Source: Candidatus Spongiihabitans sp.
GTDB taxonomy: Bacteria > Pseudomonadota > Gammaproteobacteria > Arenicellales > Poriferihabitantaceae
NCBI GenBank assembly: GCA_965261425.1
Contig: OZ253452.1
Span: 673,160-737,159 of the forward strand
Length of the DNA: 64,000 nucleotides
Direction of reading: 5' to 3'
Part shown: one piece after another, positions 1 through 64,000 of the stretch
Layout: each line of letters starts with the position of its first letter
Position numbering within the stretch: the stretch's first letter is position 1
Made by a program: the position numbers and the translations under genes
The notes under the pieces: generated by a model
The model's database searches: none
Seen by the model: only the letters and a program-made list of their open reading frames with translations
What the model was told of the DNA's origin: nothing

Positions 1-372
1 GCGCTGAATAGTTCCGGGCTGGACATCAAGGATTCGCCGATAAACAGTGCGCGTCTGGCTAGTTTACTCGAGCGTGTCGCTGACCACACTATTTCGGGTA
101 AAATAGCCAAACAAGTCTTTGCCCTGATTTGGGAAAGTGAAGAGACCGTTGATCAAATCATCGCCGACAAGGGACTCATGCAAATCACCGATAGCGGCGA
201 GATTGAAGCAATTGTTGACAAAATACTGTTGCAGAATACCGACCAGATTAAACAATATAAAGACGGCAATCAAAAAGTATTCGGTTTTTTTGTTGGTCAG
301 GTGATGAAACAAACCGCCGGCAAAGCGAATCCCAAAGAAGTGAATAAATTATTGCATAATAAACTCGACTAA
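1..372 (+). CDS. gatB: Asp-tRNA(Asn)/Glu-tRNA(Gln) amidotransferase subunit B, C-terminal part (5' end outside window)
   Basis: Frame 1 is open from base 1 to the stop at 370-372. The translation ...ISGKIAKQVFALIWESEETVDQIIADKGLMQITDSGEIEAIVDKIL...GFFVGQVMKQTAGKANPKEVNKLL matches the conserved GatB/YqeY tail domain. Confidence 0.85.
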   Translation, partial: ALNSSGLDIKDSPINSARLASLLERVADHTISGKIAKQVFALIWESEETVDQIIADKGLMQITDSGEIEAIVDKILLQNTDQIKQYKDGNQKVFGFFVGQVMKQTAGKANPKEVNKLLHNKLD

Positions 373-405
373 CGAGTGAAAATAAAGTAAAACGCATTAT
401 AAATT

Positions 406-482
406 GGGCCCGTAGCTCAGCTGGATAGAGTACCTGGCTTCGAACTAGGTGGTCGGGGGTTCGAATCCCTCCGGGCCCGCCA
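406..482 (+). tRNA. tRNA-Arg (anticodon UCG), encoded CCA end
   Basis: Hand-folded cloverleaf. Acceptor GGGCCCG/CGGGCCC; D arm GCTC..GAGT; anticodon stem CCTGG/CTAGG with loop CTTCGAA (TCG at positions 34-36); T arm GGGGG-TTCGAAT-CCCTC; discriminator G followed by CCA. Confidence 0.8.
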
Positions 483-491
483 TATTGTTGA

Positions 492-2510
492 TTATATTTT
501 CATCACATCGCTGTCTAAAATCTGAGCTTTTCGGATTCGGTTGATGCGGTCTCGAAGGGTGGCTGCGGCTTCAAATTCCAGATTTTTGGCGCAGGCATAC
601 ATGTCCTTTTCGAGTTTTGTGAGCAATTTTCCGAGTGCTTTGGGTGAGCGCGGATAATATTCTTCAGTCTGCTCGGCATCTAGCATGTCATTCCACGAAG
701 AATCATTTGCCGCCCCGTCTATAATGTCCTTAACCGGTTTGATGATGGATTTTGGTTCAATCTGATGTCGTATATTGTAGGCATGTTGTTTATCTCGGCG
801 GCGGTTGGTTTCTTGCACCGCTTGACGGATAGAATTGGTTTCTTTGTCGGCATATAAAATAACCCTGCCGTTGATATTTCTGGCAGCCCGACCGATGGTC
901 TGAATCAGCGAACGTGTTGAGCGCAGAAACCCTTCCTTATCGGCATCAAGGATTGCCACCAGCGAAACTTCGGGCAAGTCCAGTCCTTCCCGCAGTAAAT
1001 TGATGCCGACCAACACATCGAAGACACCCTTCCTTAAATCCCGAAGAATCTCGACCCGTTCTACGGTGTCAATATCCGAGTGTAAATAACGCACTCGGAC
1101 ATTATGTTCGTGATAATACTCGGTTAAATCTTCAGCCATGCGCTTGGTCAGGGTGGTGACCAAAACCCGTTCATTGACCGCAACCCGTTTATTGATTTCA
1201 GAAAGCAAATCATCGACCTGCGATTCGACCGGTCGTATTTCTAGTTGCGGTTCAAGTAAACCGGTCGGGCGCACGAGCTGCTCTACCACGTCCGCGCAAC
1301 GACTCGCTTCATAGTGTCCGGGGGTCGCAGAAACAAAGACCACCTGTGGCATTAAGGTTTCAAACTCATCAAATCTCAGCGGTCGATTATCCAATGCGGA
1401 TGGCAACCGAAAACCATATTCAATCAAGTTTTCTTTGCGCGAACGGTCGCCCTTATACATCGCCCCAAGCTGGGGAACGGTCGCATGACTCTCATCGATG
1501 AACAAGATGGCATTATCCGGCAGGTAATCCATCAAGGTCGGTGGCGGACTTCCAGCACTGCGCCCCGACAGATAACGCGAATAATTTTCGATGCCATTGC
1601 AATAGCCCAGCTCGCGCATCATTTCGAGGTCGTATAAAGTACGTTGCTCAAGGCGTTGCGCTTCAACCAGTTTTCCGCACTCGCGCAACTGTGCCAGCCG
1701 CTCTTGCAACTCTAGTTTGATGTCATCAAGCATCGCGAGGATGGTTTCACGCGCAGTCACATAATGACTCTTTGGATAAACCGTGACCCGATTAAGATGC
1801 TCTTCCACCTCGCCGGTCAGCGGGTCGAATTTGGAGAGTTGCTCAATTTCATCGCCAAATAACCCAATACGAATTGCCAGCCGTTCCGATTCTGCTGGAT
1901 AAACATCAATCACATCACCACGCACCCGAAAAGTGCTACGCCTCAGCTCCAAATCATTACGAATATATTGCAATTCGGCGAGTCGCCGTAATATTGCTCG
2001 CTGGTCAATCTGATCGCCCTTTTTTAAGTGCAGAATCATCTCATGGTAGGCGGTCGGATCGCCCAAACCATAAATCGCCGACACCGTCCCGACAATCACA
2101 ACATCGCGTCTTTCCAATAATGCCTTAGTCGCAGAAAGCCGCATCTGATCAATATGCTCGTTGACGGAAGCATCCTTTTCGATATAGGTATCTGAACTCG
2201 GCACATAGGCTTCGGGCTGATAATAATCGTAGTACGAGACAAAGTATTCAACCGAATTGTGCGGGAAGAAATCACGCATTTCCGAATACAGTTGGGCAGC
2301 CAGCGTTTTATTATGTGCCAAAATCAGTGCCGGACGACCAGTGGTAGCAATGATATTCGCCATGGTGAAGGTCTTGCCCGAACCGGTTACGCCCAGCAAA
2401 GTTTGAAATGATTCACCATTTTCAACGCCGTCAATCAACCCATTGATCGCCTGCGGCTGGTCGCCCGCCGGCTTAAACGCACTGACTAGCTGGTAATTTT
2501 TAGAACTCAT
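492..2510 (-). CDS. uvrB: excinuclease ABC subunit B
   Basis: 672-aa ORF. Walker [16 protein letters not shown], helicase motifs, and a C-terminal UVR domain ([15 protein letters not shown]). Confidence 0.97.
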
Positions 2511-2595
2511 ACTATGAATAATGACGAATTACGAAAAACATGGACATGGATGGACAGGAATCAAATTGCGCTTTTTACATTTAGAGACCGCTGCA

Positions 2596-2690
2596 CTTGT
2601 GCCCTGCGGGTGCTTGTGCCCTGCGGGTGCTTGTGCCCTGCGGGTGCTTGTGCCCTGCGGGTGCTTGTGCCCTGCGGGTGCTTGTGCCCT
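2596..2690. repeat. Tandem array of the 17-nt unit CTTGTGCCCTGCGGGTG (5 full copies plus a 10-nt partial)
   Basis: Direct reading: units at 2596, 2613, 2630, 2647 and 2664, with a partial at 2681-2690. All full units are identical and nothing separates them. Confidence 0.95.
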
Positions 2691-2727
2691 GATACTGTGC
2701 AAAAATCTAATATTCGTAGCTCCGTAG

Positions 2728-2758
2728 ATTGAAAATTGAAAATTGAAAATTGAAAATT
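2728..2758. repeat. Heptamer tandem repeat (ATTGAAA) x4
   Basis: Direct reading of attgaaaattgaaaattgaaaattgaaaatt. Confidence 0.9.
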
Positions 2759-2767
2759 ATTGCCCAT

Positions 2768-2794
2768 GGCGAATTCAACCCATAAGTGCAACAC
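2768..2794 (+). mobile_element. Solo IS30-family terminal inverted-repeat remnant (27 nt)
   Basis: GGCGAATTCAACCCATAAGTGCAACAC is identical to 27535-27561, where it forms the end of an IS30 transposase fragment. Here it is followed by unrelated sequence. Confidence 0.7.
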
Positions 2795-2805
2795 TCGGGT
2801 TTATA

Positions 2806-3123
2806 TTATGATCTATTCCCATTGCGTGGGAAAATAACTCTGGGGGTTTTCCCGGTTGGCGATATTAGGGTGTGTTTTGTCGTGTCTATCTGGTTGTAAT
2901 CTATATTTTTACTTTCGGTTAGCTCGGATGTTTTAAATAAAATCACCCTGCCGTTCTTGTCAAAATTACCATCACAGGCAAAGAATAAAGCGATATGTAG
3001 GTCTTTGCTAAAATCAAGCAAGGCGGTTTTACCGCCGTAGTGTTGCAATTCGGTCAGGACTTCTATATTGAGCGCGTTGGGGCCGATGTGTTTCTTTACC
3101 TTTTCAACAATCTCCTTTTCCAC
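2806..3123 (-). pseudogene. FRG-domain protein, N-terminal fragment (truncated)
   Basis: The motif ELQHYGGKTALLDFSKDLHIALFFAC resembles the FRG-domain core. The ORF is only 105 aa and ends about 10 nt from the IS30 end remnant. Confidence 0.55.
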
Positions 3124-3191
3124 GCTGGAAACAAAAAAATGCTCGTTATCAATTAAGGGGTCATTAGCAGTGGGGTTGTCATTATTTTATT

Positions 3192-3253
3192 GGCTATATT
3201 ACTGGGTTCCCGCTTTCGCGGGAACGACAAATATTGGTTTTTTGCACAGTCTC
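3192..3253. repeat. Mosaic intergenic repeat (TTACTGGGTTCC-hairpin module plus reverse GAGACTGTGCAAAAA module)
   Basis: The same modules recur at 11377, 15026, 18005, 29368, 44734, 58951 and 63133. Confidence 0.85.
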
Positions 3254-3323
3254 TCATGTCGGTAAAATGTAATTAGGGCACCCACTGTATTCTTCATAGA
3301 CCCGATCCTTTTTATGTTTAGCG

Positions 3324-4937
3324 TTAGCGCGTAAAAACCAAGTCGGCGGGAATGGCAAAGCCGATGCCCTCTACATTCTCATCAACGAACTTAAAAGTCG
3401 TAATTCCGACCAAATTACCGTCGCTGTCAAACAAGCCGCCGCCAGATGAACCCGGGGATATGGCGGCATCGGTTTGCACAACCTGATAACCGTCTATTTT
3501 CCGCAGTTGCGAAACAAGCCCAGCGGACAAGGATAAATCTAACCCTTGCGGCGCGCCCAAACTATACACATTCTCGCCCACCCTGAGGGTCTCGTATTTT
3601 CGCATTGTTGCAGGAACACCCCATAAACCATCAACCTCCAACAAGCAAAAATCCTGCTCGGTATCGCTGTGGCGGATAACCGCCGTCAAGGGCGTTGTCG
3701 TATCGACTCGACGATTGTTGGCTTTATACACGCTAATATCGCCACCCTCATCCACCACATGGCAGTTGGTTGCCACCACATTAGGGCGCACAATCACACC
3801 GCTACCCTGGCTGTCGTTGTTCACAATCACAACCACCGACCGCCAGGATTTTTCAAAAACCTGCTCGGCAATATTGGTGCTTTTAGATGGCTCCGCCAAG
3901 GCAAAGTTGTGATCCAAGCCGGCGTTTGTAGCAGAATCTGCTTTGCCTTGTTCGATATCTTGCTCAATGGCTCGTAATCGCCGTGCCGCTTCACGGCGGG
4001 CTGATTTTATTTCTGCGGCATCCAGATGCCAGTTATTCTCACGCAAACTATTCGTCGCTAATTCATTGCCGTTTGCCTTGGCAATGGAAAACCAGATAAA
4101 TGCCTCACGCTCATCGGTAATAAATCCTTCACCATTCCAATACATCACGCCCAAATTATATTGTGCGCTCGCATCCCCCTGCTCTGCCGCCAGCCGATAC
4201 CAGCGTACTGCCTCACTAGCATCCTGAGTAACCCCTCTGCCATTAGCGTACATCAGGCCCAAATTAAATTGTGCATCCGCAACCCCCTGCTCTGCCGCCT
4301 TGCGATACCAGCGTACTGCCTCACTAGCATCCTGAGTAACCCCTTCGCCTTTCCTGTACATCCCGCCCAAATTATATTGTGCGCTCGCATCCCCCTGCTC
4401 TGCCGCCTTGCGAGTCCAGCGTACTGCCTCGCTATAATCCTGAATAACCCCTTCGCCATTAGCGTACATCAGGCCCAAACCATATTGCGCGTTCGCATAC
4501 CCCTGCTCTGCCGCCTTTTGATACCAGCGTACCGCTTCGCGCTCATCTTCGATAACCCCGTAGCCATTCCAATACGCAACGCCCAAATTATATTGTGCGC
4601 TCGCATCCCCCTGCTCTGCCGCTTTTTGATACCAGCGTACTGCCTCGCTAGCATCCTCAATAACCCCTTTGCCATTAGCGTACATCACGCCCAAATTATA
4701 TTGTGCCTCCGCATACCCCTGCTCTGCCGCCTTGCGAGTCCAGCGTACTGCCTCACTAGCATCCTGAGTAACTCCTATGCCTTCATGGTACATCACGCCC
4801 AAATTATATTGTGCATCCGCATCCCCCTGCTCTGCCGATTCGTATTGCGAACAGAAATATGTATTATCAGACGGGCATTCGGCATGGGCAGTGTTAAACA
4901 CCATAGCAATCAGCAGTATTAACAGACTTTTTTTCAT
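3324..4937 (-). CDS. Secreted Sel1-repeat protein fused to a trypsin-like (S1/HtrA-type) serine peptidase domain
   Basis: Signal peptide MKKSLLILLIAMVFNTAHA. Seven 36-aa Sel1 units (AEQGxxxAQYNLGxMYxxGxGVxQDxSEAVRWYRKA). The C-terminal domain carries the triad contexts TNCHVV, DFCLLEV and GSSGGGLF. Confidence 0.85.
   Translation of the reverse strand: MKKSLLILLIAMVFNTAHAECPSDNTYFCSQYESAEQGDADAQYNLGVMYHEGIGVTQDASEAVRWTRKAAEQGYAEAQYNLGVMYANGKGVIEDASEAVRWYQKAAEQGDASAQYNLGVAYWNGYGVIEDEREAVRWYQKAAEQGYANAQYGLGLMYANGEGVIQDYSEAVRWTRKAAEQGDASAQYNLGGMYRKGEGVTQDASEAVRWYRKAAEQGVADAQFNLGLMYANGRGVTQDASEAVRWYRLAAEQGDASAQYNLGVMYWNGEGFITDEREAFIWFSIAKANGNELATNSLRENNWHLDAAEIKSARREAARRLRAIEQDIEQGKADSATNAGLDHNFALAEPSKSTNIAEQVFEKSWRSVVVIVNNDSQGSGVIVRPNVVATNCHVVDEGGDISVYKANNRRVDTTTPLTAVIRHSDTEQDFCLLEVDGLWGVPATMRKYETLRVGENVYSLGAPQGLDLSLSAGLVSQLRKIDGYQVVQTDAAISPGSSGGGLFDSDGNLVGITTFKFVDENVEGIGFAIPADLVFTR
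4067..4840. repeat. Intragenic ~108-bp tandem DNA repeats encoding the Sel1 units
   Basis: Blocks such as gcccaaattatattgtgcgctcgcatccccctgctctgccgc recur at about 108/216-bp spacing with near identity. Confidence 0.85.
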
Positions 4938-4986
4938 GGTTTCCTCGTTATGGGCGGTAAATATGCGTTTTATTGTAACAAATATT

Positions 4987-5063
4987 TGATAATTGAAAAT
5001 TGAGAATTGAAAATGGACGGTAAATTGATAATTGATAATTGATAATTGATAATTGAAAATGAT
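4987..5063. repeat. Heptamer-periodic tandem repeats (ATTGAAA / ATTGATA variants)
   Basis: Direct reading: aattgaaaattgagaattgaaaat...aattgataattgataattgataattgataattgaaaat. Confidence 0.9.
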
Positions 5064-5160
5064 AGTTAGATTTTGAAAAGAATATTTGACTGATTTCCTG
5101 CTTCCGTGTGGTGACTACCGAAAGTGTGGCTTTGGCCGCGCCACAAACAAGCCGGACTTA

Positions 5161-5255
5161 TGTACAGGATGTACGGGCAAATAATTGCTCCTGCATTATT
5201 TGCACTTCCGCCATCCATGGCGGTCGTATGCCGATTTTGCAGGAGCAAAAATCGG
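5161..5255 (+). mobile_element. Hairpin-module miniature element, 95-nt form (45-nt core plus 50-nt module B at 5177-5226)
   Basis: Identical to the 45-nt copy at 20855-20899 except for a 50-nt block inserted between GTACGG and TATGCC. TA lies on both sides (5159-5160 and 5256-5257). Confidence 0.8.
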
Positions 5256-5429
5256 TAAAGTCCCGCTTCCGAGATTATGCGAGAATCCAACATTCGTAGC
5301 TCCGTAGGAGCGGTATCTTTCTTTTGTGTCGCTCCTACGGAGCTTTGGCTGTCTCATTTATTTGTGCTACAAAGGTGTCATCCCTACGGGATTTTACTCA
5401 ATTCTTAATTTTCAATTATCAATTAAATC

Positions 5430-5517
5430 GAGACTGTGTAAAAATCCAATATTAGTCATTCCTAACCCCCCTTGCCCCCCTTATCAGGGGGGAATTGAGT
5501 GGAAAGTCCCTCTGATA
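5430..5517. repeat. GAGACTGTG module plus the intact arm of a long palindromic repeat (CCTTGCCCCCCTTATCAGGGGGG...)
   Basis: 5463-5517 is the reverse complement of the sequence flanking the IS110 left end at 6868-6890. It contains the uninterrupted IS110 target string. Confidence 0.75.
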
Positions 5518-5607
5518 AGATACTGTGTTAAAAATCCACTTATTTTCAACTTTTTTTCGGCTCATTGTTAGAATGACTTTGCCGGCTGGGATTCCACCAC
5601 AAACGCG

Positions 5608-6602
5608 CTATCTGCAAGCATAATTGACATCAAAAGGCTGTTCTGATTTTAATACCCCATAAGATATAACCAGTAGTTTCCGCATCACCGCGCACACTGC
5701 CACTTGTTTAGGTTTGCCTTTATCAAGTAGCCTATTGTATAAATTCTGCGTGACTGGATTGTGTCGCGTTGCCGTCAGTGCTGGCATATAGAGAGACTTT
5801 CTCAGGCGTTTGTGCCCTATTTTTGACAGACTACTCTTGTTGATACTACTGCCAGACTGGGTTATCTTCGGATTCAACCCAGCAAAACTGGCCACTTGCT
5901 TGGCGTTATCAAATGACGATATATCCCCCATATAGGCGAGGATAGCCCAAGCCGTTTTGTTGCCAATCCCGCCAATGCTGGTCAATAACCGTACTTGTTG
6001 ACGCAACACAGAATCGCCTACAACCAAGTCCTTGATTTCCTGTTCAACAATCACTATTTGCCGACAGATGTACCGAATCATCGCTTTGATTGATTTGCTG
6101 GCGGTCTTATTCAAACTCACTGGCAAACGATTCTTCTCTTGGGTTGATTGTTTGTTTAACTGCTCCAAGCGCGTCATCAGGCATTGTAACGCAACACTGG
6201 CTTCGCTTTTGGGCTTGAACAGATTTTTCTCTAACTCACCTTTGGCCACAATATGTTGACAATAACGCGCAATGCTGCCAGCACTTGTGCCCTGTGGGTA
6301 TCGGATTTATCCGTTTTATTACGCAACATTTCCATCTTGACAAACGCATGGGTTCTCATTGGGTTCGCCACAATCACCTGGTCGCCTGAGCGATGTAAAT
6401 AATACGCCAAAGCAACCCCATAAACGCTGGTGGCTTCCATACAAAACACCCGCTCTTGCGCTGCGTCCAATGATTTTAGCCATTTGGACAAGGCTTTGAA
6501 GCCTTTATGATCATTAGCAAAAGACGGGTTGTGGTCAACACCCTCAACGCACACAGCACCATCAAAACGTGCTTTAGATATATCAATACCGATACATAAC
6601 AT
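5608..6602 (-). pseudogene. IS110-family DEDD recombinase/transposase split by a 17-nt insertion
   Basis: The N-terminal ORF (MLCIGIDISKARFD...RNKTDKSD) and the C-terminal ORF (...LLTSIGGIGNKTAWAILAYMGD..FAGLNP, Transposase_20-like) are in different frames. Deleting 6283-6299 fuses them into about 325 codons. Confidence 0.9.
6283..6299. repeat. 17-nt cassette ACTTGTGCCCTGTGGGT (equivalently CTTGTGCCCTGTGGGTA at 6284-6300) inserted in the IS110 transposase gene
   Basis: It matches the tandem unit at 2596-2690 and the copies at 44113 and 44282. Removing it gives ...KTDKSD|AGSIARYCQ... in frame. Confidence 0.85.
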
Positions 6603-6867
6603 AACATTCTCCGGTTATAATTGTAGATAGGTTGGATCATTTAACTTCGGTGCATCCTCGTACTATTCGTGCTCAGATTTTTGGTCTTGCACCAGATACT
6701 GTCCGCACTTGATGAAGTTAAAGCGGGTAGTAGGTGCGATACCTTGTCAACAAGTTTAAAAACTTACTGGGGGCTACTGCATCACTACTACCCATCCAAC
6801 CGCCGTTGGATAGGGTCCATTAAAAACCACTAAACGAGTTGATAATTTACCCGATTGGGATCATACG
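6603..6867 (-). ncRNA. Putative IS110 guide (bridge-type) RNA region in the non-coding left end
   Basis: A 265-nt non-coding segment lies upstream of the recombinase, as in IS110-subgroup elements. A long-range stem (6725-6736 paired with 6783-6793) encloses a hairpin and loops. This call comes from the family architecture, not from a covariance model. Confidence 0.35.
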
Positions 6868-6888
6868 AGGGGGGCAAGGGGGTTGGGT

Positions 6889-6915
6889 TTTCAATTCTCA
6901 ATTCTCAATTCTCAA
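6889..6915. repeat. Heptamer tandem repeat (TTCTCAA) x3, overlapping the cobS stop codon
   Basis: Direct reading: ttcaattctcaattctcaattctcaa. Confidence 0.85.
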
Positions 6916-7640
6916 CTTGCAACAACCAATCCAAGCAACACAAAAGTTTCGGTGGTTTCGACTAGCGCACCGTAAATATCACCAGTCGTACCATGAAGTG
7001 GCTTTATAAAATAGAGATAAATAGCTGAAAACGCTATCGTACTTGCAATGACGGCAACCATAAACGCCGATAGCGAGAGCATCCCAAGCACGACCGATAA
7101 AAGCAGTGCCGATATGCCAATCGCCTTGTGTGATAAGCCGGTTTGCAACCCAGCACCACTGCCATTATGACGGATATAGGGGATGGTGCAAATAACCAGA
7201 CTCAAAACGATACGCGCCGCCACCGGTGCGAATACCAACCACATCCAATGCCCCTGTTGCAACAAGATGGACAGGGCGGCAAACTTTGCCAGCAATACCA
7301 ACACCACGACCACAATCGCGCCGACCCCGCAGGCGGTATCTTTCATAATCTCCAGCATGCGCTCCGGCGTATGTCCGCCCATCCAAGCATCGCCACAATC
7401 TGCTAAGCCATCTAAATGCAGTGCGCCGGTTATGCCGCTCCAGACGCTCAACAGGATAATCGCAGTGATGGCTGGGGACAGCCAATGCCCCAAACCCCAA
7501 GCAATCGTGGCAAGAATAACCCCGATAAGCATCCCCACCGGCGCATACCAGCACACCGCATCGCCAGATAAACCCGATTGCCGTTTTTTGCCAAGCGGCA
7601 ATCGGGTCAAGAATTGAATGGCATACAGGAATGAATTCAT
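6912..7640 (-). CDS. cobS: adenosylcobinamide-GDP ribazoletransferase (cobalamin synthase)
   Basis: 242-aa polytopic membrane ORF. N-terminal FLTRLPLG and the HLDGLADCGDA motif are typical of CobS. Confidence 0.9.
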   Translation of the reverse strand: MNSFLYAIQFLTRLPLGKKRQSGLSGDAVCWYAPVGMLIGVILATIAWGLGHWLSPAITAIILLSVWSGITGALHLDGLADCGDAWMGGHTPERMLEIMKDTACGVGAIVVVVLVLLAKFAALSILLQQGHWMWLVFAPVAARIVLSLVICTIPYIRHNGSGAGLQTGLSHKAIGISALLLSVVLGMLSLSAFMVAVIASTIAFSAIYLYFIKPLHGTTGDIYGALVETTETFVLLGLVVAS

Positions 7641-7651
7641 CGCTAACGGTA

Positions 7652-8302
7652 TTATGAAAGGACGCGGCTCGAATTATGGCTGTCGAGTTGAAACCAGTCG
7701 GCACTATTTTCCTGATGATAGGCGATGATGCGACTATGACAGGCATACGGGACGCTAAAACTAAAAAGCACACTCGGATCGAGCTTAAAAATGCTGGCAA
7801 AAATCGCTCTTATCACGCCACCGTGAACAATCAATAATATTCGCTTGCTTTTGTGTTGATTGATTAACTCGCACCATGATTGGGTAATACGATGTAGAAA
7901 GTCGCCATATTGATCGCCGCCATGCGGGGCAGGAGAATCGGGTTGGGTCAGCCATGCCTGCCATTGTCCGGGATATAGAGTGGTAATTTCATCAAATGAG
8001 CGACCTTCCCATTGTCCAAAATCGACTTCCGCGAAGCCGTTTTCAATGACGCATTCAATCGATAAACGCCGACTCAGGTGTTGGGCGAATTCGGCACAGC
8101 GTTTGCGCGGCGAAGCGATACACACATCCCACTGCGCTCCCTGCTGCAACAGGTGGTCACATTGACCCTCTAGATGACTCCATCCGCTTGCCGATAGCGG
8201 CGGGTCGGTAACCCCACAAATCACATTACCCAGAACATGCTCGCCATGTCGTAATAAATCAACTTCGGTGCGGCTTGTGGTTGCCGGCTCAGTATCGGGC
8301 AT
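7652..8302 (-). CDS. cobC: alpha-ribazole phosphatase (histidine phosphatase family)
   Basis: The RHGE catalytic motif (VDLLRHGEH), its size and its position between cobT and cobS. Confidence 0.75.
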   Translation of the reverse strand: MPDTEPATTSRTEVDLLRHGEHVLGNVICGVTDPPLSASGWSHLEGQCDHLLQQGAQWDVCIASPRKRCAEFAQHLSRRLSIECVIENGFAEVDFGQWEGRSFDEITTLYPGQWQAWLTQPDSPAPHGGDQYGDFLHRITQSWCELINQHKSKRILLIVHGGVIRAIFASIFKLDPSVLFSFSVPYACHSRIIAYHQENSADWFQLDSHNSSRVLS

Positions 8303-8310
8303 TCTTCGCC

Positions 8311-9402
8311 CTACCCTTCAGAAACACCCGCTTCCTCAAAGGTTGCCATACCGTTGTGCAAGGCACAGGCAGTTCTCAATATGTTGACTGCCACTGCCGC
8401 ACCACTGCCCTCGCCCAACCGCATGCCCAATGACAGCAAGGGCTGTGCGGACAGGGTCTGTAATAGTAACTGGTGTCCGGGCTCGGCAGAACTATGGGCA
8501 AAAAGCATCCACTGCCGCACCGTCGAATTCAGTTGACAAGCGATAAAGGCGGCACTGGTGGAGATGAAACCATCAACCAGTATGGGCATACCGCGCTGGG
8601 CGGCAGCAATATAAAATCCAACCAACGCAACAATCTCAAAGCCACCTAACTCGGCTAACAATGCCAGCGACTGTTGAGCATGTGCCGATTCTTTCGTCAC
8701 GCCTTGCGCCAGAGCTTGCGACTGTTGCGCCTGCGACAATCTCGACAAGGCTTTTTCGATGATGGCTAATTTCTGTGCAACACCCTGCTCATCCAATCCA
8801 GTTCCGGGTCCAACCAATTCTGCCGCCGTAGCCACTCCGAAAGCGGCAGCAAGTGCGGTTGCCGAAGTGGTGTTACCAATGCCCATTTCACCGCCAATCA
8901 CCAGATCAATATCATCGGTATATTCATCAACAATACTTTTCCCCAATGCCAATGCTGCCACGCACTGTTGGGCGGTCATTGCCGCTTGTTTTACAATGTT
9001 TTCGGTGCCACGCGCAATCGGTTGGTCAACGACTGGTGCGGCAAACCTTTGTTCGCTGATAGTGCCGGCATTAATGACCGTTAAGCCAGCACCAATCTGT
9101 TGTGCAAGAACGCTAATCGCAGCCCCGCCGCGAACAAAGTTTTTAACCATTTCGCCGGTAACAACCTGCGGGAATGCGCTGACACCCTCATTGGCTACGC
9201 CGTGGTCACCTGCAAATACAGCAATTTCAACATCATCTACGGTCGGCGCGATACGCGACTGCATCGCAGATAACGTTACTGCCACCTGCTCCAAACAACC
9301 CAAAGAGCCGGGCGGCTTGGTCAGTTGCCGTTGCCGTTGTTGTGCGGTTTGTGCCATATCCTCATCGGGTAGCGGGCAATGTTCTAAAAACCATTCATTC
9401 AT
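8311..9402 (-). CDS. cobT: nicotinate-nucleotide--dimethylbenzimidazole phosphoribosyltransferase
   Basis: TKPPGSLGCLE and GEMGIGNTT motifs. The start is placed at the internal MNEWF... (ATG at 9402-9400), which leaves 14 nt between the cobU stop and the cobT start instead of the ~80-nt overlap implied by the longest ORF. Confidence 0.9.
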   Translation of the reverse strand: MNEWFLEHCPLPDEDMAQTAQQRQRQLTKPPGSLGCLEQVAVTLSAMQSRIAPTVDDVEIAVFAGDHGVANEGVSAFPQVVTGEMVKNFVRGGAAISVLAQQIGAGLTVINAGTISEQRFAAPVVDQPIARGTENIVKQAAMTAQQCVAALALGKSIVDEYTDDIDLVIGGEMGIGNTTSATALAAAFGVATAAELVGPGTGLDEQGVAQKLAIIEKALSRLSQAQQSQALAQGVTKESAHAQQSLALLAELGGFEIVALVGFYIAAAQRGMPILVDGFISTSAAFIACQLNSTVRQWMLFAHSSAEPGHQLLLQTLSAQPLLSLGMRLGEGSGAAVAVNILRTACALHNGMATFEEAGVSEG

Positions 9403-9416
9403 ATTCGTTGTCGTTA

Positions 9417-9950
9417 CTATTTCAATACTTGGGGAATCCCATATTTCACTACGGTTACACGGTCGGCAATTTGTGCAAACTGCTGGTGTAACCACCCACT
9501 TTCATCAATAAACTGCCGACTGAGACGGTTTGTCGGGGTAATGCCCATGCCGACATCATTGCTAACCAGCAACCAGTGTGCCGGAGATTGTTGCAAACCA
9601 CGCTGAAAACTCTGTTTTTCTACTTGCCATTGCTCATGCCATTTAGGCATATCAGAACAGAGCCAGTTTGACAGCCATAGGGTCAGACAATCCACTAACA
9701 ACACATCATCTGCGGTGAAATTTTCAGTCATCGGCGATAAATATCGCCCCTCTTCGAGCAAATGCCAACCCGCGCCACGCTCGCGCTGATGTTGTTTAAT
9801 ACGCTCACTCATTTCATCATCACCCGCTTGTGCGGTGGCAATAAAATGCAGGCTCGCATCCAAATTGGTAGCGATGGCTTCGGCAGCCGACACCGCATAA
9901 CCACTTTTTCCGCTACGCGCCCCACCGATAATCAGTTCAATCATAACCAC
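9417..9950 (-). CDS. cobU: bifunctional adenosylcobinamide kinase / adenosylcobinamide-phosphate guanylyltransferase
   Basis: P-loop GGARSGKS at the N-terminus; 177 aa; operon context. Confidence 0.9.
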   Translation of the reverse strand: MVMIELIIGGARSGKSGYAVSAAEAIATNLDASLHFIATAQAGDDEMSERIKQHQRERGAGWHLLEEGRYLSPMTENFTADDVLLVDCLTLWLSNWLCSDMPKWHEQWQVEKQSFQRGLQQSPAHWLLVSNDVGMGITPTNRLSRQFIDESGWLHQQFAQIADRVTVVKYGIPQVLK

Positions 9951-9979
9951 TTCCCGAAAAATAAAATAGAATGATTACG

Positions 9980-11179
9980 CTATTTTTGTGTTTGACACTG
10001 CGGTATTCGCGTATCGGCGCAGGATGTCGGCAAACTGGAGTCGGACTGTTTTTCTTGTAACCTTTTTCTCTCCTCCTTGATAACCGACTCGGGAAACTGA
10101 CTCATAAAACAACAACAAACATTGTCATCAATCATGCTTCTTGGACCATGCGGATGGGCAATATGACGATAACGCGCATGGGTATGGGCATGGGCATGAC
10201 TGTGGCTGTGATTGTGGTCATGGCTATGCGGGTGGTTATGGTCTGGCTCGGGCTGATATTCGGCATGATGATGATGAACCGTAACCGCTCCGGCTGCCAG
10301 CCGTGCCTGAAAATCCTCCATAAGCCCGTCATAGTGCGCCGGTTGGGAGATGGTTTCCGCAATACGGATGACAAAGGTGTCAATCACATGCGTCTGATCA
10401 CGCAAATAATCTGCCAACATGAATGTTATATGCGGATTTTCTGCCGCGACTTTTTCAACATAAGCGTTGATGCGCCCAATCAACCGACCCGAAAAAAGAA
10501 AATACGGCGCCACGACAACGCGCTTAAATCCAAGTTTGACTGCCATTTCCAAACCACGTCCGACCGATGGAAAAGTAACCCCAGAATAAACCGTTTCACA
10601 CCAGCCAAACCCCATATTCTCAGCCACAATGCGGGTCAGTTTAGCCGCCTCGGCATTGGCTGTAGCGACTGAAGTCCCGCGCCCAACAACAACCAACAGG
10701 GTGTCATATAACGCCCCTGCCTCATGTTCACAATCCGGCATGTCATCCAACCCCACTGCTGCCATAATACGGTGTTGAAATGCCGCAATCATTTGCTCAT
10801 GCAAACCCAACTCTTTGCCATATTTGATGGTCAATCCGGCATGTTTCTGCCGATAAGTCGTCAACACCGAAGGAATATCGTTTTGTGCATGAGTCGCGCT
10901 AAACAACATGCCCGGGACCGCAAATATAGTCCTAACCCCCTGCGCCAACAGCCGATCCAGTGCCATGTGAATATTTGGCGAAGAGTATTCTAAAAAACCA
11001 TATTCAATCGGAATATCCGGATATCGGGCGCGCAACGCCAGAACAATCGAAGCAAATTCCTGCTCGGCAATTTTTGCCCGACTGCCATGCCCACAGATGA
11101 TGATTCCCGTATCTTTAGGGCGTGCATTCAAGGTAGCCAATACATCGTGTTTAGAGTGTAAATTATCGTTGTATTTCAT
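9980..11179 (-). CDS. cbiX: sirohydrochlorin cobaltochelatase, long two-domain CbiX form with a His-rich, Cys-containing tail
   Basis: Two CbiX/SirB-like halves (IICGHGSR... and LLVVVGRGTS...). The tail reads HHHHAEYQPEPDHNHPHSHDHNHSHSHAHAHTHARYRHIAHPH followed by NVCCCFM. Confidence 0.8.
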   Translation of the reverse strand: MKYNDNLHSKHDVLATLNARPKDTGIIICGHGSRAKIAEQEFASIVLALRARYPDIPIEYGFLEYSSPNIHMALDRLLAQGVRTIFAVPGMLFSATHAQNDIPSVLTTYRQKHAGLTIKYGKELGLHEQMIAAFQHRIMAAVGLDDMPDCEHEAGALYDTLLVVVGRGTSVATANAEAAKLTRIVAENMGFGWCETVYSGVTFPSVGRGLEMAVKLGFKRVVVAPYFLFSGRLIGRINAYVEKVAAENPHITFMLADYLRDQTHVIDTFVIRIAETISQPAHYDGLMEDFQARLAAGAVTVHHHHAEYQPEPDHNHPHSHDHNHSHSHAHAHTHARYRHIAHPHGPRSMIDDNVCCCFMSQFPESVIKEERKRLQEKQSDSSLPTSCADTRIPQCQTQK

Positions 11180-11376
11180 AGTGTTATTTTTAACTTAAAG
11201 AATAAGCTTTAATTATAGAAACTGAAAACAGACGGGATTATACCCGCCAAACCCAAAGCAGTGTTAAAAATACTGGAATCGGTCGATTCGTTCAATACTC
11301 TTAGTCGTTTTATTTATATAAATCAATGTGTTTAGATGTTTTTAATGGCTGACTAATTACGCATTACGAGTCGTTT

Positions 11377-11506
11377 GAGACTGTGCAAGAACCCAAATTC
11401 CGTCATTCCCGCGCAGGAGACTGTGCAAAAAACCAACATCCGTCATTCCTGCACCGACCCCGTCTTTCCTGCGAAAGCAGGAATCCAGTAAAATAGCCAA
11501 ACCTGC
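11377..11506. repeat. Mosaic intergenic repeat (two GAGACTGTGCAA modules plus CCTGCGAAAGCAGGAATCCAGTAAAATAGCC module)
   Basis: The modules are shared with 15026-15149, 58951-59074 and others. Confidence 0.85.
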
Positions 11507-11601
11507 ACTTCCGAAATTCCCCTGCCCCCGATAGATTAAGAAAGAACGATGTGTTATTGTTCTTATTAAATCTATCATCGTTTATGTGAGGAAAATTTAT
11601 A

Positions 11602-11934
11602 GTGGCGTGGGCTGTTTTGACTGTTGCGGGGCTGTTCGAAATTGTATGGGCAGTTGGTCTTAAATATACGGAGGGGTTTACCAAACTAATCCCCTCTATT
11701 ATTACACTAGTCGCAATGTGGGTTAGCTTTGGATTCTTGTCCTATGCCTTAAAAACCATTCCCATCGGCAGTGCTTATGCAATTTGGACTGGGATTGGTG
11801 CTGTGGGTGTCGCAATTGTAGGAATGGTTTGGTTTAATGAAGCGGCCAATTTCAGCCGCATCGCTTGTATCGGCTTGATTGTAATCGGTATTGTTGGTCT
11901 TAACGTACTAGATTCCGGGTCGAACATGGGATAA
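11602..11934 (+). CDS. sugE: SMR-family exporter (SugE/Gdx type)
   Basis: GTG start preceded by [32 protein letters not shown] is the canonical SugE N-terminus, including the membrane Glu. 110 aa with 4 TM segments. Confidence 0.9.
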
Positions 11935-13220
11935 TGCCCAACACTGCCCATCCCGCCATCGACTATCCGCAAAAGTTCGTCAAAATTGTAACCCAAACCC
12001 AGTTTGGTTTATTGCCGACATCTGAACAGGTGTTTCTCAAGCAAAAAGCCTGTGAGTTGCGCTTTACCCAACAGGAATTACGGCTGACCAGCGAGATGGC
12101 TTTGCAGCGCGTTCGCTGGAAAGAATTACCATTATCAGGAGACTGGCCTACGGGTATCAATGGCAATGTCGGGGGCAATGTCGGGTCGAAAAAACAGGTC
12201 TTTGCGCTGTTGCGAGAAAAACAAGCGGTATTGCGGGATAGGGAAAATGACTACGGCGATTTATCGCTGAAGGATAAGCCCAAGACGCAAAAGCCGTTAC
12301 TAAAAACCACCGTGCAACCAAAATTGGGGCTGGGTCGTTGTCCGGTGGCTTCTGAACGTACCCGCTGTTGCAATTTACTGACTCTCGATGCGGTGGAGAA
12401 GTGTGGATTCGATTGCAGTTATTGCAGTATTCAATCGTTCTATCACGGCAACCAAGTCAAATTCGATCGCGGCTTCGCGGATAAATTATCGAAGCTCGAA
12501 CTCGACCCACAACAAACCTATCATATCGGCACCGGACAATCTTCGGACTCGCTCATGTGGGGCAATCATCAGGGCGTGTTGGAGGCGTTATGCGATTTTG
12601 CCGAAAGCCATCCCAATGTCATTCTTGAACTAAAAACCAAGTCCAAAAACATCGGCTGGCTGTTGAAAAACAAAATCCCACGCAACGTAGTCTGCACTTG
12701 GTCGCTCAATCCGCAAACCATTATTGACCATGAGGAACATTTATCAGCGAGTCTTGCCCACAGGCTGGATTCGGCAAAAGCACTGGCGGATAAAGGCTGT
12801 GTGGTTGGTTTTCACTTTCACCCTATCATTCATTACCGCGGCTGGGCGGCTGATTATCAAGCAATATGTCAAAATATTGTTGCCGAATTTGCCACCGAGC
12901 AGGTTGCGTTGGTGTCCATGGGGACGCTTACTTTTACCAAGTCGGTTATGAAAACCATCCAGCAAAGACCGCTCACCAGCAAAATATTGCAAATGCCGAT
13001 GCAACAATCTGCCGGAAAATTTTCTTATCCGACTGACATCAAACTCGACTTGTTTAAGCAGGTCTATGATTCGCTATCGGCGTGGCATAACAAAGTATTC
13101 TTTTATCTTTGCATGGAGCCGCAAGAATTATGGCAACCGGTTTTTGGATTCGACTATGCCAACAATGCTGCCTTTGAAACGGCGATGAAAAACGCCTATT
13201 TTGATAAGATAAATTCATAG
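11934..13220 (+). CDS. spore-photoproduct-lyase-like radical SAM protein with an N-terminal extension of roughly 150 aa before the radical-SAM Cys cluster
   Basis: CX3CX2C cluster (CGFDCSYCSIQ) preceded by GRCPVASERTRCCNLLTLD. The ATG overlaps the sugE stop (TAATG). Confidence 0.6.
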   Translation: MPNTAHPAIDYPQKFVKIVTQTQFGLLPTSEQVFLKQKACELRFTQQELRLTSEMALQRVRWKELPLSGDWPTGINGNVGGNVGSKKQVFALLREKQAVLRDRENDYGDLSLKDKPKTQKPLLKTTVQPKLGLGRCPVASERTRCCNLLTLDAVEKCGFDCSYCSIQSFYHGNQVKFDRGFADKLSKLELDPQQTYHIGTGQSSDSLMWGNHQGVLEALCDFAESHPNVILELKTKSKNIGWLLKNKIPRNVVCTWSLNPQTIIDHEEHLSASLAHRLDSAKALADKGCVVGFHFHPIIHYRGWAADYQAICQNIVAEFATEQVALVSMGTLTFTKSVMKTIQQRPLTSKILQMPMQQSAGKFSYPTDIKLDLFKQVYDSLSAWHNKVFFYLCMEPQELWQPVFGFDYANNAAFETAMKNAYFDKINS

Positions 13221-13223
13221 ACC

Positions 13224-13258
13224 TTTGGCATTTGGCAGTTATCAGTTGGCAGTTTACC
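13224..13258. repeat. Heptamer-periodic repeat (TTTGGCA TTTGGCA GTTATCA GTTGGCA GTTTACC)
   Basis: Direct reading. Its 3' part, GGCAGTTTACCAACAC, recurs in reverse at 20916-20945. Confidence 0.85.
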
Positions 13259-13358
13259 AACACCAGAATCGGGGCTTCAGTTATGTACAGTTTGATTTAT
13301 ACAAAAACCTCTCATAATTAAGCATACTTTATATCAATAATTCAATAAACTTTATGTT

Positions 13359-14978
13359 ATGAACAAAAACACAGAACTAATCGGCGTGGAACTGTTGCAT
13401 AACGCCGCCCTGAATAAATCGACTGCCTTCACCGAGCAAGAACGGGAGCGCCTAAAATTACGCGGGCTACTGCCGGCAGCGATCGGTAGCATGGAGACTC
13501 AACTACAGCGCGTGTTGGAAAATATGCGCCGTAAGCAAAGCGACATCGAAAAATATATTTTTCTTTCGGCGTTACAGGAGCGTAACGAGCGTTTGTTTTA
13601 TCATCTGATTATTGAAAACATTCAGGAAATCATGCCACTGATTTATACCCCGACAGTGGGGCAGGCATGCAAAGAATTTGCCAATATTTTTCGGCAGGAA
13701 AAAGGGTTTTATATCACTGCCAGAGATCGTGGCAAGATAAGGGGAATACTCGATAACTGGCCCCACAAAGATATTCGCATCATCGTTATCACCGATGGCG
13801 GGCGCATTCTCGGCTTGGGTGATTTAGGTGCCAATGGCATGGGCATTTCCATCGGCAAACTCAGCCTGTACTGTGCCTGTGCCGGCATTGCGCCACAGCA
13901 AACCTTGCCGGTTATGTTTGATATCGGCACCAACAACGAAGAATTGCTGGCCGATCCGGTTTATCTGGGAAGCCGTCAAAAAAGACTGCAAGGAGATGAT
14001 TATTTTAGTTTGATGGATGAGTTTATTGTCGCCGTAACCGATGCCTATCCGGGGGTGCTTATCCAGTTTGAAGATTTTGCCGCCGACAATGCGTTTACGC
14101 TATTGCATCAATATCGGCACAACACATTTTGTTTTAACGATGATATTCAAGGCACCGCTGCGGTGGTACTCGCCGGCGTTTATGCGTCCACTAGAATCTC
14201 TAAAAAAGACTTCAAAGATTTGAAATTTATTTTTCTAGGTGCTGGCTCGGCAGCTTCAGGTGTGGGGGCTATGATTGTTCAGGCTTTAATGGCAGCAGGG
14301 TTAAGCAACGACCAAGCGCATCAACGATTATGGTTTTTTAACAGCCACGGACTGATTACCCAATCGCGTCAAAATCTGCCCCAACATATCCAGAAATTTG
14401 CCCATGATTTACCCGATTATGGCTTTTTAGAAGCCATCGATATTCATCAACCCGACATACTCATTGGCGCGACCGGTTCACCCGGAGCTTTTACCGAAGA
14501 AATGATAACCCGTATGGCAAATATGAAAGAACGTCCGGGTATCTTTGCCCTCTCCAATCCAACCAGCCGTGCCGAATGCACTCCAGAGCAGGCATATAAA
14601 TGGAGCGATGGACGTGCTATTTTTGCCAGCGGCAGCCCTTTCGATGAGGTCGTCATTAACGGTCAACGATTGCGACCGGGACAAGGCAATAACGCCTATA
14701 TTTTCCCCGGCGTAGGCTTGGGAATGATCACCTGCCAAGCAAAAACCATTCCCGATACCATCTTTTTAGAATCTGCCAAAGTATTAGCGGAATCGGTCAG
14801 CGAAACAGATTTAGCCTTAGGCGCGATTTACCCAAGAATCAACAAGATTCGCTCGGTCTCCCTGAACATTGCCACCGCAGTCGCAAAATACGCCTATGCC
14901 AATGGCTTAACCGATCAATCCGAACCCAAACATCTTGCACAAGTCATTGAAGCATCGATGTACAATCCTAAATACTGA
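13359..14978 (+). CDS. NAD(P)-dependent malic enzyme
   Basis: 539 aa. Motifs: LLHNAALNKSTAFTEQERE..., IYTPTVGQAC, VITDGGRILGLGDLG and FNDDIQGTAAV. Confidence 0.93.
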   Translation: MNKNTELIGVELLHNAALNKSTAFTEQERERLKLRGLLPAAIGSMETQLQRVLENMRRKQSDIEKYIFLSALQERNERLFYHLIIENIQEIMPLIYTPTVGQACKEFANIFRQEKGFYITARDRGKIRGILDNWPHKDIRIIVITDGGRILGLGDLGANGMGISIGKLSLYCACAGIAPQQTLPVMFDIGTNNEELLADPVYLGSRQKRLQGDDYFSLMDEFIVAVTDAYPGVLIQFEDFAADNAFTLLHQYRHNTFCFNDDIQGTAAVVLAGVYASTRISKKDFKDLKFIFLGAGSAASGVGAMIVQALMAAGLSNDQAHQRLWFFNSHGLITQSRQNLPQHIQKFAHDLPDYGFLEAIDIHQPDILIGATGSPGAFTEEMITRMANMKERPGIFALSNPTSRAECTPEQAYKWSDGRAIFASGSPFDEVVINGQRLRPGQGNNAYIFPGVGLGMITCQAKTIPDTIFLESAKVLAESVSETDLALGAIYPRINKIRSVSLNIATAVAKYAYANGLTDQSEPKHLAQVIEASMYNPKY

Positions 14979-15025
14979 GACGATTGTTATCATACGAGAC
15001 ATTCCAGTGGTCGGGAAAGCCACCA

Positions 15026-15149
15026 GAGACCGTGCAAAAATCCAACATCCGTCTTTCCTGCACCGACCTCGTCTTTCCTGCGAAAGCAGGAATCCAGTAA
15101 AATACGCAAACCCGCAAGGGTTTTCGGTTTCAATTTTCAATTTTCAATT
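15026..15149. repeat. Mosaic intergenic repeat ending in a heptamer run (TTCAATT x3)
   Basis: Shared modules. It contains the hairpin AAACCCGCAAGGGTTT between the convergent malic-enzyme and iolE genes, which could act as a bidirectional terminator. Confidence 0.8.
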
Positions 15150-15160
15150 AAATATCGCCC

Positions 15161-16051
15161 TCATAGTTGGGCTTGTTTCATACATTTTTGTAAATGCTGA
15201 TAGCCCATTGTCACATAAGTCAGGGGATGCGCTATGACCGGGTCTTGCTCTGCTTCAATTACCAGCCAGCCTTGATATTGGTTTTTTTTCAAACCTTGCA
15301 GAATTTGAACATAATCAATCAGGCCATCTCCCGGAACCGTGAATACCCCATTTAGCACCGCATCTAAAAAAGACAAGTCGCGATTTCTGGCATCCAACAG
15401 CACAGATTCGCGGACATCTTTACAATGAACATGATTGATACGATGTCCCCAGCGGTCAATTATATTACGCCAATGACCGCCCGCATAAACCAAATGCCCA
15501 GTATCTAATAACAAGCCCACGGCTTGCGTGTGCTCCATTAAGCCATCAATATCCTGTTCAGATTCAATAACGCTACCCATGTGATGGTGATACGCCATTT
15601 GCACCTTATTATCTTCAAGATAACAGGCAAATTCATCGATTTTTTTATAAAAATTGGCACCCTGATTTTTTAACAGATTGGGTTTTCGGCTTAACGCCAT
15701 GTGTTGATGACAATGGATTGCGCCGCTGGTTTCACAGCAAACCATCACTGTCGCACCTAATTCCCGCAATAAGGCTAAGTGTGCTTGCACCGATTTTATT
15801 TCCTCATCAACAGTGCGTTGCAACAGTTGCATGCTATACCAACCGGAAGCCAATGCCAGATTATGTTTTTTTAAGATGGGCTCAAGCAACATCGCTTGGC
15901 GGGGAAATTTATTACCCAACTCGACCCCAACAAACCCCGCCTGACGGCTTTCGGTTAAGCAGGTTTCAAGCGAAGTATCCGCTCCCAACGCTGGCAAGTC
16001 ATCGTTACTCCAAGTAATCGGATTAATTCCCAGCCTGACACGGCTACTCAA
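15161..16051 (-). CDS. iolE: myo-inosose-2 dehydratase
   Basis: GINPITWSNDDLPALG N-terminus; a xylose-isomerase-like TIM barrel of 296 aa; adjacent to iolD and iolC. Confidence 0.88.
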   Translation of the reverse strand: MSSRVRLGINPITWSNDDLPALGADTSLETCLTESRQAGFVGVELGNKFPRQAMLLEPILKKHNLALASGWYSMQLLQRTVDEEIKSVQAHLALLRELGATVMVCCETSGAIHCHQHMALSRKPNLLKNQGANFYKKIDEFACYLEDNKVQMAYHHHMGSVIESEQDIDGLMEHTQAVGLLLDTGHLVYAGGHWRNIIDRWGHRINHVHCKDVRESVLLDARNRDLSFLDAVLNGVFTVPGDGLIDYVQILQGLKKNQYQGWLVIEAEQDPVIAHPLTYVTMGYQHLQKCMKQAQL

Positions 16052-16056
16052 CGTGG

Positions 16057-17937
16057 CTACCCATCATTATTGCCCATAAGTTGTTTTTGTTTGGCAGTTT
16101 GGTATTTTTTACGCGCTTGTTGAACCTCATCGCGGCTGGATACTTCCGCAACTGCCACATCCCACCACGCCCCGCCTTGCTCGGTCGCATTGGTGGGGTC
16201 GGTATCAATGACAATCACAAAGGTATTTTTGCTTTTTCGTGCTGTTTGCAATGCTTTTTCTAATTGCGCTATGGTTTGTACTGGTTTTGCTTCGGCTCCC
16301 AGTGATTGTGCATGGGCGGCGAAATCAATCTGTTTTGTAGATTTTTGCATGGCTTTTTGATAAGCTGGACTGTCTTTCCATAAATTATTAAAAGAAGAAC
16401 TGCCACAGGAAATCTGCAACCGATTGATGCAGGCAAAACCGCGATTATTCAATACCACAATGGTTATTTTATGCCCCGACATAACCGCAGTCGCAATTTC
16501 GGAATTGAGCATTAAATAACTGCCATCACCAACCATCACAATCACCTCACGAGCGGGAGTAGCCATTTTCACCCCCAAACCACCCGCAATCTCGTAGCCC
16601 ATGCAGGAATACCCATATTCCAAATGGTATCCTAAATGATGACGCACTTGCCATAGTTTATGCAGCTCTGCCGGTAAGCCCCCCGCCGCACAAACCACCG
16701 TGGTCTGTTCATCACTGTTGCGTTGCACCGCGCCAATCACTTCGGCATCCTTCGGCAAATAACGCTGGCTGTCATCTTTGGGTTGTGCGGTGAGTTGACA
16801 AACTGTTTGCTGCCAATTTTGATAATCTGCTTGACCGTCATGCAGCCATTTCTCTGCTGCCTGCCAATCTTGCAAAGCCGATTGCAGGCTTAAAAGTGCT
16901 TGTTGGGCATCTGCTTGCAATGAGTAAGAATTATGTTTGAAAGAATCAAATGAATTGACATTAATGTTGAGGATGGGTTTGTTGAATAAAGTTCGAGAAG
17001 CGGTGGTGAAATCTTGTAGTCGGGTGCCAATGGCAATAATTAAATCCGCATTCAAGACTGCATGATTCGCACTTGATGAACCGGTAACCCCGATTGCGCC
17101 TAGTTGATTGGGGTGATCGAATGTCAGCGCACCCTTTCCGGCTTGGGTTTCTGCCACTGGAATGTTTGATTTTTCGACAAAATGTTGCAGTGTTTGCGTG
17201 GCTAAAGAATAATGCACCCCGCCACCCACAATAATTACTGGTTTGCTACTTTTCCTTATTAAATCACAAGCCACATCCAATTGATGCAAATCAACACCGG
17301 GACGAATAATTTGATGGGTCATTACTTCAAAAAAATGACTTGGATAATCAAACGCCATAGTTTGCACATCCTGCGGCAGGCAAATTGTCGCTGGTCCACA
17401 CTCGGCCGGGTCTAGCAAAACCCGCAAGGCAGCGGGGAGGGCTGTAAGCAGCTGCTCGGGACGATTGATGCGATCAAAATATCTGGAAACTGGTCTAAAA
17501 CAATCGTTGACGGTGATAGTGGGGTCACCGAAATGTTCGATTTGCTGTAATACCGGATCGGAAGTGCGTGCCGCAAATGTATCTCCGGGTAACAACAACA
17601 CCGGCAATCGATTAACAAACGCCAAGGCTGCCGCAGTCACCATATTGCTTGCCCCCGGCCCAATAGAGCTGGTACAAGCCATCATCCGGCAGCGGCGATG
17701 TTGTTTGGCAAATGCGATTGCTGCCAAAGCCATGCTTTGTTCGTTGTGGGCGCGAAAAGTGGGAAATGTGTCCTGTACCTGTTCTAGTGCCTCACCCAAT
17801 CCGGCGACATTACCATGACCAAAAATAGCCCAACATCCGGCAAATAAGGTTTCAGTTTGATTGTTTTGGGTTGCAATACGTTGGTTTTGTAAAAATTTTA
17901 TCAGTGCCTGCGCCATCGTTAAGCGAATTGTTTTCAT
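16057..17937 (-). CDS. iolD: 3D-(3,5/4)-trihydroxycyclohexane-1,2-dione acylhydrolase (ThDP enzyme)
   Basis: MKTIRLTMAQALIKFLQNQ... plus the ThDP-binding GDGSYLMLNSE motif. The start is moved to the internal ATG (17937) because the upstream 20 codons read through a heptamer repeat. Confidence 0.88.
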   Translation of the reverse strand: MKTIRLTMAQALIKFLQNQRIATQNNQTETLFAGCWAIFGHGNVAGLGEALEQVQDTFPTFRAHNEQSMALAAIAFAKQHRRCRMMACTSSIGPGASNMVTAAALAFVNRLPVLLLPGDTFAARTSDPVLQQIEHFGDPTITVNDCFRPVSRYFDRINRPEQLLTALPAALRVLLDPAECGPATICLPQDVQTMAFDYPSHFFEVMTHQIIRPGVDLHQLDVACDLIRKSSKPVIIVGGGVHYSLATQTLQHFVEKSNIPVAETQAGKGALTFDHPNQLGAIGVTGSSSANHAVLNADLIIAIGTRLQDFTTASRTLFNKPILNINVNSFDSFKHNSYSLQADAQQALLSLQSALQDWQAAEKWLHDGQADYQNWQQTVCQLTAQPKDDSQRYLPKDAEVIGAVQRNSDEQTTVVCAAGGLPAELHKLWQVRHHLGYHLEYGYSCMGYEIAGGLGVKMATPAREVIVMVGDGSYLMLNSEIATAVMSGHKITIVVLNNRGFACINRLQISCGSSSFNNLWKDSPAYQKAMQKSTKQIDFAAHAQSLGAEAKPVQTIAQLEKALQTARKSKNTFVIVIDTDPTNATEQGGAWWDVAVAEVSSRDEVQQARKKYQTAKQKQLMGNNDG

Positions 17938-17960
17938 GTGTTTTTCGACCTTTACATATC

Positions 17961-18071
17961 GATTGATAATTGATAATTGATAACTGTCCACTGACAACTA
18001 TCTTTTTTTACTGGATTCCTGCTTTCGCAGGAAAGACAGAGGTTCGGTTCTTGCACAATCTCAAACGACTC
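17961..18071. repeat. Heptamer repeat (ATTGATA x3, then ACTGTCC ACTGACA) followed by mosaic repeat modules
   Basis: Direct reading, followed by the shared TTACTGGATTCCTGCTTTCGCAGGAAAGAC module. Confidence 0.85.
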
Positions 18072-18084
18072 TCGTAATTCGTAA

Positions 18085-20004
18085 TTATGACGCTTTGCAT
18101 TGCCAACAACAGCCCATCAGCCGCTGATAACTATCGGCTATTTCATCAACCAATTGAGTATCATCAATCATTCCACCCAACCAAGCCTTTGTCGATTGTG
18201 CAAAAACAGTGCTATCCATCATAAATCCTTTCACTAATGGGAAATTGGCTACGTCATTAAAACTTTGCGCCAAAGATTGCTCAAGTGGAGCCAATCCTGA
18301 AACAATAATTCCTCTGCAATAAGAATCATACCGAGCGATGATTTTTGTTACGTCATCCAAAATCACTTTGTTTTGCAAAGGTATCGTCCACCAATCAGGA
18401 TAAACCCCCAGATGATAGAAACGACTGATTGTGCGGGCTAAAACCGACTGATTGATTGTGCGATTTTCTGGGGTGATGATGTCCAGCAATAATTCATGTT
18501 CCGTTTGAATGCAGGCATCATAAATTTGTTTTGCCCTGCGCTCTTGGGTCAAGCGCAATTCGATTGCATCGTCTGGATGATAAAATATCTGACATTTGAC
18601 CACATGCTCGTGTGCCCAAGTGGCTAAATGTGCGGCAACATTATCACCCGCTTCAAACTCTAATGGGCGGCTACCCGACTGCTCAACCGGACGTGTAATC
18701 CACAAACCGCTACCGGTGGCTTCATTGAGTACATTCTGACCATATTTATCATCGCACAATATGCCCGCAGTAATGTCGCCAGAGGGATGCCGCGCAACTT
18801 GTTTGACGGCTTCAAAAATCAATCGTTTCAAGCGAGGAATCTGCGCATCGTTACCTTGTATTTTCATCGCTAAATCGAATAATTGCTGATCATCAAATGC
18901 AATCACGCCTAAATTTGCACCACACGGCGGATGTTTTTTCCGAGTGGTCACTTTGTGCAGGCGGTTCAAATATAGGCTTTGTGCAGGTTGCTTGATTTCG
19001 TCAGCATGTTGGATGTAATAATCAAGCTCCTGCCAGCTCGGCATTGCCGGCGCACAACCATGCCTCGAAACCACCAGCGCCCCACACGCATTGGCATAGG
19101 TGCAGCATTTTTCATCGCTTTCTGAATAAATCCAGCCACGCAAGAAGCCGCTAAAAAAAGCATCGCCAGCACCAAGCACGTTCAACACTGGCACATCAAA
19201 CCCGCCAAAATTCAATCCATCATCAAGACAATCGCCAATATCTTCGTTAAATACCGCACATCCTGAAGCCCCTCTTTTGACGACCAGAGTTGCTTTAGTC
19301 ATGTTGCGAATATGTTTTAGGCATTTTGTAATATCACTGAAACCGCCAGCAATGCAGAACTCCTCTTCGGTGCCAACAATCAAATCAAACAATGGCAAAA
19401 TACCTTGCAAATGCGTGCTAACAGTCGCGCTGGAAACATAGCGATTTTCACCCGCACCTTTTTTAGTTAAGCCCCAAAGCACGGGGCGATAATCAATATC
19501 AAGTACCGTTTTTGTTCCATTTTTCTTGGCGAGATCAATCGCATAACGACACACTTCAGAGGAATGCGCCGATGAAAAATGGGTGCCGGTAATCGCCAAC
19601 ACTTTCGACGAAGCAATAAATTTTTCATCAATAAAAGCGGTATCAATCGCCATATCCGCTACTTGTTCGCGATAAAACAGCAACGGAAAAGTGTCTATAT
19701 CCTTAATCCCCAACAACACCAAACCGGTCAATCGTTGATTATCAAATTGAATGTGACTCACATCCACACCAGCATCTGCTAATTCCTGTTTAACAAAATG
19801 ACCCATTTGTTCATCACCAACGCATGTCAGCATGGCCGATTTCAACCCCAATCGTGCTGTGCCAAAAGCAACATTGCCCGATGAACCACCTAAATACTTG
19901 GCAAAAGAATGAACATCCTCTAGTTTACTGCCAATTTGCTGGGCATATAAATCAACCCCAGCACGACCCAGACAAATGATATCTAATGTTTTATTCATAT
20001 CCAT
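18085..20004 (-). CDS. iolC: 5-dehydro-2-deoxygluconokinase fused to a DUF2090/IolJ-like C-terminal domain
   Basis: The N-terminal half is a PfkB kinase (DIICLGRAGVDLY..., GAGDAF). At 639 aa its length fits the bifunctional IolC form. Adjacent to iolD and iolE. Confidence 0.8.
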   Translation of the reverse strand: MDMNKTLDIICLGRAGVDLYAQQIGSKLEDVHSFAKYLGGSSGNVAFGTARLGLKSAMLTCVGDEQMGHFVKQELADAGVDVSHIQFDNQRLTGLVLLGIKDIDTFPLLFYREQVADMAIDTAFIDEKFIASSKVLAITGTHFSSAHSSEVCRYAIDLAKKNGTKTVLDIDYRPVLWGLTKKGAGENRYVSSATVSTHLQGILPLFDLIVGTEEEFCIAGGFSDITKCLKHIRNMTKATLVVKRGASGCAVFNEDIGDCLDDGLNFGGFDVPVLNVLGAGDAFFSGFLRGWIYSESDEKCCTYANACGALVVSRHGCAPAMPSWQELDYYIQHADEIKQPAQSLYLNRLHKVTTRKKHPPCGANLGVIAFDDQQLFDLAMKIQGNDAQIPRLKRLIFEAVKQVARHPSGDITAGILCDDKYGQNVLNEATGSGLWITRPVEQSGSRPLEFEAGDNVAAHLATWAHEHVVKCQIFYHPDDAIELRLTQERRAKQIYDACIQTEHELLLDIITPENRTINQSVLARTISRFYHLGVYPDWWTIPLQNKVILDDVTKIIARYDSYCRGIIVSGLAPLEQSLAQSFNDVANFPLVKGFMMDSTVFAQSTKAWLGGMIDDTQLVDEIADSYQRLMGCCWQCKAS

Positions 20005-20060
20005 GATGCGTTAATTTTGCGCGCCAATTTTACCGTCAATTTTTCAAGAGGCGGCTCCCG

Positions 20061-20429
20061 TTATTGCAAAGTACGCAGATATCGCGCCAACTCTATTTCG
20101 TCCATTATGCCTTGTGCAACCTTGATAATGACCGCTCCGATTGTTTCAAAATCGAACTCTATGATGATGCCATTTTTCCGCAAACAAGTATCCATAGCAA
20201 CAAAAGATGTTCTTTTATTTGTATCATTGAATACATGACCTATGCCAATAACCACCGCATAGGTGGCAGCTAAATCGTATTCATCTTTGATGATTCCATA
20301 ATGAATGCGATTCTCGACACGATTGATGACCGCATCGAGTGACTTATTGCCTGCAAGACCTTGTAGCTCATTGGGGTTGATAACCTTTCCATGGATGCTA
20401 AAAATATCCTCACTACTTAACAATTCCAT
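20061..20429 (-). CDS. doc: type II toxin, death-on-curing (Doc/Fic family)
   Basis: Doc motif HVFNDTNKRTS (HxFxDxNKR); 122 aa; the start lies 3 nt after the stop of the upstream antitoxin gene. Confidence 0.88.
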   Translation of the reverse strand: MELLSSEDIFSIHGKVINPNELQGLAGNKSLDAVINRVENRIHYGIIKDEYDLAATYAVVIGIGHVFNDTNKRTSFVAMDTCLRKNGIIIEFDFETIGAVIIKVAQGIMDEIELARYLRTLQ

Positions 20430-20432
20430 TGT

Positions 20433-20687
20433 TTATTTATCCTTTAGATAGTCCAGCACCGCTTGGTTTTGTGCAATAGATTCCTCGGCAGCCTTTTGTA
20501 CTTCCGCACTATCAGCATACTTAAAACTCACCTGATCAACCGCAGATTTAGGCACAATGTACCCGACCACATTGTTACGATTCAGCACCGCTACCGGCGA
20601 ATCCCCCGCATTTGCGAGTACTTTGGCAGGATCTCGCAACTCCGTTAGCGATACGGTTTTATGGGAAAGTATTCTTTCCATCTGCAT
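20433..20687 (-). CDS. phd: type II antitoxin, Phd/YefM family
   Basis: 84 aa. SLTELRDPAKVL...PVAVLNRNNVVGYIV is a typical Phd/YefM N-terminal fold. Operon with doc. Confidence 0.85.
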   Translation of the reverse strand: MQMERILSHKTVSLTELRDPAKVLANAGDSPVAVLNRNNVVGYIVPKSAVDQVSFKYADSAEVQKAAEESIAQNQAVLDYLKDK

Positions 20688-20854
20688 GCTCCACTAATTA
20701 ACGATTAAATAAATATTAAAATGTACATTTCGTATTTTAGCGCCTATCTGGCTTTTGTCAAACATCGGAATCAGAAAATACTTGAGCAAAGACTTTTGCA
20801 TCATTCTCGGGAGTGCGTAGCCGTGCAAAGTCCGTGCTAGAACGGCGGGACTTA

Positions 20855-20899
20855 TGTACAGGATGTACGGTATGCCGATTTTGCAAGAGCAAAAATCGG
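20855..20899 (+). mobile_element. Hairpin-module miniature element, minimal 45-nt form
   Basis: TGTACAGGATGTACGGTATGCCGATTTTGCAAGAGCAAAAATCGG, flanked by TA on both sides and by GGGACTTA...TAAAGTCCC. It corresponds to the core of 5161-5255. Confidence 0.75.
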
Positions 20900-20998
20900 T
20901 AAAGTCCCACTTCCAGTGTTGGTAAACTGCCCACTGACAACTGAAATAAAGACGCGCATCAGTTACAATCGGGACTTTAATTCTTATCCATTTTTATT

Positions 20999-22087
20999 GT
21001 GTCTGGCAACAGTTTCGGAAAATTATTTACCATGACGACTTTCGGCGAAAGTCATGGTGTTGCTCTCGGCGGCATTGTTGATGGCTGCCCGCCGGGATTG
21101 GCATTATGTGAAGCGGATTTGCAAATTGATTTGGATCGCCGAAAGCCGGGCGCATCAAAATATACCAGCCAGCGAAAGGAAGCCGATCAAGTTGAGATTC
21201 TCTCGGGTGTTTTTGAAGGCAAGACGACCGGTACACCGATTGGGTTGCTCATCCGCAATCATGATCAACGCACCCGCGATTATGACAAAATTAAAGATCG
21301 GTTTCGCCCCGGCCATGCGGATTTTACCTATACCAAAAAATATGGTTTCCGCGATTACCGTGGCGGCGGACGTTCTTCGGCACGCGAAACCGCGATACGG
21401 GTGGCAGCAGGTGGCATCGCAAAAAAGTATTTGCGCGATTATTATGGCGTGGAGATTCGTGGCTGTGTCTGCCAAATCGGTGATATAAAAATTGCTCTTA
21501 AAGACTGGGATGATGTCAGCCAAAATCCCTTTTTCATTGCCGACAAAACCGCAGTGGGACAACTGGAGGCGTTAATTAAACGAGTCAGGAAAGACGGGGA
21601 TTCTATTGGTGCGGGTGTCTTGATTGAAGCGTCCGGCTTGCCGGTTGGGTGGGGGGAACCGGTGTTTGACCGACTGGATGCCGACATTGCCAAAGCGATG
21701 ATGAGCATCAACGCTGCCAAAGGGGTTGAAATTGGCGCAGGATTTGAGGTTATCGCTCAACGCGGTTCGGAACATCGAGACGAAATAACTCCAGATGGGT
21801 TTAAGTCCAATCATGCCGGTGGCATACTCGGTGGCATCTCCAGCGGACAGGATATTCAGGTCAAGGTTGCGTTTAAGCCGACATCAAGTATTCAGGTCGT
21901 TGCCGACACGGTTAATCTGGAAAATCAACCGGTTGATGTGGTAACGACTGGACGGCATGACCCCTGTGTGGGTATTCGGGCGGTTCCCATTGCTGAGGCG
22001 ATGCTGGCGTTGGTGTGCATCGATCATGCTTTGAGAAATCGCGCTCAAAATCCGCATGGCATTGCAGAAAGCGGTAATATAGGTTGA
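20999..22087 (+). CDS. aroC: chorismate synthase
   Basis: [16 protein letters not shown]-terminus and RPGHADFTY motif; 362 aa. Confidence 0.96.
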
Positions 22088-22157
22088 TATTGACATTCCC
22101 GAGCAAAACGATTTGCCAACATTGTGATACTATCAGCCGTTCTCGGCAATCTGTTAG

Positions 22158-23597
22158 ATGAATATGTCCCCACAAACGCTCTACGACAAACTTTGGCAAC
22201 AACATGTTGTGCCTTGCACGGAAGATAATGCTGCGGAAGATAGTACAACACTCATTTATATTGATCGCCATCTGATTCATGAGGTTACCTCGCCACAGGC
22301 ATTTGAAGGCTTGCACCTCGCGAAACGCAAGCCTTGGCGGGTTGACTCGATGCTTGCGGTGCCGGATCATAATGTCCCGACCACAGTGGATCATGCCGAG
22401 GTTGATGACCCAATATCCCGTCTCCAAATAACCACCTTAGATCAAAACTGCCAACATTTTGGCATCACCGAATTTAGCATATCGGATCCTCGACAAGGGA
22501 TTGTGCATGTCATCGGTCCAGAACAAGGGGCAACATTGCCGGGCATGACGATTGTCTGTGGCGACTCGCATACATCCACCCACGGTGCATTTGGTGCGCT
22601 GGCGTTTGGTATTGGCACCTCCGAAGTGGAGCATGTCATGGCGACTCAATGCCTGATTCTGCATAAATCAAAAAATATGCGAATCTGGCTACAGGGCGCA
22701 TTGCCGCTCGGGGTAAGTGCCAAAGATTTGGTGCTCTCTGTGATTGGTGAAATCGGCACTGCTGGCGGCAGCGGTCATGCGATTGAATTTGCCGGACCGG
22801 TGATTGACTCGTTAAGCATGGAAGGGCGAATGACGGTCTGTAATATGGCAATCGAAGCAGGAGCGCGTTCAGGAATGATTGCGGTTGATCAGGTTACCAT
22901 AGATTATTTGCATGGCAGACCGTATGCTCCGAGTGGCGAATTATGGGATCGGGCGGTACAAAGTTGGCAACAATTGCACAGCGATGAAGGGGCAAATTTT
23001 GATCGTGAAATCACCATTGATGTCAGCACCCTGCTGCCACAAGTCACTTGGGGAACATCGCCGCAGATGGTGGTTGGCATTGATGACGTGGTGCCAAACC
23101 CGGGACACGAGCCCGACCCGATTATCCGCGAAGGCATGGAACGTGCGCTGGCGTACATGGCACTTAAGGCGGGCACACCGATAAAGGAAATTGATCTGGA
23201 TTTGATATTTATTGGCTCCTGTACCAATGGTCGGATTGAGGATTTACGCGCTGCCGCAGCAGTTGCCCGTGGCAAGCAGATTGCCGACAATATAAAGCAA
23301 GCACTGGTTGTGCCCGGCTCCGGTTTGGTCAAGCGACAAGCAGAGTCGGAAGGGCTGCATCAAATATTTATTGATGCCGGATTTGAATGGCGCAATCCCG
23401 GATGTTCCATGTGCCTTGCCATGAATGCCGACCGATTACAACCCGGCGAACGCTGTGCCTCAACATCAAACAGAAACTTTGAAGGTCGGCAAGGACAAGG
23501 TGGGCGCAGTCATTTGGTTTCCCCTGCTATGGCAGCTGCCGCCGCGATTGCCGGTCATTTTGCCGACCCGAGCAAAATGGAGCGAGCAGATGGATAA
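22158..23597 (+). CDS. leuC: 3-isopropylmalate dehydratase large subunit
   Basis: [12 protein letters not shown]..., [14 protein letters not shown] and [12 protein letters not shown] motifs; 479 aa. Confidence 0.96.
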
Positions 23598-24249
23598 ATT
23601 CACCCTATTAGAAGGCATCGTAGCCCCATTGGATCGCGCCAATGTGGATACCGATGCGATCATCCCGAAACAGTTTCTTAAATCAATTAAACGCACTGGG
23701 TTTGGGGTGAATTTATTTGATGAATGGCGTTATCTCGATCATGGCGAACCGGGCATGGATAACTCTGCGCGTCCGCTCAATCCTGATTTTGTACTCAATT
23801 TCCCGCGCTACAACAATGCCCAGATTTTGCTTGCCAGAGATAATTTTGGCTGTGGCTCATCCCGAGAACACGCCCCTTGGGCACTGCATGGCTATGGATT
23901 TCGCTGTATCATTGCCCCCAGCTATGCAGATATTTTCCTCAATAATTGCTTCAAAAATGCTATCTTGCCCATCGTTTTGAACGGCGAGACGGTAACCGAT
24001 TTATTTATTCAGACTGCCAAACACAGCGGATACACCCTGAAGGTAGACCTGCCAAACCAGATCATCACATTGCCGAACAAAACCAACATTTCTTTTTCGA
24101 TAGACGGCTTCCGAAAACACGCCCTCTTAAACGGGTTGGACGAAATTGGATTGACGCTTGAAAAAACGGCAATGATTAAACAGTACGAGCAACAACGTAA
24201 AGGTGAAGCCCCTTGGCTGTTTAATCAAGGGCACCCTCAATCTCGTTAA
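23590..24249 (+). CDS. leuD: 3-isopropylmalate dehydratase small subunit
   Basis: The start is taken as [31 protein letters not shown], whose ATG at 23590 overlaps the leuC stop. [13 protein letters not shown] motif. Confidence 0.93.
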
Positions 24250-25082
24250 GATCGATTGGTTCCTGATGCGAGTTCTGTTACAAATTGATGGAGATTATTG
24301 ACGATTTGATCGCGGTCGATATTTTGCTCAATGCCTGTTGCGATAACGTCTATGAGAGCCGATCCGACCACAGCAGCATCAGCAATAGAGGCAATTTCCC
24401 TGACTTGTTGTTTGGTTTTTATGCCGAAGCCGACGGCTATTGGCAATGAGGTTTGATTTCGTATGCGCGCAAGAGCGGTGTTTATGTCGGCTTGTTGTGC
24501 CGAACGGGTTCCGGTTATTCCAGTGATGGAAACATGATATACGAATCCGGAGCTATTTTTTAACACGGTGGCGAGTCTGTCCTCGTTGCTGGTTGGGGTG
24601 GTCAGTCGAATCCAGTTTAATCCAGCAGTGAGACACGCATGGCAGAGCTCATCATCTTCTTCGGGCGGGAGGTCAACAATAATCAATCCGTCCACTCCCG
24701 CGCTAATGGCATCGCTCAGAAATCGCTCATTACCGTAATGATAAATCGGATTGTAGTAACCCATTAACACGATGGGCGTTTGCTCATCGAGTTGTCGAAA
24801 CTGAACGACCATATCCAGCGTTTTAGCCAAAGTTATGCCGTTTTTTAGAGCGCGCAGGCTGGCTAATTGAATCGCAGGTCCGTCTGCCATCGGGTCGGAA
24901 AACGGCATACCCAATTCGATAATATCGGCACCTGCTTTGGGCAGCCCGTTAAGAATTTTTTGCGCGCTATCCGCATCTGGGTCGCCAGCGGTGGTGAAGG
25001 TGATTAACCCTGCCCGTCCGGCAGATTTCAGTTTTGCGAAACGCTTGCTCAGACGTTGACTGCCACTTATATGAACACTCAC
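24246..25082 (-). CDS. trpA: tryptophan synthase alpha chain
   Basis: [17 protein letters not shown] motif; 278 aa; 4-nt overlap with trpB. Confidence 0.95.
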
Positions 25083-26338
25083 GGGGCGGCTCCCATGTCG
25101 AACCCTAGTGCTTCCGCTACGGTGAATACATCTTTATCGCCGCGACCACACAGATTCATAATAATAATTTGATTCGGCGACATGGTGGGCGCAATTTTGG
25201 CAACATGTGCGAGCGCATGAGCCGGCTCCAATGCTGGAATGATACCTTCGGCACGACAACATAATTGGAACGCATTGAGTGCTTCCTGATCAGTAGCAGA
25301 GACATATTGCACACGACCAGTTTCATATAGCCATGAATGCTCAGGTCCAATGCCCGGATAATCCAGTCCAGCAGAAATAGAATGGGCATCGCAAATCTGA
25401 CCATCGTCATCTTGCAACAAATAGGTTCTGTTGCCGTGTAACACTCCCGGCTGACCGCCACTCAGCGAGGCGGCATGTTTTCCGCTCTCCATTCCCTTCC
25501 CCGCCGCTTCCACCCCAATCATGGATACTGATTCGTCATCCAAAAAAGGATGAAACAGCCCAATGGCATTCGAGCCGCCGCCAATGCAAGCAATCAGGGT
25601 GTCGGGCAAGCGATTTTCTTTTTCAAGAATTTGCTGTTTCGCTTCCCTACCGATGATACATTGAAAATCACGCACCATTTGCGGATAGGGATGCGGTCCG
25701 GCAGCAGTACCGATAATATAAAAAGTATCCTCAACATTAGAGACCCAATCGCGTAGAGCATCATTCATGGCATCTTTCAAAGTCGCTGTTCCGCTGGTTA
25801 CCGGTATGACTTCGGCGCCGAGGAGTTTCATCCGAAATATATTCGGTGCCTGACGTTTAATATCTGTTTCCCCCATATACACCACACAAGGCAGGTCGAA
25901 CAAGGCACACACTGTCGCCGTGGCAACCCCATGTTGACCGGCACCGGTCTCGGCAATGATACGCCGTTTACCCATGCGTTTTGCCAATAAAATTTGCCCG
26001 AGAGTATTATTGATTTTATGTGCTCCAGTGTGATTCAGTTCATCCCGTTTGAAATAAATCTTCGCACCGCCTAGCTCGCGGGTCAGGCTTTCGGCAAAAT
26101 AAAGTGGGCTGGGTCTGCCAATATAGTCTTTGGCGTAATAATCAAATTCTTGCATGAAGCCCGCATCGGTTTTATATTTGTTATAGGCTTTCTCCACATC
26201 GAGAACAAGCGGCATCAAGGTTTCAGCAGCAAATCTGCCCCCAAAAATCCCGAAGTACCCACGCTCGTCCGGGGCCGAGCGAAATGATTCTGGATTAGGG
26301 CAATCTGTCCGATTTTTGCTTGCGTTTGTCATATCCAA
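25079..26338 (-). CDS. trpB: tryptophan synthase beta chain
   Basis: The PLP-lysine context [11 protein letters not shown] and GGGSNAIG. Confidence 0.96.
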
Positions 26339-26615
26339 TTGTTTATAGCGAAAACTAGATTATACCGTTTCAAACAGGTTCGGCAAGCATTTTGAATATT
26401 CGTTTGGAGTTACTCGGCACAGAATAATCAACCCTAAACAGTATTCGTGCCAAGCGTATCGCCAAACAGATAAAAACAAAAAAGAAAACCGCGCTGGTAT
26501 TCGCCACCCATAAGTTTATCGGGCAAAAGAGGCTGACCAGTATGGGGATTACGTTTTGTGGCTTGTCGTATGGTACACTTATCACTAATGCGATTTTATT
26601 CGGGGAGGATAAACG

Positions 26616-26822
26616 ATGAAATTCAATGTAACAATGATGCAAGACGAAGATGGCGTATGGGTTACTGAATGCCCTGCTATACCGGGTTGTGTAAGCCAGG
26701 GAGAGACGCGACAACGGGCACTTGACAGTATTCAGGAAGCCATTGCGCTTTGTCTTGAGGTGCGCTCCGAAAAAGGATTCCCGCTGACTGTTGAAACGCG
26801 GCAAGTCGATGTCGTGATGTAA
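26616..26822 (+). CDS. hicB: type II antitoxin, HicB family (short form)
   Basis: MKFNVTMMQDEDGVWVTECPAIPGCVSQGETRQRALDSIQEAIALCLE matches the HicB/UPF0150 N-terminal domain. Confidence 0.85.
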   Translation: MKFNVTMMQDEDGVWVTECPAIPGCVSQGETRQRALDSIQEAIALCLEVRSEKGFPLTVETRQVDVVM

Positions 26823-27043
26823 TGCCGGTCTTGCCCTCTTTGAGCGGAAAGGAAGTAACACGGGGTTTTGGAAAATTGGGCTGGATTGTGGTGCGCCGCA
26901 AAGGTAGTCACATTATTCTGACAAAGGAAGGAGAGATGGCTACGCTCTCCGTGCCGAATCATCGGGAAGTTGCCAAAGGAACGCTGAGAAGTTTAATTCG
27001 TTCAGCCGGGCTGACTGTGGATGAGTTTTTAGCAGTGCTATAA
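26822..27043 (+). CDS. hicA: type II toxin, HicA mRNA interferase
   Basis: LSGKEVTRGFGKLGWIVVRRKGSHIILTKEG...HREVAKGTLRSLIRSAGLTVDEFL matches the HicA/YcfA fold. It overlaps the hicB stop. Confidence 0.88.
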   Translation: MPVLPSLSGKEVTRGFGKLGWIVVRRKGSHIILTKEGEMATLSVPNHREVAKGTLRSLIRSAGLTVDEFLAVL

Positions 27044-27291
27044 GGAAGCGACAAGGATGTATTATAAAAAAACTACAAAGGCTCACACTGACGAAGCGGA
27101 CAAATGTCTAAGTCCATGCTGGTGGCATGGGCAAACTATATTCTTCGGTTGCGGGATGTTCTTTTTGATTGCTTGGGTTGTAACTGATTTTTGACCACCG
27201 GGGAATCCACAGGGTTGTTTAGTAATAACGTAATTCGACAGTAATTTCATATATACTCCAATTTTTTCGGCAACTGTGATTATCCGGTACA

Positions 27292-27552
27292 ATGTACTTG
27301 TTAATTCAGACCGTTATGTTTTCAAAAGACAAAGCCACTAGGAATAAAATGTGTGAAAATACAATTGATCGCCTGAATGAGCTTCTTGATTATGTGCGTT
27401 GCGTTGGAAAGCTTAATCAAAAACCAGTGTTCAGAGTAGAAGACTACAAGCAACTACATATTTGGGAGCATGCGTTAAAGGGGAAAATCGGAATCCATCA
27501 TAATATTGTTGATAACGATGGTGTTTCTATCTGGGGCGAATTCAACCCATAA
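27292..27552 (+). pseudogene. 5' fragment of an unknown larger gene, truncated by an IS30 end
   Basis: The ORF (…RLNELLDYVRCVGKLNQKPVFRVEDYKQLHIWEHALKGKIGIHHNI…) runs directly into the IS30 terminal repeat. Its last codons, W-G-E-F-N-P-stop, are IS sequence. Confidence 0.6.
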
Positions 27553-27826
27553 GTGCAACACGGTGGTTAAAGAAATAGTCTTTGCCCATCATTTCAGCAA
27601 AGACCTCGAAAGGGGTCTTAAATCCCAGACATTTTCTGGGACGATTATTCATTAAATCTGTTGCTGTTTTCACCGCATTGTCAGTGATTTTATCAAGTTT
27701 CATCTTTTTCGGGAAGAACTGTCTCAATAGCCCGTTATGGTTTTCATTCGATCCACGCTCCCAGCTATGATACGGCTTGGCAAAGTAAGTGTTGCAATTT
27801 AATTGTTTGGCAATTTCATTACACAA
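27535..27826 (-). mobile_element. IS30-family element, right-end fragment (transposase C-terminus only)
   Basis: …YFAKPYHSWERGSNENHNGLLRQFFPKK…LNNRPRKCLGFKTPFEVF is the conserved IS30 DDE C-terminal region. The N-terminal roughly 250 aa are missing. The ORF ends inside the terminal repeat. Confidence 0.88.
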
Positions 27827-27988
27827 TAAATCCTGAGGAATGTATCAATGACTTGGTGGGTGTGCTGGAGAATATGAAAATATTTCCATGCGAAGGCAGT
27901 AGTAGTGCAAATATTCATACCGAAACACGAGTATATGAAGAAGAGATTGAAGTCGAAAATGATAGATTGCCTTTGAATTGATAGAGAA

Positions 27989-28288
27989 TTGAATAAAAAA
28001 ACACAACATTGCAGGGAGTGTTGGGCTGATTTCAAGAAAGGCAAAAAGAAAATTTTAACATTCCGACAGGCTTGTAATTCCATCATTCATGCCAAAGAGA
28101 TACTGCCGTACAAAGTTCCGCAACATGACTTAAAAAGAACCATCGAACTGGTTTATTCTGATCGAATCACTGTGCGCGGCACCCACAAAGAAAAGACAAC
28201 CCGCACATATCTTGATATAATCAAGTTTGTGCAGATAGCCGATATTTTGATTACCTATTTTCAGGAGCAGGACAATGCCAACAGATGA
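27989..28288 (+). CDS. hypothetical protein (99 aa), overlaps the next ORF by 14 nt
   Basis: ORF only; no recognisable motif. Confidence 0.35.
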   Translation: MNKKTQHCRECWADFKKGKKKILTFRQACNSIIHAKEILPYKVPQHDLKRTIELVYSDRITVRGTHKEKTTRTYLDIIKFVQIADILITYFQEQDNANR

Positions 28289-28501
28289 CAACACTTACCG
28301 ATACCATTTTAAGAAAGGCAATAAAATTATCCATACCGGCATTACCAACGATATAGACAGACGCGAGGCAGAACACCAAAGAAAATGGGGCTGGGGCAAA
28401 AAGGGCATATCAAGCAGGTTGGTCTCCGCACGACATATACAAATTCCCGTGAGTGGGAGCTGGAACAAGGGAAACAGGGCAAACCCATTAGGCAGGAATA
28501 A
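28275..28501 (+). pseudogene. small GIY-YIG-like protein gene with a frameshift at an A-run
   Basis: YRYHFKKGNKIIHTGITNDIDRREAEH resembles a GIY...YIG...R...E core. After GGCAAAAAGGG (about 28396-28406) the sensible reading, GHIKQVGLRTTYTNSREWELEQGKQGKPIRQE, continues in another frame to the stop at 28499-28501. Confidence 0.4.
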
Positions 28502-28528
28502 CATCTGAAACTGCTTCGTTTATACCGA

Positions 28529-29338
28529 TTGGAGAATGATATGCAGTTATTACACAAAGCGAATCACGATCAAGCGCAAAAAATCAATATCACTCCGCAA
28601 ATTGCGAACTGGCAATATGTTGGGTTTTGCGCTTTAACCTTAAAAAAAGGGGCACTCTGGCACGATGAGTGTCAAGACAAAGAATGTTGTATCGTCATTT
28701 TAGCTGGCAAGGCGACGATTACGGTAGCCGACCACTGTTATAAAAACATTGGAGAACGAAAATCTCCCTTTGATGAAATCCCGCCCTATGCGGTTTATAT
28801 CCCGCCCAATACGCCGGTGCAGATTAAAGCGGAAACCGATTTAGAAGTCGGCATTGGTAGCTCAACATCGGTTACCGGACAATATCCCGCACACCTGATT
28901 GAGCCTGATCAAGTCAAGGTTTCTCACCGCGGTAAGGGCGGTAATGCGCGCCGAATTCACAATATCTTGATGTTAGACCAAGCGGCAGAACGGCTCTTAT
29001 TGACCGAAGTATTTACCTCCAGCGGGCATTGGTCAAGCTATCCGCCACATAAACATGATTTGGATCAATTGCCACAGGAATCATATCTTGAAGAAACCTA
29101 TTATCACAGAATTAACCCCGCACAAGGGTTTGTATTCCAAAGAGTTTATACCGATGACTTTTCTCTGGACGAAAGCATGGCAGTCTATGATAAAGATTGT
29201 GTGATTGTGCCTAAGGGGTATCACCCGGTGGGAGTGCCCTATGGTTATCAATCGTATTACTTGAATGTCATGGCAGGACCGGTGCGTGATTGGAAGTTTA
29301 GCAATGACCCAAACCATGAATGGATTTTAGCGGATTAA
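28529..29338 (+). CDS. iolB: 5-deoxy-glucuronate isomerase
   Basis: 269-aa cupin with GHWSSYPPHKHD and KGYHPV motifs typical of IolB. Confidence 0.88.
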   Translation: MENDMQLLHKANHDQAQKINITPQIANWQYVGFCALTLKKGALWHDECQDKECCIVILAGKATITVADHCYKNIGERKSPFDEIPPYAVYIPPNTPVQIKAETDLEVGIGSSTSVTGQYPAHLIEPDQVKVSHRGKGGNARRIHNILMLDQAAERLLLTEVFTSSGHWSSYPPHKHDLDQLPQESYLEETYYHRINPAQGFVFQRVYTDDFSLDESMAVYDKDCVIVPKGYHPVGVPYGYQSYYLNVMAGPVRDWKFSNDPNHEWILAD

Positions 29339-29367
29339 CAGGCAACCTGTTGCCATGCTCAGGACAA

Positions 29368-29485
29368 GATACTGTGTCAAATCTTTATGGGCAACCCTTG
29401 CGGGTTTGGCTATTTTACTGGATTCCTGCTTTCGAGACTGTGCAAAAAACCAATATTCGGCATTCCTAACCCCCCTTGCCCCCCT
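29368..29485. repeat. Mosaic intergenic repeat ending in the IS110 target string CCTTGCCCCCCT
   Basis: GATACTGTG.., CAACCCTTGCGGGTTTGGCTATTTTACTGGATTCCTGC, GAGACTGTGCAAAAAACCAATATTCGGCATTCCTAACCCCCCTTGCCCCCCT. The stem-loop followed by a T-run after iolB may terminate transcription. Confidence 0.8.
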
Positions 29486-29909
29486 CGTATGATCCCAATC
29501 GGGTAAATTATCAACTCGTTTAGTGGTTTTTAATGGACCCTATCCAACGGCGGTTGGATGGGTAGTCGTGATGCAGTAGCCCCCAGTAAGTTTTTAAACT
29601 TGTTGATAAGGTATCGCACCTACTACCCGCTTTACCGGTTTTTGCTCCTCGACAATTGCTCCTGCATTGTTCTAATAAGTTACATCCATGTAACGATACA
29701 AAACCGGCATACGACCGCCATGGATGGCGGAAGTGCAAATAATGCAGGAGCAATTATTTGCCCGTACATCCTTGTACATTAACATCATCAAGTGCGGACA
29801 GTATCTGGTGCAAGACCAAAAATCTGAGCACGAATAGTACGAGGATGCACCGAAGTTAAATGATCCAACCTATCTACAATTATAACCGGAGAATGTGATG
29901 TTATGTATC
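29486..29909 (+). mobile_element. Second IS110-family copy: left end plus the first 4 codons only (truncated)
   Basis: Apart from the 145-nt insertion it is nearly identical (a handful of mismatches) to the reverse complement of 6591-6867, including ATG TTA TGT ATC (MLCI). Homology stops at 29909. Confidence 0.9.
29635..29779 (-). mobile_element. Hairpin-module miniature element, 145-nt form (core plus modules B and C) inside the IS110 left end
   Basis: It is absent from the otherwise near-identical copy at 6603-6867. The filled site reads CCCGCTT-TA-[145 nt]-TA-ACATCATC and the empty site reads CCCGCTT-TA-ACTTCATC. Confidence 0.9.
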
Positions 29910-29935
29910 AGTAGTCATCATCATAGGAGGTATTA

Positions 29936-30442
29936 ATGACAGTAGAGATTATGCGAACGGACAAGTCGGCCTGCGATCTTCGGCGCGCCGCTGCGGCGTG
30001 CAGGGACGCGAAAGCGGCCCGACGGATGCTGGCGATTGCGTTGATTTTGGACGGCACTGACCGCAAGACGGCGGCCGCGAACTGCGGGATGGATCGCCAG
30101 ACGTTGCGTGACTGGGTACACCGTTACAATGACGCGGGGATTGAGGGTCTCTCGAACCGGCGTTCGCCAGGACGGCAGCCCCTGCTCAGCGTGGCACAGA
30201 AGGCGGAGTTGGCATCGCTTGTGCGTGAGGGGCCGGATCCCGAAACGGACGGCGTGGTGCGCTGGCGGCGCATTGACCTCAAGCGCAAGATTGAGGAGCG
30301 CTTTGGCGTTGTCATGCATGAGCGGACCGTTAGCAAACAACTGGTAAAACTTGGTTTTCGACGCTTGTCTGTGCGCCCGCAGCATCCGAAATCCGACCCG
30401 GATGCGCAGGATGCGTTTAAAAAAACTTCGCTGCAGAGGTAG
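29936..30442 (+). CDS. IS630-family transposase OrfA (HTH / DNA-binding part)
   Basis: Winged-helix/HTH region (…RQTLRDWVHRYNDAGIEGLSNRRSPGRQPLLS…) typical of IS630/Tc1 N-termini. It ends 17 nt after an A7 run. Confidence 0.85.
   Translation: MTVEIMRTDKSACDLRRAAAACRDAKAARRMLAIALILDGTDRKTAAANCGMDRQTLRDWVHRYNDAGIEGLSNRRSPGRQPLLSVAQKAELASLVREGPDPETDGVVRWRRIDLKRKIEERFGVVMHERTVSKQLVKLGFRRLSVRPQHPKSDPDAQDAFKKTSLQR
30419..30425 (+). promoter_or_regulatory. A7 slippery run: candidate -1 ribosomal frameshift or transcriptional slippage site joining OrfA and OrfB
   Basis: GCG TTT AAA AAA ACT in frame 0. Slipping back one base gives …KK-NFAAEV… and continues into the DDE domain. Confidence 0.6.
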
Positions 30443-30999
30443 CGGCCGTTCTGCCCAAAACGGCCTGCGGCAAACCATTGGAGATTTGGTTTCAGGACGA
30501 AGCTCGTGTGGGTCAGCAAGGGACGCTGACACGTATATGGGCCGAACGGGGAACCCGGCCGCGTGCGCCGCGTGATACACGTTATACGTCGGGCTATATC
30601 TTCGGCGCGGTTTGTCCCGAACGCGCCGAGGCTGCTGCGCTGATCATGCCGTATGCGGACACGTCCGCTATGAATGCACATCTGTGCGAGATCGCCAGGA
30701 CGGTCGCGGCTGGGGCCCATGCCTTGCTCATCCTCGACGGTGCAGGCTGGCACGGATCAGCAAAACGGGAAGTGCCAGACAACATCACCCTGCTCAAACT
30801 CCCGCCCTATGCGCCAGAACTCAACCCGATGGAAAACGTTTGGGCCTACCTGCGCGCCAACAAGCTGGCAATCTCTGTGTTTGAATCCTACGATGAGTTC
30901 GTCGACAAATGCTGCGATGCCTGGAATTTCTTCGCAGAGGACAAACAGGCAATCACATCAATTACATCACGTAATTGGGCCAAAACAGTCAATCAATAG
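30424..30999 (+). CDS. IS630-family transposase OrfB (DDE domain), -1 frame relative to OrfA
   Basis: From AAC at 30424 the -1 frame reads NFAAEVAAVLPKTACGKPLEIWFQDEARVGQQG…LILDGAGWH…PPYAPELNPMENVW, which carries the DDE triad contexts. An OrfA-OrfB fusion would be about 355 aa. Confidence 0.85.
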   Translation, partial: NFAAEVAAVLPKTACGKPLEIWFQDEARVGQQGTLTRIWAERGTRPRAPRDTRYTSGYIFGAVCPERAEAAALIMPYADTSAMNAHLCEIARTVAAGAHALLILDGAGWHGSAKREVPDNITLLKLPPYAPELNPMENVWAYLRANKLAISVFESYDEFVDKCCDAWNFFAEDKQAITSITSRNWAKTVNQ

Positions 31000-31194
31000 A
31001 GCCGTTGGACTAATAGGGTCGATAACGAACACTTGGCGACACCAATTACGATTGGACGTGTACGGATCGTGCCGATTGCTTAGCTAGGACAGATTAGATA
31101 TCTAAAACCGATTTTGTGAGCAGACTCTAATTAATGGGACAGTTAATTTACTCGTAACAACATTTGAGCTTTGGGTTGACAATTATGGTTTTGT

Positions 31195-32817
31195 TCATGC
31201 ACGTCGATCTTTTTTAATCATGTCAGATGCTTTTTCAGCGATCATAATCACGGGCGAATTGGTATTTCCTGAGATAATCGTAGGCATGACAGATGCGTCA
31301 ACAACCCTAAGGCACTGCAAGCCATGTACCCGTAGTCGCTCATCTACGACCGACAAGTCATCGCACCCCATTTTGCAGGTGCCGACTGGGTGAAAAATGG
31401 TTGTCGCAATATTACCAGCTTCGTGCACTAATTCTTCATCCGATTTTATGTGCTCACCCGGCAATAATTCCTCAGGTTCATAGTGGGATACCGCACTGGC
31501 TTTCATAATTTCTCGGGTCAACCTGATGGATTTAGCCGCAATATCGCGGTCGTTTTTTGTGGATAGATAATTCGTCCAAATTGCCGGTTGTTCCTTATTG
31601 TCCGTTGATTTAATATGTATTGTCCCTCGGCTTTCCGGACGTAAATTACAAACTGATGCCGTAATCGCTGGGTAAGGATGAAGCGGATCACCAAGCTTAT
31701 CCGTACTGAGCGGTTGAATATGATATTCCAAATCCGGTGTCGCAATACGCGGATCACTTTTGGCAAATAGCCCTAACTGACTGGGTGCCATTGATAACGG
31801 GCCGGATCTGAACAGAGCATATTCCATGCCCATGGCTATTTTACCAAGCAGGCTATTCGCTTTTTGATTTAAGGTAATAGCGTTCTTAATTTTAAATACG
31901 GTACGTATCTGCAAGTGATCCTGGAGATTTTCTCCAACGCCACCTAACTCGTGTATCATCGGAATTCCAAATTTGGATAAAACGTCACCACAGCCGATAC
32001 CGGATAGTTCCAAAATCTGGGGGCTATTCACTGCACCAGCAGCTAATATGACCTCGCCATCAGCCATCGCCGTTGCAGGTTTTCCCTTTAATTCAAAGTT
32101 TACTCCTACCGCTTTTTTACTCTCAATAATTAAGGAGGTGGTATGCGCGTGTGTCAGTACTTTCAGGTTTGGGCGTTTGAGGGCTGGCTTAAGAAAAGCC
32201 CGTGCCGTACTCATGCGCCACCCACCTTTTTGGTTTACCTCAAAATAACCTGAACCTTCGTTATTGCCACCATTGAAATCATCGGTTTTCGGTATACCAA
32301 CTTCTTCAGCAGCGTCTCTAAAAGCATCCAGAATATCCCAGGACAGGCGCTGTTTATCCACCTGCCACTCACCGCCGGATCCATGCATATCACTTTTTCC
32401 TAGATAGTGATTTTCGGACTTGATGAAAAAGGGCAGAATATCGTCCCATCCCCAACCTGTGTTACCCAGATGACACCAATGGTCATAATCTGCCGCCTGA
32501 CCACGCATATAGATCATACCGTTAATGGAAGAACATCCCCCAAGCACCTTGCCCCGAGGATAGTTCAATCTGCGCCCATTTAACCCGGCATCAGGTTCAG
32601 TCCTCATCATCCAGTCGGTGCGGGGGTTACCCATACAATAGAGATAACCGATTGGGATATGTATCCAGTGATAATTATCTTTGCCACCCGCCTCCAGTAA
32701 CAAGACTTTAATATCAGAGTCTTCACTAAGACGATTTGCGAGCACACAACCGGCAGAGCCAGCACCGATGATAATGTAGTCAAAGCTACCTGCTTCTATA
32801 TTTTTTACTTTTGACAC
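31195..32817 (-). CDS. GMC-family FAD oxidoreductase (choline/alcohol dehydrogenase-like)
   Basis: [20 protein letters not shown] dinucleotide fold, the [14 protein letters not shown] signature, and the C-terminal HPVGTCKMG. Confidence 0.88.
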
Positions 32818-32995
32818 CCTGCTCTACCTATTTGTTGTGTTCGCGATACTTAATATTGGTACTCGAGGTTTCAGTTCGACTAAAAGCTCATAGGCTCCAA
32901 GTGTCGATGTTGGGCTGCCAAATTCATAAAGGCTTTCGGCTTCATCGACCACGAGTGAGTAAATCCAATTGATTTCATTTCACTGTTCCCTGTTT

Positions 32996-34513
32996 TTAAT
33001 TATTGGAAAGGCTTTTTAGTTTGTCCCATGAAGGACCAAGGTCATCACAAAGCGCAGAGAATATCTCATACCGCTTCGCATAAACTTCCTGCTTTTCTGG
33101 GTTGGGTATGTAGTTCCGGTCTAGTTTTGTCATTTGCCTAACACCGGTCTCGTAGCCATCAAACACGCCCGCCCCGATCCCAGCTGTTATGGCAGCACCC
33201 AGCGCTCCTGTTTCATGACACTTTGCGATGGAAACCGGAACATTTAGGATGTCCGCAAACATTTGAGGCCAAATCGGGCTTCGAGATCCTCCGCCAGATA
33301 AAATTACTTTGTTAAAATCGGCTCCAACTGCACGTAGAGTTTCGACGTGTTTACGATGACTGAAAACCACCCCCTCATAGAGCGCGTACAGCATTTCAGA
33401 ACGTCCATGCCATCCGCCGATACCGTAGAACCCGGCTCGAGCTGCACCGTTAGTGCTCGACCCATAAAGAAACGGGTGATAGATCGGTAACCCAGCGTTT
33501 AATTCCACCCCCGCAACCAAATCATTGCATACATGAAAAGGGGATATCCCGTTGTCCTGATCCATGCATGGCTCTATAAACTCGCGGACGAACCATTCAA
33601 GATTGGCCGCAGAGGTGGCACTCGATTCCAGCTCCATATAACGATCTTCACGGAAAGTCGAAGTCATGAATATTGTGTCATCAACCAACGGCTTCTCGAC
33701 TATGACCTGATTGATGCACCAAGTTCCCGCAACAATAGAAGCCTCCCCCAGCTCAACAACACCAGAACCAAGCGCACTCGCAACCACATCAAATAAGCCA
33801 GCGACAACTGGGATGCCTTCAAGCAACCCTGTTTGAGATGCGGCAGTCGCATTTATAGTACCAACGACTTCATAGGGTTCGGCCAAGGGAGGGAGCTTGT
33901 CTTCACATTCGGCAACGCCAAAAAGGTCAAGTAATTCAATGTCGTATGTACGTTCTGGTAATTTCAAGAACGCACAACCACTCATATCTGAAAAATCGCT
34001 TCCAAGGACACCTGTCAGCTTGTAGGTGACAAAATCCTTGCATAAGAAAATAGTCCCGATATTTGCATAAAGCTCCGGGTCATTTTCTTTGACCCAAGCC
34101 AATAATGTGGGGGTTTGAGACGACCATGGCTTTTGTAAACATAAGCGGTAAAGGCTATCTGCGGTGCCGTCTTTTTGCCAGCGATCAACCAGCCCCATAG
34201 CCCGACTATCCAATGACTGTATACCAAGTAATGCCTCTTTATTTTTATCCAATAGGTAAAGACCATTCCCATGACCACTACAACCAACAGCCAAAATATC
34301 AGAAGTATCAATTTCGGTCTTGGCGATGCATCCGCTGATAGCCGCTTGCGCTTGGCTCCACAGTTCGTTCATGTCACGTTCGACATATCCAACCTGTGGA
34401 TAGGCCGATGTCCCATCTTTGGAGCAAACCGCGACTTCATTACCATCAAGATCGAATAATACTGCCTTGAGCATTGTGTTCCCCGCATCCAAGCCCAATA
34501 GATAAGATCCCAT
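32996..34513 (-). CDS. FGGY-family carbohydrate/polyol kinase
   Basis: LGLDAGNTMLKAVLFD phosphate-1 motif, 505 aa, and the C-terminal ILSGGGSRSPIWPQMFADIL motif. Confidence 0.85.
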   Translation of the reverse strand: MGSYLLGLDAGNTMLKAVLFDLDGNEVAVCSKDGTSAYPQVGYVERDMNELWSQAQAAISGCIAKTEIDTSDILAVGCSGHGNGLYLLDKNKEALLGIQSLDSRAMGLVDRWQKDGTADSLYRLCLQKPWSSQTPTLLAWVKENDPELYANIGTIFLCKDFVTYKLTGVLGSDFSDMSGCAFLKLPERTYDIELLDLFGVAECEDKLPPLAEPYEVVGTINATAASQTGLLEGIPVVAGLFDVVASALGSGVVELGEASIVAGTWCINQVIVEKPLVDDTIFMTSTFREDRYMELESSATSAANLEWFVREFIEPCMDQDNGISPFHVCNDLVAGVELNAGLPIYHPFLYGSSTNGAARAGFYGIGGWHGRSEMLYALYEGVVFSHRKHVETLRAVGADFNKVILSGGGSRSPIWPQMFADILNVPVSIAKCHETGALGAAITAGIGAGVFDGYETGVRQMTKLDRNYIPNPEKQEVYAKRYEIFSALCDDLGPSWDKLKSLSNN

Positions 34514-34540
34514 AGTGTTTCTCCGTCTTATCCTACTGCC

Positions 34541-35383
34541 TTACGCGCTTTTGTAGATATCCCAGGCTTGATCACTGGTCGCCCCATCATGGATCATTGC
34601 CATCAACCCCCTTACAACTTGCTTGGGGTTGTCATGTTGGTAGATATTGCGACCATAAACCATGCCTTGAGCCCCCTGTGCCATAAGGGCATAGGACTTG
34701 TCGAAAACGGTTTTCAAATCTTCTTTACCACCACCACGAACAAGAACTGGACAACGGGAAGCCTCAATAACTTTATGAAAGTCAGAAGAATCACTGGTAG
34801 GATCTGCTTTGATAATATCCGCCCCCATTTCACGTGCGAGACGTGCCAAAGTTACGATTTTTTCAGCATCGCCATCGACCATATACCCGCCACGATCACT
34901 GTTAGGCAACATGACCAAGGGTTCTATCATCAGTGGCATTCCGTACTTTTCACAATCGTTACGAACTCGGGCAATATTAGAGACGCATTGGCGGAATAGA
35001 TCAGGCTCATCCGGCAACATGAACAAATTCACAACCACACATGCCGCATCCAATTGTAAGGCAGCGAGAATAGGCTCTTCAGTATTTTGAAGTTCTGCCC
35101 ACATAATGCGATGTCGCGTAGCATTATAGGGATTCCCCATATCAATACGCATTACTAGCGCAGGTTTATCCTTACCTGGCTTGGTTTGGAGTAAATCACA
35201 TTCGCCATAATTCATTTGAATGGCATCGGGACCTGCATCCACTAATTGATCGACAACTTTTCCAATGTCTTCCAAGCCATTTAAAAAAGATGGCTCATTA
35301 CAAACCCCGTGATCTATCGCTACATCCAGACATTTTCCGTGTCCGAATAGACGATTCATTCGCATTTTTTTACTTATTAACAT
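34541..35383 (-). CDS. DhnA/FbaB/LsrF-type class I aldolase family protein
   Basis: 280-aa TIM-barrel ORF with LDVAIDHG…, …ADIIKADPT… and VLVRGGG… contexts typical of this family. Confidence 0.7.
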   Translation of the reverse strand: MLISKKMRMNRLFGHGKCLDVAIDHGVCNEPSFLNGLEDIGKVVDQLVDAGPDAIQMNYGECDLLQTKPGKDKPALVMRIDMGNPYNATRHRIMWAELQNTEEPILAALQLDAACVVVNLFMLPDEPDLFRQCVSNIARVRNDCEKYGMPLMIEPLVMLPNSDRGGYMVDGDAEKIVTLARLAREMGADIIKADPTSDSSDFHKVIEASRCPVLVRGGGKEDLKTVFDKSYALMAQGAQGMVYGRNIYQHDNPKQVVRGLMAMIHDGATSDQAWDIYKSA

Positions 35384-35392
35384 TGGTATTTC

Positions 35393-37132
35393 CTAATTTG
35401 ATTTTCTTTGACGTAGGACTTCTTCTGAAAGGCCGTGAAAATGATATAGAAGATTCAAAATCTCCTCCAACTCCAGATCCTTTAACTCTGAGGTCCAATT
35501 TTTCATTTTGGCCAGTATCCCGAGAATTTCATGGATAACCGCAAGCGATAAATCACCGCTGATTGCAATGGATGTGCGTCGACATATAATATCGCTAAGG
35601 TGTACGACGCGTTCGTTTTCAATAATAAATTCGATCTCTTGTTTTGAATAACTAGGTAAATTATTTAAGGGCTGATCTGATTTTTCAGTTATATACTCAA
35701 GAACTTGCGTGGCATTCGTGCCATAACGCTCAACGAGAGTGCTGATACGCTTTTTATCCAGATTGGATCTGCTGGCTAAATCGGAAACCCACTTTGAATG
35801 TTCCCCATGCATCTTGGGAAAGTTCCGTCCCCCACCGATTGCCAGATCACGCGTTGAAATTGCTCTTGGTATATCGAGCATTTCCAATATCTGGTTTGCA
35901 ACCTGTTCTCCAAAGGCACGGAAAGTCGTCCATTTCCCGCCAATCATGCATAAAACGGGGATCCTATAACCTTCATCTTTTGATACTATCTTACAATAGT
36001 AATCACGGCTTATCCGCCCCGTAACCGTACTATCGCTTTGGGGAAGAGAACGAACACCACTAAATGAATAGAGAATATCAGACGGATCAATCGCGATATT
36101 TGGGAACACAAATGCCAACGATTGCAGAATATAATCACGCTCAAAATCTTCGCAGCGGCTACCTTCTGGATTATCTAGTTTTAAATCCGTTGACCCGACC
36201 AACACGTTGCCAAAATAAGGAAATAGAATACACACCCGACCTTCTTGGTTTTCGTAATAAACCATTTGGTTTCCAGTTGCTTTTAATAAATCTTTATTGC
36301 GAATTACCAGGTGAGAACCTTTGGTACCTCCAACAATATTGGTTTTTTTATTTTCAGGGGACGACGATAACGCACCGTTTGTAAAATCCATCCATGCCCC
36401 GGTGGCATTGACTATAAGGTCTGGCTTAATTGTGATGCGCTCTCGTGTTTTTACATCCGTTATATGAACGACTTCACCATCAGACCCATCAACATTCATG
36501 TAATTAAGCGCGTTCGCTTTGGGATGGCTTTTTTCGATATCCCTAATCATTTCAAGACCAAGGCGTTCGGGGTAGGTGATCCAGGCATCATAATAGATGG
36601 CGCTACATTTCACATCAGGATGAAAATCAGGCAAAGCATCAAAGGTCTCTCGCTTACCACGAAACTTATGCTTCGGCATGACGCGATCTGACCTAGTAAA
36701 GAGGTCATAAAGGGCTAAGCCTATTTTTACGATTATGGCACCGCGGCGCGATGGTTTCTCAGACAGCCCTAAAAACCGCCGAGTTGCCCCCCAAACACCT
36801 GTGAAGTAATGAAAAACAGGGACAACTGTTGCCAGTGGAGTCACATAATGTGGTGCGTTTTTTAGAAGATTGTTGCGCTCGCGAAGAGCTTCTTTGACCA
36901 ATTGAAACTCACCATTTTCCATGTAGCGTAAACCACCATGTATCATTCGCGACAACGCCGTACTTGCCCCACTACAAAAATCATTGCGTTCGACCAAAAC
37001 CACATCAACACTCTGGAGTGCCAATTCACGGTAAAGACCAATGCCGTTGATGCCCCCACCCACAATCAAAACCGAAGGGTTTTGATTGTTACGAAGCGCA
37101 CTTAGCGTATGTTCTCGTGTCTGGTAGGACAT
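35393..37132 (-). CDS. FAD-dependent glycerol-3-phosphate-dehydrogenase-like (GlpD/EryB-like) oxidoreductase
   Basis: VLIVGGGINGIGLYRELA FAD fold, SRMIHGGLRYMENGEF signature, and a C-terminal alpha-helical domain; 579 aa. Confidence 0.82.
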   Translation of the reverse strand: MSYQTREHTLSALRNNQNPSVLIVGGGINGIGLYRELALQSVDVVLVERNDFCSGASTALSRMIHGGLRYMENGEFQLVKEALRERNNLLKNAPHYVTPLATVVPVFHYFTGVWGATRRFLGLSEKPSRRGAIIVKIGLALYDLFTRSDRVMPKHKFRGKRETFDALPDFHPDVKCSAIYYDAWITYPERLGLEMIRDIEKSHPKANALNYMNVDGSDGEVVHITDVKTRERITIKPDLIVNATGAWMDFTNGALSSSPENKKTNIVGGTKGSHLVIRNKDLLKATGNQMVYYENQEGRVCILFPYFGNVLVGSTDLKLDNPEGSRCEDFERDYILQSLAFVFPNIAIDPSDILYSFSGVRSLPQSDSTVTGRISRDYYCKIVSKDEGYRIPVLCMIGGKWTTFRAFGEQVANQILEMLDIPRAISTRDLAIGGGRNFPKMHGEHSKWVSDLASRSNLDKKRISTLVERYGTNATQVLEYITEKSDQPLNNLPSYSKQEIEFIIENERVVHLSDIICRRTSIAISGDLSLAVIHEILGILAKMKNWTSELKDLELEEILNLLYHFHGLSEEVLRQRKSN

Positions 37133-37178
37133 TTTGAAACTTTCTTATGGCGGAATACGGTCGAGATTTAAGGAAAAA

Positions 37179-38174
37179 TTAGACATCCATGTTCTGCAAA
37201 TACTTAAAGACCGTAGCACTAATTTGTGCAACATCGCCCTCCGCAAGAGAGATAGTGCCAGCGCGTGCGTTCTCAATGGCTTGAGCGAGATTTCTCGCTC
37301 CGCATAGCGCAAAAGTAATACCTGGTTGCTGTAGCGTCCAAGCGATTACCAATTGAACCGTCGTTATCCTGTAATCATTTGAAATCGGCTTGATTTCTTC
37401 AAATAGAGAGGAAATCTTCTCGCGGTTGGAAATACTGAAACGAGGATGATCTTTGCGCTGATCATCGCCATCGAACTGGCGGTCAGGACCAATCTTTCCA
37501 GACAATAAACCGAGTGCAAGAGAAGAGTAGCTTAAAATAGATACATTGTTGGATTGGCAAATAGGCAGGAGTTCCGCCTCTACCCCACGATCTAACATTG
37601 AATAACACTCTTGAATAGCATCAACGGTGCCTGTGGCAAGGTAGGCATTTAGGTCATCGGTTGTAATGTTACTAATACCAACGGACCTGATTTTGCCCTG
37701 TTCTTTAAGGATCTCCATCGCCTCCAGTGTTTCAGAGACAGGGGTCGTTGAATCTTGCCAGTGCGTAATGTAGTGATCGATATAATCCGTACCCAACCGC
37801 TTCAGGCTCTGCTCAACTTCATAAATAATTGATTCTTTGCCAAGGAAACGATGAATCGGTTTATCCTCTTGATCAAAAAAGTAGCTGCCGCTATTCGTGT
37901 GCCAAACCAGACCACATTTAGTTGCCAAAACAACCTTGTCACGGCGACCTTTAAGGGCGCGACCAACGAGTTCCTCGGATTTCCCCATCCCGTAAGCTGG
38001 CGCAGTATCGATTAAGGTAATTCCTTCCGCAATGGCCGCTTGGACGGCATTTACGGATTGATCTTCATCCGTGCCGCCCCACATCCAGCCACCCATAGCC
38101 CAAGTACCCAAACCAACAGCTGTAGCTTTGATACCAGACTTGCCAATTTCTCTCGTGATTACTGAACCAGTCAT
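37179..38174 (-). CDS. aldo/keto reductase
   Basis: The start is set at MTGSVITREIGKSG… (ATG at 38174, with AAAGG 10 nt upstream). GLGTWAMGG, IDTAPAYG and the DHYITHW motif. Confidence 0.85.
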   Translation of the reverse strand: MTGSVITREIGKSGIKATAVGLGTWAMGGWMWGGTDEDQSVNAVQAAIAEGITLIDTAPAYGMGKSEELVGRALKGRRDKVVLATKCGLVWHTNSGSYFFDQEDKPIHRFLGKESIIYEVEQSLKRLGTDYIDHYITHWQDSTTPVSETLEAMEILKEQGKIRSVGISNITTDDLNAYLATGTVDAIQECYSMLDRGVEAELLPICQSNNVSILSYSSLALGLLSGKIGPDRQFDGDDQRKDHPRFSISNREKISSLFEEIKPISNDYRITTVQLVIAWTLQQPGITFALCGARNLAQAIENARAGTISLAEGDVAQISATVFKYLQNMDV

Positions 38175-38202
38175 AATAATGTTACCTTTATAAGGTTGCC
38201 TT

Positions 38203-39168
38203 TCAAATACTCTCAAGGACGCCGAGGGCTGTTGCTTCATCAACGACCAGGGCTTTCACATGTTTTCCACGCAATATTGAACAAATAGGCGCGACTTTAT
38301 TTTCACCACTCGCGATGCCAATTGTCAGTGGTACCCTTGCTAATTCTTCAGGTCTTAAAGCCACCAACTTTGAATTCAGGGAATAGCTGCACAGACCACC
38401 CTTTTCATCGAGAAGATGAGCCAGGAGTTCACCAGAAGCACCTGCTTTTCGAATATCGTCCTGATCATCCTTGGGCATCGGATGCAGGTCGTAATAACTT
38501 GAATCCGCTGATAAGATTGAACCCACGCCAAAAACAGCGATATTCGCATTACGTGCACGATCCAAGATTTCTTCAACAGAACGCATCGTCATCAGCATGT
38601 CTTTTTGCTCATCACTTTCTGCAAACAAAGGGGCATGAATTTGATAGGCACGACCGCCAAGCTTTTCTGCCATCTGCGTCGCTACGTGATTGACATCAGT
38701 ATAATGTTTACCTTGCACGCATCCCGTCGCGGGGACGACTTCAACATCATAAGTACGTTCAGGATTGAGACCTTCAACAATCGCACTGACACCCTTGCCA
38801 CCTGTAATACAGATCGTGTCGCCATCTTTCAGATTTTCCAGCAACATGTTTGCCCCGGCCTCACCGACCGTTTGCAACACTACATCCGGGTTATCTGAAA
38901 GCGTGGGCGTCACCATTGCTTCTTGGATGCCACCAATTTTTTTAAGACTTGCTTCTACATCCAAAAGAGGCTGAAACGGCGACTTGATGATTATCTCGAC
39001 CATTCCTCTATCGCGGCCTTGTTTAATCAAACGATTGACCTTGGCAGTCGACAGGCCCATCGCCTGAGCAATATCTGACTGTTTCAAACCTTCGAGATAA
39101 TACATGACCAAAACACGATAAATTTGGCGGGCAGTCTCATAGCCCTGGATGTCATTCCCTAACGCCAT
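38203..39168 (-). CDS. SorC/DeoR(Bsu)/LsrR/EryD-type sugar-phosphate-binding transcriptional regulator
   Basis: N-terminal HTH (LKQSDIAQAMGLSTAKVNRLIKQGRDRGMVEI) followed by a sugar-binding domain; 321 aa. Confidence 0.85.
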   Translation of the reverse strand: MALGNDIQGYETARQIYRVLVMYYLEGLKQSDIAQAMGLSTAKVNRLIKQGRDRGMVEIIIKSPFQPLLDVEASLKKIGGIQEAMVTPTLSDNPDVVLQTVGEAGANMLLENLKDGDTICITGGKGVSAIVEGLNPERTYDVEVVPATGCVQGKHYTDVNHVATQMAEKLGGRAYQIHAPLFAESDEQKDMLMTMRSVEEILDRARNANIAVFGVGSILSADSSYYDLHPMPKDDQDDIRKAGASGELLAHLLDEKGGLCSYSLNSKLVALRPEELARVPLTIGIASGENKVAPICSILRGKHVKALVVDEATALGVLESI

Positions 39169-39199
39169 TTATAGTACCCCATCGACATCTTAATTTTAC

Positions 39200-40213
39200 T
39201 CATCCTGCTTTTTTCTTGTTCATATAGTGGTCAAAAATAATGGCAGCCAATAGGATCCCTCCCCTGATGATGTCCTGCCAGTAAACAGATACATCCAAAA
39301 GAGCCAGCGAACTGGTTACAACTGACAATAATACTGTTCCTAAAATCGCCCCAAAGATGGTCCCTGAACCACCCTTTAAACTTGCCCCACCAATCACGAC
39401 TGCAGCAATAACATTCAGTTCCATGCCAAGCCCAAAATATGGCGGGGCAGACGCAAAACGTGCCATAAAAATTATTCCGGCCACACCGCACAAAGTGGAA
39501 CAAAGTACCGTTGAGAGAAAAATCACCTTCTTGGTGCGGATACCCGCATAGGTAGCAGCCTTCTCATTACTTCCTGTGTAAAAAACTTTGCGAAACGCCG
39601 TGGAATTCCGAACTAAATAGTCAAAGACAAAAACAACGACGAGAAAGATAACGATTACAATAGGGATTGCACCAATTGATCCCTGACCAATAAACTTGAA
39701 TTCTGCGGGTAAGGCGTATAATCCAAACGGACGCCCCTGTGTTATAAGAAGGGCGACCCCACGGATGATAACCATAAATGCCAGAGAAACGATAAAGTGA
39801 TGCAATCCAATTTTTGTCACACAATAGCCCATTGCCACACCGACCAGTGAAGTGGCTAAAATCGCTATTACAGAAGCTACCCAAGGGTCAACACCGTTCA
39901 GAAATAACCAGCCTGCAACTACCATAGCGAGGGTCACGACAGAGCCAACAGACAAATCAATGCCGCCAGCTATCATCAATACACACATCCCAACCACGAC
40001 GATGCCTTCAACCGCAAATGCCATCCCCATCGCCCGCATGTTTAACCAGGTCAAAAAATAAGGTGATGTGAAAGACATCACGACAAACAGTATGACGATA
40101 ATAACAATCAACCCTGTTTCTCGCATGGCTGCCACACGGCGTAGCCTATCGATTAACCCGTTTTTCTGCGGCATTTCATTGTCAGTGCCCGTGAATGTAT
40201 CTGAACGGCTCAT
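39200..40213 (-). CDS. sugar ABC transporter permease (RbsC/AraH type)
   Basis: 337-aa polytopic ORF with the typical GGIDLSVGS motif. Confidence 0.88.
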   Translation of the reverse strand: MSRSDTFTGTDNEMPQKNGLIDRLRRVAAMRETGLIVIIVILFVVMSFTSPYFLTWLNMRAMGMAFAVEGIVVVGMCVLMIAGGIDLSVGSVVTLAMVVAGWLFLNGVDPWVASVIAILATSLVGVAMGYCVTKIGLHHFIVSLAFMVIIRGVALLITQGRPFGLYALPAEFKFIGQGSIGAIPIVIVIFLVVVFVFDYLVRNSTAFRKVFYTGSNEKAATYAGIRTKKVIFLSTVLCSTLCGVAGIIFMARFASAPPYFGLGMELNVIAAVVIGGASLKGGSGTIFGAILGTVLLSVVTSSLALLDVSVYWQDIIRGGILLAAIIFDHYMNKKKAG

Positions 40214-40223
40214 GCGCGCTTCC

Positions 40224-41753
<1,530 letters not shown>

Positions 41754-41892
41754 CGCCCTGCTTCACACTTTGAGATTTTTGAGGTTAAAGTTTGAATGAT
41801 TTTTTTTGGAGTGCCGTCCGTCGGGGAGAGAATTCATGGGAGATATCCCTCCTCGACGATACAGCATGTCCAAAGATAGATTTACGTTAGTC

Positions 41893-42897
41893 TCAACGAT
41901 CTTTCATATAAGCACCGAGATCAAAATCATCGGCATTATTTTTGGTAACGACAGCGAATCCGTTATCAATAAAAGGAACACCCATTGGGTTAAATCCTGT
42001 CCGTTTATAGTCATTGAACGGATCAATCAAGTTTGGGTGAGCCGCCATGAACGTTGCTATAAATCCCATATAACCCTGCATACCCTGGTTCGGGCTCAAA
42101 GCTTGATGAATGTTACCTGCTTTGATGTGTTCGCGGGTCACTGGACTGATATCGGCGTGCATAATGATAACTTTTGCCTTGGCTTCCAAAACTGCCTGAA
42201 CAGCACCCTCCGCTGAGCCAGCTTCTGGGATCCATAAAGCCCCGAGATCTGGGTTTGCCTGTAGCATGGAAGAAACCGCCGTATAGGCTTTAGATGCATC
42301 CTGGTTTGTCGCCTGACGACCGACTAACTCCATGTCAGGGTAGTTTTCCTCCATGTAGGCAATGAACGCAGTTACACGAAGATCATGATTGCTCTGACCT
42401 GGATTTTCCAAAACACCGAACTTGCCTTTCTCACCCATAATTTTGGCGATTTCATCCGCAGCATACTTAGCCTCAGCCAGATTGTCGGATGTAATATAGG
42501 AAACACGATTTGATTTTGGTGAATCCGCAGCAAAAGTAACAATGGTCGTGCCATTTTCAATTGAACGATTGATGGGCTCAATAAAGGGATCGGCGTTCAT
42601 TGGGTGTAGCAAAATACCGGCAGGTTTTTTAGCCAGATCCTGTTCGAAAGAAGCTATCTGCTTAGTAATGTCATATTCAGGTGTGCCTGAAAATTTTACC
42701 TCGCACCCCATGGCGGTCGCCGCTTGTTTAAAGCCTTCAAACACAGGAACCCAATAAGGATGGCCTGAAACCATCACGTTCATAATGTATGTCTCGCCCG
42801 GTGTGCAGACAAATTTACTGTCCGCCAAACTAGCTGTACTTGTTAATCCGGTCGAAAGAAACATGGCCATTACGGCCGTTATCAATAGTTTTTTCAT
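41893..42897 (-). CDS. periplasmic sugar-binding protein (type I PBP, RbsB/LsrB-like)
   Basis: Signal peptide MKKLLITAVMAMFLSTGLTSTASLA (start moved to 42897); about 334 aa; first gene of the transporter operon. Confidence 0.85.
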   Translation of the reverse strand: MKKLLITAVMAMFLSTGLTSTASLADSKFVCTPGETYIMNVMVSGHPYWVPVFEGFKQAATAMGCEVKFSGTPEYDITKQIASFEQDLAKKPAGILLHPMNADPFIEPINRSIENGTTIVTFAADSPKSNRVSYITSDNLAEAKYAADEIAKIMGEKGKFGVLENPGQSNHDLRVTAFIAYMEENYPDMELVGRQATNQDASKAYTAVSSMLQANPDLGALWIPEAGSAEGAVQAVLEAKAKVIIMHADISPVTREHIKAGNIHQALSPNQGMQGYMGFIATFMAAHPNLIDPFNDYKRTGFNPMGVPFIDNGFAVVTKNNADDFDLGAYMKDR

Positions 42898-43605
42898 TAC
42901 GCACTCCAATTGTTTAGGTTAAATTATATTTCACTTGATGATATTTATTTCACAAGCGGATTGTAGTTTAGGAGGCAAGTTGAGTCAAGCCCTTTTTCAA
43001 GAATGTTAGCCCAAAGCAGTAATGTCCCCTTTTGACTTCTTCAGGAGCGGTGCGGCGGGCTCACCGAGCGAGGGTTATGACAGAGGAGATAATTACATTG
43101 AGCCATGCAGATGAGCTGGGCAGAACTTGACCGAGTATCGGTTATTCATTCCATTATCGGGTGCCGGCGAGACCAGCACAGGCGGCGCGGCAACTACACT
43201 TAGGTCTCCGGCAGGTAAAACGCTTAACCCACGCTTATCGAGACTGTGGTGCGGCTGGACTTGCCTCCAAGCGGCGTGGGTGCCCGGCAACGCCATTGGT
43301 GATGAGTTGCGCCAACAGGCACTCGCCATCATCAAGACGCACTATGGTGATTTTGGGCCGACTTTCGCGCACGAGAAGCTCACCGAACTGCATGAGTGCC
43401 ATTTCTCGGTGGAGACATTACGAAAGTGGATGATTAAAGATGGGTTGTGGTTGGGGAAACAGCGTAAAAGAGTAGCCATCCACCAAAGCCGGTCTCGGCT
43501 GGGCGAGCTGGTACAGATTGATGGATCACCGCATGATTGGTTTGAGGGGCGCGCACCTAATTGCACTTTAATTGTCTTTATCGATGATGCGACCAGTCGG
43601 CTATA

Positions 43606-43748
43606 TGTACAGGATGTACGGGCAGATAGCTGCTCCTGCATTATCTGCACTTCCGTCTTCCATGACGGTCGTATGCCGGTTTTGCATCGCTACATGGATG
43701 TAACTTAGTAGGGCAATGCAGGAGCAATTGCCGAGAAGCAAAAACCGG
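43606..43748 (+). mobile_element. Hairpin-module miniature element, 143-nt form (core plus diverged modules B and C) inside the transposase ORF
   Basis: It has the same module order as 29635-29779. Removing exactly 43606-43748 rejoins …DDATSRLY|LALHFAPTETT… in frame. Confidence 0.85.
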
Positions 43749-44112
43749 CCTGGCTTTGCATTTTGCGCCCACAGAGACCACTCAATCGTATATGGAAACC
43801 CTCCATCAGAAACTTGAACAGCATGGCCGCACAGTCGCTATTTACAGCGATAAGCACAGTATCTTTCGGGTCAATCATCCCCAAAATAAAGAAATAGCAC
43901 GAGGGCGAATTAACCCAATTTACCCGCGCACTCAAAACCCTAGATATTGAGCCTATTCACACCAATACCACGCAGGACAAAGGGCGGGTAGAACGTGCCA
44001 ATAAAACGCTGCAAGACCGACCGGTTGTCGATCCGCGCTTACAGGGTATCAACTCTATTGAGCAAGCAGATGCCTTTTTGCCACAGTTTATTGACGACTA
44101 CAACCAGCGTTT

Positions 44113-44129
44113 TACCCGCAGGGCACAAG
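44113..44129 (-). repeat. 17-nt cassette (TACCCGCAGGGCACAAG, the reverse complement of CTTGTGCCCTGCGGGTA) inserted in the ISNCY-like ORF
   Basis: The upstream frame (…FIDDYNQRF) and the downstream frame (AVTAQHTDNAHRALL…) differ by exactly this 17-nt block. Confidence 0.8.
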
Positions 44130-44281
44130 TGCCGTTACCGCGCAACACACCGACAATGCACATCGTGCGCTATTGCACAGCGTCGAGGAGCTTAAACTGA
44201 TCCTCTGCCGGCACCATCAGCGTAAACTGTCTAAGAATTTAACCTTATCATTTTGTAACACCGAATATCAGCTGACTGGCT

Positions 44282-44298
44282 CTTGTGCCCTGCGGGTA
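44282..44298 (+). repeat. 17-nt cassette CTTGTGCCCTGCGGGTA inserted in the ISNCY-like ORF (opposite orientation to 44113)
   Basis: After …NTEYQLTG the frame breaks. Removing the block gives …LTG-YGKGYRLMR…. A separate 1-nt indel near 44325 then leads into ATITLCEDG…. Confidence 0.7.
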
Positions 44299-44733
44299 AC
44301 GGCAAGGGCTATCGTCTGATGAGGAGCGACCATCACGCTCTGCGAAGACGGTGCTACGGGTTTGGTTACATTGCTATACAAAGGCAAGGCATTGACTTAT
44401 CGAACGCTCCAAAAGGGAAAGGCCGCCGTTGTGATTGCCGATGATAAGACCGTTCATAACCACGTTGAGCCAAGCACTTCACCGACAACAAAAATTCACT
44501 TAGAAACCCGCACCAGATCATCCATGGCGGAGACCATTAACCCGTTATTCAACCAATACTGCCCCATAATGAATATAAAAAGGGGACATTACTGCTTTGG
44601 GTTGACACTATTTTGAAGTTGAAAATTACGACCCTTGTTTATGGTAAATCTGTTTTATTCTCCGTGTCCTCTGTGCCCTCGGTGTCGCATCTTTTAGAAA
44701 ATCTTGTTCATCCTGTTCATCCATGTAAATAGT

Positions 44734-44782
44734 GGAAAACCCTTGCGGGTTTGTTTGTTTTACTGGATTCCTGCTCCCCGCC
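44734..44782. repeat. Mosaic repeat module (GGAAAACCCTTGCGGGTTTG…TTTTACTGGATTCCTGC)
   Basis: The module is shared with 29391, 63175 and, in reverse, 15100 and 59055. Confidence 0.8.
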
Positions 44783-44808
44783 TATGCTTATAATCCATAT
44801 CATGTAAT

Positions 44809-45720
44809 CTAGGTCATGCCCGCTTGTGCCATGACCTCGGTCACAAAATCATCACTGCGTTTTTCAAGACCTTCGCCGACTTCAAAGCGCACCATCTCGG
44901 TTATGGTTGCGCCGGACTGTTTGAGCAAGTCGCCAACGGTTTGGTCTGGATTTTTGACGAAAGGTTGTCCAAGTAGCGTGTTTTCTTTCAAGAATTTCTT
45001 GATTTGACCCGCTACTATTTTCTCGATAATGTCCGCTGGTTTGCCACTTTCTTGTGCTTGGGCAATAAAAATTTCTTTTTCTTTGGTTAGAATATCCGGC
45101 TCCACGTCCTGTTCAGAAATACACAAAGGTTTGCTGGCAGCGATGTGCATGGCAATATCACGTCCTAATTCTTTCAACTTGTCCGGTGCGGTGCCTTTTA
45201 ATTTTGCCAGCACACCGATTCGAGAGCCATGTAAATAGCAACCAATAATGCCATCGTGTTCACCCTCGCTCGGGCTGGTCTCAAGGCGGGCAATCCGTCT
45301 GACACTGATATTTTCGCCGATTTTAGTAATCAATTCTTGTCGTGCTGTTTCGACAGAATGACCGTTTTCGAGGGTCATTGTAGCGAGCGCGTCAGGGTCG
45401 GTGCTGGCAGAGGCATTGTCTAACGCCGCCTGTGCAACACTTTGTGCAAATTGCACAAAAGACGCATCTTTGGCGACAAAATCGGTTTCACTATTGATCT
45501 CTGCCAATACGCATGTCGATTGATTCTGCGCCGCAATAATCACGCCCTCAGCGGCAATGCGACCAGCTTTTTTCTGTGCCGTAGCCGCGCCTTTTTTACG
45601 CAAATTTTCGATAGCCAAATCCAAGTTGCCATCGGCTTCGGTCAGGGCTTTTTTGCAATCCATCATGCCCGTGCCGGTGCGTTCACGAAGCTCTTTAATC
45701 ATTGCGGTTGTAATGGTCAT
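44809..45720 (-). CDS. tsf: translation elongation factor Ts
   Basis: ITTAMIKELRERTGTGMMDCKKALTEADGNLDLAIENLRKKG is the canonical UBA-like N-terminus; 303 aa; downstream of rpsB. Confidence 0.97.
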   Translation of the reverse strand: MTITTAMIKELRERTGTGMMDCKKALTEADGNLDLAIENLRKKGAATAQKKAGRIAAEGVIIAAQNQSTCVLAEINSETDFVAKDASFVQFAQSVAQAALDNASASTDPDALATMTLENGHSVETARQELITKIGENISVRRIARLETSPSEGEHDGIIGCYLHGSRIGVLAKLKGTAPDKLKELGRDIAMHIAASKPLCISEQDVEPDILTKEKEIFIAQAQESGKPADIIEKIVAGQIKKFLKENTLLGQPFVKNPDQTVGDLLKQSGATITEMVRFEVGEGLEKRSDDFVTEVMAQAGMT

Positions 45721-45962
45721 TTTTTTATGTTCATGGTAATGTGGTTAGTAGATGTTTTTGCACAAACCACTTTCGATGCCTTCATTTGATGTTTTGAATG
45801 CTGCAAAAGTCTCAAAATGTTCATTTTGTGGACGTGACCCGCAATCCAATCGTTAGGATGCGGGGGGAGATTACGAATCTTTTAGGTCGCGACAGTCCAC
45901 ATGCCACGTTTTTCTTCCCCCGATGATCATTCGTTGTTTACGAACTCTCAATGAATTTGTGA

Positions 45963-46862
45963 TTAAGACGTTTTCGTGGTTATTTTCTTTTTAGCCACAC
46001 GTTTTTTAACCACTTTTGGAGTGGGCTTTTCTACTGCGTCAGGCGTTGCACCCGCGCTGGATGTGTCGGTAGCAGGCTCTATCGCGATTTTTGCGGTATC
46101 GGTATCGGGCGCAACCGGACTCAATTCATCAACCTCAATGTATTCATCGCCGTTCGCCATGATTTCGATATTTTGCGCCGTGCGGGCTTCAATAATCGCA
46201 TCCGCCGCCGCTTGCAAATACAATATAATTGCGTTGGATGAGTCATCGTTTCCGGGGATGACATAGTCCACACCTTTCATCGAGCAGTTGGTATCAACCA
46301 CTGCCACCACCGGAATCCCCAGTTTATTGGCTTCAGCCACAGCAATAGATTCATGTTCAACATCAATCACAAACAAAGCGTCCGGCAAGCCGTTCATATC
46401 CTTTATGCCAGCCAGTGTTCGGTCTAGTTTGGTGCGTTCCCTCTCAAGCGACAGGGCTTCTTTTTTGCTCAATCGCAGGGTCGCGCCTGAGTCGATACGC
46501 TGCTCCAGTTCTTTGAGGCGAACAATCGAGTTCTTTACGGTCTTGAAGTTGGTCAACATGCCACCTAGCCAGCGATGATCCACATAAGGCGTGGAACAAC
46601 GTTGGGCTTGCTCTTTGACCGCTTTTCCTGCCGAGCGTTTCGTGCCGACAAAAAGCACCTTGCCACGTTGGGCGACAATGGAACCGATGTAGTTCACTGC
46701 CTCATTGAGCATCGGCAACGTTTTATCAAGATTGATGATATGAATTTTGTTGCGAGCACCAAAAATATAGGGAGCCATCGAAGGCGACCAGTAACGGGTC
46801 TGATGCCCGAAGTGTACGCCGGCTTTGAGTAGCTGGCGCATGGTAATTGTTGTCATATTCAA
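45963..46862 (-). CDS. rpsB: 30S ribosomal protein S2 (with a ~50-aa acidic/lysine-rich C-terminal extension)
   Basis: [40 protein letters not shown]. At 299 aa it is longer than the usual ~240-250 aa. Confidence 0.97.
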
Positions 46863-47102
46863 ATATTATAGTGTTGTGGGTTAAGCCTCCACGGTTACTG
46901 CTCTGCAACCGACAAATTACAGTAATCATGTGATTACGTTATTGTCAGCACCCGCAAGAGCATAATTGCCGTGTGCGAATTAATATCCAATACGCTATAC
47001 TCGCATATCGGCTAGGGGGTGGATTCTACCTAAAAACAATTGAATAAAAAAGTATATTTTGGGAGCAATAACGCTCTTTTTTGACAATATTGATGATAAA
47101 AA

Positions 47103-47876
47103 ATGCCTGTAACCATTAAAAACACAGAAGAAATTAAGAAAATGCGCGTTGCTGGGCGGCTTGCTGCTCAGGTGCTGGACATGATTGAAGCTGAAGTCAA
47201 GGCGGGGGTGTCCACCGACCAGCTCAATACCATCTGCCATGACTTTATTGTCAATCAGCAGAAAGCCATCCCGGCGCCACTGAATTACCGCGGCTTCCCA
47301 AAATCGATTTGCACCTCAGTCAATCATGTTATTTGTCATGGCATTCCGTCAGACAAAGTATTGAAAAATGGTGATATTATCAATATTGATGTGACCGTCA
47401 TCAAGGATGAGTTTCATGGCGACACCAGCCGGATGTTTTATGTTGGCGAGCCTTCTATTCGAGCGAAACGGTTGAGTGAAATCAGTTTTGAATGTATGCA
47501 CAAGGGTATTGAGTTGGTCAAACCCGGAGCGCGACTTGGTGATATTGGGCATGTAATTCAGTGTCATGCCGAAAGCAATGGTTTCTCGGTGGTGCGCGAA
47601 TACTGTGGGCATGGGATTGGTCGGGTGTTCCACGAAGACCCGCAAGTTTTACACTACGGAATTCCAGCAACAGGTATGGCACTAAAATCAGGCATGACAC
47701 TGACTATCGAGCCGATGCTCAATGCTGGAAAGAAAGAAACCCGATTGCTCAACGATAACTGGACGGTTGTGACCAGAGACCGTAGCCTCTCGGCACAATG
47801 GGAACATACCATTTTGGTGACCGATAACGGTCACGAAATTCTCACCCTTTCCGATACCACCCCCGATACCAGATGA
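47103..47876 (+). CDS. map: type I methionyl aminopeptidase
   Basis: Metal-ligand contexts (…DIINIDVTV…, GHGIG, …TIEPM…, …EHTILVT…); 257 aa. Confidence 0.96.
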   Translation: MPVTIKNTEEIKKMRVAGRLAAQVLDMIEAEVKAGVSTDQLNTICHDFIVNQQKAIPAPLNYRGFPKSICTSVNHVICHGIPSDKVLKNGDIINIDVTVIKDEFHGDTSRMFYVGEPSIRAKRLSEISFECMHKGIELVKPGARLGDIGHVIQCHAESNGFSVVREYCGHGIGRVFHEDPQVLHYGIPATGMALKSGMTLTIEPMLNAGKKETRLLNDNWTVVTRDRSLSAQWEHTILVTDNGHEILTLSDTTPDTR

Positions 47877-50518
47877 GTCGTCTAATTCGCACCGAGCTGT
47901 TTGATGGGTCTCGTTTTGTTGGGCTGGGTCTTGAGAGTCTGGATGAAGCGCAGAATAACACGCTTGGGATATTTCAATCGGTGCTGGAAAACGGCAAAAG
48001 TACGCTTGCCGAATACCACCTTGAAGGTGGCAATGCAACGACTTTGGGCAATCAACAAAGTTGGCTGATTGACCAAATCCTTAAACAGTGCTGGGTGCGT
48101 TTCTTTGCCGAACGCGCTCCGTCACTGGTTGCCACTGGCGGGTATGGGCGGCAGGTGTTGAATTTCGAATCGGATATTGACCTGCTTTTGCTATTGCCAG
48201 ATGGAATGAAAAAATCGCAACTGCAAGCGATTGGACCGTTTATTCGCTTTTGCTGGGATATTGGCTTAAAGGTCGGGCATAGTGTCGGCACGGTCTCCGA
48301 ATGTGTTCAATCGGCAGCTCAGGATTTGACCGTCATCAGCAATATGCTTGAAGGTCGTTTGATTGTGGGCGAGGTATCGTTATTTGAAAAACTGCAAACA
48401 AAATTAAGAGCAAAACAGGTCTGGCCCACGGACAAATATTTCAAAGCCAAGTTGCGCGAGCAACAGGCACGGCATCTGCATTTTGGCGATACCGCCTATA
48501 ATCTGGAGCCGAACCTGAAGGAGGGTCCGGGCGGGTTGCGTGATTTGCATATCATTAGCTGGGTTGCCAATCGTTATTTTGGCACCAGTGATTTCGCTGA
48601 ACTAGTGGAGCATGACTTTCTCACCGAGCAGGAACATCGGGCATTGATTAAGGGGCGGGATTTTCTATTGCGGCTCCGAAATGGCTTGCATTTGCTCGCC
48701 GGTCGTTGCGAGGACCGATTGTTATTTGATTACCAACGCGAACTTGCCAAACAGCTTGGCTATAAACAACGCGCCGGTCATCTTGATGTCGAACAGATGA
48801 TGAAGCGGTATTACCGCACCGTGAAAGAAATACAACTGCTCAATGAATTGCTATTACAGCATTTCCAAGAAACTATTCTGCAAACCAGAAAACCACGACC
48901 GCGCAAAATCAACAGCCGATTCAACGCAGTCGGCGACTTTCTCGAAATCGCTCATGCGGGCGTATTTGAACAACACCCGAATGCGATTCTTGAACTATTT
49001 TATTTGATGCAACAACATCCGAAATTAAGCGGCATCCGCGCCAGCACCCTTCGCCAATTACGCAACAACCTGCCACTCATTGACGGTGGCTATCGTAAAA
49101 ACTCGACCCATCAAGCGACTTTTCTGGATATGTTCAAATATCAGGACGGCTTGACCCACGCCTTACGGCGGATGAATGCCTATGGCGTACTCGGTGCCTT
49201 TTTTCCTGAATTCGGCAAAATTGTCGGGCAAATGCAGCATGATTTGTTTCATATCTTTACCGTGGATGCTCATTCATTGTTTGTCGTGGGGAATATCCTC
49301 AGTTTTATGTCGGATACGGGCAAAGAGACGATTCTGACTGCCATATTGAGTCAGTTAAACCGACGGGAACGCTTGTGTTTGGCAGCATTATGCCATGACA
49401 TCGGCAAAGGCAGCGGCAGCGATCACTCCATTGTCGGGGAAAAAATTGCATTGGTATTATGCAAGCGACTTGAGCTGTCTGAGTACGATGGTCAATTTGT
49501 CGCTTGGCTGGTCAGGCACCACCTGACCATGTCATGGACGGCACAACGTGAGGACACCTCCGACCCCAGAGTCATCGACCGATTTGCCGAAATTATCGGC
49601 GATCAGGAGCATCTTGATAACTTATACCTGCTGACCGTTGCCGATATTCGTGGCACCAGCCACAAGGTGTGGAACGAGTGGAAAGGACAGTTACTGTTCA
49701 ATTTATACACCGCAACCTCAAGACGATTACGCTCCGGAATCAGTGGCGCAGAAGCGATTCGCCAGCGTATTGATGATCGCAAACGAGCGATTAGAAAATT
49801 AGTTGGCGAATCCATTCCAGACAGCGTATTGACGCAGGTTTGGGAACAATTAGATCAGGAGTATTTTCTGCGTAATGGTCCAGAATCCTGTGCTTGGCAT
49901 GCACAGCAGATTGAAAACGCCAATTTACTGGCATTGCCTTTGGTGGCAATGCGCGACCGACCAGAAATCAAAGCGCGACAAATTCTGATTGTCGCGCCCG
50001 AATCGGATAAATTATTGCCCCAAAGCACTGGTGCTATCGACAATTTAAGGTTAAGCATTCTCGATGCACGAATCCATAAAACCAAATCAGGGTTAGCGAT
50101 ATTGGTGTTTGTTACCGTCAGTCAAGATGAAATTACCACGACCAAAAAACAGCGCGATTTTCAAACCGAACAAATACGCAAATTTTTATTATCACCACCA
50201 GCACATTATACGCCACCGTCTAAAAACCCGACTCGGGCATTCAAACAATTCAAAGTGTTGACTGCCGTTGCTTTCTCCGACAATCTGGAATTGGGGCATA
50301 CCACGATGGAAATTATTTCTCAGGATCGCCCCGGTCTGTTATACCATGTTGCTATCGCCTTGCTTGAATGCAAGGTGCGCTTAATCTCGGCAAAGGTTTC
50401 CACCGTAGGTGAAAAAGCCGAAGATACCTTTTTTATTACCGACCGAGACGGCAATCCAATCAGTTCACAGGAACAGCGACAGTGTCTGGAAGAAAAATTG
50501 AAGCATTATCTAAACTGA
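47873..50518 (+). CDS. glnD: [protein-PII] uridylyltransferase / uridylyl-removing enzyme
   Basis: 881 aa. Nucleotidyltransferase domain GGYGRQVLNFESDIDLLLL, an HD domain (LCHDIGKG) and two C-terminal ACT-like regions. Overlaps the map stop. Confidence 0.95.
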   Translation: MSRLIRTELFDGSRFVGLGLESLDEAQNNTLGIFQSVLENGKSTLAEYHLEGGNATTLGNQQSWLIDQILKQCWVRFFAERAPSLVATGGYGRQVLNFESDIDLLLLLPDGMKKSQLQAIGPFIRFCWDIGLKVGHSVGTVSECVQSAAQDLTVISNMLEGRLIVGEVSLFEKLQTKLRAKQVWPTDKYFKAKLREQQARHLHFGDTAYNLEPNLKEGPGGLRDLHIISWVANRYFGTSDFAELVEHDFLTEQEHRALIKGRDFLLRLRNGLHLLAGRCEDRLLFDYQRELAKQLGYKQRAGHLDVEQMMKRYYRTVKEIQLLNELLLQHFQETILQTRKPRPRKINSRFNAVGDFLEIAHAGVFEQHPNAILELFYLMQQHPKLSGIRASTLRQLRNNLPLIDGGYRKNSTHQATFLDMFKYQDGLTHALRRMNAYGVLGAFFPEFGKIVGQMQHDLFHIFTVDAHSLFVVGNILSFMSDTGKETILTAILSQLNRRERLCLAALCHDIGKGSGSDHSIVGEKIALVLCKRLELSEYDGQFVAWLVRHHLTMSWTAQREDTSDPRVIDRFAEIIGDQEHLDNLYLLTVADIRGTSHKVWNEWKGQLLFNLYTATSRRLRSGISGAEAIRQRIDDRKRAIRKLVGESIPDSVLTQVWEQLDQEYFLRNGPESCAWHAQQIENANLLALPLVAMRDRPEIKARQILIVAPESDKLLPQSTGAIDNLRLSILDARIHKTKSGLAILVFVTVSQDEITTTKKQRDFQTEQIRKFLLSPPAHYTPPSKNPTRAFKQFKVLTAVAFSDNLELGHTTMEIISQDRPGLLYHVAIALLECKVRLISAKVSTVGEKAEDTFFITDRDGNPISSQEQRQCLEEKLKHYLN

Positions 50519-50543
50519 TGCACAGCCTTATTCAGAAGCCGTC

Positions 50544-51512
50544 TTGATGACCAGCAGAGCGCGTTTAAGAGAGGCGTTTTTGAGCAAACACCAGTGGCGT
50601 GGCGCACACTCATTGCCACTGCCAGCAGATGCCTCGTTTCGGCAGTATTTCCGCTTGCTCAGAGTGGACAAGACGGGAGACAATACCGCAATACTGATGG
50701 ATGCCCCGCCCGAGCATGGCAATATTCAGCCCTTTTTGACAATCACCAACCACCTGCAACGACTCGGACTGCGCGTTCCACAGATATTTTTCCATGATGC
50801 CGACAATGGCTTTATTCTGCTGGAATATTTGGGTAGCGACACGTTTACCGCGTTGTTAAATACGGGTATGAAAGCGTTGCCCCTGTACGAAAAGGCAATC
50901 CATGTTTTAACCCGCTTGCAGGGCAGTCAACATGCCACAAACATAAACACGGCGACTTACGATTTTGAGCGATTGATTGATGAAGCCTGCTTGTTGACCA
51001 AATGGTATCTGCCGACAGTAACCGGCGAGCCGATTAAGCGGCAACAAGAAGCGGATTACATTGCCGCTTGGAGAACGATTTATGACAATTTGCCGAAAAT
51101 CAATCCCACATTGGTATTGCGTGATTACCATCTGGATAACCTGATGTTGGTCGATGGGCAGTGTGCATTACTCGATTATCAGGACGCGCTCATCGGCTCA
51201 CCGGCGTATGATGTTGTGTCCCTGCTCGAAGATGCGCGTAGAGATATTGACCATGACCTGAGTAGGAAAATGTTAGCGCTCTATTTACAGCAATGCCCGC
51301 AAATAAACCATCAGGCATTTGCCCATCACTATATCGTGTGGGGAGCCCAACGTCACTGTAAGGTCGCCGGGATATTTATCCGCCTGTGGTTGCGAGACAA
51401 CAAGCCAAGTTATCGGCAACACCTGCCGCGGGTGCTTGGATTATTGCAAAAACATCTGCATCATCCGCACTTAGCCCCCCTGAATGAATGGTTCAAGCAA
51501 ACGCTCGAATAA
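50544..51512 (+). CDS. aminoglycoside-phosphotransferase-fold kinase, AmgK-like (anomeric MurNAc/GlcNAc kinase family)
   Basis: RDYHLDNLML (catalytic loop) and LLDYQDALIGSPAYDVVSLLEDARRDI resemble the COG3178/AmgK family. Confidence 0.6.
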   Translation: MMTSRARLREAFLSKHQWRGAHSLPLPADASFRQYFRLLRVDKTGDNTAILMDAPPEHGNIQPFLTITNHLQRLGLRVPQIFFHDADNGFILLEYLGSDTFTALLNTGMKALPLYEKAIHVLTRLQGSQHATNINTATYDFERLIDEACLLTKWYLPTVTGEPIKRQQEADYIAAWRTIYDNLPKINPTLVLRDYHLDNLMLVDGQCALLDYQDALIGSPAYDVVSLLEDARRDIDHDLSRKMLALYLQQCPQINHQAFAHHYIVWGAQRHCKVAGIFIRLWLRDNKPSYRQHLPRVLGLLQKHLHHPHLAPLNEWFKQTLE

Positions 51513-51845
51513 ATGCGTAAAGCGTGCCTTCGAATCATCCATAAGCACTTTCAGGCTTTTGATTCCATGCCGTTTACAATGAATACGCGGAACCTGAGCG
51601 TCCCGATTTTTCTACCCATTGTAACAAGGCTTGGATTAATCCCCTTTGGTTTGGTGTATTGTTTATGATTACCGCACAAATGGCGATATTACACCGCCCT
51701 TTGGATAACGCTGTTCTACCTCAAAGGAGTATCAACCAAAGTAAATACCCGCACCTGATTACAGTTGATAAGTAGCAATGTTAATCACAAAAATATAAGG
51801 ACTCCGCCTTCGCCAATCCGGTGTCATAACGGCAACCCTTCTCCC

Positions 51846-53129
51846 TTAACGCACCACCGGCATGACCTCTTCGGTCGTGGTGGCATCTGATTCGTTGCCA
51901 TATTCCAGTAGCGTAATCTGCTGGGTGGTTGACTGATTGGTATCGATCATCGCCTGCACGCCTTTTTTAAGGTAGAACAATGCTTCATCCGTGTCGCCCA
52001 TATCCTCCAGCAAAGCACCCAAATCCATAAAGGCTTCATCACGCCCGCCGGCGGAAATGACGCGCTTAAAATGTTGCTTTGCTTTGTCATATTCTTGATT
52101 GCGCTGATATAGTCGCGCCAGAGTGAGCAATAAATCAGGATGATCTCGGTATTGCTTTTGCTTCTTGGCAATGGATTCCACCAATTGAATCTGATATTCG
52201 AGCAACGTACTCTCCACCATGCCGTATAGATAAATCAATTCGGCATCGAGCTTACGATTAAGTGCGCTACGCAGATGTTTTTCGGCAACTTGAAATTCTC
52301 TGGCTTCAATCAGGGAGCGCGCATAGCTGGCAGCCATTTTCGGGTCTTTCCTTCTTGCCGCAGGCAATGATTTCCAAGTTGTTGCTGGACGGTTGCCATC
52401 GGGCAATAACGCTGGGGAAGCAATCAAATGATCATACGCAAGTTGCTCCCTTTGATTCATTTCTTGTGCTGGGAAAGCGTTCAGTTTTTTCAACACGGGC
52501 ACCAAATCAACCAGCGAAGACCACGCGCCCACTCGTGCATAGGTATCCGCCAATAGCCTGACCACAGGAACATTTTTCGGGGCACTTGTACGCAAAATTT
52601 CGAGGCAGTGTCGTGATTCGGAAAATTCTCCCGCTTGATATAGCAAGCGTGCACGAGTAAGGTTTATAGCGAGTTGATGGGTCGGATGTCGCGCCAGCGC
52701 CTCATCAAAATACCGATTGCGTTGCAGCATATTCCCCTGTTGTTGAGCCGCATAGGCAGCCCCAAGATAATTCATCAACGGAGTTTTGTTGTATTCCAGT
52801 TTCTTTAACAAGACGCGCTCGGCTTTATACCAATCGCCCGCAATCAATCCGGCATAACCGGTCATGGTATATTTATGGGCATTATTTTCATTGCGTTGAT
52901 TGCGCCATTGTGCATATCGTTTTGGCAATCGAAATGCGCCGCCAATAGCGTTAAAGAGCAAATAAAGCAACACAAATCCGATAAAAAGCAACAACCCAAA
53001 CAGCAACAACGGCAGACGCACAACATAGGGGTCTTTGGCAAGCACCACATAGCCGGGATCATTCGCCGACATCAATGCCACGCCAACCGCTAAGCCGAGC
53101 GCGATAAGAATCGTGATAACTAACTTCAT
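51846..53129 (-). CDS. hemY: HemY-type TPR membrane protein (heme biosynthesis-associated)
   Basis: Two N-terminal TM helices followed by TPR repeats; last gene of the hemC-hemD-hemX-hemY block. Confidence 0.8.
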   Translation of the reverse strand: MKLVITILIALGLAVGVALMSANDPGYVVLAKDPYVVRLPLLLFGLLLFIGFVLLYLLFNAIGGAFRLPKRYAQWRNQRNENNAHKYTMTGYAGLIAGDWYKAERVLLKKLEYNKTPLMNYLGAAYAAQQQGNMLQRNRYFDEALARHPTHQLAINLTRARLLYQAGEFSESRHCLEILRTSAPKNVPVVRLLADTYARVGAWSSLVDLVPVLKKLNAFPAQEMNQREQLAYDHLIASPALLPDGNRPATTWKSLPAARRKDPKMAASYARSLIEAREFQVAEKHLRSALNRKLDAELIYLYGMVESTLLEYQIQLVESIAKKQKQYRDHPDLLLTLARLYQRNQEYDKAKQHFKRVISAGGRDEAFMDLGALLEDMGDTDEALFYLKKGVQAMIDTNQSTTQQITLLEYGNESDATTTEEVMPVVR

Positions 53130-53157
53130 CCTTATTCGGCCTGCTTATTCGACTTGC

Positions 53158-54603
53158 TTATTCGGCTTGATTCGGCTCAACGCCGACCTGTGAATTTCTG
53201 CTTTTAATGAGTACACGAAGCGCGTTTAATGATTCCGAAATATCTGGTATTTCGGCTTGCGGCGAGAGCAATCCGACCGCGTCAAGTCGTGCTAACCAAC
53301 GCACTGTTTGGTCCGCATCTTGGGTAAAATTTTCCGCAACCCAACTGCGGGTGGCGTGGATGCGATTTTGATACAGCTCGGGCTGTTGTCGAATGAAGGC
53401 AATTTGCGCTGAACTCAACAGCAATTGCGTTCTTTGATAGGTCATCTGTCTGACTGCCGCCGAGATAACCGGATTAACCGATTTGTCATTTTTTTCAACT
53501 TGAATCAGGTCACCCAAACCGGACAGAAACGATGCTACGGCATCGCTAATCGGCTGCACATAGCGATCCATAGACGACTCTTCAGAGGGTTCAGACGGTG
53601 TCGGTGCCGCTTGCTCTGAATCTGCCACAACACGATCAGGTTCCGCGATATCCCCAGCAAGCACGAGGTTTTCTGCCGTGCTTGATAACACCGATAATTT
53701 ATTTAACACACCGATAGTATCGATAACCTTGACCTCATCCAACGCGGTTATTTCTCTCGCTAATAACTGCCGAACCTGATTGAGTGCGGGATCCGCCAAC
53801 TTTTGCAACAGCGCGTCTGCATCTTGTAAAGCGCGACTGGCAAGGGAGCTCACGCCGGCAAATTGTCCGCCCAATTGCGCTTGTTGTTGTGCCATAAAAA
53901 TCAACTGCTCGACCTGTTCAAGCGTTCGGCCACCCAAATCACGTCCCTGCTCAGTGCGTAGTTTCACAATGGCATCGGATAACGTGTTCAACTGCTGGAG
54001 AAAGTCATCTGCCTGCGTATTTGCCGCCTGTTGCGAGTCGGATTGTCGCGCAACCATGTCATTTTGAATGGTTTTAAGCTGCTTGCTGAACCCCTCCTCC
54101 AACTGAGCAAACTGGTCTTTCAATCGACTTACTGTATTGTCATTATCCGACTGCATGGCATCGAAGCCATCAATACGCTGCTCTAACGCATTAAATCGGG
54201 ATTCCTGCTGCCCAACATTGCCAACCACCGCCAAATACCAGACCACTCCGCCAACCCCTAACGCCAAACCACTGAGCAACAATGCAATCCACGAAACAAC
54301 ATTGCGCCCGCCTGATCCATCCATTGTCGATCCCGAATCGGTTTGACCTGTCATTGGGCTCGACTGACCAGATTCGACCGAAGTACTGGCATGTGATGAT
54401 TGCGGGGATGATTCCTGAGACGACATTGAATGGTCAGGCATCGCATCAGACGTGTCGGAAACTTGTTTATTGTTGCGGGTTACTTTTGTTGCGCCGACTT
54501 TCGTGCTGACTCGCTTTTTTGCGCCTTTCTTTTTTACGCCTTTCTTTTTTGTAACGGTCTTTTTTGTAACGGTCTTTTTTGTAACGGTCTTTTTTTCTGC
54601 CAC
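53158..54603 (-). CDS. hemX: HemX-type membrane protein (annotated elsewhere as uroporphyrinogen-III C-methyltransferase-like)
   Basis: Position between hemD and hemY; one TM segment (VVSWIALLLSGLALGVGGVVWYLAVV); a coiled-coil Q-rich region; a Lys-rich repeat N-terminus. Confidence 0.7.
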   Translation of the reverse strand: MAEKKTVTKKTVTKKTVTKKKGVKKKGAKKRVSTKVGATKVTRNNKQVSDTSDAMPDHSMSSQESSPQSSHASTSVESGQSSPMTGQTDSGSTMDGSGGRNVVSWIALLLSGLALGVGGVVWYLAVVGNVGQQESRFNALEQRIDGFDAMQSDNDNTVSRLKDQFAQLEEGFSKQLKTIQNDMVARQSDSQQAANTQADDFLQQLNTLSDAIVKLRTEQGRDLGGRTLEQVEQLIFMAQQQAQLGGQFAGVSSLASRALQDADALLQKLADPALNQVRQLLAREITALDEVKVIDTIGVLNKLSVLSSTAENLVLAGDIAEPDRVVADSEQAAPTPSEPSEESSMDRYVQPISDAVASFLSGLGDLIQVEKNDKSVNPVISAAVRQMTYQRTQLLLSSAQIAFIRQQPELYQNRIHATRSWVAENFTQDADQTVRWLARLDAVGLLSPQAEIPDISESLNALRVLIKSRNSQVGVEPNQAE

Positions 54604-54675
54604 GTTTCTCCTCTCCGATGATTGATAGCCACATCCTACCCTAACCCGGGCTCATTGTCATAAATACTTTGTCCA

Positions 54676-55452
54676 TCAGTGATGACTCGGATAGACCAAT
54701 TTCTCCAACACGTTTTGATCGGAGGGACTGTCTGCGACTATGACATGGTTGATACCGACCTGTTTGCAGTGGCGTGCAATTCTTTGGCTAATGGTGATGA
54801 CGGTGGTTTTCTTTAGGAGTTTGAGGTTGGACTTGCCGAGCAACTCAATCAGGCTCTCTAGTATTGAAACACTGGTTATAAGAACCGTATTGATGTTGCC
54901 GCATACCCATTTTTCTATAATCGGCTGCATGGATTGGGCGGTGGTGCGTGTTCGATAACAGGCGACATGTTTGACCGTTGCGCCTAATTTTTGTAATTCT
55001 GTTTTTAACAACTCACGACCTGATTGACCGCGAAAAATGATGATTTGTTTGTCCATGACACTGAATTCATCGATACATTCTAGCAATCCTTCACTATTGA
55101 TGCGTTGGGTGGGGACAAAATCTACTCTGATTCCCAAGCCATGACAACAAGCGGCAGTTTTTGCGCCGACTGCGGCAACCTTTGTTTTTTCGGGCATCGC
55201 TATTGCCAATGTGCGTTGCCGTTCGACTACGCTATTTACTGCCGACACACTAACGAATATTATCAAATCTACTTCGCTCAATCGGGTCAGTGTTGCGTCC
55301 AATGACGCAAAACTATCTGGTGGTGTGATTTCGATGACTGGAAAACGGATTGCCGTGCCGCCATGAACTTCAATTAGGCTTGCGATATTCTCGCCCTGCG
55401 GATGTGGTCGTGGTAGCAGAATTTTTAAGCCGTGTAGTGCGTTCTGATTCAC
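54676..55452 (-). CDS. hemD: uroporphyrinogen-III synthase
   Basis: 258 aa with the two-lobe HEM4 pattern; immediately downstream of hemC. Confidence 0.85.
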   Translation of the reverse strand: MNQNALHGLKILLPRPHPQGENIASLIEVHGGTAIRFPVIEITPPDSFASLDATLTRLSEVDLIIFVSVSAVNSVVERQRTLAIAMPEKTKVAAVGAKTAACCHGLGIRVDFVPTQRINSEGLLECIDEFSVMDKQIIIFRGQSGRELLKTELQKLGATVKHVACYRTRTTAQSMQPIIEKWVCGNINTVLITSVSILESLIELLGKSNLKLLKKTTVITISQRIARHCKQVGINHVIVADSPSDQNVLEKLVYPSHH

Positions 55453-55461
55453 GGTGGTCGA

Positions 55462-56418
55462 TTAGTGCTGATAGATGGCTGCCAGAATATCGTTCGCGCC
55501 TTGAGCAATTAAATCATCGGCGATGGCAATGCCCAAGGACTCAGGGTCGGATGCCGAGCTTGTTATTTCACTACGCAGAATCCGCGAGCCATCCACTGTG
55601 CCGACTAATGCGCGTAACGTCAATTGACGAGAGGATTGTTGGTGAGAATCGCTCTGTTGCAACCGTTCTGCAAAGACCGCAATCGGAGCATGGCAACCAC
55701 CACCGAGTCGTTGGTTGGCAGCGCGTTCGGCTTGTACTTGTATAGCCGTATCGCTATCGTTCAAGGGTGCAATCAATTGATTGACGTTGCAGTCATCAAT
55801 CCGACATTCAATGCCGATGACCCCTTGCCCCGCTGCCGGCAAACAAATCGAAGGCGATATGGCATGGGTAATTCGGTTTTCAAGCTGCAAGCGTTTTAAG
55901 CCTGCGACCGCGAGTATGATTGCCGCATACTGCCCATCATCCAGCCGCGACAGACGGGTGTTCACATTGCCACGCAAGTTTTCCAGTCGCAAATGCGGAT
56001 AGCGATTGCGGATTTGGCATTGTCGCCGTAAACTGCAAGTGCCCACCACCGCACCCGCTGGTAATGTCGCCAAAGATTCAAAATTATTTGAAACAAACGC
56101 ATCGCGGGGATCTTCCCGCCTGCCCAACACCGGGATATGCAGTCCATCGGGCAGGGTTACGGTCACATCTTTCATTGAATGCACTGCCAGATCAACCTGC
56201 CCATCCAGCAATGCCGATTCCAACTCTTTCAAAAACAGTCCTTTGCCACCGACCTGAGACAAAGGAACATCCAGCGTTTTATCTCCAGCGGTGACAATTT
56301 CTACCAGTTCAATGTCAATATCCCGATGCGCCACCAGCAAGGCATCGCGCACATGGTTTGCCTGCCATAATGCCAACGGACTTTTTCGGCTGCCAATACG
56401 CACTGTTTTCATGGTCAA
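55462..56418 (-). CDS. hemC: hydroxymethylbilane synthase (porphobilinogen deaminase)
   Basis: RIGSRKSPLALWQANHV, GGKGLFLKELE and GNVNTRL motifs, plus the cofactor Cys context GGCHAPIA. Confidence 0.96.
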   Translation of the reverse strand: MTMKTVRIGSRKSPLALWQANHVRDALLVAHRDIDIELVEIVTAGDKTLDVPLSQVGGKGLFLKELESALLDGQVDLAVHSMKDVTVTLPDGLHIPVLGRREDPRDAFVSNNFESLATLPAGAVVGTCSLRRQCQIRNRYPHLRLENLRGNVNTRLSRLDDGQYAAIILAVAGLKRLQLENRITHAISPSICLPAAGQGVIGIECRIDDCNVNQLIAPLNDSDTAIQVQAERAANQRLGGGCHAPIAVFAERLQQSDSHQQSSRQLTLRALVGTVDGSRILRSEITSSASDPESLGIAIADDLIAQGANDILAAIYQH

Positions 56419-56452
56419 CTATTTTCCCTCGATCTTTGCCCGCAAGAAACCG

Positions 56453-57070
56453 TTATCCTCCTTTTGAAATTTTCAAACGCAAGGATTTGATGCCCTGTTG
56501 CCCGATTTTCTGGTCTGCGCTCACCATTTCGTCATAACTGGTGTATGGACCCAATCTGACCCGATAGAAATCGCCCCGATCCTGAATGCTGATTTTTTGA
56601 ATTGCCGCGACCAACCCCTGAAATGCCAGTTTTGCTTTCAGGCGGTCGGCATCGGCTCTGTTTTTATAGGAGCCCGCCTGCAACATGTAGGTACTGCTGC
56701 TATTGCTATCGGTAGTCTTGTCGACAGTTTTTGATTGTGGTGTGGGCGGAGAATCTGGCGCAGGGGTCGGCACCACCACTTCGATTGCGGGTAGCACGGT
56801 ATAAAAAGAAAACGGGGTTTTCTGTTCAGCAGGTTTGTTTTCCTCGCGCACCTGAGTCGTGCTTTGCTGACCCTGTTGTTCAGATTGTGTCATCATCTGG
56901 CGAATTCCCGCTCCAATGCCATCGTCTGTGGCTTGCATTCCTTGCCAGAGCAAGGTCGCAAGCGATCCGATTACCATCCCTGCCAACAACACCCCCAAGC
57001 CCTGAAAAGACGGACGGTGATTAGTCACTGATTTTGGTTTGGATTTTCGCTTCGCCTGTGCCATAGTCAT
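56453..57070 (-). CDS. SPOR-domain (peptidoglycan-binding, division-site) protein
   Basis: N-terminal TM anchor, a Pro/Thr/Gln-rich linker, and a C-terminal SPOR fold (YMLQAGSYKNRADADRLKAKLAFQGL…FYRVRLGPYTSYDE). Confidence 0.85.
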   Translation of the reverse strand: MTMAQAKRKSKPKSVTNHRPSFQGLGVLLAGMVIGSLATLLWQGMQATDDGIGAGIRQMMTQSEQQGQQSTTQVREENKPAEQKTPFSFYTVLPAIEVVVPTPAPDSPPTPQSKTVDKTTDSNSSSTYMLQAGSYKNRADADRLKAKLAFQGLVAAIQKISIQDRGDFYRVRLGPYTSYDEMVSADQKIGQQGIKSLRLKISKGG

Positions 57071-57110
57071 CTATGTCGATTATGAATGAATACTTCGATA
57101 CCGCATTCCG

Positions 57111-58850
57111 TTACATCCTTTCAGGTGCGCTGACACCCAGCATTGCTAGCCCATTGGCAATGACAATACGGGTCGCGTCAATCAGTCCAAGACGGGCAAG
57201 GCGAACCTCATCTTCGCTGGATAGAAAAGGGTGTGCATTGTAGTAAGCATGGAATGAATTTGCTAACTCGCGCAAATAATACGCCACCCGATGCGGTTCA
57301 AAATGACGCGCTGCCGCTGCCACCACTTCGGGAAACTGTGCCAACGACTTTAATAATTCCAGCTCCTGAGGCTCTTTTAATAATTCATTTTTCGGCGTGA
57401 CAGTCCGCAGCGTTTGCATGCCCCTCTCTTCAATCTGGCGGAATACACTGCAAATTCGGGCGTGGGCGTACTGAATATAGTACACCGGATTATCTGAAGA
57501 TTGGGATTTTGCCAGCTCCAAATCAAAATCCAGATGCTGGTCGGGCTTTCTGAGCACATAAAAATATCGCGCCGCATCATTGCCAATTTCGGTGCGTAAA
57601 TCCCGTAACGTAACAAATTCGCCACTGCGCGTTGACATGGATATTTTTTCTGCGCCACGATACAAAATCGCAAACTGGACAATCAGAAATTGCAGTCTTT
57701 GCGGCGCGTTTCCAAGCGCCTCAAAAGACGCGCAAAGGCGTTTTATGTAGCCATGATGGTCTGCCCCAAAGATATTGATAATTTTGTCAAAGCCCCGCTG
57801 CGCCTTATTATGATGATAGGCGATATCTGAAGCAAAATAAGTGTATGCGCCATTGGCACGAACCACGACACGGTCTTTATCATCACCAAAATCGGTTGCC
57901 TTGAACCACTTTGCACCGGCGTGCTCAAAAATATGACCATTTTCAGCTAAGCGTTCAATCGCCTGTGCAATGTCTCCATTTGTCAACAGGCTACGCTCGG
58001 AGAACCATTCCTGAAACACCACCCCAAATTCTGTCAAATCCTGACGAATATCCTCCACCATTGCATCGCAACCCAAATCAAACAACACCCTGAAATTCGC
58101 CTCCCCCAAAGACTGCTTACAACGACAAATCAACACATCAATGGCAGCTTCTTGGTCTACTGGCAACTGCTCAAATAATGCGCCCTCATCGGCACAATAG
58201 CCACCACCCTCCCTTTGTTTGAGTTGTTTTGCCAACCCACGCACATAGTCCCCCTGATAGGCATTCTGTGGAAATTGAATTTTTTTGTCGCATAATTCCA
58301 AATAGCGTAACCATACGCTGATTGCCAAAATCTCCATCTGCCGACCGCCATCATTCACATAATATTCGCTATGCGTCTCATAACCGATTGCCTGCAATAC
58401 CCGCGCAAGAGCATCGCCATAAGCCGCCCCACGACCATGACCAACATGCAATGGCCCGGTCGGATTGGTGGAGACAAACTCCAACATGATACGCTGCCCA
58501 TTCCCGATTTCACTGTTGCCAAAATGGACCCCTTGCTGCCGAATTTCATCAATAAGCGACCAGTACGCCGTTTTTTTAAGATAAAAATTGATGAATCCCG
58601 GGCCGGCAATATCCGCTTTGTCAAGCGTGTCCGACTGTGGCAAATTGGTCCGTATTTTCTCTGCCAGTTCGCGCGGATTAGTGTGCATCTGTTGTGCCAA
58701 CCGCATTGCCAGATTGCTGGAAAAGTCGCCATGAGCAGGGTCTTTGGTGCGCTCAACCCCAATCAACTGCACTGCGGATTCATCCACCACCCCTTGCGCG
58801 TGTAATGCTTCCACTGCCTGAGTGAGCAGGTCAATAACGGTGTCTTTCAT
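57111..58850 (-). CDS. argS: arginine--tRNA ligase
   Basis: 579 aa. HIGH-type motif (PTGPLHVGHGRGAAYGD) and the MSTRSG (KMSKS-like) motif. Confidence 0.96.
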   Translation of the reverse strand: MKDTVIDLLTQAVEALHAQGVVDESAVQLIGVERTKDPAHGDFSSNLAMRLAQQMHTNPRELAEKIRTNLPQSDTLDKADIAGPGFINFYLKKTAYWSLIDEIRQQGVHFGNSEIGNGQRIMLEFVSTNPTGPLHVGHGRGAAYGDALARVLQAIGYETHSEYYVNDGGRQMEILAISVWLRYLELCDKKIQFPQNAYQGDYVRGLAKQLKQREGGGYCADEGALFEQLPVDQEAAIDVLICRCKQSLGEANFRVLFDLGCDAMVEDIRQDLTEFGVVFQEWFSERSLLTNGDIAQAIERLAENGHIFEHAGAKWFKATDFGDDKDRVVVRANGAYTYFASDIAYHHNKAQRGFDKIINIFGADHHGYIKRLCASFEALGNAPQRLQFLIVQFAILYRGAEKISMSTRSGEFVTLRDLRTEIGNDAARYFYVLRKPDQHLDFDLELAKSQSSDNPVYYIQYAHARICSVFRQIEERGMQTLRTVTPKNELLKEPQELELLKSLAQFPEVVAAAARHFEPHRVAYYLRELANSFHAYYNAHPFLSSEDEVRLARLGLIDATRIVIANGLAMLGVSAPERM

Positions 58851-58950
58851 GTTTGAATAGGCTTGAATGGGTCTCCGAAAGTAGGGCGCGATTGTACCTG
58901 TTGAGCGTGCGAAGTTGAACTAAAACCGCTTAATTGTCGGATAAACAAAC

Positions 58951-59074
58951 ACCCGTCTTCCCCGCGTAGGAGACTGTGCAAAAAACCAACATCCGTCATT
59001 CCTGCGAAGCCTGTCCCCGCGCAGGCGGGGAGCAGGAATCCAGTGAAACACACAAACCCGCAAGGGTTTTCCGC
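58951..59074. repeat. Mosaic intergenic repeat (GAGACTGTGCAAAAAACCAACATCCGTCATTCCTGC, GC hairpin, GGAATCCAGTGAAAC…AAACCCGCAAGGGTTTTC)
   Basis: Modules shared with the other mosaic repeats. Located between the divergent argS and fbpA genes. Confidence 0.85.
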
Positions 59075-59150
59075 ATGGAACGCGCCCTATGGGTTCTTCT
59101 ACAGTCTTGCCACACTTCCGACAATGACGCAAAGGTTTAACAATATAATT

Positions 59151-59180
59151 GATAAATACTATTGCGAATCATTCTTATTT
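59151..59180. promoter_or_regulatory. Possible Fur box overlapping the fbpA promoter
   Basis: In GATAAATACTATTGCGAATCATTCTTATTT, the stretch TTGCGAATCATTCTT matches ATGATAATCATTATC at 10 of 15 positions. A TATAAT hexamer follows at about 59185-59190. Judged by eye only. Confidence 0.3.
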
Positions 59181-59239
59181 ACATTATAATTACGATTCTT
59201 TTATATTACTTTATTAAACTATCACCAATTAAACACATC

Positions 59240-60274
59240 ATGCAAACACATCTATCACGATTTAGAAATCTAGTTACCTTGATATTCTCCATCACATTGC
59301 TCCTATCTGCATCGCATTTTGCTTATGCCGATGAGGTAATCAATGTCTATTCCTATCGCAAACCACAGCTCATTCAGCCGATGTTTGATGAGTTCACTGC
59401 CGCCAGCGGAATCGTGGTCAATGTGGTATACGCCAAAAAAGGTATGCTGGAAAAGCTGCAAAGCGAGGGCATCAATAGTCCGGCTGATTTGGTATTTACC
59501 GTTGATATTGGGCGCTTATCGGATATTAAAAATGCCGCTTTAACGCAACCGACTCAATCCTCCGTGTTGAACGACAACATTCCTGCAAATATGCGTGATG
59601 ATGAAAATCACTGGTTTGGATTAACTTCCAGAGCGCGTATTATCGTTGTCTCAAAGGACCGTGTTGCTGATTCGGCACTCGCCTACGAAGACCTTATCAA
59701 CCCAAAATTCAAGGGGAAAATCTGCACCCGCTCGGGGAAACACGCCTACATGGTGGCACTCACGTCTGCTATGATAGCCCATCACGGGGTAGCGGAAGCG
59801 GAGAAGTGGCTCGGTGGCTTGAAAGCTAATCTGGCTCGGACACCCGAAGGCAATGATCGTGCTCAGGTAAAAGCCATCAAAGAAGGTGTTTGTGATGTTG
59901 CGATAATCAACCATTATTACATGTATAAAATGCTCAGCGACCCGAAACAAAAGCCTTGGGCTGATGCGGTGAATGTCATTTTCCCGAATCAGAATAACCG
60001 CGGCACTCACATGAACATCAGCGGTATGGCGATGACAAAACACGCGCCGAATAAACAGAACGCAGTAAAACTCATGGAATTCCTTGCTGGCAAAAAAGCA
60101 CAGGGGATGTATGCCCAGCTCAATGGTGAATACACGGTCAGAACCGACATCCCGATGAGCGATTTGGTCAAAAACTGGGGGATGTTTAAGCGTGATGATC
60201 TGGGGCTAACCGAAGTGGCAGCACATCGGCGGGAAGCATCGAAAATGGCAGATCGTGTCGGTTACAACGACTAA
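59240..60274 (+). CDS. fbpA: Fe(3+) ABC transporter periplasmic binding protein
   Basis: The start is set at MQTHLSRFRNLVTLIFSITLLLSASHFAYA (signal peptide). The mature part, DEVINVYSYRKPQLIQPMFDEF…, is typical of FbpA/AfuA-type proteins. Confidence 0.85.
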   Translation: MQTHLSRFRNLVTLIFSITLLLSASHFAYADEVINVYSYRKPQLIQPMFDEFTAASGIVVNVVYAKKGMLEKLQSEGINSPADLVFTVDIGRLSDIKNAALTQPTQSSVLNDNIPANMRDDENHWFGLTSRARIIVVSKDRVADSALAYEDLINPKFKGKICTRSGKHAYMVALTSAMIAHHGVAEAEKWLGGLKANLARTPEGNDRAQVKAIKEGVCDVAIINHYYMYKMLSDPKQKPWADAVNVIFPNQNNRGTHMNISGMAMTKHAPNKQNAVKLMEFLAGKKAQGMYAQLNGEYTVRTDIPMSDLVKNWGMFKRDDLGLTEVAAHRREASKMADRVGYND

Positions 60275-60342
60275 TGCACGACAACATCGGTAATAACCTA
60301 TCGTCGATAACACATCGCCGATAGGTTTCCGATAACGAATAG

Positions 60343-62082
60343 ATGCGCCGATTAGAGGGAGGCACTCTAATTTTTAAACCATATACGTTCAGGCGCGTAC
60401 AATACAACCCTTGGCGAATCGGCACGACTGTCATCGTCTTGCTGGCAATATTGCCGGTTCTTGCCATTGTGTGGCTGGCGTTTTTTCCTGTTGAAAACAT
60501 CTGGCCCCATTTAATCAGTACCGTTTTACCGCGCTACCTTGCCAACACGATGATTCTGATGCTCGGGGTCGGCATCTCGGTTTTCCTTATCGGCGTATCG
60601 ACCGCGTATCTGGTCAGCACCTATGCCTTTCCATTGTGCCGATATTTTGAATGGCTGTTAATTCTCCCACTTGCGGTTCCGGCTTACGTCATCGCCTATC
60701 TATACACCGACCTGCTGGAATTTTCCGGTCCGCTTCAAGCAACGATACGCCACCTATTTGACTGGCAGGCTGGCGACTACTGGCTCCCTAAAGTGCGTAG
60801 CATGGGTGGTGCCATCACGTTGATGGGACTGGTTTTATACCCGTATGTCTATCTCATGGCACGCGCCTCATTTCTGGAGCAATCGCCACATCTGCTTGAT
60901 GTCAGCCGCCTGATGGGGCGGTCACGGTTCAACACCTTCCTGTTTGTGTCTTTACCGATTGCCCGACCCGGCATTGCCATTGGCGTCGCCTTAGCCCTGA
61001 TGGAGACCCTGAATGATTTTGGCACGGTGGATTATTTTGCCATACACACTTTAACCGCCGGCATATTCGATGTTTGGCTTAACATGAATAATCTGGGCGG
61101 GGCAGCACAAATCGCGCTGGTGATGTTGGGCTTTGTGTTGTTGCTCATCGGTCTGGAATATATCGGGCGAAAACGAACCGCCTTTTACCAAAACGTGGGC
61201 AGATTCACGCATCCGGACAAGATTCAGTTGAGCGGTGTTGCGAAATGGACTGCATTCATTATTTGTTTCGCGCCGGTTGTGGCTGGATTTTTTATTCCAA
61301 CTGGCTTGCTGATCAATTATGGCATTCTCTATTTTGAACAATCATGGACGGCTCAATTTCGCGGATACGCGCTTAACAGCCTTTCCGTTTCCGCGATTGC
61401 GGCATTGTGTTGTGTGCTCATAGCGATATTGGTCGGCTACACAAAACGCCTTGAAGGGAATCGGTTCATTGCCGCCGCAAAGCTCGCATCAATGGGTTAT
61501 GCCGTTCCCGGTGCGGTGCTTGCTGTGGGCATCATCATTCCGCTGGCAGCCTTTGACAATGCGGTGGATGGCTTTTTTCGCGCCAATTTCAACGTCTCCA
61601 CCGGTTTGCTTTTAAGCGGCACCACCTTCGCGCTGATACTCGCCTATATAATCCGCTTTCTGGCAATATCCATCGGCAGTATCGAATCCAGTTTCTCCAA
61701 AATTTCAACCTCGGTGGATATGGCAGCGCGTACCCTCGGGCATCCCCCATCGAGAACCTTGCTGCGGTATCATTTGCCGTTAATTAAGGGCGGTATTTTC
61801 ACTGCTGCCCTGATTGTCTTTGTCGATTGTATGAAAGAATTACCCGCGACACTGTTGCTACGCCCATTCAATTTTGAGACCCTAGCAACCCATGTTTATC
61901 TGTTTGCCTCAGATGAGATGATTGAGCAAAGTGCCCTCGGGGCATTATTGATTATCTTGGCTGGATTGATTCCGGTGATTGTATTAAGCCGAACAATTTC
62001 GTATTCTCAAGTTTTACCCTATCAACCCAAGTCAACCACGTCTCAATTGATGCCATCGCAATCTGCCAATGCCAATCCTTAA
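60343..62082 (+). CDS. fbpB: Fe(3+) ABC transporter permease (duplicated, 12-TM type)
   Basis: 579-aa polytopic ORF with two MalFG-type halves, lying between the binding-protein and ATPase genes. The exact start is uncertain. Confidence 0.85.
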   Translation: MRRLEGGTLIFKPYTFRRVQYNPWRIGTTVIVLLAILPVLAIVWLAFFPVENIWPHLISTVLPRYLANTMILMLGVGISVFLIGVSTAYLVSTYAFPLCRYFEWLLILPLAVPAYVIAYLYTDLLEFSGPLQATIRHLFDWQAGDYWLPKVRSMGGAITLMGLVLYPYVYLMARASFLEQSPHLLDVSRLMGRSRFNTFLFVSLPIARPGIAIGVALALMETLNDFGTVDYFAIHTLTAGIFDVWLNMNNLGGAAQIALVMLGFVLLLIGLEYIGRKRTAFYQNVGRFTHPDKIQLSGVAKWTAFIICFAPVVAGFFIPTGLLINYGILYFEQSWTAQFRGYALNSLSVSAIAALCCVLIAILVGYTKRLEGNRFIAAAKLASMGYAVPGAVLAVGIIIPLAAFDNAVDGFFRANFNVSTGLLLSGTTFALILAYIIRFLAISIGSIESSFSKISTSVDMAARTLGHPPSRTLLRYHLPLIKGGIFTAALIVFVDCMKELPATLLLRPFNFETLATHVYLFASDEMIEQSALGALLIILAGLIPVIVLSRTISYSQVLPYQPKSTTSQLMPSQSANANP

Positions 62083-63112
62083 AGTAGAAAACATCAGTTG
62101 CGACTACCAAAACCAAAGCGCGGTCAAATCAGTATCCTTTGAACTCGAAGAAGGTAGCCTCGCCTGTTTGTTGGGTCCCAGCGGTTGCGGAAAAACGACT
62201 ATATTGCGTGCCATTGCTGGATTCCACGACCTTCTCAACGGCGCAATCACCCTGAACAACATCTGCATTTCCAGCCCCAAGTACAATATCCCGCCGGAAC
62301 AACGTAATATCAGCATGGTGTTTCAGGACTTCGCTTTGTTTCCGCACCTAACGGTAGAAAAAAATATCGCCGCTGGCTTATATGGTCATGCTAAAAGCAC
62401 CATCAACAACACCGTGTCAGAAATGCTCGACTATGTGCGTTTAACCGGCTTGAGCAAACGCTATCCGCATGAATTATCGGGTGGACAACAACAACGAGTC
62501 GCCTTAGCGCGTGCCTTAGCACCAAAACCACGATTGTTGTTGATGGACGAACCGTTTTCCAACCTAGACCTAGAGCTACGCGAAAAACTCGGCGGAGAGG
62601 TGCGGGATTTATTAAAAAATATCGGCACCACCTGTCTTTTAGTCACCCACGATCAACAAGATGCGTTCACGTTTAGCGATGAAGTCGGGGTAATGAAAGA
62701 GGGAAAATTTGAGCAATGGGACACTCCGTATGACCTGTATCACAAACCTGCCACCCGCTTTGTTGCCGATTTTATCGGTGATGGCGTATTCCTTGATGCC
62801 ACGATTTTGAGCCCAACCACCATCCGCTCCGAACTGGCAGTGCTTAGCGGCAAACTTGCCGATGGGGTCTGCCAAGGGCAAGCCATCCAATTGCTGGTTC
62901 GCCCCGATGACATCATCCACGATGATGACAGCACAATGACTGCTAAAATCAAGAAAAAAACATTTCGTGGCGAAAGCTATCTATACACACTGGAACTACC
63001 CAGCGGCAACGAAATTCTATCGCTCGTGCCCTCCCACCACAACCACGCCATCGGCGAAAATCTCGGCATAAAACTGGAAATAAATCACCTGATTTATTTT
63101 GATGATGCCTGA
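62069..63112 (+). CDS. fbpC: Fe(3+)/spermidine-type ABC transporter ATP-binding protein
   Basis: Walker A GPSGCGKTT, signature LSGGQQQRVALARAL, Walker B LLLMDEP, and a C-terminal TOBE-like domain. Confidence 0.92.
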   Translation: MPILKVENISCDYQNQSAVKSVSFELEEGSLACLLGPSGCGKTTILRAIAGFHDLLNGAITLNNICISSPKYNIPPEQRNISMVFQDFALFPHLTVEKNIAAGLYGHAKSTINNTVSEMLDYVRLTGLSKRYPHELSGGQQQRVALARALAPKPRLLLMDEPFSNLDLELREKLGGEVRDLLKNIGTTCLLVTHDQQDAFTFSDEVGVMKEGKFEQWDTPYDLYHKPATRFVADFIGDGVFLDATILSPTTIRSELAVLSGKLADGVCQGQAIQLLVRPDDIIHDDDSTMTAKIKKKTFRGESYLYTLELPSGNEILSLVPSHHNHAIGENLGIKLEINHLIYFDDA

Positions 63113-63132
63113 TGGGATATTTTTCTGCCTGT

Positions 63133-63328
63133 GCGACTGTGCAAGAAACCCACGCTAAGCATGTGTTACATGCGGAAAACCCTTGCGGGTTTGGCTATTT
63201 TACTGGGTTCCTGCTTTCGCAGGAATGACGCATATTGGATTTTTGCACAGTCTCTTCCGCAGGAATGACGGACTAGGTTGCTTCTCAATTATCAATTATC
63301 AATTTTCCATTTTCAATTTTCAATTTCC
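63133..63328. repeat. Mosaic intergenic repeat plus heptamer runs (CAATTAT x2, TTTCAAT variants)
   Basis: GCGACTGTGCAAGAAACCC…GGAAAACCCTTGCGGGTTTGGCTATTTTACTGGGTTCCTGCTTTCGCAGGAATGACG…TTTTTGCACAGTCTC…, followed by ctcaattatcaattatcaattttccattttcaattttcaatttcc. The hairpin and T-run just after fbpC could terminate transcription. Confidence 0.85.
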
Positions 63329-63653
63329 AATAAGTTATGCTACAGTAACACCGTCAGTGAGGTGTTTACACTCCGCAAATAAGTCGCACAAATAACCCAT
63401 TTAACTGGAGGAGATTCCGAATGAAATCATTGTTTACCATAAAAACCCTTAATAATCATATAGTTGCCCCCCCGACATTATGGCAGTCTTTAGCCAATCT
63501 TTGTAATTACAAAAACACTCTCTCTCTCCTTTCAACAAAGATAGTAAAAAAAATAAAAACACATTGCTGACAAGCAGAGTAGCTTCCAACCTCCAACCTC
63601 CATTCTCAATTAAATAAACTATCTTTGGAGCAATAATTTTCAATTCCAAGACG

Positions 63654-63884
63654 ATGAAAACTCAAACAGCATTTAGAATCAATACCGATTTATTAGAAAA
63701 ATTAAAAGAAAAAGCTTTGTCTCAAAAAAGAAGTCTGAACGATTATGTTGAGTATTTATTCTATAAAGATGTTAGGGATATCCCAAACAAAACAACGAGA
63801 AAATCAATAGATGACGCTAGGAAAGGGGTTGATTTAAAAACAATTACAGATTTAGAAGAGTATAAAAAATCTTTTATTGAATAG
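63654..63884 (+). CDS. ribbon-helix-helix (CopG/Arc-like) antitoxin-like protein
   Basis: TAFRINTDLLEKLKEKALSQKRSLNDYVEYLF is a typical RHH beta-strand plus helix pattern. The C-terminal IPNKTTRKSIDDARKG…TDLEEYKKSF resembles antitoxin tails. No toxin partner was identified. Confidence 0.45.
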   Translation: MKTQTAFRINTDLLEKLKEKALSQKRSLNDYVEYLFYKDVRDIPNKTTRKSIDDARKGVDLKTITDLEEYKKSFIE

Positions 63885-64000
63885 TAGTTAATGTTTTAAA
63901 AAAATAAACTATCTTTGGCAAATAATTTAAACCAATTAAACACCCATACTTATGAAACCCATTATACACCCACCCAAAGAAACACCTATGACTGACAAAA

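Follow-up and report, generated by a model that had tools for sequence, protein, structure and literature searches.

The 17-nt sequence CTTGTGCCCTGCGGGTA is a discrete insertion unit: it occupies sites whose empty counterparts are present in homologous DNA, and its presence or absence at one of them distinguishes nearly identical strains, documenting that it was active recently. We propose, with a probability of about 0.6, that the 17-mer is a tiny, non-coding, hairpin-forming insertion unit and that the tandem array of it upstream of uvrB is a local amplification of a single copy ending in G. The array and three solo copies lie in the window, by which we mean the whole stretch of 64,000 nucleotides that was analysed (Table 1). 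The UvrB encoded here is 88-89% identical to that of Candidatus Spongiihabitans sp., and the host is therefore a sponge-associated gammaproteobacterium.

Table 1. Positions in the window of the 17-mer copies, the genes they lie in or near, and the repeats adjoining the array.
Feature	Position	Strand	Basis or remark
uvrB	492..2510	-	ORF with full set of UvrB Pfam domains; 88-89% identity to Candidatus Spongiihabitans UvrB
Left flank of array, GAGACCGCTGCA	2584..2595	+	Resembles start of MITE-like module (GAGACCGTGCA...); compare copy at 15026
Tandem array of 17-mer	2596..2691	+	Direct read, TRF, mismatch count; identical in L226 and L227
Start of MITE/NIME-like repeat module, GATACTGTGCAAAAATCTAATATTCGTAGCTCCGTAG	2691..2727	+	Abuts array; repeat family D5
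Heptamer run, ATTGAAA x 4.4	2728..2758	+	TRF; inside adjoining MITE-like module
IS110-family element	5476..6882	-	Boundaries from L226/L227 comparison; ORFs 6231-6602 and 5608-6249 split by 17-mer
Solo copy CTTGTGCCCTGTGGGTA (C12 to T)	6284..6300	+	Splits IS110 transposase gene, antisense to gene
ISNCY-family transposase pseudogene	43004..44560	+	Hosts two 17-mers, another repeat of ~90 nt (43592-43686) and further frameshifts
Solo copy	44113..44129	-	Antisense in the ISNCY gene; same site in L060 and L105
Solo copy CTTGTGCCCTGCGGGTA	44282..44298	+	In ISNCY transposase pseudogene, sense orientation

The IS110-family element supplies both a filled and an empty version of one site. Deletion of the 17 nt at 6284 yields a single 329-codon ORF, reading ...KTDKSD/AGSIARYC... 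across the junction, which covers the whole IS110 model (1-343/343, 233 bits), and Pfam agrees. A contig from another assembly (ERZ26693861 ctg132475, L227) carries an IS110 copy at the same chromosomal site, inverted and ~99% identical to the window copy, that is without exactly these 17 nt. Its empty site reads AAATCCGA/TGCTGGCAGC (in short form AAATCCGA/TGCTGG), against the filled site AAATCCGA(TACCCACAGGGCACAAG)TGCTGGCAGC of the window and of a third assembly (ERZ26051151 ctg153957, L120/L226); the junction shows no other difference between L227 and the window or L226, and no target duplication. A second IS110 copy, 97% identical, is flanked by an HSDR_N gene and by FTHFS in a different contig of the same sample (L229) and has the 17-mer at the same position with the same C-to-T variant, showing that the 17-mer also spreads passively on IS copies; a 123-aa N-terminal IS110 fragment that contains the translated 17-mer is encoded at L229 as it is in the window.

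The ISNCY-family pseudogene contains two further insertions. At 44282 the window reads GACTGGCT(17 nt)ACGGCA, against GACCGGCT/ACGGTA in the 75%-identical ISNCY homologues of Pseudohongiella (L060) and Spongiihabitans (L105); in this alignment the boundaries of the insertion cannot shift and there is no target duplication. The copy at 44113 is an insertion too, because the protein freed of both 17-mers matches the ISNCY model (positions 58-366 of 368, 300 bits) and intact plasmid ISNCY/IS1202-like genes in one ungapped piece. Being common to homologues that are 25% diverged, it is likely older than the insertion at 44282. Programmed frameshifting or translational bypass was considered for these genes and is unlikely: the 17-mer occurs in both orientations relative to the gene and is absent from an intact, near-identical IS110 copy.

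The same unit recurs across a wide range of unrelated targets and taxa. When species-representative genomes were first scanned with a 15-mer, 119 loci were returned, mostly chance matches; the full CTTGTGCCCTGCGGGTA is present in every one of its matches in Methylococcales (Methyloglobulus, Methylovulum, Methylomicrobium and UBA659), Gallionella and Nitrosomonadales except L112, and Methylomirabilis and one Anaerolineae MAG also carry it complete. No cyanobacterial match was noticed among the matches listed in this genome scan. Scanning metagenome contigs for the exact 17-mer added 94 further loci. For each site we asked whether removal of 17 nt joins two open frames, and the joined proteins were then identified by a family match across the junction. 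Exact 17-nt deletion restores reading frames in nine transposase families in the window and in other genomes and metagenomes; besides IS110 and ISNCY in the window, the family match spans the junction in IS1595 (L021, L162), DDE_Tnp_1 (IS4/IS5-like; L110, L156), ISAzo13 (L135, L140, L164), ISL3 (L192), IS1 (L056) and a REP-associated tyrosine transposase (RAYT; L136). A further ISL3-like site (L089, L149, L221) can be assigned with less certainty. No relevant mention of the 17-mer sequence came up in a full-text literature search.

Transposase genes account for 12 of the 85 non-redundant contexts of the 17-mer, with about 6 each in sense and antisense orientation. Multiplication of a resident 17-mer along with its IS also explains why the insertion site is shared by homologous IS copies from different organisms (ISNCY; IS1595 in L021 and L162; the site common to L089, L149 and L221). 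The excess in transposase genes could reflect tolerance of insertions in dispensable genes together with hitch-hiking, and not targeting. That the 17-mer is instead a targeted disruptor, written by a trans-acting system that recognises transposon DNA (for instance its single-stranded or hairpin intermediates) as frame-breaking insertions into unrelated transposase families, we regard as very improbable; if true, it would amount to genome defence or element-against-element warfare of a kind not described in bacteria, with the array as a by-product or reservoir.

Apart from genes, the 17-mer lies in the loops of REP-like hairpins (L107, L012, L115, L137, L163, L165, L180), for example as GGTGGAT...(17 nt)TATCCACC in L137 and L165, GTTGGGTT...(17 nt)AACCCAAC in L180 and GGGGCGCGAT...ATCGCGCCCC in L107. 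A stem of at least 7 bp encloses 11.8% of insertion sites versus 4.7% of control positions, a modest excess (p=0.014). One copy (L075) sits inside a MITE-like repeat, and in L161 and L216 the unit is inserted into itself in the nested order A(AB)B. The logo of the flanks is weak, with G/T at -3, C/T at -2 and A at +2, and the left flank reaches at most 0.39 bits at any position. At L012 deletion of the 17-mer seemed to restore a 704-codon gene; this was rejected, the upstream portion being nonsense of high GC content and the 17-mer preceding a lipoprotein gene. A role as a DNA-uptake sequence is unlikely, the copies being frame-breaking insertions and few.

Reading of the sequence upstream of uvrB gave five perfect head-to-tail CTTGTGCCCTGCGGGTG units followed by a partial CTTGTGCCCT(G), and TRF reported a period of 17, 5.6 copies, 100% matches and a score of 192. 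The partial unit measures 10-11 nt, since the G at 2691 can also be assigned to the next module as its first base. Measured from the uvrB start, the array occupies 86-181 nt upstream, and its repeat unit is written as it reads on the strand opposite to the gene (+). The module to its right (GATACTGTGCAAAAATC...) belongs to a repeat family with at least 10 copies in the window on both strands; GAGACCGCTGCA on the left of the array and GATACTGTGCA on its right each represent a version of this module's start, and 2584-2595 and 2691-2701 form an imperfect 11-12-nt direct repeat that frames the array. The stretch as a whole is rearranged and filled with MITE-like modules, heptamer runs and IS elements. 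A preliminary description of this DNA had drawn much the same picture, with a perfect 5.6-copy array some 90-180 nt upstream of uvrB, a partial unit abutting a repeat module and a heptamer run, and solo copies in IS genes that differ from the array unit in the last base (A versus G) and, in one case, by a C-to-T change; our measurements bear this out, and at 16 of 17 identical positions array and solo copies form one family. It missed the main point that the solo copies are frame-breaking 17-nt insertions. The partial unit was also considered as a 17-mer split by the neighbouring module, with its other half in CGGGTT at 2796, and this was rejected, as the CGGGTT stretch is homologous to the second copy of an IS30-like end at 27535.

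Low coverage labels (4x and 2x) on two contigs might raise the suspicion that the array or the solo copies are assembly or sequencing artefacts, or else chance matches. Against this, the identical 5.6-copy array is present in L226 and in L227, which is labelled 180x, in flanks 99.84-99.98% identical to the window; copies of the 17-mer occur in short-read and long-read assemblies from many projects; and with up to three mismatches allowed the window contains the 17-mer 8 times, versus 0.11 expected by chance, 8 copies being reached in none of 100 shuffles. We consider this explanation practically negligible. The array is real and is stable in three strains: because three independent assemblies agree, it is neither an artefact, which the preliminary description had named as a possible refutation, nor visibly variable. 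The copy-number comparison proposed there thus gave 5.6 copies in all three assemblies of near-identical strains, where a contingency locus would be expected to vary in length, and the three strains do differ elsewhere, including at the neighbouring 17-mer insertion in IS110.

The position of the array in the uvrB upstream region, the perfect identity of its units and its retention in three strains could also be read as signs of a functional cis element kept by selection, in the form of iteron-like sites, a spacer or phase-variation device of the uvrB promoter, or a structured transcript. Two predictions agree with such a role: a promoter at 2832-2805, where the uvrB strand has its single sigma-70-like site, would put the array within the 5' leader, and RNA of the + strand of the array folds at -63 kcal/mol (z -6.3, compared with z -0.74 for the - strand). 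The comparison with the closest relatives argues otherwise. In three relatives whose UvrB is 88-89% identical, the DNA ahead of uvrB contains neither a 17-mer nor an array, and therefore the array is lineage-specific; the region holds truB and a tRNA, or an IS, in a synteny that differs from that of the window, so that no orthologous empty site is available for the array. The 17-nt period is out of helical phase and no rep-like gene lies nearby, the copy number does not vary, no Rfam model is matched even at E<=1, MITE-like repeats surround the array as a mosaic, and the same 17-mer elsewhere is plainly disruptive junk inside pseudogenes. A cis-acting function is accordingly held to be quite unlikely, and the array is probably functionless. 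Nor is the array a CRISPR, its units lying head to tail with no unique spacers between them.

The origin of the array can be approached through its last base. All five units end in G, the three solo copies in the window end in A, and copies in other taxa essentially all end in A, with L060 as a G exception. The preliminary description had entertained the array as source or template of the dispersed copies, and as the only multi-copy locus, 16/17 identical to the solos and capable in principle of giving a highly structured + strand transcript, it might seem suited to that role. The mismatch between G-ending units and A-ending solos speaks against it, as does the occurrence of solos in Methylococcales, Gallionellaceae, Nitrosomonadales, Methylomirabilis and others with no other perfect array: searches of metagenome contigs, viral contigs and plasmids for two or more perfect units in tandem gave no further example. 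In addition, the solos ride on IS copies, and the ISNCY copy at 44113, shared by 25%-diverged homologues, is likely old. For these reasons a master locus that produces the solos appears highly improbable.

We consider it probable, rather, that the array arose locally from one variant copy by amplification and was not the donor of the solos. This corresponds to slippage expansion of one inserted copy, the best-fitting of the readings offered in the preliminary description. Its further suggestion of recent expansion or homogenisation stands in part: the perfect identity of the units fits, but the array is not hypervariable and is the same in three otherwise differing strains. The only comparable structure, L168 in another organism and upstream of hisH, reads CCTGTGGCCTGTGGGTA-CTTGTGCCCTGCGGGTA-CCGTGCCCTG/ATTC; here a diverged copy is joined directly at its 3' side by a consensus copy and then by a partial unit, which ends in the same phase as the window array. 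The array may have grown through insertions beside the 3' end of a copy already present, where the GGGTA end would fit the weak target preference. The partial terminal unit, the imperfect 11-12-nt direct repeat and the end phase shared with L168 are features that simple slippage does not account for. A slippage-prone array might also be expected to vary in copy number, and the three assemblies are constant.

As a single strand the + strand of the 17-mer is predicted to fold into a 5-bp hairpin (U5-A17, G6.U16, C7-G15, C8-G14 and C9-G13) with the loop UGC at -4.4 kcal/mol, and its complement keeps only three G-C pairs. Among the fetched loci there are 15 distinct variants, whose changes cluster in the loop (TGC, TGT, TAT, TTT and longer) and at the ends. 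Five of seven stem changes keep a pair, namely A17 to G in the array variant (U.G), G6 to A, seen twice (A-U), U16 to C (G-C) and C7 to U (U.G), and 97% of cells pair. Double compensations are absent, the shuffle control tells nothing either way, and five of seven could result from transition bias by itself. The variant pattern hints that the active form may be the + strand. No Rfam 15 model matched at the gathering score, nor did 2450-2850 and the L111 element produce a match when the cut-off was relaxed to E<=1.

From these features a course of events may be sketched. The sequence CTTGTGCCCTGCGGGTA would enter DNA as exactly 17 nt, with no target-site duplication and in either orientation, at targets loosely resembling G-C/T-N before and N-A after the insertion point; it would often settle in hairpin loops, other repeats and transposase genes, and a copy inside an IS would be copied passively whenever the IS moves. 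One G-ending copy would have landed at the outer edge of the MITE-like module upstream of uvrB and may have been amplified there head to tail; slipped-strand replication or unequal exchange could have done this, or perhaps a series of insertions next to the 3' end of a copy already in place. The moving form may be a single strand, RNA or ssDNA, whose + strand hairpin relies on G.U or G.T pairs, and a trans-acting enzyme would handle it, for which a reverse transcriptase and an HUH/Y1 (RAYT- or IS200-like) transposase are candidates. A single-stranded intermediate and a trans-acting enzyme are suggested by the exact length, the lack of target duplication, the use of both orientations, the liking for hairpin loops and repeats, the self-nesting and the strand asymmetry of the hairpin, and we put this mechanism forward only tentatively. 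In the 64-kb window there is no RAYT-like ORF (tblastn, best E 0.72), no ORF for a YxDD reverse transcriptase and no RAYT gene flanked by 17-mers.

The 17-mer might alternatively be one end, a right-end-like hairpin, of a longer non-autonomous IS200/IS605-PATE or REP/RAYT element, with the solos and the array as truncated, one-ended or remnant products. Every 17-mer in Gallionellaceae and Nitrosomonadales forms the 3' module of a bipartite sequence of ~31 nt, ACCTCGAAGAGGTT plus 17-mer (L012, L107, L108, L111, L179, L195, L199, L210, L215). Both modules are small hairpins, insertion of the 17-mer leaves no target duplication, and in L112 an ACCTCGAAGAGGTT-type module and a 17-mer module lie 56 nt apart, as would fit two ends of one element. 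In the window lineage and in Methylococcales, by contrast, the insertion is exactly 17 nt with clean empty sites; isolated half-sites are about as frequent as by chance, and no larger element bounded by 17-mer halves was found in the 1.6 Mb of fetched DNA. The 17-mer bears no GTAG or CGTC tag, and its stems are far shorter than those of IS200/IS605 ends. An end-of-element origin is on balance unlikely. The related idea that the solos are excision scars left by the two ends of a larger element was rejected, half-sites being near chance and none of them usefully paired.

The closest known analogues of the 17-mer appear to be the small dispersed repeats (SDRs) of cyanobacteria, with REPs next. 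In 2008 Elhai et al. reportedly described SDR1-8 of Nostoc and related cyanobacteria as hairpin-forming sequences of 21-27 nt that occur in MITEs and heptamer arrays and nest within themselves; a single-stranded or RNA intermediate is said to have been proposed for them, and they are said to be perhaps the smallest mobile elements. No enzyme is known for the Nostoc SDRs. Like them, the 17-mer is a very short, dispersed unit with a small predicted hairpin, found inserted in other repeats and minitransposons, beside tandem heptamers and within itself. It is a discrete unit of less than 30 nt at many unrelated sites (85 contexts), with filled and empty pairs (IS110, ISNCY), self-nesting (L161, L216) and an association with MITE-like repeats and heptamers (the module at the array, L075). 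Unlike the SDRs, it has 17 nt instead of 21-27 and shows a conspicuous load in transposase genes and a perfect tandem array; its carriers belong to Proteobacteria (among them the sponge symbiont, Methylococcales and Gallionellaceae) and to a few further phyla, with no cyanobacterium noticed among the matches listed.

Other families of short repeats share less with it. IS200/IS605 ends have much longer stems and a fixed target of 4-5 nt. PATEs derived from such elements resemble the 17-mer in having hairpin ends with neither terminal inverted repeats nor target duplication, and the bipartite Gallionellaceae version looks like a left plus a right end; the solo 17-mer, in contrast, is a single hairpin with no fixed target seen in its flanks and no TnpA or TnpB partner found. 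The 17 nt contain no terminal inverted repeats and neither clean junction shows a duplication, in contrast to a MITE. Rickettsia palindromic elements (RPEs), of 100-150 bp, insert in frame and leave the host protein functional; they too are selfish short repeats that land inside protein-coding genes, whereas the 17-mer always shifts the frame (17 = 3n+2) and affects transposase genes or pseudogenes. Contingency loci and iterons likewise consist of identical head-to-tail units upstream of a gene, iterons often of 17-22 bp, but the array has no length variation in three strains, helical phasing, spacers or replication gene, and its unit is a dispersed insertion element. REPs are imperfect palindromes of 20-40 bp with a GTAG or CGTC tag at one end (PMC3733652); REPs and REPINs are mobilised by RAYT (Y1 HUH) transposases, and such short palindromic dispersed repeats are thought to move as single-stranded hairpins (PMC3116915; PMC3733652). 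The 17-mer is similarly short, lacks target duplication and can sit inside genes and in clusters, one copy even in a RAYT gene (L136), but at 17 nt it carries neither tag on either strand, has a stem of only 3-5 bp and forms no inverted doublets.

The array itself adds little to this picture, as it appears to be a stable, lineage-specific amplification; the interest lies in a 17-nt unit spread across several bacterial orders, which may rank among the smallest mobile DNA units seen. In IS annotation its silent frameshifts in transposase genes could be mistaken for sequencing errors or programmed frameshifting. If it moves as proposed here, the 17-mer would be smaller than the cyanobacterial SDRs, which are reportedly 21-27 nt long, and it offers handles on how such tiny units are cut and pasted, a question standing since 2008: an exact unit with unambiguous junctions, a presence/absence polymorphism between strains >99.8% identical in public sponge-metagenome assemblies, and a host range, with Methylococcales and Gallionellaceae among others, broad enough that a co-occurrence screen could nominate the enzyme.

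The IS110 element occupies one and the same chromosomal site in the two strains compared, that of the window (5476-6882) and the near-identical strain of ERZ26693861 ctg132475 (L227, 8083-9471), in opposite orientations and between flanks that are more than 99.8% identical. Inverted C6/G6 palindromes (AACCCCCCTTGCCCCCC ... GGGGGGCAAGGGGGGTT) bound the element, and the opposite orientation reflects either an inversion between these bounding repeats or a site-specific re-insertion. A second IS110 copy lies at a different locus, on ERZ26051151 ctg163573 (L229, 2001-2995); it shares with the window copy both the 17-mer variant (a C-to-T change) and its position, and its leader has an additional repeat of about 83 nt.

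Mosaic intergenic regions in the window are built from modules of a MITE/NIME-like family, which start with GAGACTGTGCAAAAAWCCAAYAT, often followed by CGTCATTCCTGCGAAAGCAGGAATCCAG, and recall the RS/dRS3 mosaics of Neisseria. The window also has numerous heptamer runs, most of which adjoin these modules; their heptamers are related (ATTGAAA, ATAATTG, TCAATTC, TTTCAAT, ATTGATA and TCAATTT), and the runs are similar to those that cyanobacteria and large sulfur bacteria have as tandem heptamers. One copy of a further dispersed repeat is inserted in the ISNCY pseudogene that also hosts two 17-mers. The 27-nt sequence GGCGAATTCAACCCATAAGTGCAACAC is present twice in the window, and probably represents an IS end, because its second copy is located at the 3' end of an ORF that is a putative IS30-like transposase fragment.

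Repeat families and genes in the window
Feature	Window coordinates	Strand
MITE/NIME-like modules	2691, 5271, 5430, 11377, 11417, 15026, 29434, 58970; 3253(-), 18062(-), 63254(-)	
Heptamer runs	2728-2758, 4982-5064, 5398-5425, 6891-6915, 15128-15149, 17962-17983, 63285-63331	
Further dispersed repeat, ~45-95 nt	5147-5241, 43592-43686, 29699-29779, 20870-20914	
27-nt GGCGAATTCAACCCATAAGTGCAACAC	2768-2794, 27535-27561	
Putative IS30-like transposase fragment (ORF)	27542-27826	
gatB 3' end	1-400	
Sel1-repeat protein fused to trypsin-like protease domain	3324-4937	(-)
15-nt tandem repeats	54514-54595	
ORF with the 15-nt repeats	53158-54603	(-)

Repeats are also found within coding sequences. The Sel1-repeat/protease gene contains a 108-nt coding repeat in 6.5 copies of about 82% identity. 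The ORF with the 15-nt tandem repeats carries them in frame at its 5' end, as 3.5 perfect copies of TCTTTTTTGTAACGG and further diverged ones; together they presumably encode a lysine-rich repeat. For gatB, the alignment of L120 5142-6605 (ERZ26051151 ctg153957, a near-identical strain with the same array), which falls just outside the window start, to intact Spongiihabitans GatB requires three different frames, so that gatB is either a pseudogene with frameshifts or misread in this contig, whose coverage label is 4x.

Outside the window, the 17-mer of Gallionellaceae and Nitrosomonadales is fused with a second mini-hairpin, ACCTCGAAGAGGTT, to give a unit of about 31 nt (loci L012, L107, L108, L111, L179, L195, L199, L210 and L215), which often has a REP-like loop or a pair of flanking CRCAGATT repeats as its setting; at L112 (3488-3576) the two halves are separated by 56 nt. 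A Syntrophomonadaceae MAG (L119, 58-125) features a 47-nt tandem repeat with GTTGTGCCCTGCGGGTA in every unit. The exact 17-mer also occurs at a single conserved site across related viral contigs from IMG/VR (L121, L123, L125, L128 and L211), with short inverted repeats (ACTAGAT...ATCTAGT) on both sides of it, and may there represent an insertion into phage DNA.

Follow-up and report, generated by a model that had tools for sequence, protein, structure and literature searches.

Small hairpin repeats such as REPs, BIMEs and MITEs are common, yet only in a few cases is it known how they arose and spread. The REP, BIME and REPIN sequences of Gammaproteobacteria are short intergenic hairpin repeats of high copy number that are preferentially extragenic, occur as mosaics of alternating orientation, lack terminal inverted repeats and are non-autonomous. 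The PATEs of the IS200/IS605 group have subterminal hairpins and precise junctions, make no duplication, and insert in a specific orientation at a short target. Classical MITEs (Correia/NEMIS, ERIC, RUP, Nezha and the Coxiella QMITEs) are small, non-autonomous, intergenic, foldable and sometimes nested, and they have DDE-derived terminal inverted repeats and duplications. Elhai et al. in 2008 reportedly described SDR4-6 of Nostoc punctiforme as very small mobile repeats that are inserted into one another and whose mobiliser is unknown; these cyanobacterial repeats are said to be 21-27 nt long. At the RNA level, CsrB, CsrC and RsmX/Y/Z are arrays of short hairpins with GGA in the loop, and TwoAYGGAY (RF01731) has paired GGA hairpins.

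The repeats described here were found in a stretch of DNA of 64,000 nt, referred to as the window. They share the features listed above for REP, BIME and REPIN sequences, but the unit consensus has no GTAG/CGTC tag, and conservation is instead found in the loops and in the spacers GTATG, AAGTG and TAGTAG. Whereas REP, BIME and REPIN sequences lie side by side, the present units insert into one another's loops and spacers; the same loops also occur over several orders, and no link to RAYT has been shown. They resemble the Nostoc repeats in their mutual insertion, but the family is gammaproteobacterial, with units of 45-50 nt that contain two hairpins with GGA loops. The likeness to PATEs covers the subterminal hairpins, the absence of duplication, the precise junctions and the orientation of insertion next to a short target; a fit to insertion 3' of a fixed 4-5-nt target is tentative, with boundaries that are ambiguous by up to 3 nt. 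Moreover, no parent IS or TnpA is present in the window, the target is the apex or spacer of a sister element, and both hairpins of a unit have the same loop triplet. In contrast to classical MITEs, the A element (5' T(W)ATG..., 3' ...CCGG) has neither terminal inverted repeats nor duplications. The hairpins CAGGAUG and GCAGGnAGC are nearly those of E. coli CsrB, but the units are dispersed, nested, found on both strands and without a promoter or terminator of their own, and the Rfam models for CsrB and Rsm RNAs are unmatched. Of the two loops, AUGGAU of hairpin-2 agrees with TwoAYGGAY and AGGA of hairpin-1 disagrees, and cmscan gave no match to this family at E ≤ 10.

We consider it probable that these elements are a non-autonomous, very small mobile hairpin-repeat family with site-specific nesting. 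Within the known kind of small hairpin repeats, this nested family appears to be new. It stands out by its unusually small unit, by direct evidence of recent movement, by strict positional nesting, by its presence in many gammaproteobacterial orders, and by a conserved core that is a loop triplet and not a terminal tag.

Sequence comparison and alignment confirmed four copies at the positions given in a preliminary description of the window. Their segments are assigned to three modules, A, B and C:

5158-5255, plus strand: copy 1, state A(B); core 5161-5255, 95 nt
5161-5176: 5' part of A in copy 1, following TTA, with hairpin-2 GTACAGGATGTAC
5177-5226, minus strand: module B of copy 1, inverted; covariance model score 76.5 bits
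5227-5255: 3' part of A in copy 1, TATG and hairpin-1 CCGATTTTGCAGGAGCAAAAATCGG
20852-20899, plus strand: copy 2, state A only; 45-nt core 20855-20899
29635-29781, minus strand: copy 3, state A(B,C); core 29635-29778, with TTA at 29779-29781
29635-29648, 29697-29711 and 29762-29778: A segments of copy 3
29649-29696: C of copy 3
29712-29761: B of copy 3, sense on the plus strand
43604-43749, plus strand: copy 4, state A(B,C); core 43606-43748
43606-43621: 5' part of A in copy 4
43622-43671: B of copy 4, inverted
43672-43686: middle part of A in copy 4
43687-43734: C of copy 4
43735-43748: 3' part of A in copy 4

In a four-way alignment, the 45-nt and 95-nt copies differ by an exact 50-nt block (5177-5226), placed between GTACGG and TATGCC, and by one loop base, where the hairpin-1 loop of copy 2 is mutated to GCAAGAGC versus GCAGGAGC. 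The two forms had been called identical except for the block, which holds for the block but not for the loop. The long copies contain a further exact block (29649-29696 and 43687-43734) within the hairpin CCGnTTTTGCA^GGAGCAAAAnCGG, where ^ marks the insertion point, so that the terminal hairpin is split between GCA and GGAGC. This block, module C, is 48 nt long and had been given as about 50 nt. Position 29779, taken before as the end of copy 3, is a flanking base; the copy runs from TGTACA to CCGG and measures 144 nt. Its hairpin-2, GTACAAGGATGT at 29766-29777, has CAAGGATG where the other copies have CAGGATG.

An outer inverted repeat, GGACTTA...TAAAGTCC, has copy 1 at its apex. The outer context of copy 2, GGGACTTA...TAAAGTCCCACTTCC, is that of copy 1, and both copies occupy the centre of the outer inverted repeat GGGACTTA...TAAAGTCCC, which is also found elsewhere without an element inside. 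Copy 2 precedes aroC by about 100 nt, in the sense orientation. A GTAG-tagged REPIN-like palindrome is also present in the window, at 5299-5343.

The copies are far above chance expectation, and chance is excluded. The string TGTACAGGATGTACGG occurs 3 times in the window versus 0.33 expected, and GCAGGAGC occurs 8 times versus 1.44 expected, with 6 of the 8 within copies. Folding as single-stranded DNA and as RNA, a check put forward in the preliminary description, gave z-scores of -3 to -6 against shuffles for all forms. The DNA minimum-energy fold is a modular set of hairpins. The RNA minimum-free-energy fold pairs the inverted B with hairpin-1 of A or C. Inverted REP doublets form one long hairpin; the units here, however, are nested or interleaved and not adjacent.

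Modules A, B and C have the same architecture, with a basic unit of 45-50 nt that consists of two hairpins at a fixed loop-to-loop spacing. Hairpin-2, the first in the unit, has the form stem-CA-(N)GGA-TG-stem, and hairpin-1, the second, has the form stem-T-GC-AGGA-GC-(bulged A)-A-stem. The CA-(N)GGA-TG loops, present in TGTACAGGATGTAC, CCGCCATCCATGGCGG and GTTACATGGATGTAAC, are a second conserved class that the preliminary description had missed. Hairpin-2 is GTACA(A)GGATGTAC in A, CCGCCATGGATGGCGG in B and GTTACATGGATGTAAC in C, and the distance from GGATG to GCAGGAGC is about 17 nt in each module. The shared design appears in B only when it is read on the opposite strand (CGA-CCGCCATGGATGGCGG-AAGT-GCAAATAATGCAGGAGCAATTATTTGC for the minus strand of copy 1), and B is thus inverted inside A. 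Module C is direct, in the same orientation as A. The subfamilies differ in their stems, in their spacers (GTATG, AAGTG, TAGTAG) and in their ends, which are T(W)ATG...CGG for A and TCG...CGAG for C.

A covariance model was trained solely on B-type units from other genera. Applied to the window, it gave scores of 59-77 bits for the three B blocks, 35.1 bits for the A-only copy and 24-28 bits for the two C blocks, and no further units above 12 bits were found in the window with this model. The matches indicate that the window contains four loci built of nine units.

The sites of copies 3 and 4 bear on whether the elements have moved. The features concerned are:

6582-6882, minus strand: empty-site paralogue, 5' non-coding end of an IS110-family element; site at 6719-6721
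29471-29918, plus strand: filled-site paralogue, truncated 5' end of a second IS110 copy, with copy 3
43127-44700, plus strand: ISNCY-family transposase pseudogene that hosts copy 4; frameshifts are present downstream too

The two IS110 ends are inverted paralogues with 99% identity over 164 nt and 96% identity over 140 nt (29471-29634 and 29779-29918), and the whole composite of about 145 nt is the sole interruption between them. The empty site reads ...CCCGCT-TTA-ACTTC..., and the filled site reads CCCGCT-TTA-[CCGG...GTACA]-TTA-ACATC. The IS110-family transposase is split over 5608-6602, and the second IS110 copy is truncated by an IS630-like element at about 29919-29936. Copy 4 interrupts the ISNCY pseudogene, where it was placed by alignment with a 71%-identical Klebsiella homologue (IDDATSAL-MALRF versus IDDATSRL[Y]LALHF). 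The implied insert is TATGTACAGG...CCGGC, 146 nt, between CTA and CTG, and there is no target-site duplication at this site. The copies are real and have been recently mobile, and the composite is shown to move as one piece.

The short forms could instead be deletion derivatives of one long ancestral composite, generated by slippage or recombination without serial insertion. The IS110 pair argues against this, as it represents the gain of a whole composite at a site without homology to the element. A strain polymorphism is more in its favor: a 39-nt A-variant is present in locus L121 and missing in the near-identical loci L120 and L122, and the indel is flanked by a 10-nt direct repeat. Replication slippage could have produced this difference and is not excluded. 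A further argument for mobility is that relatives lack copy 2 and its outer repeat in the 55 conserved nt that precede aroC; the comparison was confined to these 55 nt next to the gene, and wider synteny is not conserved in the relatives.

The boundaries of the element are ambiguous by up to 3 nt, and the left flanks mostly end in TTA, TAA or ATA. A-type units in other genera nearly all start with TAT(G/T), so the simplest view of the T(W)A found left of the window copies is that it forms the 5' end of the element itself. What looks like a TTA/TAA duplication at the IS110 site probably did not arise by duplication of the target. The target of A is loose, with an ambiguity of 0-3 nt at the IS110 site and a different right flank at the ISNCY site. 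No terminal inverted repeats are present, the ends T(W)ATGTACA... and ...AAAAnCGG not being complementary, and no convincing target-site duplication of fixed length was found at the IS110 and ISNCY sites. Together these two observations speak against MITEs of the DDE type.

All four possible states of the composite have been seen: A (20855), A(B) (5161), A(C) without B (locus L104), and A(B,C) (29635, 43606 and loci L123/L124). The insertion point of C is GCA^GGAGCA at the apex of hairpin-1, always in the orientation of the host. The hosts are of the A type in the window, L104 and L123/L124 and of the B type in L031, L078 and L097, and L078 contains C-in-C-in-C, with up to three nesting levels. 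Among the matches listed, about 12 of 43 C units are placed at GCA^GGAGCA, in hosts from different genera. Module B is inserted at CGG^TATG of several different A-like hosts, after the first hairpin and ahead of the TATG spacer, in the opposite orientation; the inverted hairpin-2 CATCC(N)TG follows 19 of the 80 B units, at no fewer than 12 loci, again among the matches listed. Module A is found beside TTA/TAA-type sites, in many cases where another palindrome has its apex or immediately after another A, and in L104 and L121 one A lies directly on the 3' end of another. In Lysobacterales, 48-nt A units are arrayed head to tail, immediately downstream of a terminator-like hairpin and a T-run.

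The preliminary description had proposed serial insertion of modules into one another, to be refuted if breakpoints were random or if the loop was not conserved. Serial and precise nesting is supported by the four states, by junctions that recur in unrelated hosts, by the empty-site paralogue and by the strain polymorphism. Neither refuting outcome was found: the breakpoints are precise and recurrent, and GGA is kept in nearly all loops, diverged copies included. Nevertheless, the arrangement A(B) is widespread across genera, as descent from a long ancestral composite would have it, and the grouping ((5161, 29635), 43606) can be explained only if C was lost precisely or gained twice. Against such descent stand the identical breakpoints in every copy and in unrelated hosts, and the single shared base, G, at each B/C junction of copy 1 (no search was made for longer flanking repeats). 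A-only units with an intact CGGTATG are also abundant without an A(B) nearby, as in the Lysobacterales arrays, and C is found inside both B-type and A-type hairpins with recursive nesting. We therefore regard deletion from one ancestral composite as quite unlikely.

Copy 3 is a mosaic. Its 5' half is that of copy 1, with 0 substitutions in 74 nt, and its 3' part is like copy 4, with which it has the C block and a compensated G-C pair in common. This means that recombination, gene conversion or precise loss must occur in addition to insertion. Recombination or gene conversion could also make some of the states without transposition, and the order of insertion cannot be read from the sequences of the four window copies.

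The copies and loci show that units of this mobile, nesting family enter at fixed positions and in a fixed orientation: A beside TTA/TAA-type sites, B in reverse at CGG^TATG in the spacer of A-type units, and C direct at the hairpin-1 apex GCA^GGAGCA. In the mechanism that we propose, the units would be moved by a trans-acting enzyme that works on folded single strands, which we infer to be either an HUH/Y1-like 'peel and paste' enzyme or a hairpin-specific recombinase. Such an enzyme would explain the precise gain, the probable precise loss and the preference for hairpin apices. The GGA loops would be read by a conserved partner, inferred to be the mobilizing protein or, once the units are transcribed, CsrA/RsmA; no partner has been identified.

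A search of the roughly 50 ORFs of the window with Pfam revealed no Y1/HUH (RAYT) transposase. The insertion sequences present in the window are IS110, IS630-like and ISNCY. A tblastn search with IS608 TnpA over about 1 Mb of element-bearing loci gave no match, with an approximate query sequence and low power.

These searches bear on a more specific explanation, in which the units are REP/REPIN sequences mobilized by RAYT, a domesticated Y1 transposase, or are PATE-type derivatives of IS200/IS605. The units are hairpin-based, without terminal inverted repeats and without a clear target duplication, as this explanation expects, and pairs such as B with A or C, in which one unit is inverted, are reminiscent of REP doublets. 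The 'peel and paste' logic of HUH enzymes, which is taken from IS608 biology, fits a precise gain with a possible precise loss, and the GTAG-tagged palindrome at 5299-5343 shows that a REPIN-like sequence occurs in the same window. However, no GTAG/CGTC tag lies beside the hairpins of the units, in which the loop is conserved and not a tag with its stem. No Y1_Tnp gene was detected in the window by Pfam, or near the units with a probe that was approximate and of low power. REP-RAYT pairs co-diverge, unlike the present units with the same loops over several orders. A REP or PATE origin is thus unlikely in our judgment.

To define the breadth of the family, a collection of species-representative genomes was scanned with the pattern CAWGGATG-N16-TGCAGGAGCA, which matched at least 119 loci. 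The matches listed are almost all from Gammaproteobacteria. The hosts include members of Methylococcales, Cellvibrionales and Lysobacterales, and among them are Methylobacter, Methylomicrobium/Methylotuvimicrobium, Methylomonas, Shewanella, Colwellia, Bowmanella, Microbulbifer, Cellvibrionaceae, Porticoccaceae, Marinobacterium, Saccharospirillum, Dokdonella/Lysobacterales, Woeseiaceae, Ectothiorhodospiraceae, Sedimenticola and Thiotrichales. Among the matches listed, 136 of 149 relaxed ones have the outer stem of hairpin-2, versus about 2% of random positions. As a control, viral contigs gave 14 pattern matches, only 3 of which had stems, which indicates that chance matches look different from units of the family. 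A plasmid collection searched with the 156-nt composite gave no match.

The stems are supported by covariation. Across 61 units of the B type, drawn from many genera, the paired fraction of cells is 90.4%, versus 71% after shuffling and at most 53% with a slid partner. There are 170 double-change cells over 12 of 17 pairs, and none of 500 shuffles reached the observed values. Stem covariation was also seen in A- and C-type units. The perfect pairing of stems could reflect intrastrand templated repair and not selection. Ca. Pelagadaptatus, Bowmanella, Marinobacterium and Sedimenticola also have the A5'-B arrangement of the window, with 85-92% identity, a degree of similarity that suggests horizontal spread or very strong constraint. 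Nothing in the window or in 18 loci reached an Rfam gathering score, and permissive scans gave only noise and weak matches to Rsm families. No description of such elements was found in the searchable literature, including work that links CsrA to repeats or MITEs. By these searches, the family appears not to have been described before, either in Rfam 15 or in the literature that could be searched.

The core of the loops, GGA, is near-invariant, while the neighboring bases and the loop size vary. Units found by the model outside the exact pattern have the loops CATGGACG, CAGGGATG, CATGGAAG, GCATGGAGC, GCAAGGAGC, GTCGGGAAC and GTATGGAAC, and GGA is kept in such units with very few exceptions. Among hairpins within 150 nt of units, 31.5% have GGA or TCC loops, compared with 11.8% of distant hairpins (2.7-fold).

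For CsrA, SELEX gave the consensus RUACARGGAUGU, in which GGA occupies a hairpin loop (PMC4347634). Hairpin-2 of copy 3, GUACAAGGAUGU (GTACAAGGATGT), matches this consensus at 12 of 12 positions, and hairpin-2 in general fits CANGGANG. E. coli CsrB contains 22 GGA motifs, with CAGGATG 6 times and CAAGGATG once, as well as GCAGG(G/A)AGC hairpins, and in its hairpin GTTCAGGATGAAC it agrees letter for letter with hairpin-2 of the L033 units. A role in CsrA binding at the RNA level is possible, and there are no binding data.

On this basis, the units may primarily be RNA-level CsrA/RsmA modules, in which one 48-nt unit with two GGA hairpins binds one CsrA dimer, dispersed copies control transcripts or titrate CsrA, and arrays serve as sponge RNAs. 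We find this conceivable but doubtful. Selection by a conserved CsrA would explain why loops are identical across orders while stems drift, and GGA is the one nearly invariant loop feature. Also consistent are the SELEX match and the CsrB-like loops and hairpin just described, the head-to-tail arrays of Lysobacterales, and the roughly twofold excess of units in convergent over divergent intergenic regions (21 versus 11). The faint Rfam likeness is confined to Rsm-type families, but the scores, 12.8 bits for RsmY and 18.4 bits for RsmW, are far under the gathering thresholds of 57 and 52. In the other direction, the covariance model of the unit gave at most 4.7 bits on E. coli CsrB and did not recognize it; hence there is no homology to CsrB at the level of the unit. 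No significant strand bias relative to flanking genes was observed (26 sense versus 19 antisense, from crude ORF calls). Because B is always inverted relative to A, half of the loops would read UCC in any transcript, and in RNA folds the antisense B hairpin pairs with the sense GCAGGAGC hairpins and would mask them. Precise nesting and mobility are left unexplained by CsrA modules as such, for which there are no expression or binding data.

A combination of mobility with CsrA binding is also tentatively considered, though we think it rather unlikely. The family would then be a mobile carrier of high-affinity CsrA/RsmA sites, each unit a dual-site ligand for one CsrA dimer. Multi-site RNAs would arise by nesting and tandem amplification, the Csr regulon would be rewired by dispersed copies throughout Gammaproteobacteria, and the terminator-proximal arrays of Lysobacterales/Xanthomonadales could be a source of Rsm sponge RNAs. 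To our knowledge, no Rsm sponge RNAs have been identified so far in Lysobacterales/Xanthomonadales. CsrA/RsmA is among the most conserved global regulators, and the triplet and its hairpin context match its binding site. If CsrA binding is real, selfish DNA would be spreading sites of a global post-transcriptional network and could seed sponge RNAs. Otherwise, what the family still points to is an as yet unidentified enzyme capable of inserting DNA into hairpin apices. The cultured carriers Methylotuvimicrobium buryatense 5G and Shewanella make both questions testable.

The stable and covarying structure, together with the sense copy about 100 nt upstream of aroC, would also be compatible with a paralogous gene for a structured small RNA, or a cis-regulatory RNA, that is not mobile DNA. 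But no promoter or terminator is associated with the copies, there is neither a strand bias nor an Rfam family, and copies are found inside insertion sequences and a pseudogene, which makes such an RNA very improbable compared with the mobile hairpin-repeat family that we favor.

The GC content of the window is 46.9%. Its AroC (chorismate synthase) is 87-91% identical to those of long-read MAGs that include 'Candidatus Spongiihabitans sp.'. An exact-protein look-up of two window proteins returned no record. Loci from these AroC relatives contain further copies, namely A(B,C) in L123/L124 and the 39-nt A-variant in L121. Heptamer tandem repeats had suggested cyanobacterial repeats of the SDR type, which were ruled out by the GC content, by the gammaproteobacterial matches of the scan and by the kinship of AroC. 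The window comes from a gammaproteobacterium that resembles sponge symbionts. Promoter-like matches near the copies stem from the heptamer repeats.

Dokdonella and Tahibacter are among the Lysobacterales in which A-type units (two-hairpin modules with GGA in the loops) are arranged head to tail in 48-nt arrays, with all of the GGA loops on the same strand. Among the loci from other genomes (L-numbers), such arrays are present at L027 (6400-6570), at L096 (3760-3960, minus strand) and at L029, L048, L062, L064, L065, L102 and L107. They start immediately 3' of a terminator-like hairpin with a T-run, and their only similarity to an Rfam family is a weak one to RsmW. The arrays may be considered candidate RsmA sponge RNAs. 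B-type units also occur in tandem (three copies, 51-nt period), as do A-like units of 51 nt, at L019 (3904-4056) and on the minus strand of L033 (~5800-5900). The A-like 51-nt units contain a further GGA hairpin nested in the loop of hairpin-1, the stem with the AGGA loop.

A different setting was observed for the C-type unit, which is hosted by a conserved repeat of larger size (~200 nt), within its GGTA|GAG spacer, in Shewanella (L020, L028, L038, L074 and L108) and Sedimenticolaceae (L083). The repeat is rich in GGA hairpins and present in several copies per genome, and no matching Rfam family was found for it at these loci.

Strain-level differences are seen among three near-identical strain contigs from one sponge metagenome (L120, L121 and L122; ERZ26693861/ERZ26051151). 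Small indels distinguish them: one duplicates 18 nt in tandem, one removes 83 nt from a transposase gene, and one inserts 343 nt containing a small membrane-protein ORF in the atpE-atpF gap.

Within the window, the second copy of an IS110-family element is interrupted both by a hairpin composite (copy 3) and by an IS630-like element. The guide RNA of IS110 elements is encoded in the 5' non-coding end.

5608-6882, minus strand, IS110-family element with split transposase and 280-nt 5' non-coding end
29471-29918, plus strand, second IS110 copy, truncated
29936-31087, plus strand, IS630-like element

An inverted pair near copy 1 of the hairpin composite hints that classical REP/RAYT-type repeats may also be present in the genome.

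5299-5343, GCTCCGTAGGAGCG...CGCTCCTACGGAGC, inverted pair of REPIN-like type with a GTAG tag, located 45 nt downstream from copy 1

The window also contains several tandem repeats.

2596-2691, perfect 17-nt repeat CTTGTGCCCTGCGGGTG, 5.6 copies
6281-6304 and 44279-44302, single related copies of the 17-nt repeat
2728-2758, 4982-5064, 17948-17983 and 63285-63331, heptanucleotide repeats
3324-4937, minus strand, Sel1-repeat/trypsin-like protease gene
4141-4837, 108-nt repeat, 6.5 copies, within this gene

The 108-nt repeat is a coding repeat and not a mobile element. The heptamers (ATTGAAA, ATAATTG and TCAATTT) resemble the cyanobacterial STRR, a likeness that is misleading as to the organism; they flank other repeats and give rise to spurious promoter-like matches.

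Scattered through intergenic regions of the window are members of a second family of repeats, larger and mosaic, which are frequently adjoined by heptamer repeats. Its motifs are GAGACTGTGCAAAAAnCCAAnAT..CGTCATTCCTGC, GCAGGAATCCAGTAAAA and AACCCGCAAGGGTT.

3177-3278, 11360-11516, 15009-15125, 17986-18071, 29393-29469, 44734-44783, 58953-59081 and 63165-63272, larger mosaic family, both orientations across the family

What the first reader, a model, noticed from the sequence alone, without database searches (positions are those of the whole stretch)
5463..6890. Both IS110 copies occupy the same position of a palindromic repeat: sequence-specific targeting and a candidate guide (bridge-type) RNA
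Read in the IS orientation, the left junctions are identical in both copies: …CCTTGCCCCCCT|CGTATGATCCCAATCGG (6867/6868 and 29485/29486). At copy 1 the right junction is …TTAACACAGTATCT|TATCAGAGGGAC…. Joining the flanks recreates AACCCCCTTGCCCCCCT-TATCAGAGGG…CCCCCCTGATA-AGGGGGGCAAGGGGGGTT, a long palindrome. The untouched arm of that palindrome (5470-5487) still reads CCTTGCCCCCCTTATCAG. CT occurs at both junctions, as expected for an IS110-type core dinucleotide. IS110-family recombinases are known to be directed by a non-coding RNA encoded in the element end (the IS621 bridge RNA and seekRNA work of 2024). Here the 265-nt left end has a long-range stem (6725-6736 paired with 6783-6793). Read as RNA, its enclosed loops contain GCCCCC (identical to the target) and CAAGG (complementary to the target CCTTG). 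These matches are short and could arise by chance.
Basis: partly seen in the sequence, partly recalled or inferred. Interest (0 to 1): 0.6.

Follow-up and report, generated by a model that had tools for sequence, protein, structure and literature searches.

The report
IS110 element with bridge RNA
This is an ordinary but clear member of the IS110 family of jumping genes. Its upstream end encodes a bridge (guide) RNA that matches the palindromic host repeat it sits in and its own ends, and both copies in this window are now dead.

Summary
Copy 1 is a 1350-nt IS110-group element at 5518-6867 (minus strand), flanked by CT on both sides. It sits in one arm of a strong palindrome. Copy 2 (29486-29909) is only a left-end remnant. 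It is interrupted by a 145-nt MITE-like insert and cut off by an IS630-type element.

The 265-nt left end encodes a bridge RNA. A covariance model built from 15 relatives, excluding this family and IS621, hits 6640-6794 at 112.7 bits. The same model finds the experimentally validated IS621 bridge RNA in E. coli in the same register.

The four guide segments fall where expected:
- LDG ACAGUAUCU equals the right end (9/9).
- RDG UACGAG complements CT+CGTA (6/6).
- RTG UGAUAAG complements CTTATCA (7/7 in copy 2; copy 1 has one mutation).
- LTG AGCCCCC matches TGCCCCC (6/7), but its two core positions read AG, not CU.

Eighteen left junctions from related sponge-symbiont genomes all lie at the same position of the same repeat. 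Guides covary with targets and ends across relatives.

Copy 1's recombinase is split by a 17-nt insertion. This is a new member of a known kind, and interest is modest.

The parts
5518..6867 (-). Copy 1 of the IS110-group element. It is 1350 nt: the 1333-nt element plus a 17-nt insertion. The span includes one copy of the CT core, at 5518-5519.
   Evidence: Junctions read. Length compared with 11 intact 1333/1334-nt copies.
6868..6885 (-). Left target flank CAACCCCCTTGCCCCCCT. The CT core is at 6868-6869 and target positions 1-7 (TGCCCCC) at 6870-6876.
5463..5517 (-). Right target flank: TATCAGAGGG, the spacer, and the second, untouched arm of the palindrome. That arm holds an intact, unoccupied target site, CCTTGCCCCCCT|TATCAG, at 5470-5487 on the plus strand.
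6603..6867 (-). Left end, 265 nt, non-coding, upstream of the recombinase ATG at 6602. It encodes the bridge RNA.
6640..6794 (-). Bridge RNA core: the target-binding loop followed by the donor-binding loop.
   Evidence: Hit by model R1, which was built without this family: 112.7 bits, E about 1e-23, full length. Structure supported by covariation.
6725..6793 (-). Target-binding stem-loop. Outer stem: 6779-6793 pairs with 6725-6741. Inner hairpin: 6751-6766.
6767..6775 (-). Left target guide, AGCCCCC + AG. It has the same sense as target positions 1-7 (TGCCCCC, 6/7 identical). The two core positions read AG instead of CU.
   Evidence: Register fixed by alignment to the IS621 left target guide AUCGGGCCU. 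A sister lineage has AAUCCCC in AATCCCC targets, 7/7.
6743..6749 (-). Right target guide, UGACAAG. It is the reverse complement of CTTATCA with one mismatch. Every other copy, including copy 2 at 29604-29610, has UGAUAAG, which matches 7/7.
6641..6721 (-). Donor-binding stem-loop. Outer stems: UUAACUUC pairs with GAAGUUAA, and GUGCG with UGCAC. Inner hairpin: 6669-6692.
6694..6702 (-). Left donor guide, ACAGUAUCU. It is identical to the last 9 nt of the right end including the core (5518-5526), 9/9.
   Evidence: It covaries with the right end in the L037 family, where both read ACAGGAUCU.
6657..6662 (-). Right donor guide, UACGAG. It is the reverse complement of CT+CGTA (core plus left-end tip, 6864-6869), 6/6. 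The following G can pair with target C7, the handshake position.
   Evidence: ACGAG pairs with CTCGT and ACAAG with CTTGT across all 17 aligned left ends.
6860..6865 (-). Candidate -10 box, TATGAT, in the left-end tip.
   Evidence: Same position as TATTAT of IS621 and TATCTT of relatives. Sequence-level evidence only.
5533..5538 (-). Candidate -35 box, TGGATT, in the right end. It lies 17 nt from the -10 box only when right and left ends are joined in a circle.
   Evidence: Relatives have TTGATT, TTGCTT or TTGACT at the same place and IS621 has TTGCAG. Sequence-level evidence only.
5608..6602 (-). Recombinase gene, split into ORFs of 123 aa and 213 aa. With the insertion removed it encodes 325 aa carrying D7, E56, D98, D101 and S244.
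6283..6299 (-). 17-nt insertion, ACCCACAGGGCACAAGT, directly after the D101 codon. It causes a frameshift.
   Evidence: Absent from the intact copy L001. Position. The same unit forms the tandem array at 2596-2691.
5518..5607 (-). Right end, 90 nt.
29468..29485 (+). Left target flank of copy 2, AACCCCCCTTGCCCCCCT.
29486..29909 (+). Copy 2, a left-end remnant only. Target-binding loop at 29559-29642, donor-binding loop at 29783-29860, and the first four codons of the gene.
   Evidence: Model R1 hits it in two halves.
29635..29779 (+). 145-nt MITE-like insert with a TA duplication, sitting between the two loops of copy 2's bridge RNA.
   Evidence: Related copies at 43611-43748 and 5166-5239.
29910..31000 (+). 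GC-rich IS630-type element (HTH and DDE_3 ORFs) that truncates copy 2. Its end coordinate is approximate.

Best explanation
Copy 1 is an IS110-group insertion sequence of the IS621 type. Its recombinase is directed by a bridge RNA encoded in the left end, between the element tip and the recombinase start codon.

The RNA has two internal-loop stem-loops.
- The donor-binding loop reads the element's own joined ends. The left donor guide ACAGUAUCU has the sense of the right-end tip and so pairs with its bottom strand. [quoted passage not shown]
- The target-binding loop reads one arm of a dispersed REP-like palindrome of the host. The left target guide AGCCCCC has the sense of TGCCCCC. The right target guide UGAUAAG pairs with CTTATCA.

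Strand exchange at the CT core places the element after ...CCCCCCT.

By analogy with IS621, the RNA is probably made mainly from the excised circle. A -35-like box in the right end and a -10-like box in the left-end tip come 17 nt apart only when the ends are joined.

Shown here:
- homology of the protein and of the RNA to validated bridge systems;
- guide complementarity at homologous positions;
- covariation of guides with ends and targets in relatives;
- identical insertion position in all surveyed copies.

Inferred:
- transcription of the RNA;
- binding of the RNA by the recombinase;
- the order of strand exchange.

Both window copies are inactive relics. Copy 1 has a frameshifting 17-nt insert and a mutated right target guide. 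Copy 2 is a disrupted left-end fragment.
For: Protein:
- The repaired ORF has the Pfam domains PF01548 and PF02371.
- It aligns end to end with the solved bridge recombinases ISCro4 (E = 3e-55) and IS621 (E = 7e-51). D7, E56, D98, D101 and S244 are in place, and S244 aligns with IS621 S241.

RNA:
- Model R1 was built from 15 relatives and excludes this family and IS621.
- It hits window 6640-6794 at 112.7 bits and hits copy 2 in two halves.
- It hits the validated IS621 bridge RNA in E. coli (L092 1604-1754, 32.6 bits, E about 1e-5) with LTG, RTG, LDG and RDG columns aligned.
- On 46 distinct hits, 89.6% of cells form pairs, against 36-41% when partners are slid by 1-3 columns. 35 of 42 pairs show compensatory changes, and 0 of 500 shuffles reach the observed covariation score.

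Guides in the window:
- LDG 9/9.
- RDG 6/6.
- RTG 7/7 in copy 2 and 6/7 in copy 1.
- LTG 6/7 at the non-core positions.

Covariation in relatives:
- RDG ACGAG goes with CTCGT ends in 4 of the 17 aligned left ends and ACAAG with CTTGT in the other 13.
- The LDG reads ACAGGAUCU only in the family whose right end is ACAGGATCT.
- At fixed register, guides match their own target better than other families' targets. LTG: mean 4.65/7 own against 2.24/7 cross. RTG: 3.75/5 own against 1.97/5 cross. Perfect RTG matches occur in 10 of 20 own pairings against 4 of 294 cross pairings.
- The sister lineage with LTG AAUCCCC sits mostly in AATCCCC|CT, 10 of 13 copies.

Site survey:
- 18 of 18 left junctions and 17 of 18 right junctions lie at the same position of the repeat, in unrelated gene neighbourhoods.
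- Unoccupied sites exist nearby in the same genomes.

Literature:
- The guide rules and the 85.7% of IS110 elements with a predicted bridge RNA come from PMC11208160.
- The handshake positions come from PMC11208158.
Against: - There is no expression, binding or recombination data for this element.
- The two core positions of the left target guide read AG, so they cannot pair with the bottom strand of CT. In IS621, pairing to both strands of the core is strongly preferred (PMC11208160).
- The LTG matches the window's target only 6/7.
- Some copies sit in repeat variants that match their LTG poorly: L009 at 4/7 (7/7 minus the three mismatches read), and L016 and L093 at 5/7.
- The -35-like box, TGGATT, is weak (3 of 6 consensus positions).
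- Rfam gave no match, so the structural test rests on a model built here with rough E-values.
- The alignment used for counting pairs was fitted to the model, which favours the structure.
Confidence: 0.9

Rival explanations
1. The recombinase, or a host factor, recognises the palindrome or its extruded hairpin directly as DNA. On this reading the folded left end is only a leader that regulates recombinase expression, and its matches to the target are incidental.
For: - The target is a strong hairpin, and the core sits at the junction of a C6/G6 stem and its loop.
- A 2026 preprint reports that a target stem-loop adds specificity for ISPpu10 (10.64898/2026.03.19.712850).
- 6-mers matching the target turn up somewhere in 25% of shuffled left ends.
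- The LTG does not match the core.
Against: - The guides sit at the positions homologous to the IS621 guides.
- They change together with targets and ends across families.
- The 9/9 donor match reaches that length in only 0.5% of shuffles even when allowed anywhere in the left end.
- Relatives with the same RNA fold insert into quite different, non-C-rich sequences that match their own loops.
- Structure sensing could add to RNA guidance but cannot replace it.
Confidence: 0.04
2. The copies share a site because a composite unit of repeat plus element was duplicated or spread by homologous recombination, not because each insertion was targeted.
For: The repeat is itself part of a larger dispersed repeat family (family D3). 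Flanks are similar for 16-54 nt.
Against: - Beyond about 17 nt, the left flanks of copies 1 and 2 are unrelated.
- The other loci have different neighbouring genes and different repeat variants: TTG, AAAT and AAC.
- The element occupies either arm and either orientation.
- Empty sites exist.
Confidence: 0.03
3. The element belongs to the IS1111/seekRNA-type arrangement, with the guide RNA encoded downstream of the gene in the right end.
For: It is in the same protein family. The right end contains a conserved block.
Against: - The right end is only 90 nt and the left end is 265 nt.
- The covariance-model hit is upstream of the gene in every relative.
- There are no long subterminal inverted repeats.
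Confidence: 0.01

Closest known systems
IS621 of Escherichia coli (IS110 group; bridge RNA shown by Durrant et al. 2024, PMC11208160; structures by Hiraizumi et al. 2024, PMC11208158, PDB 8WT6)
   Same: - Domain architecture and catalytic residues are the same.
- Both have a CT core and a left end longer than the right end.
- Both have a bridge RNA with a target loop followed by a donor loop, and the two RNAs can be aligned by one covariance model.
- The donor ends are almost the same: right end ...ACAGTATCT in both, and left end YGTAT.
- Both have a promoter split across the joined ends.
- Both target a repetitive extragenic palindrome.
   Different: - The match is E = 7e-51 over the full length, and no shared DNA similarity was seen outside the guide and end motifs.
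- The target differs: CCCCCCT|TATCA here, ATCAGGCCT|AC in IS621.
- The LTG core positions read AG here and CU in IS621.
- The right target guide is 7 nt or longer here and 4 nt in wild-type IS621.
- The LDG pairs with the full core here (CU), whereas IS621 has CA.
- This element has two 5' hairpins instead of one.
- The host is a sponge-symbiont gammaproteobacterium.
ISCro4 bridge recombinase (PDB 9T56)
   Same: It is the best solved-structure match, E = 3e-55 over residues 4-321.
   Different: Only the protein was compared.
ISPpu10 and ISPpu9 of Pseudomonas putida (IS110 elements that target REP sequences; 10.64898/2026.03.19.712850, PMC12288879)
   Same: All copies sit in one conserved intergenic palindromic repeat, and the target can form a GC-rich stem-loop.
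   Different: In ISPpu10 the stem-loop lies 5' of the target and pairs with the left target. Here the C6/G6 stem straddles the core, with the left target on one arm and the sequence beyond the right target on the other. No sequence comparison with these elements was made.
Unnamed relatives found here (Methylophagaceae MAG OZ252593.1, Methyloprofundus, Bathymodiolus symbionts, Paraglaciecola; 55-68% protein identity)
   Same: They share the RNA fold, the same LDG, the split promoter and the CT core. Several also target palindromic repeats, for example AATCAATCGAGTCT|GACCCCATTGATT.
   Different: Their target-binding loops and targets differ, and most have CU or CC at the LTG core positions.

Membership tests
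IS110 family, IS110 group (IS621-like bridge-RNA element) | Recombinase with a DEDD RuvC-like domain (PF01548), a Tnp domain (PF02371) and the catalytic serine. | tested here: met
   Both domains score above the curated cut-offs. D7, E56, D98, D101 and S244 align with the IS621 residues. This holds only after the 17-nt insert is removed; as it stands the gene is split.
IS110 family, IS110 group (IS621-like bridge-RNA element) | No long terminal inverted repeats; the element is flanked by the CT core dinucleotide on both sides. | tested here: met
   The junctions are CT|CGTATG... and ...GTATCT|TATCAG. CT is the only sequence the two junctions share.
IS110 family, IS110 group (IS621-like bridge-RNA element) | The non-coding left end is longer than the right end, and the guide RNA is encoded upstream of the gene. 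| tested here: met
   The left end is 265 nt and the right end 90 nt. The covariance-model hit lies upstream of the gene on the same strand in the window and in all 45 relatives that were hit.
IS110 family, IS110 group (IS621-like bridge-RNA element) | RNA with two internal-loop stem-loops, homologous to a validated bridge RNA. | tested here: met
   Model R1 hits the window (112.7 bits) and the IS621 bridge RNA (32.6 bits) in register. 35 of 42 pairs show compensatory changes.
IS110 family, IS110 group (IS621-like bridge-RNA element) | The donor-binding loop is complementary to the element's own ends. | tested here: met
   LDG 9/9 and RDG 6/6. Both covary with the ends in relatives.
IS110 family, IS110 group (IS621-like bridge-RNA element) | The target-binding loop is complementary to the non-core positions of the insertion site. 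| tested here: met
   RTG 7/7 in copy 2 and in all other copies, 6/7 in copy 1. LTG 6/7 here and 7/7 in the sister lineage.
IS110 family, IS110 group (IS621-like bridge-RNA element) | [quoted passage not shown] | tested here: not met
   The LTG core columns read AG. Relatives show CU, CC, CA, AA or AC there, and the IS621 LDG itself reads CA. This feature is therefore variable in nature and does not exclude membership.
IS110 family, IS110 group (IS621-like bridge-RNA element) | A sigma-70 promoter is rebuilt at the joined right-end/left-end junction. | tested here: inconclusive
   TGGATT, a 17-nt spacer and TATGAT lie at the conserved position, but the -35 box is weak and there is no expression data.
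IS110 family, IS110 group (IS621-like bridge-RNA element) | The RNA binds the recombinase and is required for, and reprograms, recombination. | not testable with these tools
   This needs biochemistry or an in vivo assay.
IS1111 group (guide RNA in the right end, subterminal inverted repeats of 7-17 bp) | A long right end that carries the guide RNA, and long subterminal inverted repeats. | tested here: not met
   The right end is 90 nt, and the RNA model hits only the left end.

The most novel reading that the evidence does not exclude
In this lineage the left target guide has lost all pairing to the CT core (AG instead of CU). At the same time, the core lies at the stem-loop junction of a C6/TTATCA/G6 hairpin in the target. 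The target's own secondary structure might open the core or present it, replacing bottom-strand core pairing. That would be a natural variant of the structure-gated recognition recently proposed for ISPpu10.
Probability: 0.12. Interest if true: 0.45.

Novelty: new member of a known kind. Interest (0 to 1): 0.25.

Why it matters
It gives a clean natural example of bridge-RNA targeting, from sponge-symbiont Gammaproteobacteria. The target, donor and all four guides can be read directly from sequence. Two sister lineages differ in the left target guide and tend to sit in different repeat variants. It also documents natural variation at the core-binding positions of the left guides, which is relevant to design rules for bridge recombinases. 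For annotation, it explains two repeat-associated interruptions in this window and shows that both are dead relics. It does not change what is known about the family.

Tried and rejected
- Rfam 15, at gathering scores on the whole window and at E up to 10 on 5400-6950, gave nothing relevant. I therefore built my own model.
- A shuffle test for guide matches anywhere in the left end showed that the 6-mers are not significant on their own: 25% of shuffles for each 6-mer, 5% for the 7-mer, 0.5% for the 9-mer. I replaced it with fixed-register comparisons.
- The RNAalifold consensus mis-drew the outer stem of the donor loop. It also paired the left-end tip with the right donor guide, which is really the guide-donor complementarity.
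- My first manual structure, referenced to L019, was off by one column for five families. I corrected it by a diagonal search.
- A shifted register for the left target guide that would rescue core pairing was tested by hand and fits worse: 5/9 against 6/9 here, and 5/9 against 7/9 in the sister lineage.
- Programmed -1 frameshifting across the 17-nt insert: the frames overlap without stops, but no slippery heptamer is present. The interrupted lineage also shows an excess of non-synonymous changes. It is most likely simply broken.
- The window is not identical to the fetched locus L016 of OZ253450.1, so its exact source record was not pinned down.
Full report
**What is in the sequence**

Read on the minus strand, copy 1 runs from 6867 (CGTATGATCC...) to 5518 (...AACACAGTATCT). 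CT lies immediately outside the left tip (6869-6868) and forms the last two bases of the right end (5519-5518). No other bases are shared by the two junctions. The element is 1350 nt. Eleven intact copies fetched from a metagenome are 1333-1334 nt. The difference is a 17-nt insertion at 6283-6299 that falls right after the codon of catalytic D101 and splits the gene into ORFs of 123 aa and 213 aa.

Copy 2 is not a complete element. Only the left end survives, at 29486-29909. It carries a 145-nt MITE-like insert with a TA duplication at 29635-29779. It is cut after the fourth codon by a GC-rich IS630-type element with HTH and DDE_3 ORFs.

**The target**

Joining the flanks of copy 1 recreates an imperfect palindrome. 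It folds as a single DNA hairpin of -30.3 kcal/mol (z = -6.8; 0 of 200 shuffles as good). Each arm carries one site, CCCCCCT|TATCAG. The element sits in one arm. The other arm (5470-5487) is intact and is the only unoccupied site in the 64 kb. Beyond about 17 nt the left flanks of copies 1 and 2 are unrelated, so these are separate insertions.

**The protein**

With the 17 nt removed, the ORF is 325 aa. It has PF01548 and PF02371. It aligns over its whole length with the two bridge recombinases of known structure, ISCro4 (E = 3e-55) and IS621 (E = 7e-51). D7, E56, D98 and D101 are conserved, and S244 falls at the position of IS621 S241.

**The RNA**

Rfam 15 gave no bridge-RNA match to this region. 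I therefore collected relatives:
- a protein search returned 1755 homologues at E <= 1e-30;
- one scan of GTDB genomes gave 80 loci.

Left ends of 17 representatives align well. They share these features, all with compensatory changes:
- a 5' hairpin;
- a short hairpin AUCCAAYGGCGRUUGGAU;
- a long stem enclosing a variable internal loop;
- a second stem-loop with a nearly invariant internal loop.

I built covariance model R1 from 15 of these, leaving out the window's own family and IS621. Its hits were:
- window 6640-6794 on the minus strand, at 112.7 bits (E about 1e-23);
- copy 2 in two halves, on either side of the MITE-like insert;
- the region directly upstream of the recombinase gene in 45 relatives, down to 40% protein identity;
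- the IS621 bridge RNA, at 32.6 bits (E about 1e-5).

I had located the IS621 bridge RNA in E. coli genomes with its 177-nt sequence recalled from the 2024 paper. It matched at 100% identity.

In the model alignment the guide segments line up as follows:

| Guide | IS621 | Window |
|---|---|---|
| LTG | AUCGGGCCU | AGCCCCCAG |
| RTG | ..GUAG | UGACAAG |
| LDG | ACAGUAUCA | ACAGUAUCU |
| RDG | CAAG | ACGAG (3' end of the 6-nt guide UACGAG) |

On the 46 distinct hits, 89.6% of cells are paired, against 36-41% when partners are slid by one to three columns. 35 of 42 pairs have compensatory changes, and 0 of 500 shuffles reach the observed covariation score. That alignment was fitted to the model, so the percentage paired leans towards the structure. 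The slid controls and the independent hit on IS621 do not depend on that.

**Guides against DNA in the window**

I used the rules of Durrant et al. (PMC11208160): left guides have the sense of the top strand, right guides are complementary to it, and the core is included.
- **LDG** ACAGUAUCU (6702-6694) equals the last nine bases of the right end.
- **RDG** UACGAG (6662-6657) is the reverse complement of CT+CGTA.
- **RTG** is UGAUAAG in copy 2 and in every other copy examined, the exact reverse complement of CTTATCA. Copy 1 has a private U-to-C change (UGACAAG).
- **LTG** AGCCCCC matches TGCCCCC at six of seven positions.
- The base after the RDG is G, which can pair with target C7. This is the handshake position described by Hiraizumi et al. 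(PMC11208158).

With position and register fixed by homology, a uniform-base model gives these chance probabilities (my arithmetic): about 4e-6 for 9/9, 2e-4 for 6/6, 6e-5 for 7/7, and 1e-3 for at least 6/7.

**Covariation of guides with DNA**

- The RDG reads ACGAG in the four aligned left ends whose tip is CTCGT, and ACAAG in the 13 whose tip is CTTGT.
- The only family with right end ACAGGATCT has LDG ACAGGAUCU.
- At fixed register, 20 elements match their own left target at a mean of 4.65 of 7 positions, against 2.24 for other families' targets. For the right target the figures are 3.75 of 5 against 1.97. Perfect right-target matches occur in 10 of 20 own pairings and 4 of 294 cross pairings.
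- Within the window's own element family there are two lineages. One has LTG AAUCCCC, and 10 of its 13 copies sit in AATCCCC|CT (7/7). The other, to which the window belongs, has AGCCCCC, and 3 of its 5 copies sit in TGCCCCC-type arms. This association is weak: about p = 0.04 by hand, and the events are not independent.

**Survey of copies**

Eighteen left junctions were examined: two in the window, eleven from ENA metagenome ERZ26693861, four from the GTDB scan, and one from ERZ26051151. All lie after ...CCCCCT of this repeat. Of 18 right junctions, 17 read TATCAG(G/A)GGG; L012 has a rearranged right end. The neighbouring genes differ. Unoccupied sites occur in the same loci.

The closest genomes are sponge-symbiont MAGs: Candidatus Spongiihabitans, Candidatus Poriferihabitaceae, and an unnamed gammaproteobacterium.

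**Promoter**

In all relatives a -35-like hexamer (TTGATT, TTGCTT or TTGACT) sits in the right end, 15 nt from its tip. A -10-like hexamer (TATCTT) starts at the third base of the left end. The spacer is 17 nt only when the ends are joined. IS621 has TTGCAG and TATTAT at the same places. The window has TGGATT and TATGAT. This fits the circle-dependent promoter described for IS621, but here it is sequence-level evidence only.

**What differs from IS621**

The two core positions of the LTG read AG, so they cannot pair with the bottom strand of CT. These columns vary in relatives: CU, CC, CA, AA, AC. The IS621 LDG itself ends in CA. Incomplete core pairing by the left guides is therefore natural variation rather than a failure of membership.

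The target core lies at the junction between a C6 stem arm and its loop. Whether that structure contributes to recognition, as proposed for a differently placed stem-loop in ISPpu10 (10.64898/2026.03.19.712850), was not tested.

**State of the copies**

All five known copies of the AGCCCCC lineage carry the 17-nt insertion, at different loci. Compared with intact copies they show more non-synonymous than synonymous codon changes (6:1, 13:6, 6:0). Intact copies differ from one another almost only synonymously. No slippery site for frameshifting was found. The simplest reading is a non-autonomous, decaying lineage that either spread before the break or was moved in trans.

**Verdict**

The element is a typical IS110-group bridge-RNA insertion sequence that targets a REP-like palindrome, which is the known behaviour of this family (PMC11208160 and its reference 11; PMC12288879). 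It is a new member of a known kind.

Noticed in passing
window 6283-6299; 2596-2691; about 44116-44132 and 44279-44295: A 17-nt unit (CTTGTGCCCTGCGGGTG or its complement) appears in three settings. It is a single insertion that frameshifts the IS110 recombinase. It forms a six-copy tandem array. It occurs as two inverted single copies about 150 nt apart. It behaves like a very small dispersed or mobile repeat. All five copies of one IS lineage, at five different loci, carry it at the same position.
   Followed up: partly
window 29635-29779 (related: 43611-43748, 5166-5239, 5147-5241/43592-43686): A 145-nt MITE-like dispersed repeat is inserted with a TA duplication between the two loops of copy 2's bridge RNA. 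A TA duplication would fit mobilisation by the IS630-type elements present in the same genome.
   Followed up: partly
window 29910 to about 31000: A GC-rich IS630-type element (HTH ORF 29936-30442, DDE_3 ORF 30478-30999, apparently needing a frameshift) truncates copy 2. Its G+C content is visibly higher than that of the surrounding sequence.
   Followed up: partly
L092 (E. coli NN5, NZ_CP126348.1) 1470-1560: An IS621 left-end fragment is inserted into the DNA that encodes the left target guide (ATCGGGCCT) of another IS621. The guide-coding DNA is itself a target, so the element self-targets.
   Followed up: no
L020-L033, L054 and L037-L045 (Methylophagaceae MAG OZ252593.1): Two related bridge-RNA IS families have 15 and 9 copies in one genome. 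In the L037 family the right target is constant (GACCCC) but the left target varies widely. This resembles the half-match insertions described in a 2026 preprint.
   Followed up: partly
L035 and L049: These relatives are inserted at ...AAGACCT|TGTAT..., a donor-like site that looks like the tip of another IS110 left end. This suggests tandem or nested insertion guided by the donor loop.
   Followed up: no
window 5428-5481, 11415-11468, 15024-15077, 29432-29485, 58968-59021 and partners near 63165-63272: The IS target palindrome is the variable end of a larger dispersed repeat family that shares GAGACTGTGCAAAAA(A/T)CCAA...CATTCCT. Other members end in a different palindrome (CCTGCGAAAGCAGG) and carry no IS.
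   Followed up: no
window 3983-4930: Seven tandem 108-nt repeats lie inside the 537-aa ORF (3324-4937, minus strand). They encode Sel1-like AEQG...AQYNLG repeats fused to a C-terminal region that looks protease-like by its sequence; no domain search was run on it.
   Followed up: no

Follow-up and report, generated by a model that had tools for sequence, protein, structure and literature searches.

The usual view is that mobile DNA requires an enzyme gene of its own or, failing that, two or more recognisable ends that are tens of bases long. IS200/IS605 elements and PATEs are about 100 nt long or longer and have two different hairpin ends (LE and RE); they go in 3' of a strict target of four or five nucleotides and favour the lagging-strand template, and elements of the IS200/IS605 type are expected to show an orientation bias. 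Rickettsia palindromic elements (RPEs), of 100–150 nt, are reportedly inserted in frame, and the host protein survives. SDR1-8 of Nostoc punctiforme and relatives are said to be 21–27 nt long and to occur both dispersed and in tandem; these SDRs of Nostocaceae are a precedent for the element analysed here that the preliminary description of the locus did not name. REPs are extragenic, 20–40 nt long and carry a GTAG or CGTC tag at one end (PMC3733652), and their mobile form is an inverted doublet, the REPIN (PMC3116915). The 17-nt sequence considered below (the 17-mer) is among the smallest insertion elements seen.

We analysed the 17-mer starting from the window, that is, the whole stretch of 64,000 nt in which it was noticed, where it splits an IS110-family gene. 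The features of this gene are as follows.

5430 to 6873, minus strand: IS110-family insertion sequence with the insert; the ends are approximate, being the points where the alignment of three copies (window, L118 and L116) stops.
6231 to 6602, minus strand: N-terminal ORF fragment, with 101 native DEDD/RuvC-like codons and then 22 out-of-frame codons through the insert.
5608 to 6249, minus strand: C-terminal ORF fragment (Transposase_20 domain), the native frame of which extends upstream to 6282.
6284 to 6300, plus strand: the 17-nt insert, variant V1, CTTGTGCCCTGTGGGTA on the plus strand and TACCCACAGGGCACAAG on the IS110 coding strand.

The coding (minus) strand across the insert reads ...aaa tcc ga-TACCCACAGGGCACAAG-t gct ggc... 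(here and below hyphens mark the junctions), and a single shared T leaves a 1-nt ambiguity, so that the boundary can be placed at 6284–6300 or 6283–6299 equally; sequence and coordinates are those given in the preliminary description. Deletion of the 17 nt in silico fused the two ORFs into one of 325 codons with the canonical IS110 motif NKTDKSDAGSIARY, and the repaired 325-aa ORF scored 233 bits (cut-off 140) against NCBIfam NF033542, 'IS110 family RNA-guided transposase'. In IS110 homologues PF01548 (DEDD_Tnp_IS110) and PF02371 (Transposase_20) lie in one ORF. Close and distant homologues are all single ORFs of 321–339 aa with no extra residues at the junction, which in ten of them (56–98% identity) aligned without a gap and with D98, D101 and A102 invariant, which speaks against the two ORFs being normally separate. 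An intact copy on another contig (L116, ~97% identical in nucleotides overall) lacks exactly these 17 nt and within the gene otherwise differs from the window by substitutions, with no further indel. Comparison with this empty copy revealed no target-site duplication at the insert. The 17 nt are, as had been claimed, the sole frame-breaking lesion of the gene, inserted without duplication of the target.

The 123-aa N-terminal product is encoded in exact copies at two loci. One of these (L117) is an independent assembly of the window locus, 99.96% identical and with the insert present, and the other (L118) is a second locus, with an IS110 copy filled by the same insert. In a three-way alignment with the intact copy L116, the filled copies of the window and L118 are sisters (29 shared differences versus 11 and 11), which indicates that there would have been a single insertion event and that the dead IS was copied later. 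The intact form is common, its 90% cluster having 127 member sequences. Like an RPE, the 17-mer is a palindromic selfish repeat within a protein-coding gene; unlike an RPE, it shifts the frame and kills the gene.

At up to three mismatches the 17-mer has 8 matches in the window, versus 0.11 expected. Apart from the IS110 insert, the copies and their host gene are:

2596 to 2691, plus strand: tandem array of 5.6 units of CTTGTGCCCTGCGGGTG (TRF period 17, 100% matches, score 192).
43127 to 44620, plus strand: ISNCY-family transposase pseudogene with two 17-mers, a 145-nt MITE-like insert (43605–43748) and more frameshifts.
44113 to 44129, minus strand: solo 17-mer, CTTGTGCCCTGCGGGTA on the minus strand, within the degraded ISNCY-family gene; removal gives ...DDYNQRF-AVTAQH...
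44282 to 44298, plus strand: second solo 17-mer of that ISNCY gene, oppositely oriented; removal gives ...EYQLTG-YGKGYRL...

With both 17-mers removed, the ISNCY gene gave one NCBIfam alignment that runs through both junctions (profile positions 212–344 of 368). The damage to this gene includes lesions additional to the two 17-mers. A gap of 86 nt separates the array, which is intergenic, from the uvrB start codon (2510) downstream of it. The array is identical in the independent assembly of the locus; the uvrB-upstream region of two relatives, where synteny is broken, has neither the array nor any 17-mer. The preliminary statement that the cassette occurs within the window only in transposase ORFs is thus right for the three solo copies and wrong for the array. 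Units of the array are directly adjacent (period 17), without the unique spacers of a CRISPR. No mobilising gene was identified within the 64-kb window, which holds housekeeping genes and IS remnants only. An Rfam search of the window matched only a tRNA at 406–479 and nothing at the 17-mer, and an Rfam search of ten loci bearing the 17-mer likewise returned nothing at the element.

The family to which the insert belongs has the consensus YTTRTGCCCTGYGGGTA and two main variants, V1 (CTTGTG...) and V2 (TTTATG...); the sister variant V2, TTTATGCCCTGYGGGTA, was found unsought at the same loci as V1. We scanned reference genomes for the 16-nt core, and the counts that follow are among the matches listed. 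The full CTTGTGCCCTG[T/C]GGGTA was present in 63 of the 119 listed core matches versus 14.9 expected (P = 3e-26), with full 17-mers making up 30 of 34 listed matches in Methylococcales, 6 of 7 in sponge-associated Gammaproteobacteria (the lineage of the window) and 2 of 2 in Gallionella. Among the taxa listed, the 17-mer occurs in Gammaproteobacteria (sponge symbionts and Methylococcales), Gallionella and some Bacillota and Spirochaetota, not in cyanobacteria. Most copies came from an exact-pattern search, from which their conservation and apparent youth cannot be read. At more than 40 independent sites across many genomes, the inserted unit always has the same ends. Copies lie in IS genes, in intergenic DNA, in tandem arrays (three units in L084, in addition to the array of the window) and in the interiors of other hairpin or palindromic repeats, so the suggested confinement to transposase ORFs does not extend beyond the solo copies of the window. 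A scan of viral contigs gave 10 matches, about the chance expectation, most of them from a single phage lineage and a single repeated element. Literature searches on the 17-mer sequence and on short inserts in methanotroph transposases gave no match.

The 17-mer had been described as able to form a hairpin with a 5-bp stem. A small hairpin is indeed predicted, though with 4 bp, −1.3 kcal/mol as DNA (z = −2.2), so it is thermodynamically marginal. In Bacillota the 17-mer is a conserved hairpin within a larger structured, RNA-like, multi-copy dispersed element of 200–350 nt; Rfam had no match at these elements. A riboswitch was considered for the Bacillota element and rejected, as the downstream genes are mutually unrelated.

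The earlier conclusion that the cassette fits none of the classes IS, MITE, REP, CRISPR or intron holds. MITEs are also non-autonomous, multi-copy and able to land in IS elements, but they are 50–500 nt long with terminal inverted repeats and target-site duplications, neither of which the 17-mer has. REPs and REPINs, moved by the HUH enzyme RAYT, share with it a short non-coding hairpin repeat, a presumed mobilisation in trans on single-stranded DNA and some clustering. The 17-mer, however, ends in CTTG... and ...GGGTA without GTAG or CGTC, has a palindrome of only 4–5 bp and lies inside ORFs; neighbouring copies are mostly direct, with a variable spacing of 34–687 nt and no fixed-spacing inverted pairs, and the window has no RAYT gene. 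The likeness to SDRs is closer: both are tiny sequence-defined units far below MITE size, dispersed and tandem, with a short hairpin and no encoded protein, found within other repeats or mobile elements and at palindromes. The 17-mer has more than 40 dispersed sites plus arrays, empty sites (L116 and L119) and nesting in IS genes and hairpin repeats. It differs in being just below the published length range, in occurring outside cyanobacteria and in being documented, with empty sites known, as an insert that breaks the frame of transposases from eight or nine IS families; the likeness considered here is one of organisation.

As for those families, deletion of the 17-mer restored transposase ORFs of IS110, ISNCY, IS3 (three lineages), IS5, IS1595, IS1, IS4 and IS200 (Y1_Tnp), and a weak match points to ISL3 as a further host. 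Transposase genes of these eight confirmed families and the weak ISL3 account for ~18 of 49 distinct sites elsewhere, and copies occur in both orientations within genes. Several genes were struck more than once: an IS200 tnpA of ~430 nt carries three inserts and no other lesion (L076), an IS1595 gene has two inserts 76 nt apart (L020), and IS3 genes have three (L113) and two (L100), alongside the two of the ISNCY gene in the window. L119, an IS3 locus, lacks the insert at each of the two positions where L100, L021 and L082 have it. In three different IS3 elements the insert had struck the frameshift heptamer A AAA AAG. We considered that a 17-mer at this slippery site might fuse OrfA to OrfB, and dropped this as a general explanation: fusion in L100 needs a separate 1-nt deletion too, and read-through in L113 runs into a stop. 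L100 and L021 have one IS3 position filled in common, yet in a tree each groups with a different intact IS3, and no shared tract surrounds the junction. An ancestral insertion kept by selection was rejected for this pair on the basis of the tree and the junction-window identities.

The insertion sites have a loose consensus, GC(A/T)-T(A/T)RG. In the flanks of V1 (39 distinct sites) there is G at −3 in 19, C at −2 in 27, A or T at −1 in 20 and 14, T at +1 in 26 and G at +4 in 22. V2 instead favours C at +1 (7/10; Fisher p = 1e-5 versus V1). Read against element positions 4 to 1, the flanking bases +1 to +4 allow more complementary pairs than random tetramers do (2.41 versus 1.73±0.15). In V1, however, the Watson–Crick partner C stands at +1 in 1 of the 39 sites and T is preferred, and base pairing alone is therefore not the whole rule. 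Four of 49 sites are centred on a pre-existing palindrome, versus 1.3±1.0 at random positions. Orientation relative to local GC skew showed no bias (15/33), the 8-kb skew being a crude proxy.

In lacking terminal inverted repeats and target duplication, and in joining seamlessly by a short preferred sequence, the 17-mer resembles IS200/IS605 elements and PATEs; hairpin-based recognition and a target chosen by pairing with a short 'guide' at the hairpin foot would be further points of likeness to IS200/IS605. It differs in its single weak 4-bp hairpin, as an LE and RE pair cannot fit in 17 nt; its loose target and its lack of skew bias by the above crude proxy may be further differences.

We propose, with moderate confidence, that a sequence-specific activity mobilises the 17-mer in trans as a dispersed insertion element of very small size. 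Of the three readings offered in the preliminary description, an 'extremely small hairpin-type mobile sequence' is the one best served by the >40 sites, constant ends, target preference and empty sites. We infer that movement is in trans, by an enzyme that the element does not encode. A new copy would go in as a unit whose length and ends do not vary, with no duplicated target bases and preferentially at sites loosely like the consensus above. In the window, such an event would have put the gene of an active IS110 transposase out of frame at codon 101/102, and the disabled IS110 would later have been copied to the second locus, presumably with transposase from intact copies. Copies may persist where the harm is small, as in IS genes, intergenic DNA and other repeats, and units may also stack head-to-tail into arrays. 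A tentative guess at the chemistry would be HUH/Y1-type cleavage and joining of single-stranded DNA, as by IS200/IS605 TnpA or REP-associated RAYTs, in which the small hairpin would act as a handle and the 5' CTTG would pair with the four bases after the insertion point; the weak hairpin (−1.3 kcal/mol) and the lack of orientation bias, as judged by the crude GC-skew proxy, speak against this guess.

A different route to the same structure would be templated insertion, in which a polymerase or reverse transcriptase copies a short template (a tandem array or a small RNA with the motif) into a nick or stalled 3' end before going back to the template it had left, much as template switching or telomerase-like addition would, so that one or several 17-nt units remain. 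Solo units and head-to-tail arrays such as the three units of L084 both exist, there is no target duplication, and the RNA-like Bacillota element with its 17-mer hairpin could be a template. The 5' flank (G)C(A/T), moreover, resembles the 3' end of the unit (GTA/GTG), making the target like a unit–unit junction. Microhomology switching, however, should vary the end points, whereas the phase is constant at >40 sites, and it would be expected to favour flanking TA, whereas CA is preferred (27 C versus 8 T at −2). No reverse transcriptase or template RNA was found within the window, and we regard templated insertion as unlikely. It is distinctly unlikely that a dedicated activity with a mechanistic link to IS brings the 17 nt preferentially into these elements, perhaps while they are excised as single-stranded or circular intermediates of transposition. 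This could be a 'sterilising' system, of the host or selfish, or the 17-mer could be a hyperparasite of transposons; either would act on IS families that are unrelated and in more than one bacterial phylum. On this reading the 17-mer might also be taken out again just as precisely, which would account for one site being filled in IS3 lineages that are not sisters. All three solo copies in the window and ~18/49 elsewhere are in IS genes, the IS3 heptamer was hit in three elements and one IS3 position in two non-sister lineages; a mechanism aimed at transposases also gains some support because transposase genes are struck two or three times yet are otherwise intact. But many copies are intergenic, arrayed or within hairpin repeats, and a metagenome scan with an intact IS3 OrfB found none in the best 80 matches (all intact, 187 kb), a result that is not an insertion frequency. 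Selection against host-gene insertions, together with in-trans amplification of dead IS, would alone enrich IS contexts; these unrelated transposase families share no recognisable feature, and we know of no candidate machinery that aims short inserts at transposase genes.

The 17 nt could also be the fused remnants of the two ends of a larger element, left by imprecise excision. This would agree with the missing target duplication, with a sequence constant at all sites and with the 200–350-nt dispersed element to which the motif belongs in Bacillota. Yet footprints are usually heterogeneous, whereas the 17-mers show a single length and a uniform sequence; neither arrays nor two variants side by side would be expected on such an account, and half-site searches gave only variants of the small element and no locus with the halves parted by a longer insert. 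A footprint is thus very unlikely. That the split is harmless, either as a usual two-ORF arrangement or because the 17 nt are bypassed by a frameshift or hop or cut from the RNA, is extremely unlikely. In its favour, the element is almost stop-free in every frame, IS copies with the insert are present at two or more loci, and L100 and L021 have a dS of 0.59 with a dN/dS of 0.12. The low dN/dS of this pair is attributable to independent recent insertions into functional lineages, however, and the single-ORF homologues with their gap-free junction, the intact IS110 copy without the 17 nt and the occurrence of the element in both orientations within genes all go against a bypass; neither a slippery heptamer nor a matching pair of take-off and landing codons is present at the junction. 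A sequencing or assembly artefact (an adapter or chimeric join), for which nothing but the shortness of the insert speaks, has a negligible probability: the insert is present in the independent assembly and at the second locus, isolate genomes and MAGs produced by many laboratories contain copies, under record and contig names that point to different assembly pipelines, and the family has a taxonomic concentration and a target preference.

A cleanly inserting unit of 17 bases, with the same sequence in distant bacterial lineages and repeated knock-outs of transposase genes, challenges the lower size limit for mobile DNA. In practical terms, 'pseudogenes' split by the cassette are misread by annotation pipelines, and the 17-mer can serve as a simple marker when the history of IS copies is traced. 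If an enzyme moves the 17-mer, the substrate that is recognised and joined would barely exceed the footprint of the enzyme itself, which would bear on our understanding of HUH or other strand-transfer chemistry and perhaps on the engineering of small scarless insertions. If IS elements are truly its preferred targets, the 17-mer would represent a new kind of interaction that limits transposon activity.

The IS110-family gene on the minus strand of the window (5608-6602) is interrupted at the junction ...AAT AAA ACG GAT AAA TCC GA-TACCCACAGGGCACAAG-T GCT GGC AGC ATT GCG... by 17 nt (hereafter the 17-mer), and as the sequence stands it is read as two ORFs:

6231-6602, minus strand: N-terminal ORF, 123 aa
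5608-6249, minus strand: C-terminal ORF, 213 aa

The boundaries 6283-6299 and 6284-6300 are equivalent, because a T stands at both (1-nt ambiguity). As the preliminary description had proposed, removal of the 17 nt in silico fused the two parts into a transposase of normal length, a single ORF of 325 codons with NKTDKSDAGSIARY that scored 233 bits against the NCBIfam model 'IS110 family RNA-guided transposase' (cut-off 140). Each of ten homologues (56-98% identity) is one ORF of 321-339 aa that aligns gap-free at the junction, so that neither extra residues nor separate ORFs were found among them; D98, D101 and A102 are invariant in this alignment. The gene for the nearest homologue, P0001 (98% identity, 325 aa, with 127 member sequences in its 90% cluster), lies on L116, a contig of 15 kb. 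At the nucleotide level only substitutions and precisely the 17 nt distinguish this empty copy from the window's gene, and the 17 nt are thus the sole indel and frame-breaking lesion. No target duplication accompanies the insertion, also as first described.

The closest named relatives of the window's UvrB are from Candidatus Spongiihabitans (88-89%), and the host is, judging by sequence, a sponge-associated gammaproteobacterium. One metagenome assembly encodes a product identical to the 123-aa N-terminal ORF, read-through of the insert included, at two loci: the window's own locus (L117, 99.96% identity) and a separate one, L118, where the neighbouring genes are those of methylmalonyl-CoA mutase and formate-tetrahydrofolate ligase. 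When the three copies were aligned, the filled pair (window and L118) had 29 differences in common versus the empty L116, the other two groupings having 11 each, and the filled copies differed by a single base within the gene. The simplest history would be a single insertion into one IS copy, the defective IS then having been copied to a second site with enzyme that the numerous intact copies in the population can supply.

With up to 3 mismatches allowed, the 17-mer has 8 matches in the window, where 0.11 would be expected. They include:

2596-2691: perfect tandem array, period 17, 5.6 copies, intergenic, 86 nt upstream of uvrB
44113 and 44282: solo 17-mers in opposite orientations, in a degraded ISNCY-family transposase gene

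With both solo copies removed from the ISNCY gene, one profile alignment spans both junctions uninterrupted. Confinement to transposase ORFs of the window, as initially claimed, therefore holds for the solo copies in the IS110 and ISNCY genes but not for the intergenic array.

Other repeats of the window are as follows:

29635-29779, 43605-43748 (inverted) and 5147-5241 (partial): 145-nt MITE-like repeat, also at about 5724-5869 of L118
29471-29913: truncated second IS110 left end (non-coding region plus the gene's first 15 nt), broken by the 145-nt repeat and followed by ORFs without a Pfam match (29933-30753)
11354-11507, 15026-15125, 18006-18087, 29393-29434, 44734-44783, 58953-59081 and 63165-63272: family of 40-100-nt intergenic repeats, 80-97% identity, both orientations
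2728-2758, 4982-5064, 5398-5425, 6891-6915, 15128-15149, 17962-17983 and 63285-63331: A/T-rich heptamer arrays
4141-4837: 108-nt unit repeated 6.5 times (82% identity) within a Sel1/TPR-trypsin gene (3324-4937)

One copy of the 145-nt repeat lies within the ISNCY pseudogene; the partial window copy and that of L118 lie in the IS110 5' non-coding end, the region encoding the guide (bridge) RNA. The short heptamer arrays (ATTGAAA, TCAATTT, TCAATTC, ATAATTG) are numerous, intergenic and often adjoin IS ends, and they call to mind the heptamer repeats described in cyanobacteria and in large sulfur bacteria.

The search beyond the window, suggested in the preliminary description, covered one genome per species with the pattern CTTGTGCCCTGNGGGT and returned at least 115 stretches. 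By our own arithmetic the collection as a whole should contain about 1,100 matches by chance alone, and therefore the composition of the listed sample is the informative figure. The full 17-mer (T or C at the N of the pattern, then A) accounted for 63 of the 119 matches listed, against about 14.9 expected (P = 3e-26). Among the matches listed, it was present in 30 of 34 from Methylococcales (Methylomonas, Methylobacter, Methylovulum, Methyloglobulus, Methylomicrobium), 6 of 7 from sponge-associated Gammaproteobacteria and 2 of 2 from Gallionella. A second variant, TTTATGCCCTGYGGGTA (the TTTATG variant), was seen in the same Methylococcales loci without having been searched for; loop-altered variants are occasional. 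A third, TTTGTGTCCTGTGGGTA, is intergenic at 5993-6009 of L116, some 150 nt beyond the point where the intact IS110 has its left end. A Lachnospiraceae MAG carries a three-unit array (L084), and some Bacillota and Spirochaetota have copies that are likely genuine.

Several halophilic or alkaliphilic Bacillota (Alkalibacillus, Virgibacillus, Alteribacillus, Salsuginibacillus), and also Kroppenstedtia, have an element of 200-350 nt in which the identical 17 nt recur as a conserved hairpin (CUU-G-UGCCC-UGN-GGGUR-A-AAG). It was found at these loci:

L057, 4916-5152, minus strand
L058, 3459-3695, plus strand
L095, L114, L090, L010, L004, L051, L086, L078, L026, L032, L098, L006, L061, L064, L065

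This multi-copy, intergenic element has a covarying helix and, in many cases, a terminator; the genes that follow its copies have no relation to one another. It matched no Rfam family, and we found no connection between it and the solo 17-mers.

We analysed insertion contexts by deleting the element from each copy and seeking the longest ORF across the junction, families being confirmed by profile searches.

Transposase genes carrying the 17-mer, with the ORF restored on deletion
IS3: L005; L021 and L100; L113
IS5: L016, L027, L055
IS1595: L020
IS1: L045, L074
IS4: L045
IS200 (Y1_Tnp): L076
IS110, ISNCY: the window
ISL3: L104 (weak match)

Transposase genes make up about 18 of the 49 distinct sites among the matches listed. 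The remainder, the larger part, are intergenic, unassigned or within other palindromic repeats (in L103, cattcccg-17-mer-cgaaagcgggaatc). Several genes were hit repeatedly. In a Methyloglobulus MAG (L076, minus strand, 6500-8000) three inserts (16 + 17 + 17 nt) lie within 430 nt of an IS200 tnpA, encoding a Y1 HUH transposase, and their removal gives a complete 143-aa TnpA with no further lesion. A spacing of 76 nt separates the two inserts in the IS1595 gene of L020, and the IS3 elements of L113 and L100 have three and two copies, respectively. In three different IS3 elements the 17-mer lies inside the A AAA AAG programmed-frameshift heptamer or at its margin:

L100, 3303-3319
L082, 2205-2221
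L113, 3460-3476, minus strand

In L100 the insert, combined with a 1-nt deletion, brings OrfA and OrfB into the same frame. The two positions that carry the element in L100, L021 and L082 are both unoccupied in L119, an intact IS3, and the 17-mer is absent from the best 80 intact IS3 loci of metagenomes (187 kb).

The ends of the element are constant at every site, and duplication was never seen. Its target preference was analysed at 39 distinct CTTGTG-variant sites among the matches listed, oriented on the CTTG strand.

Flanking bases at 39 CTTGTG-variant sites
-3: G, 19/39
-2: C, 27/39
-1: A, 20/39, or T, 14/39
+1: T, 26/39
+3: purine, 27/39
+4: G, 22/39

The consensus is approximately GC(A/T) before and T(A/T)RG after the insertion point. 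The TTTATG variant differs (p = 1e-5), with C at +1 in 7 of 10 sites. Positions +1 to +4 form 2.41 complementary pairs with the element's first four bases (random tetramers, 1.73 ± 0.15); therefore the integrated element and its flank can lengthen the hairpin, as in the Bacillota RNA-like element. At +1 the CTTGTG variant almost never has C, which would be the Watson-Crick partner, so the rule must involve more than pairing. At 4 of 49 sites the insertion fell in the middle of a palindrome that was already there (random positions, 1.3 ± 1.0), and orientation showed no relation to local GC skew (15/33).

One IS3 position is filled twice, in L100 (Methylomonas fluvii) and L021 (M. rivi), at an identical place and orientation in the integrase domain. 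The flanks are 14% different (dN 0.07, dS 0.59), and in a neighbour-joining tree of 47 intact homologues each falls beside a different intact protein. L021 has more in common with L119, which is empty (89.1%), than with L100 (85.8%), and around the junction the filled copies are no closer to each other than either is to the empty one. We favour a hot spot, probably hit independently, because of the target preference, but an old insertion may have been seamlessly lost in some lineages.

The 17-mer is one member of a family of miniature insertion elements that is widespread and of which we know of no earlier description; its sequence had no match in the literature searched. We place it among the very small dispersed repeats, a known but little-noticed phenomenon. 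The initial judgement that it fits no standard class was borne out: it lacks the GTAG or CGTC tag, extragenic location and fixed doublets of REP/REPIN sequences, the inverted ends and duplication of MITEs and, in its array, the spacers of CRISPR; it fits no Rfam family, and the definition of IS200/IS605 applies only in part. The closest precedent, compared by description rather than sequence, is the small dispersed repeats (SDRs) of Nostocaceae, which behave alike. These are reportedly 21-27 nt long, dispersed and in tandem, with a hairpin, and are said to lie inside other repeats and inside the HIP1 palindrome. The 17-mer is shorter, occurs in non-cyanobacteria, chiefly Gammaproteobacteria and Gallionella, and is documented as a frame-breaking transposase-gene insert with empty-site controls. 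SDRs are reported to be absent outside Nostocaceae (PMC2884548, PMC5861425).

The data best fit a very small dispersed non-coding insertion element placed by a trans-acting, sequence-specific activity. While the insertion itself, its fixed ends, the lack of a duplication, the preferred target and the distribution over lineages have been shown, the kind of activity at work is inferred. This reading retains the tiny mobile sequence of the preliminary description, with a hairpin that is weak (four pairs predicted, -1.3 kcal/mol). Our preferred guess is that a single-strand enzyme of the HUH/Y1 kind would cut and join it: such enzymes give seamless junctions without duplication, recognise small hairpins and select their targets through base pairing to a short guide located at the foot of the hairpin. 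However, the 17-mer has no second hairpin, its target is loose and skew bias is absent. Templated copying from the arrays or an RNA is unlikely; arrays exist and the target resembles a unit junction, but the phase is constant and CA is preferred. That the 17-mer is the footprint of a larger element is very improbable, since no longer element with 17-mer termini was found in the sampled loci. Bypass by recoding or RNA removal is argued against by the intact homologues, by inserts that lie in either orientation inside genes and by the absence of slippery or matched codons. Artefact is ruled out by independent assemblies and loci.

An activity directed against insertion sequences, or against intermediates of their transposition, that disables them preferentially across families would account for otherwise intact transposase genes with several inserts. 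We consider it quite doubtful, as IS contexts are already favoured by selection against host-gene hits and by the multiplication of dead IS copies.
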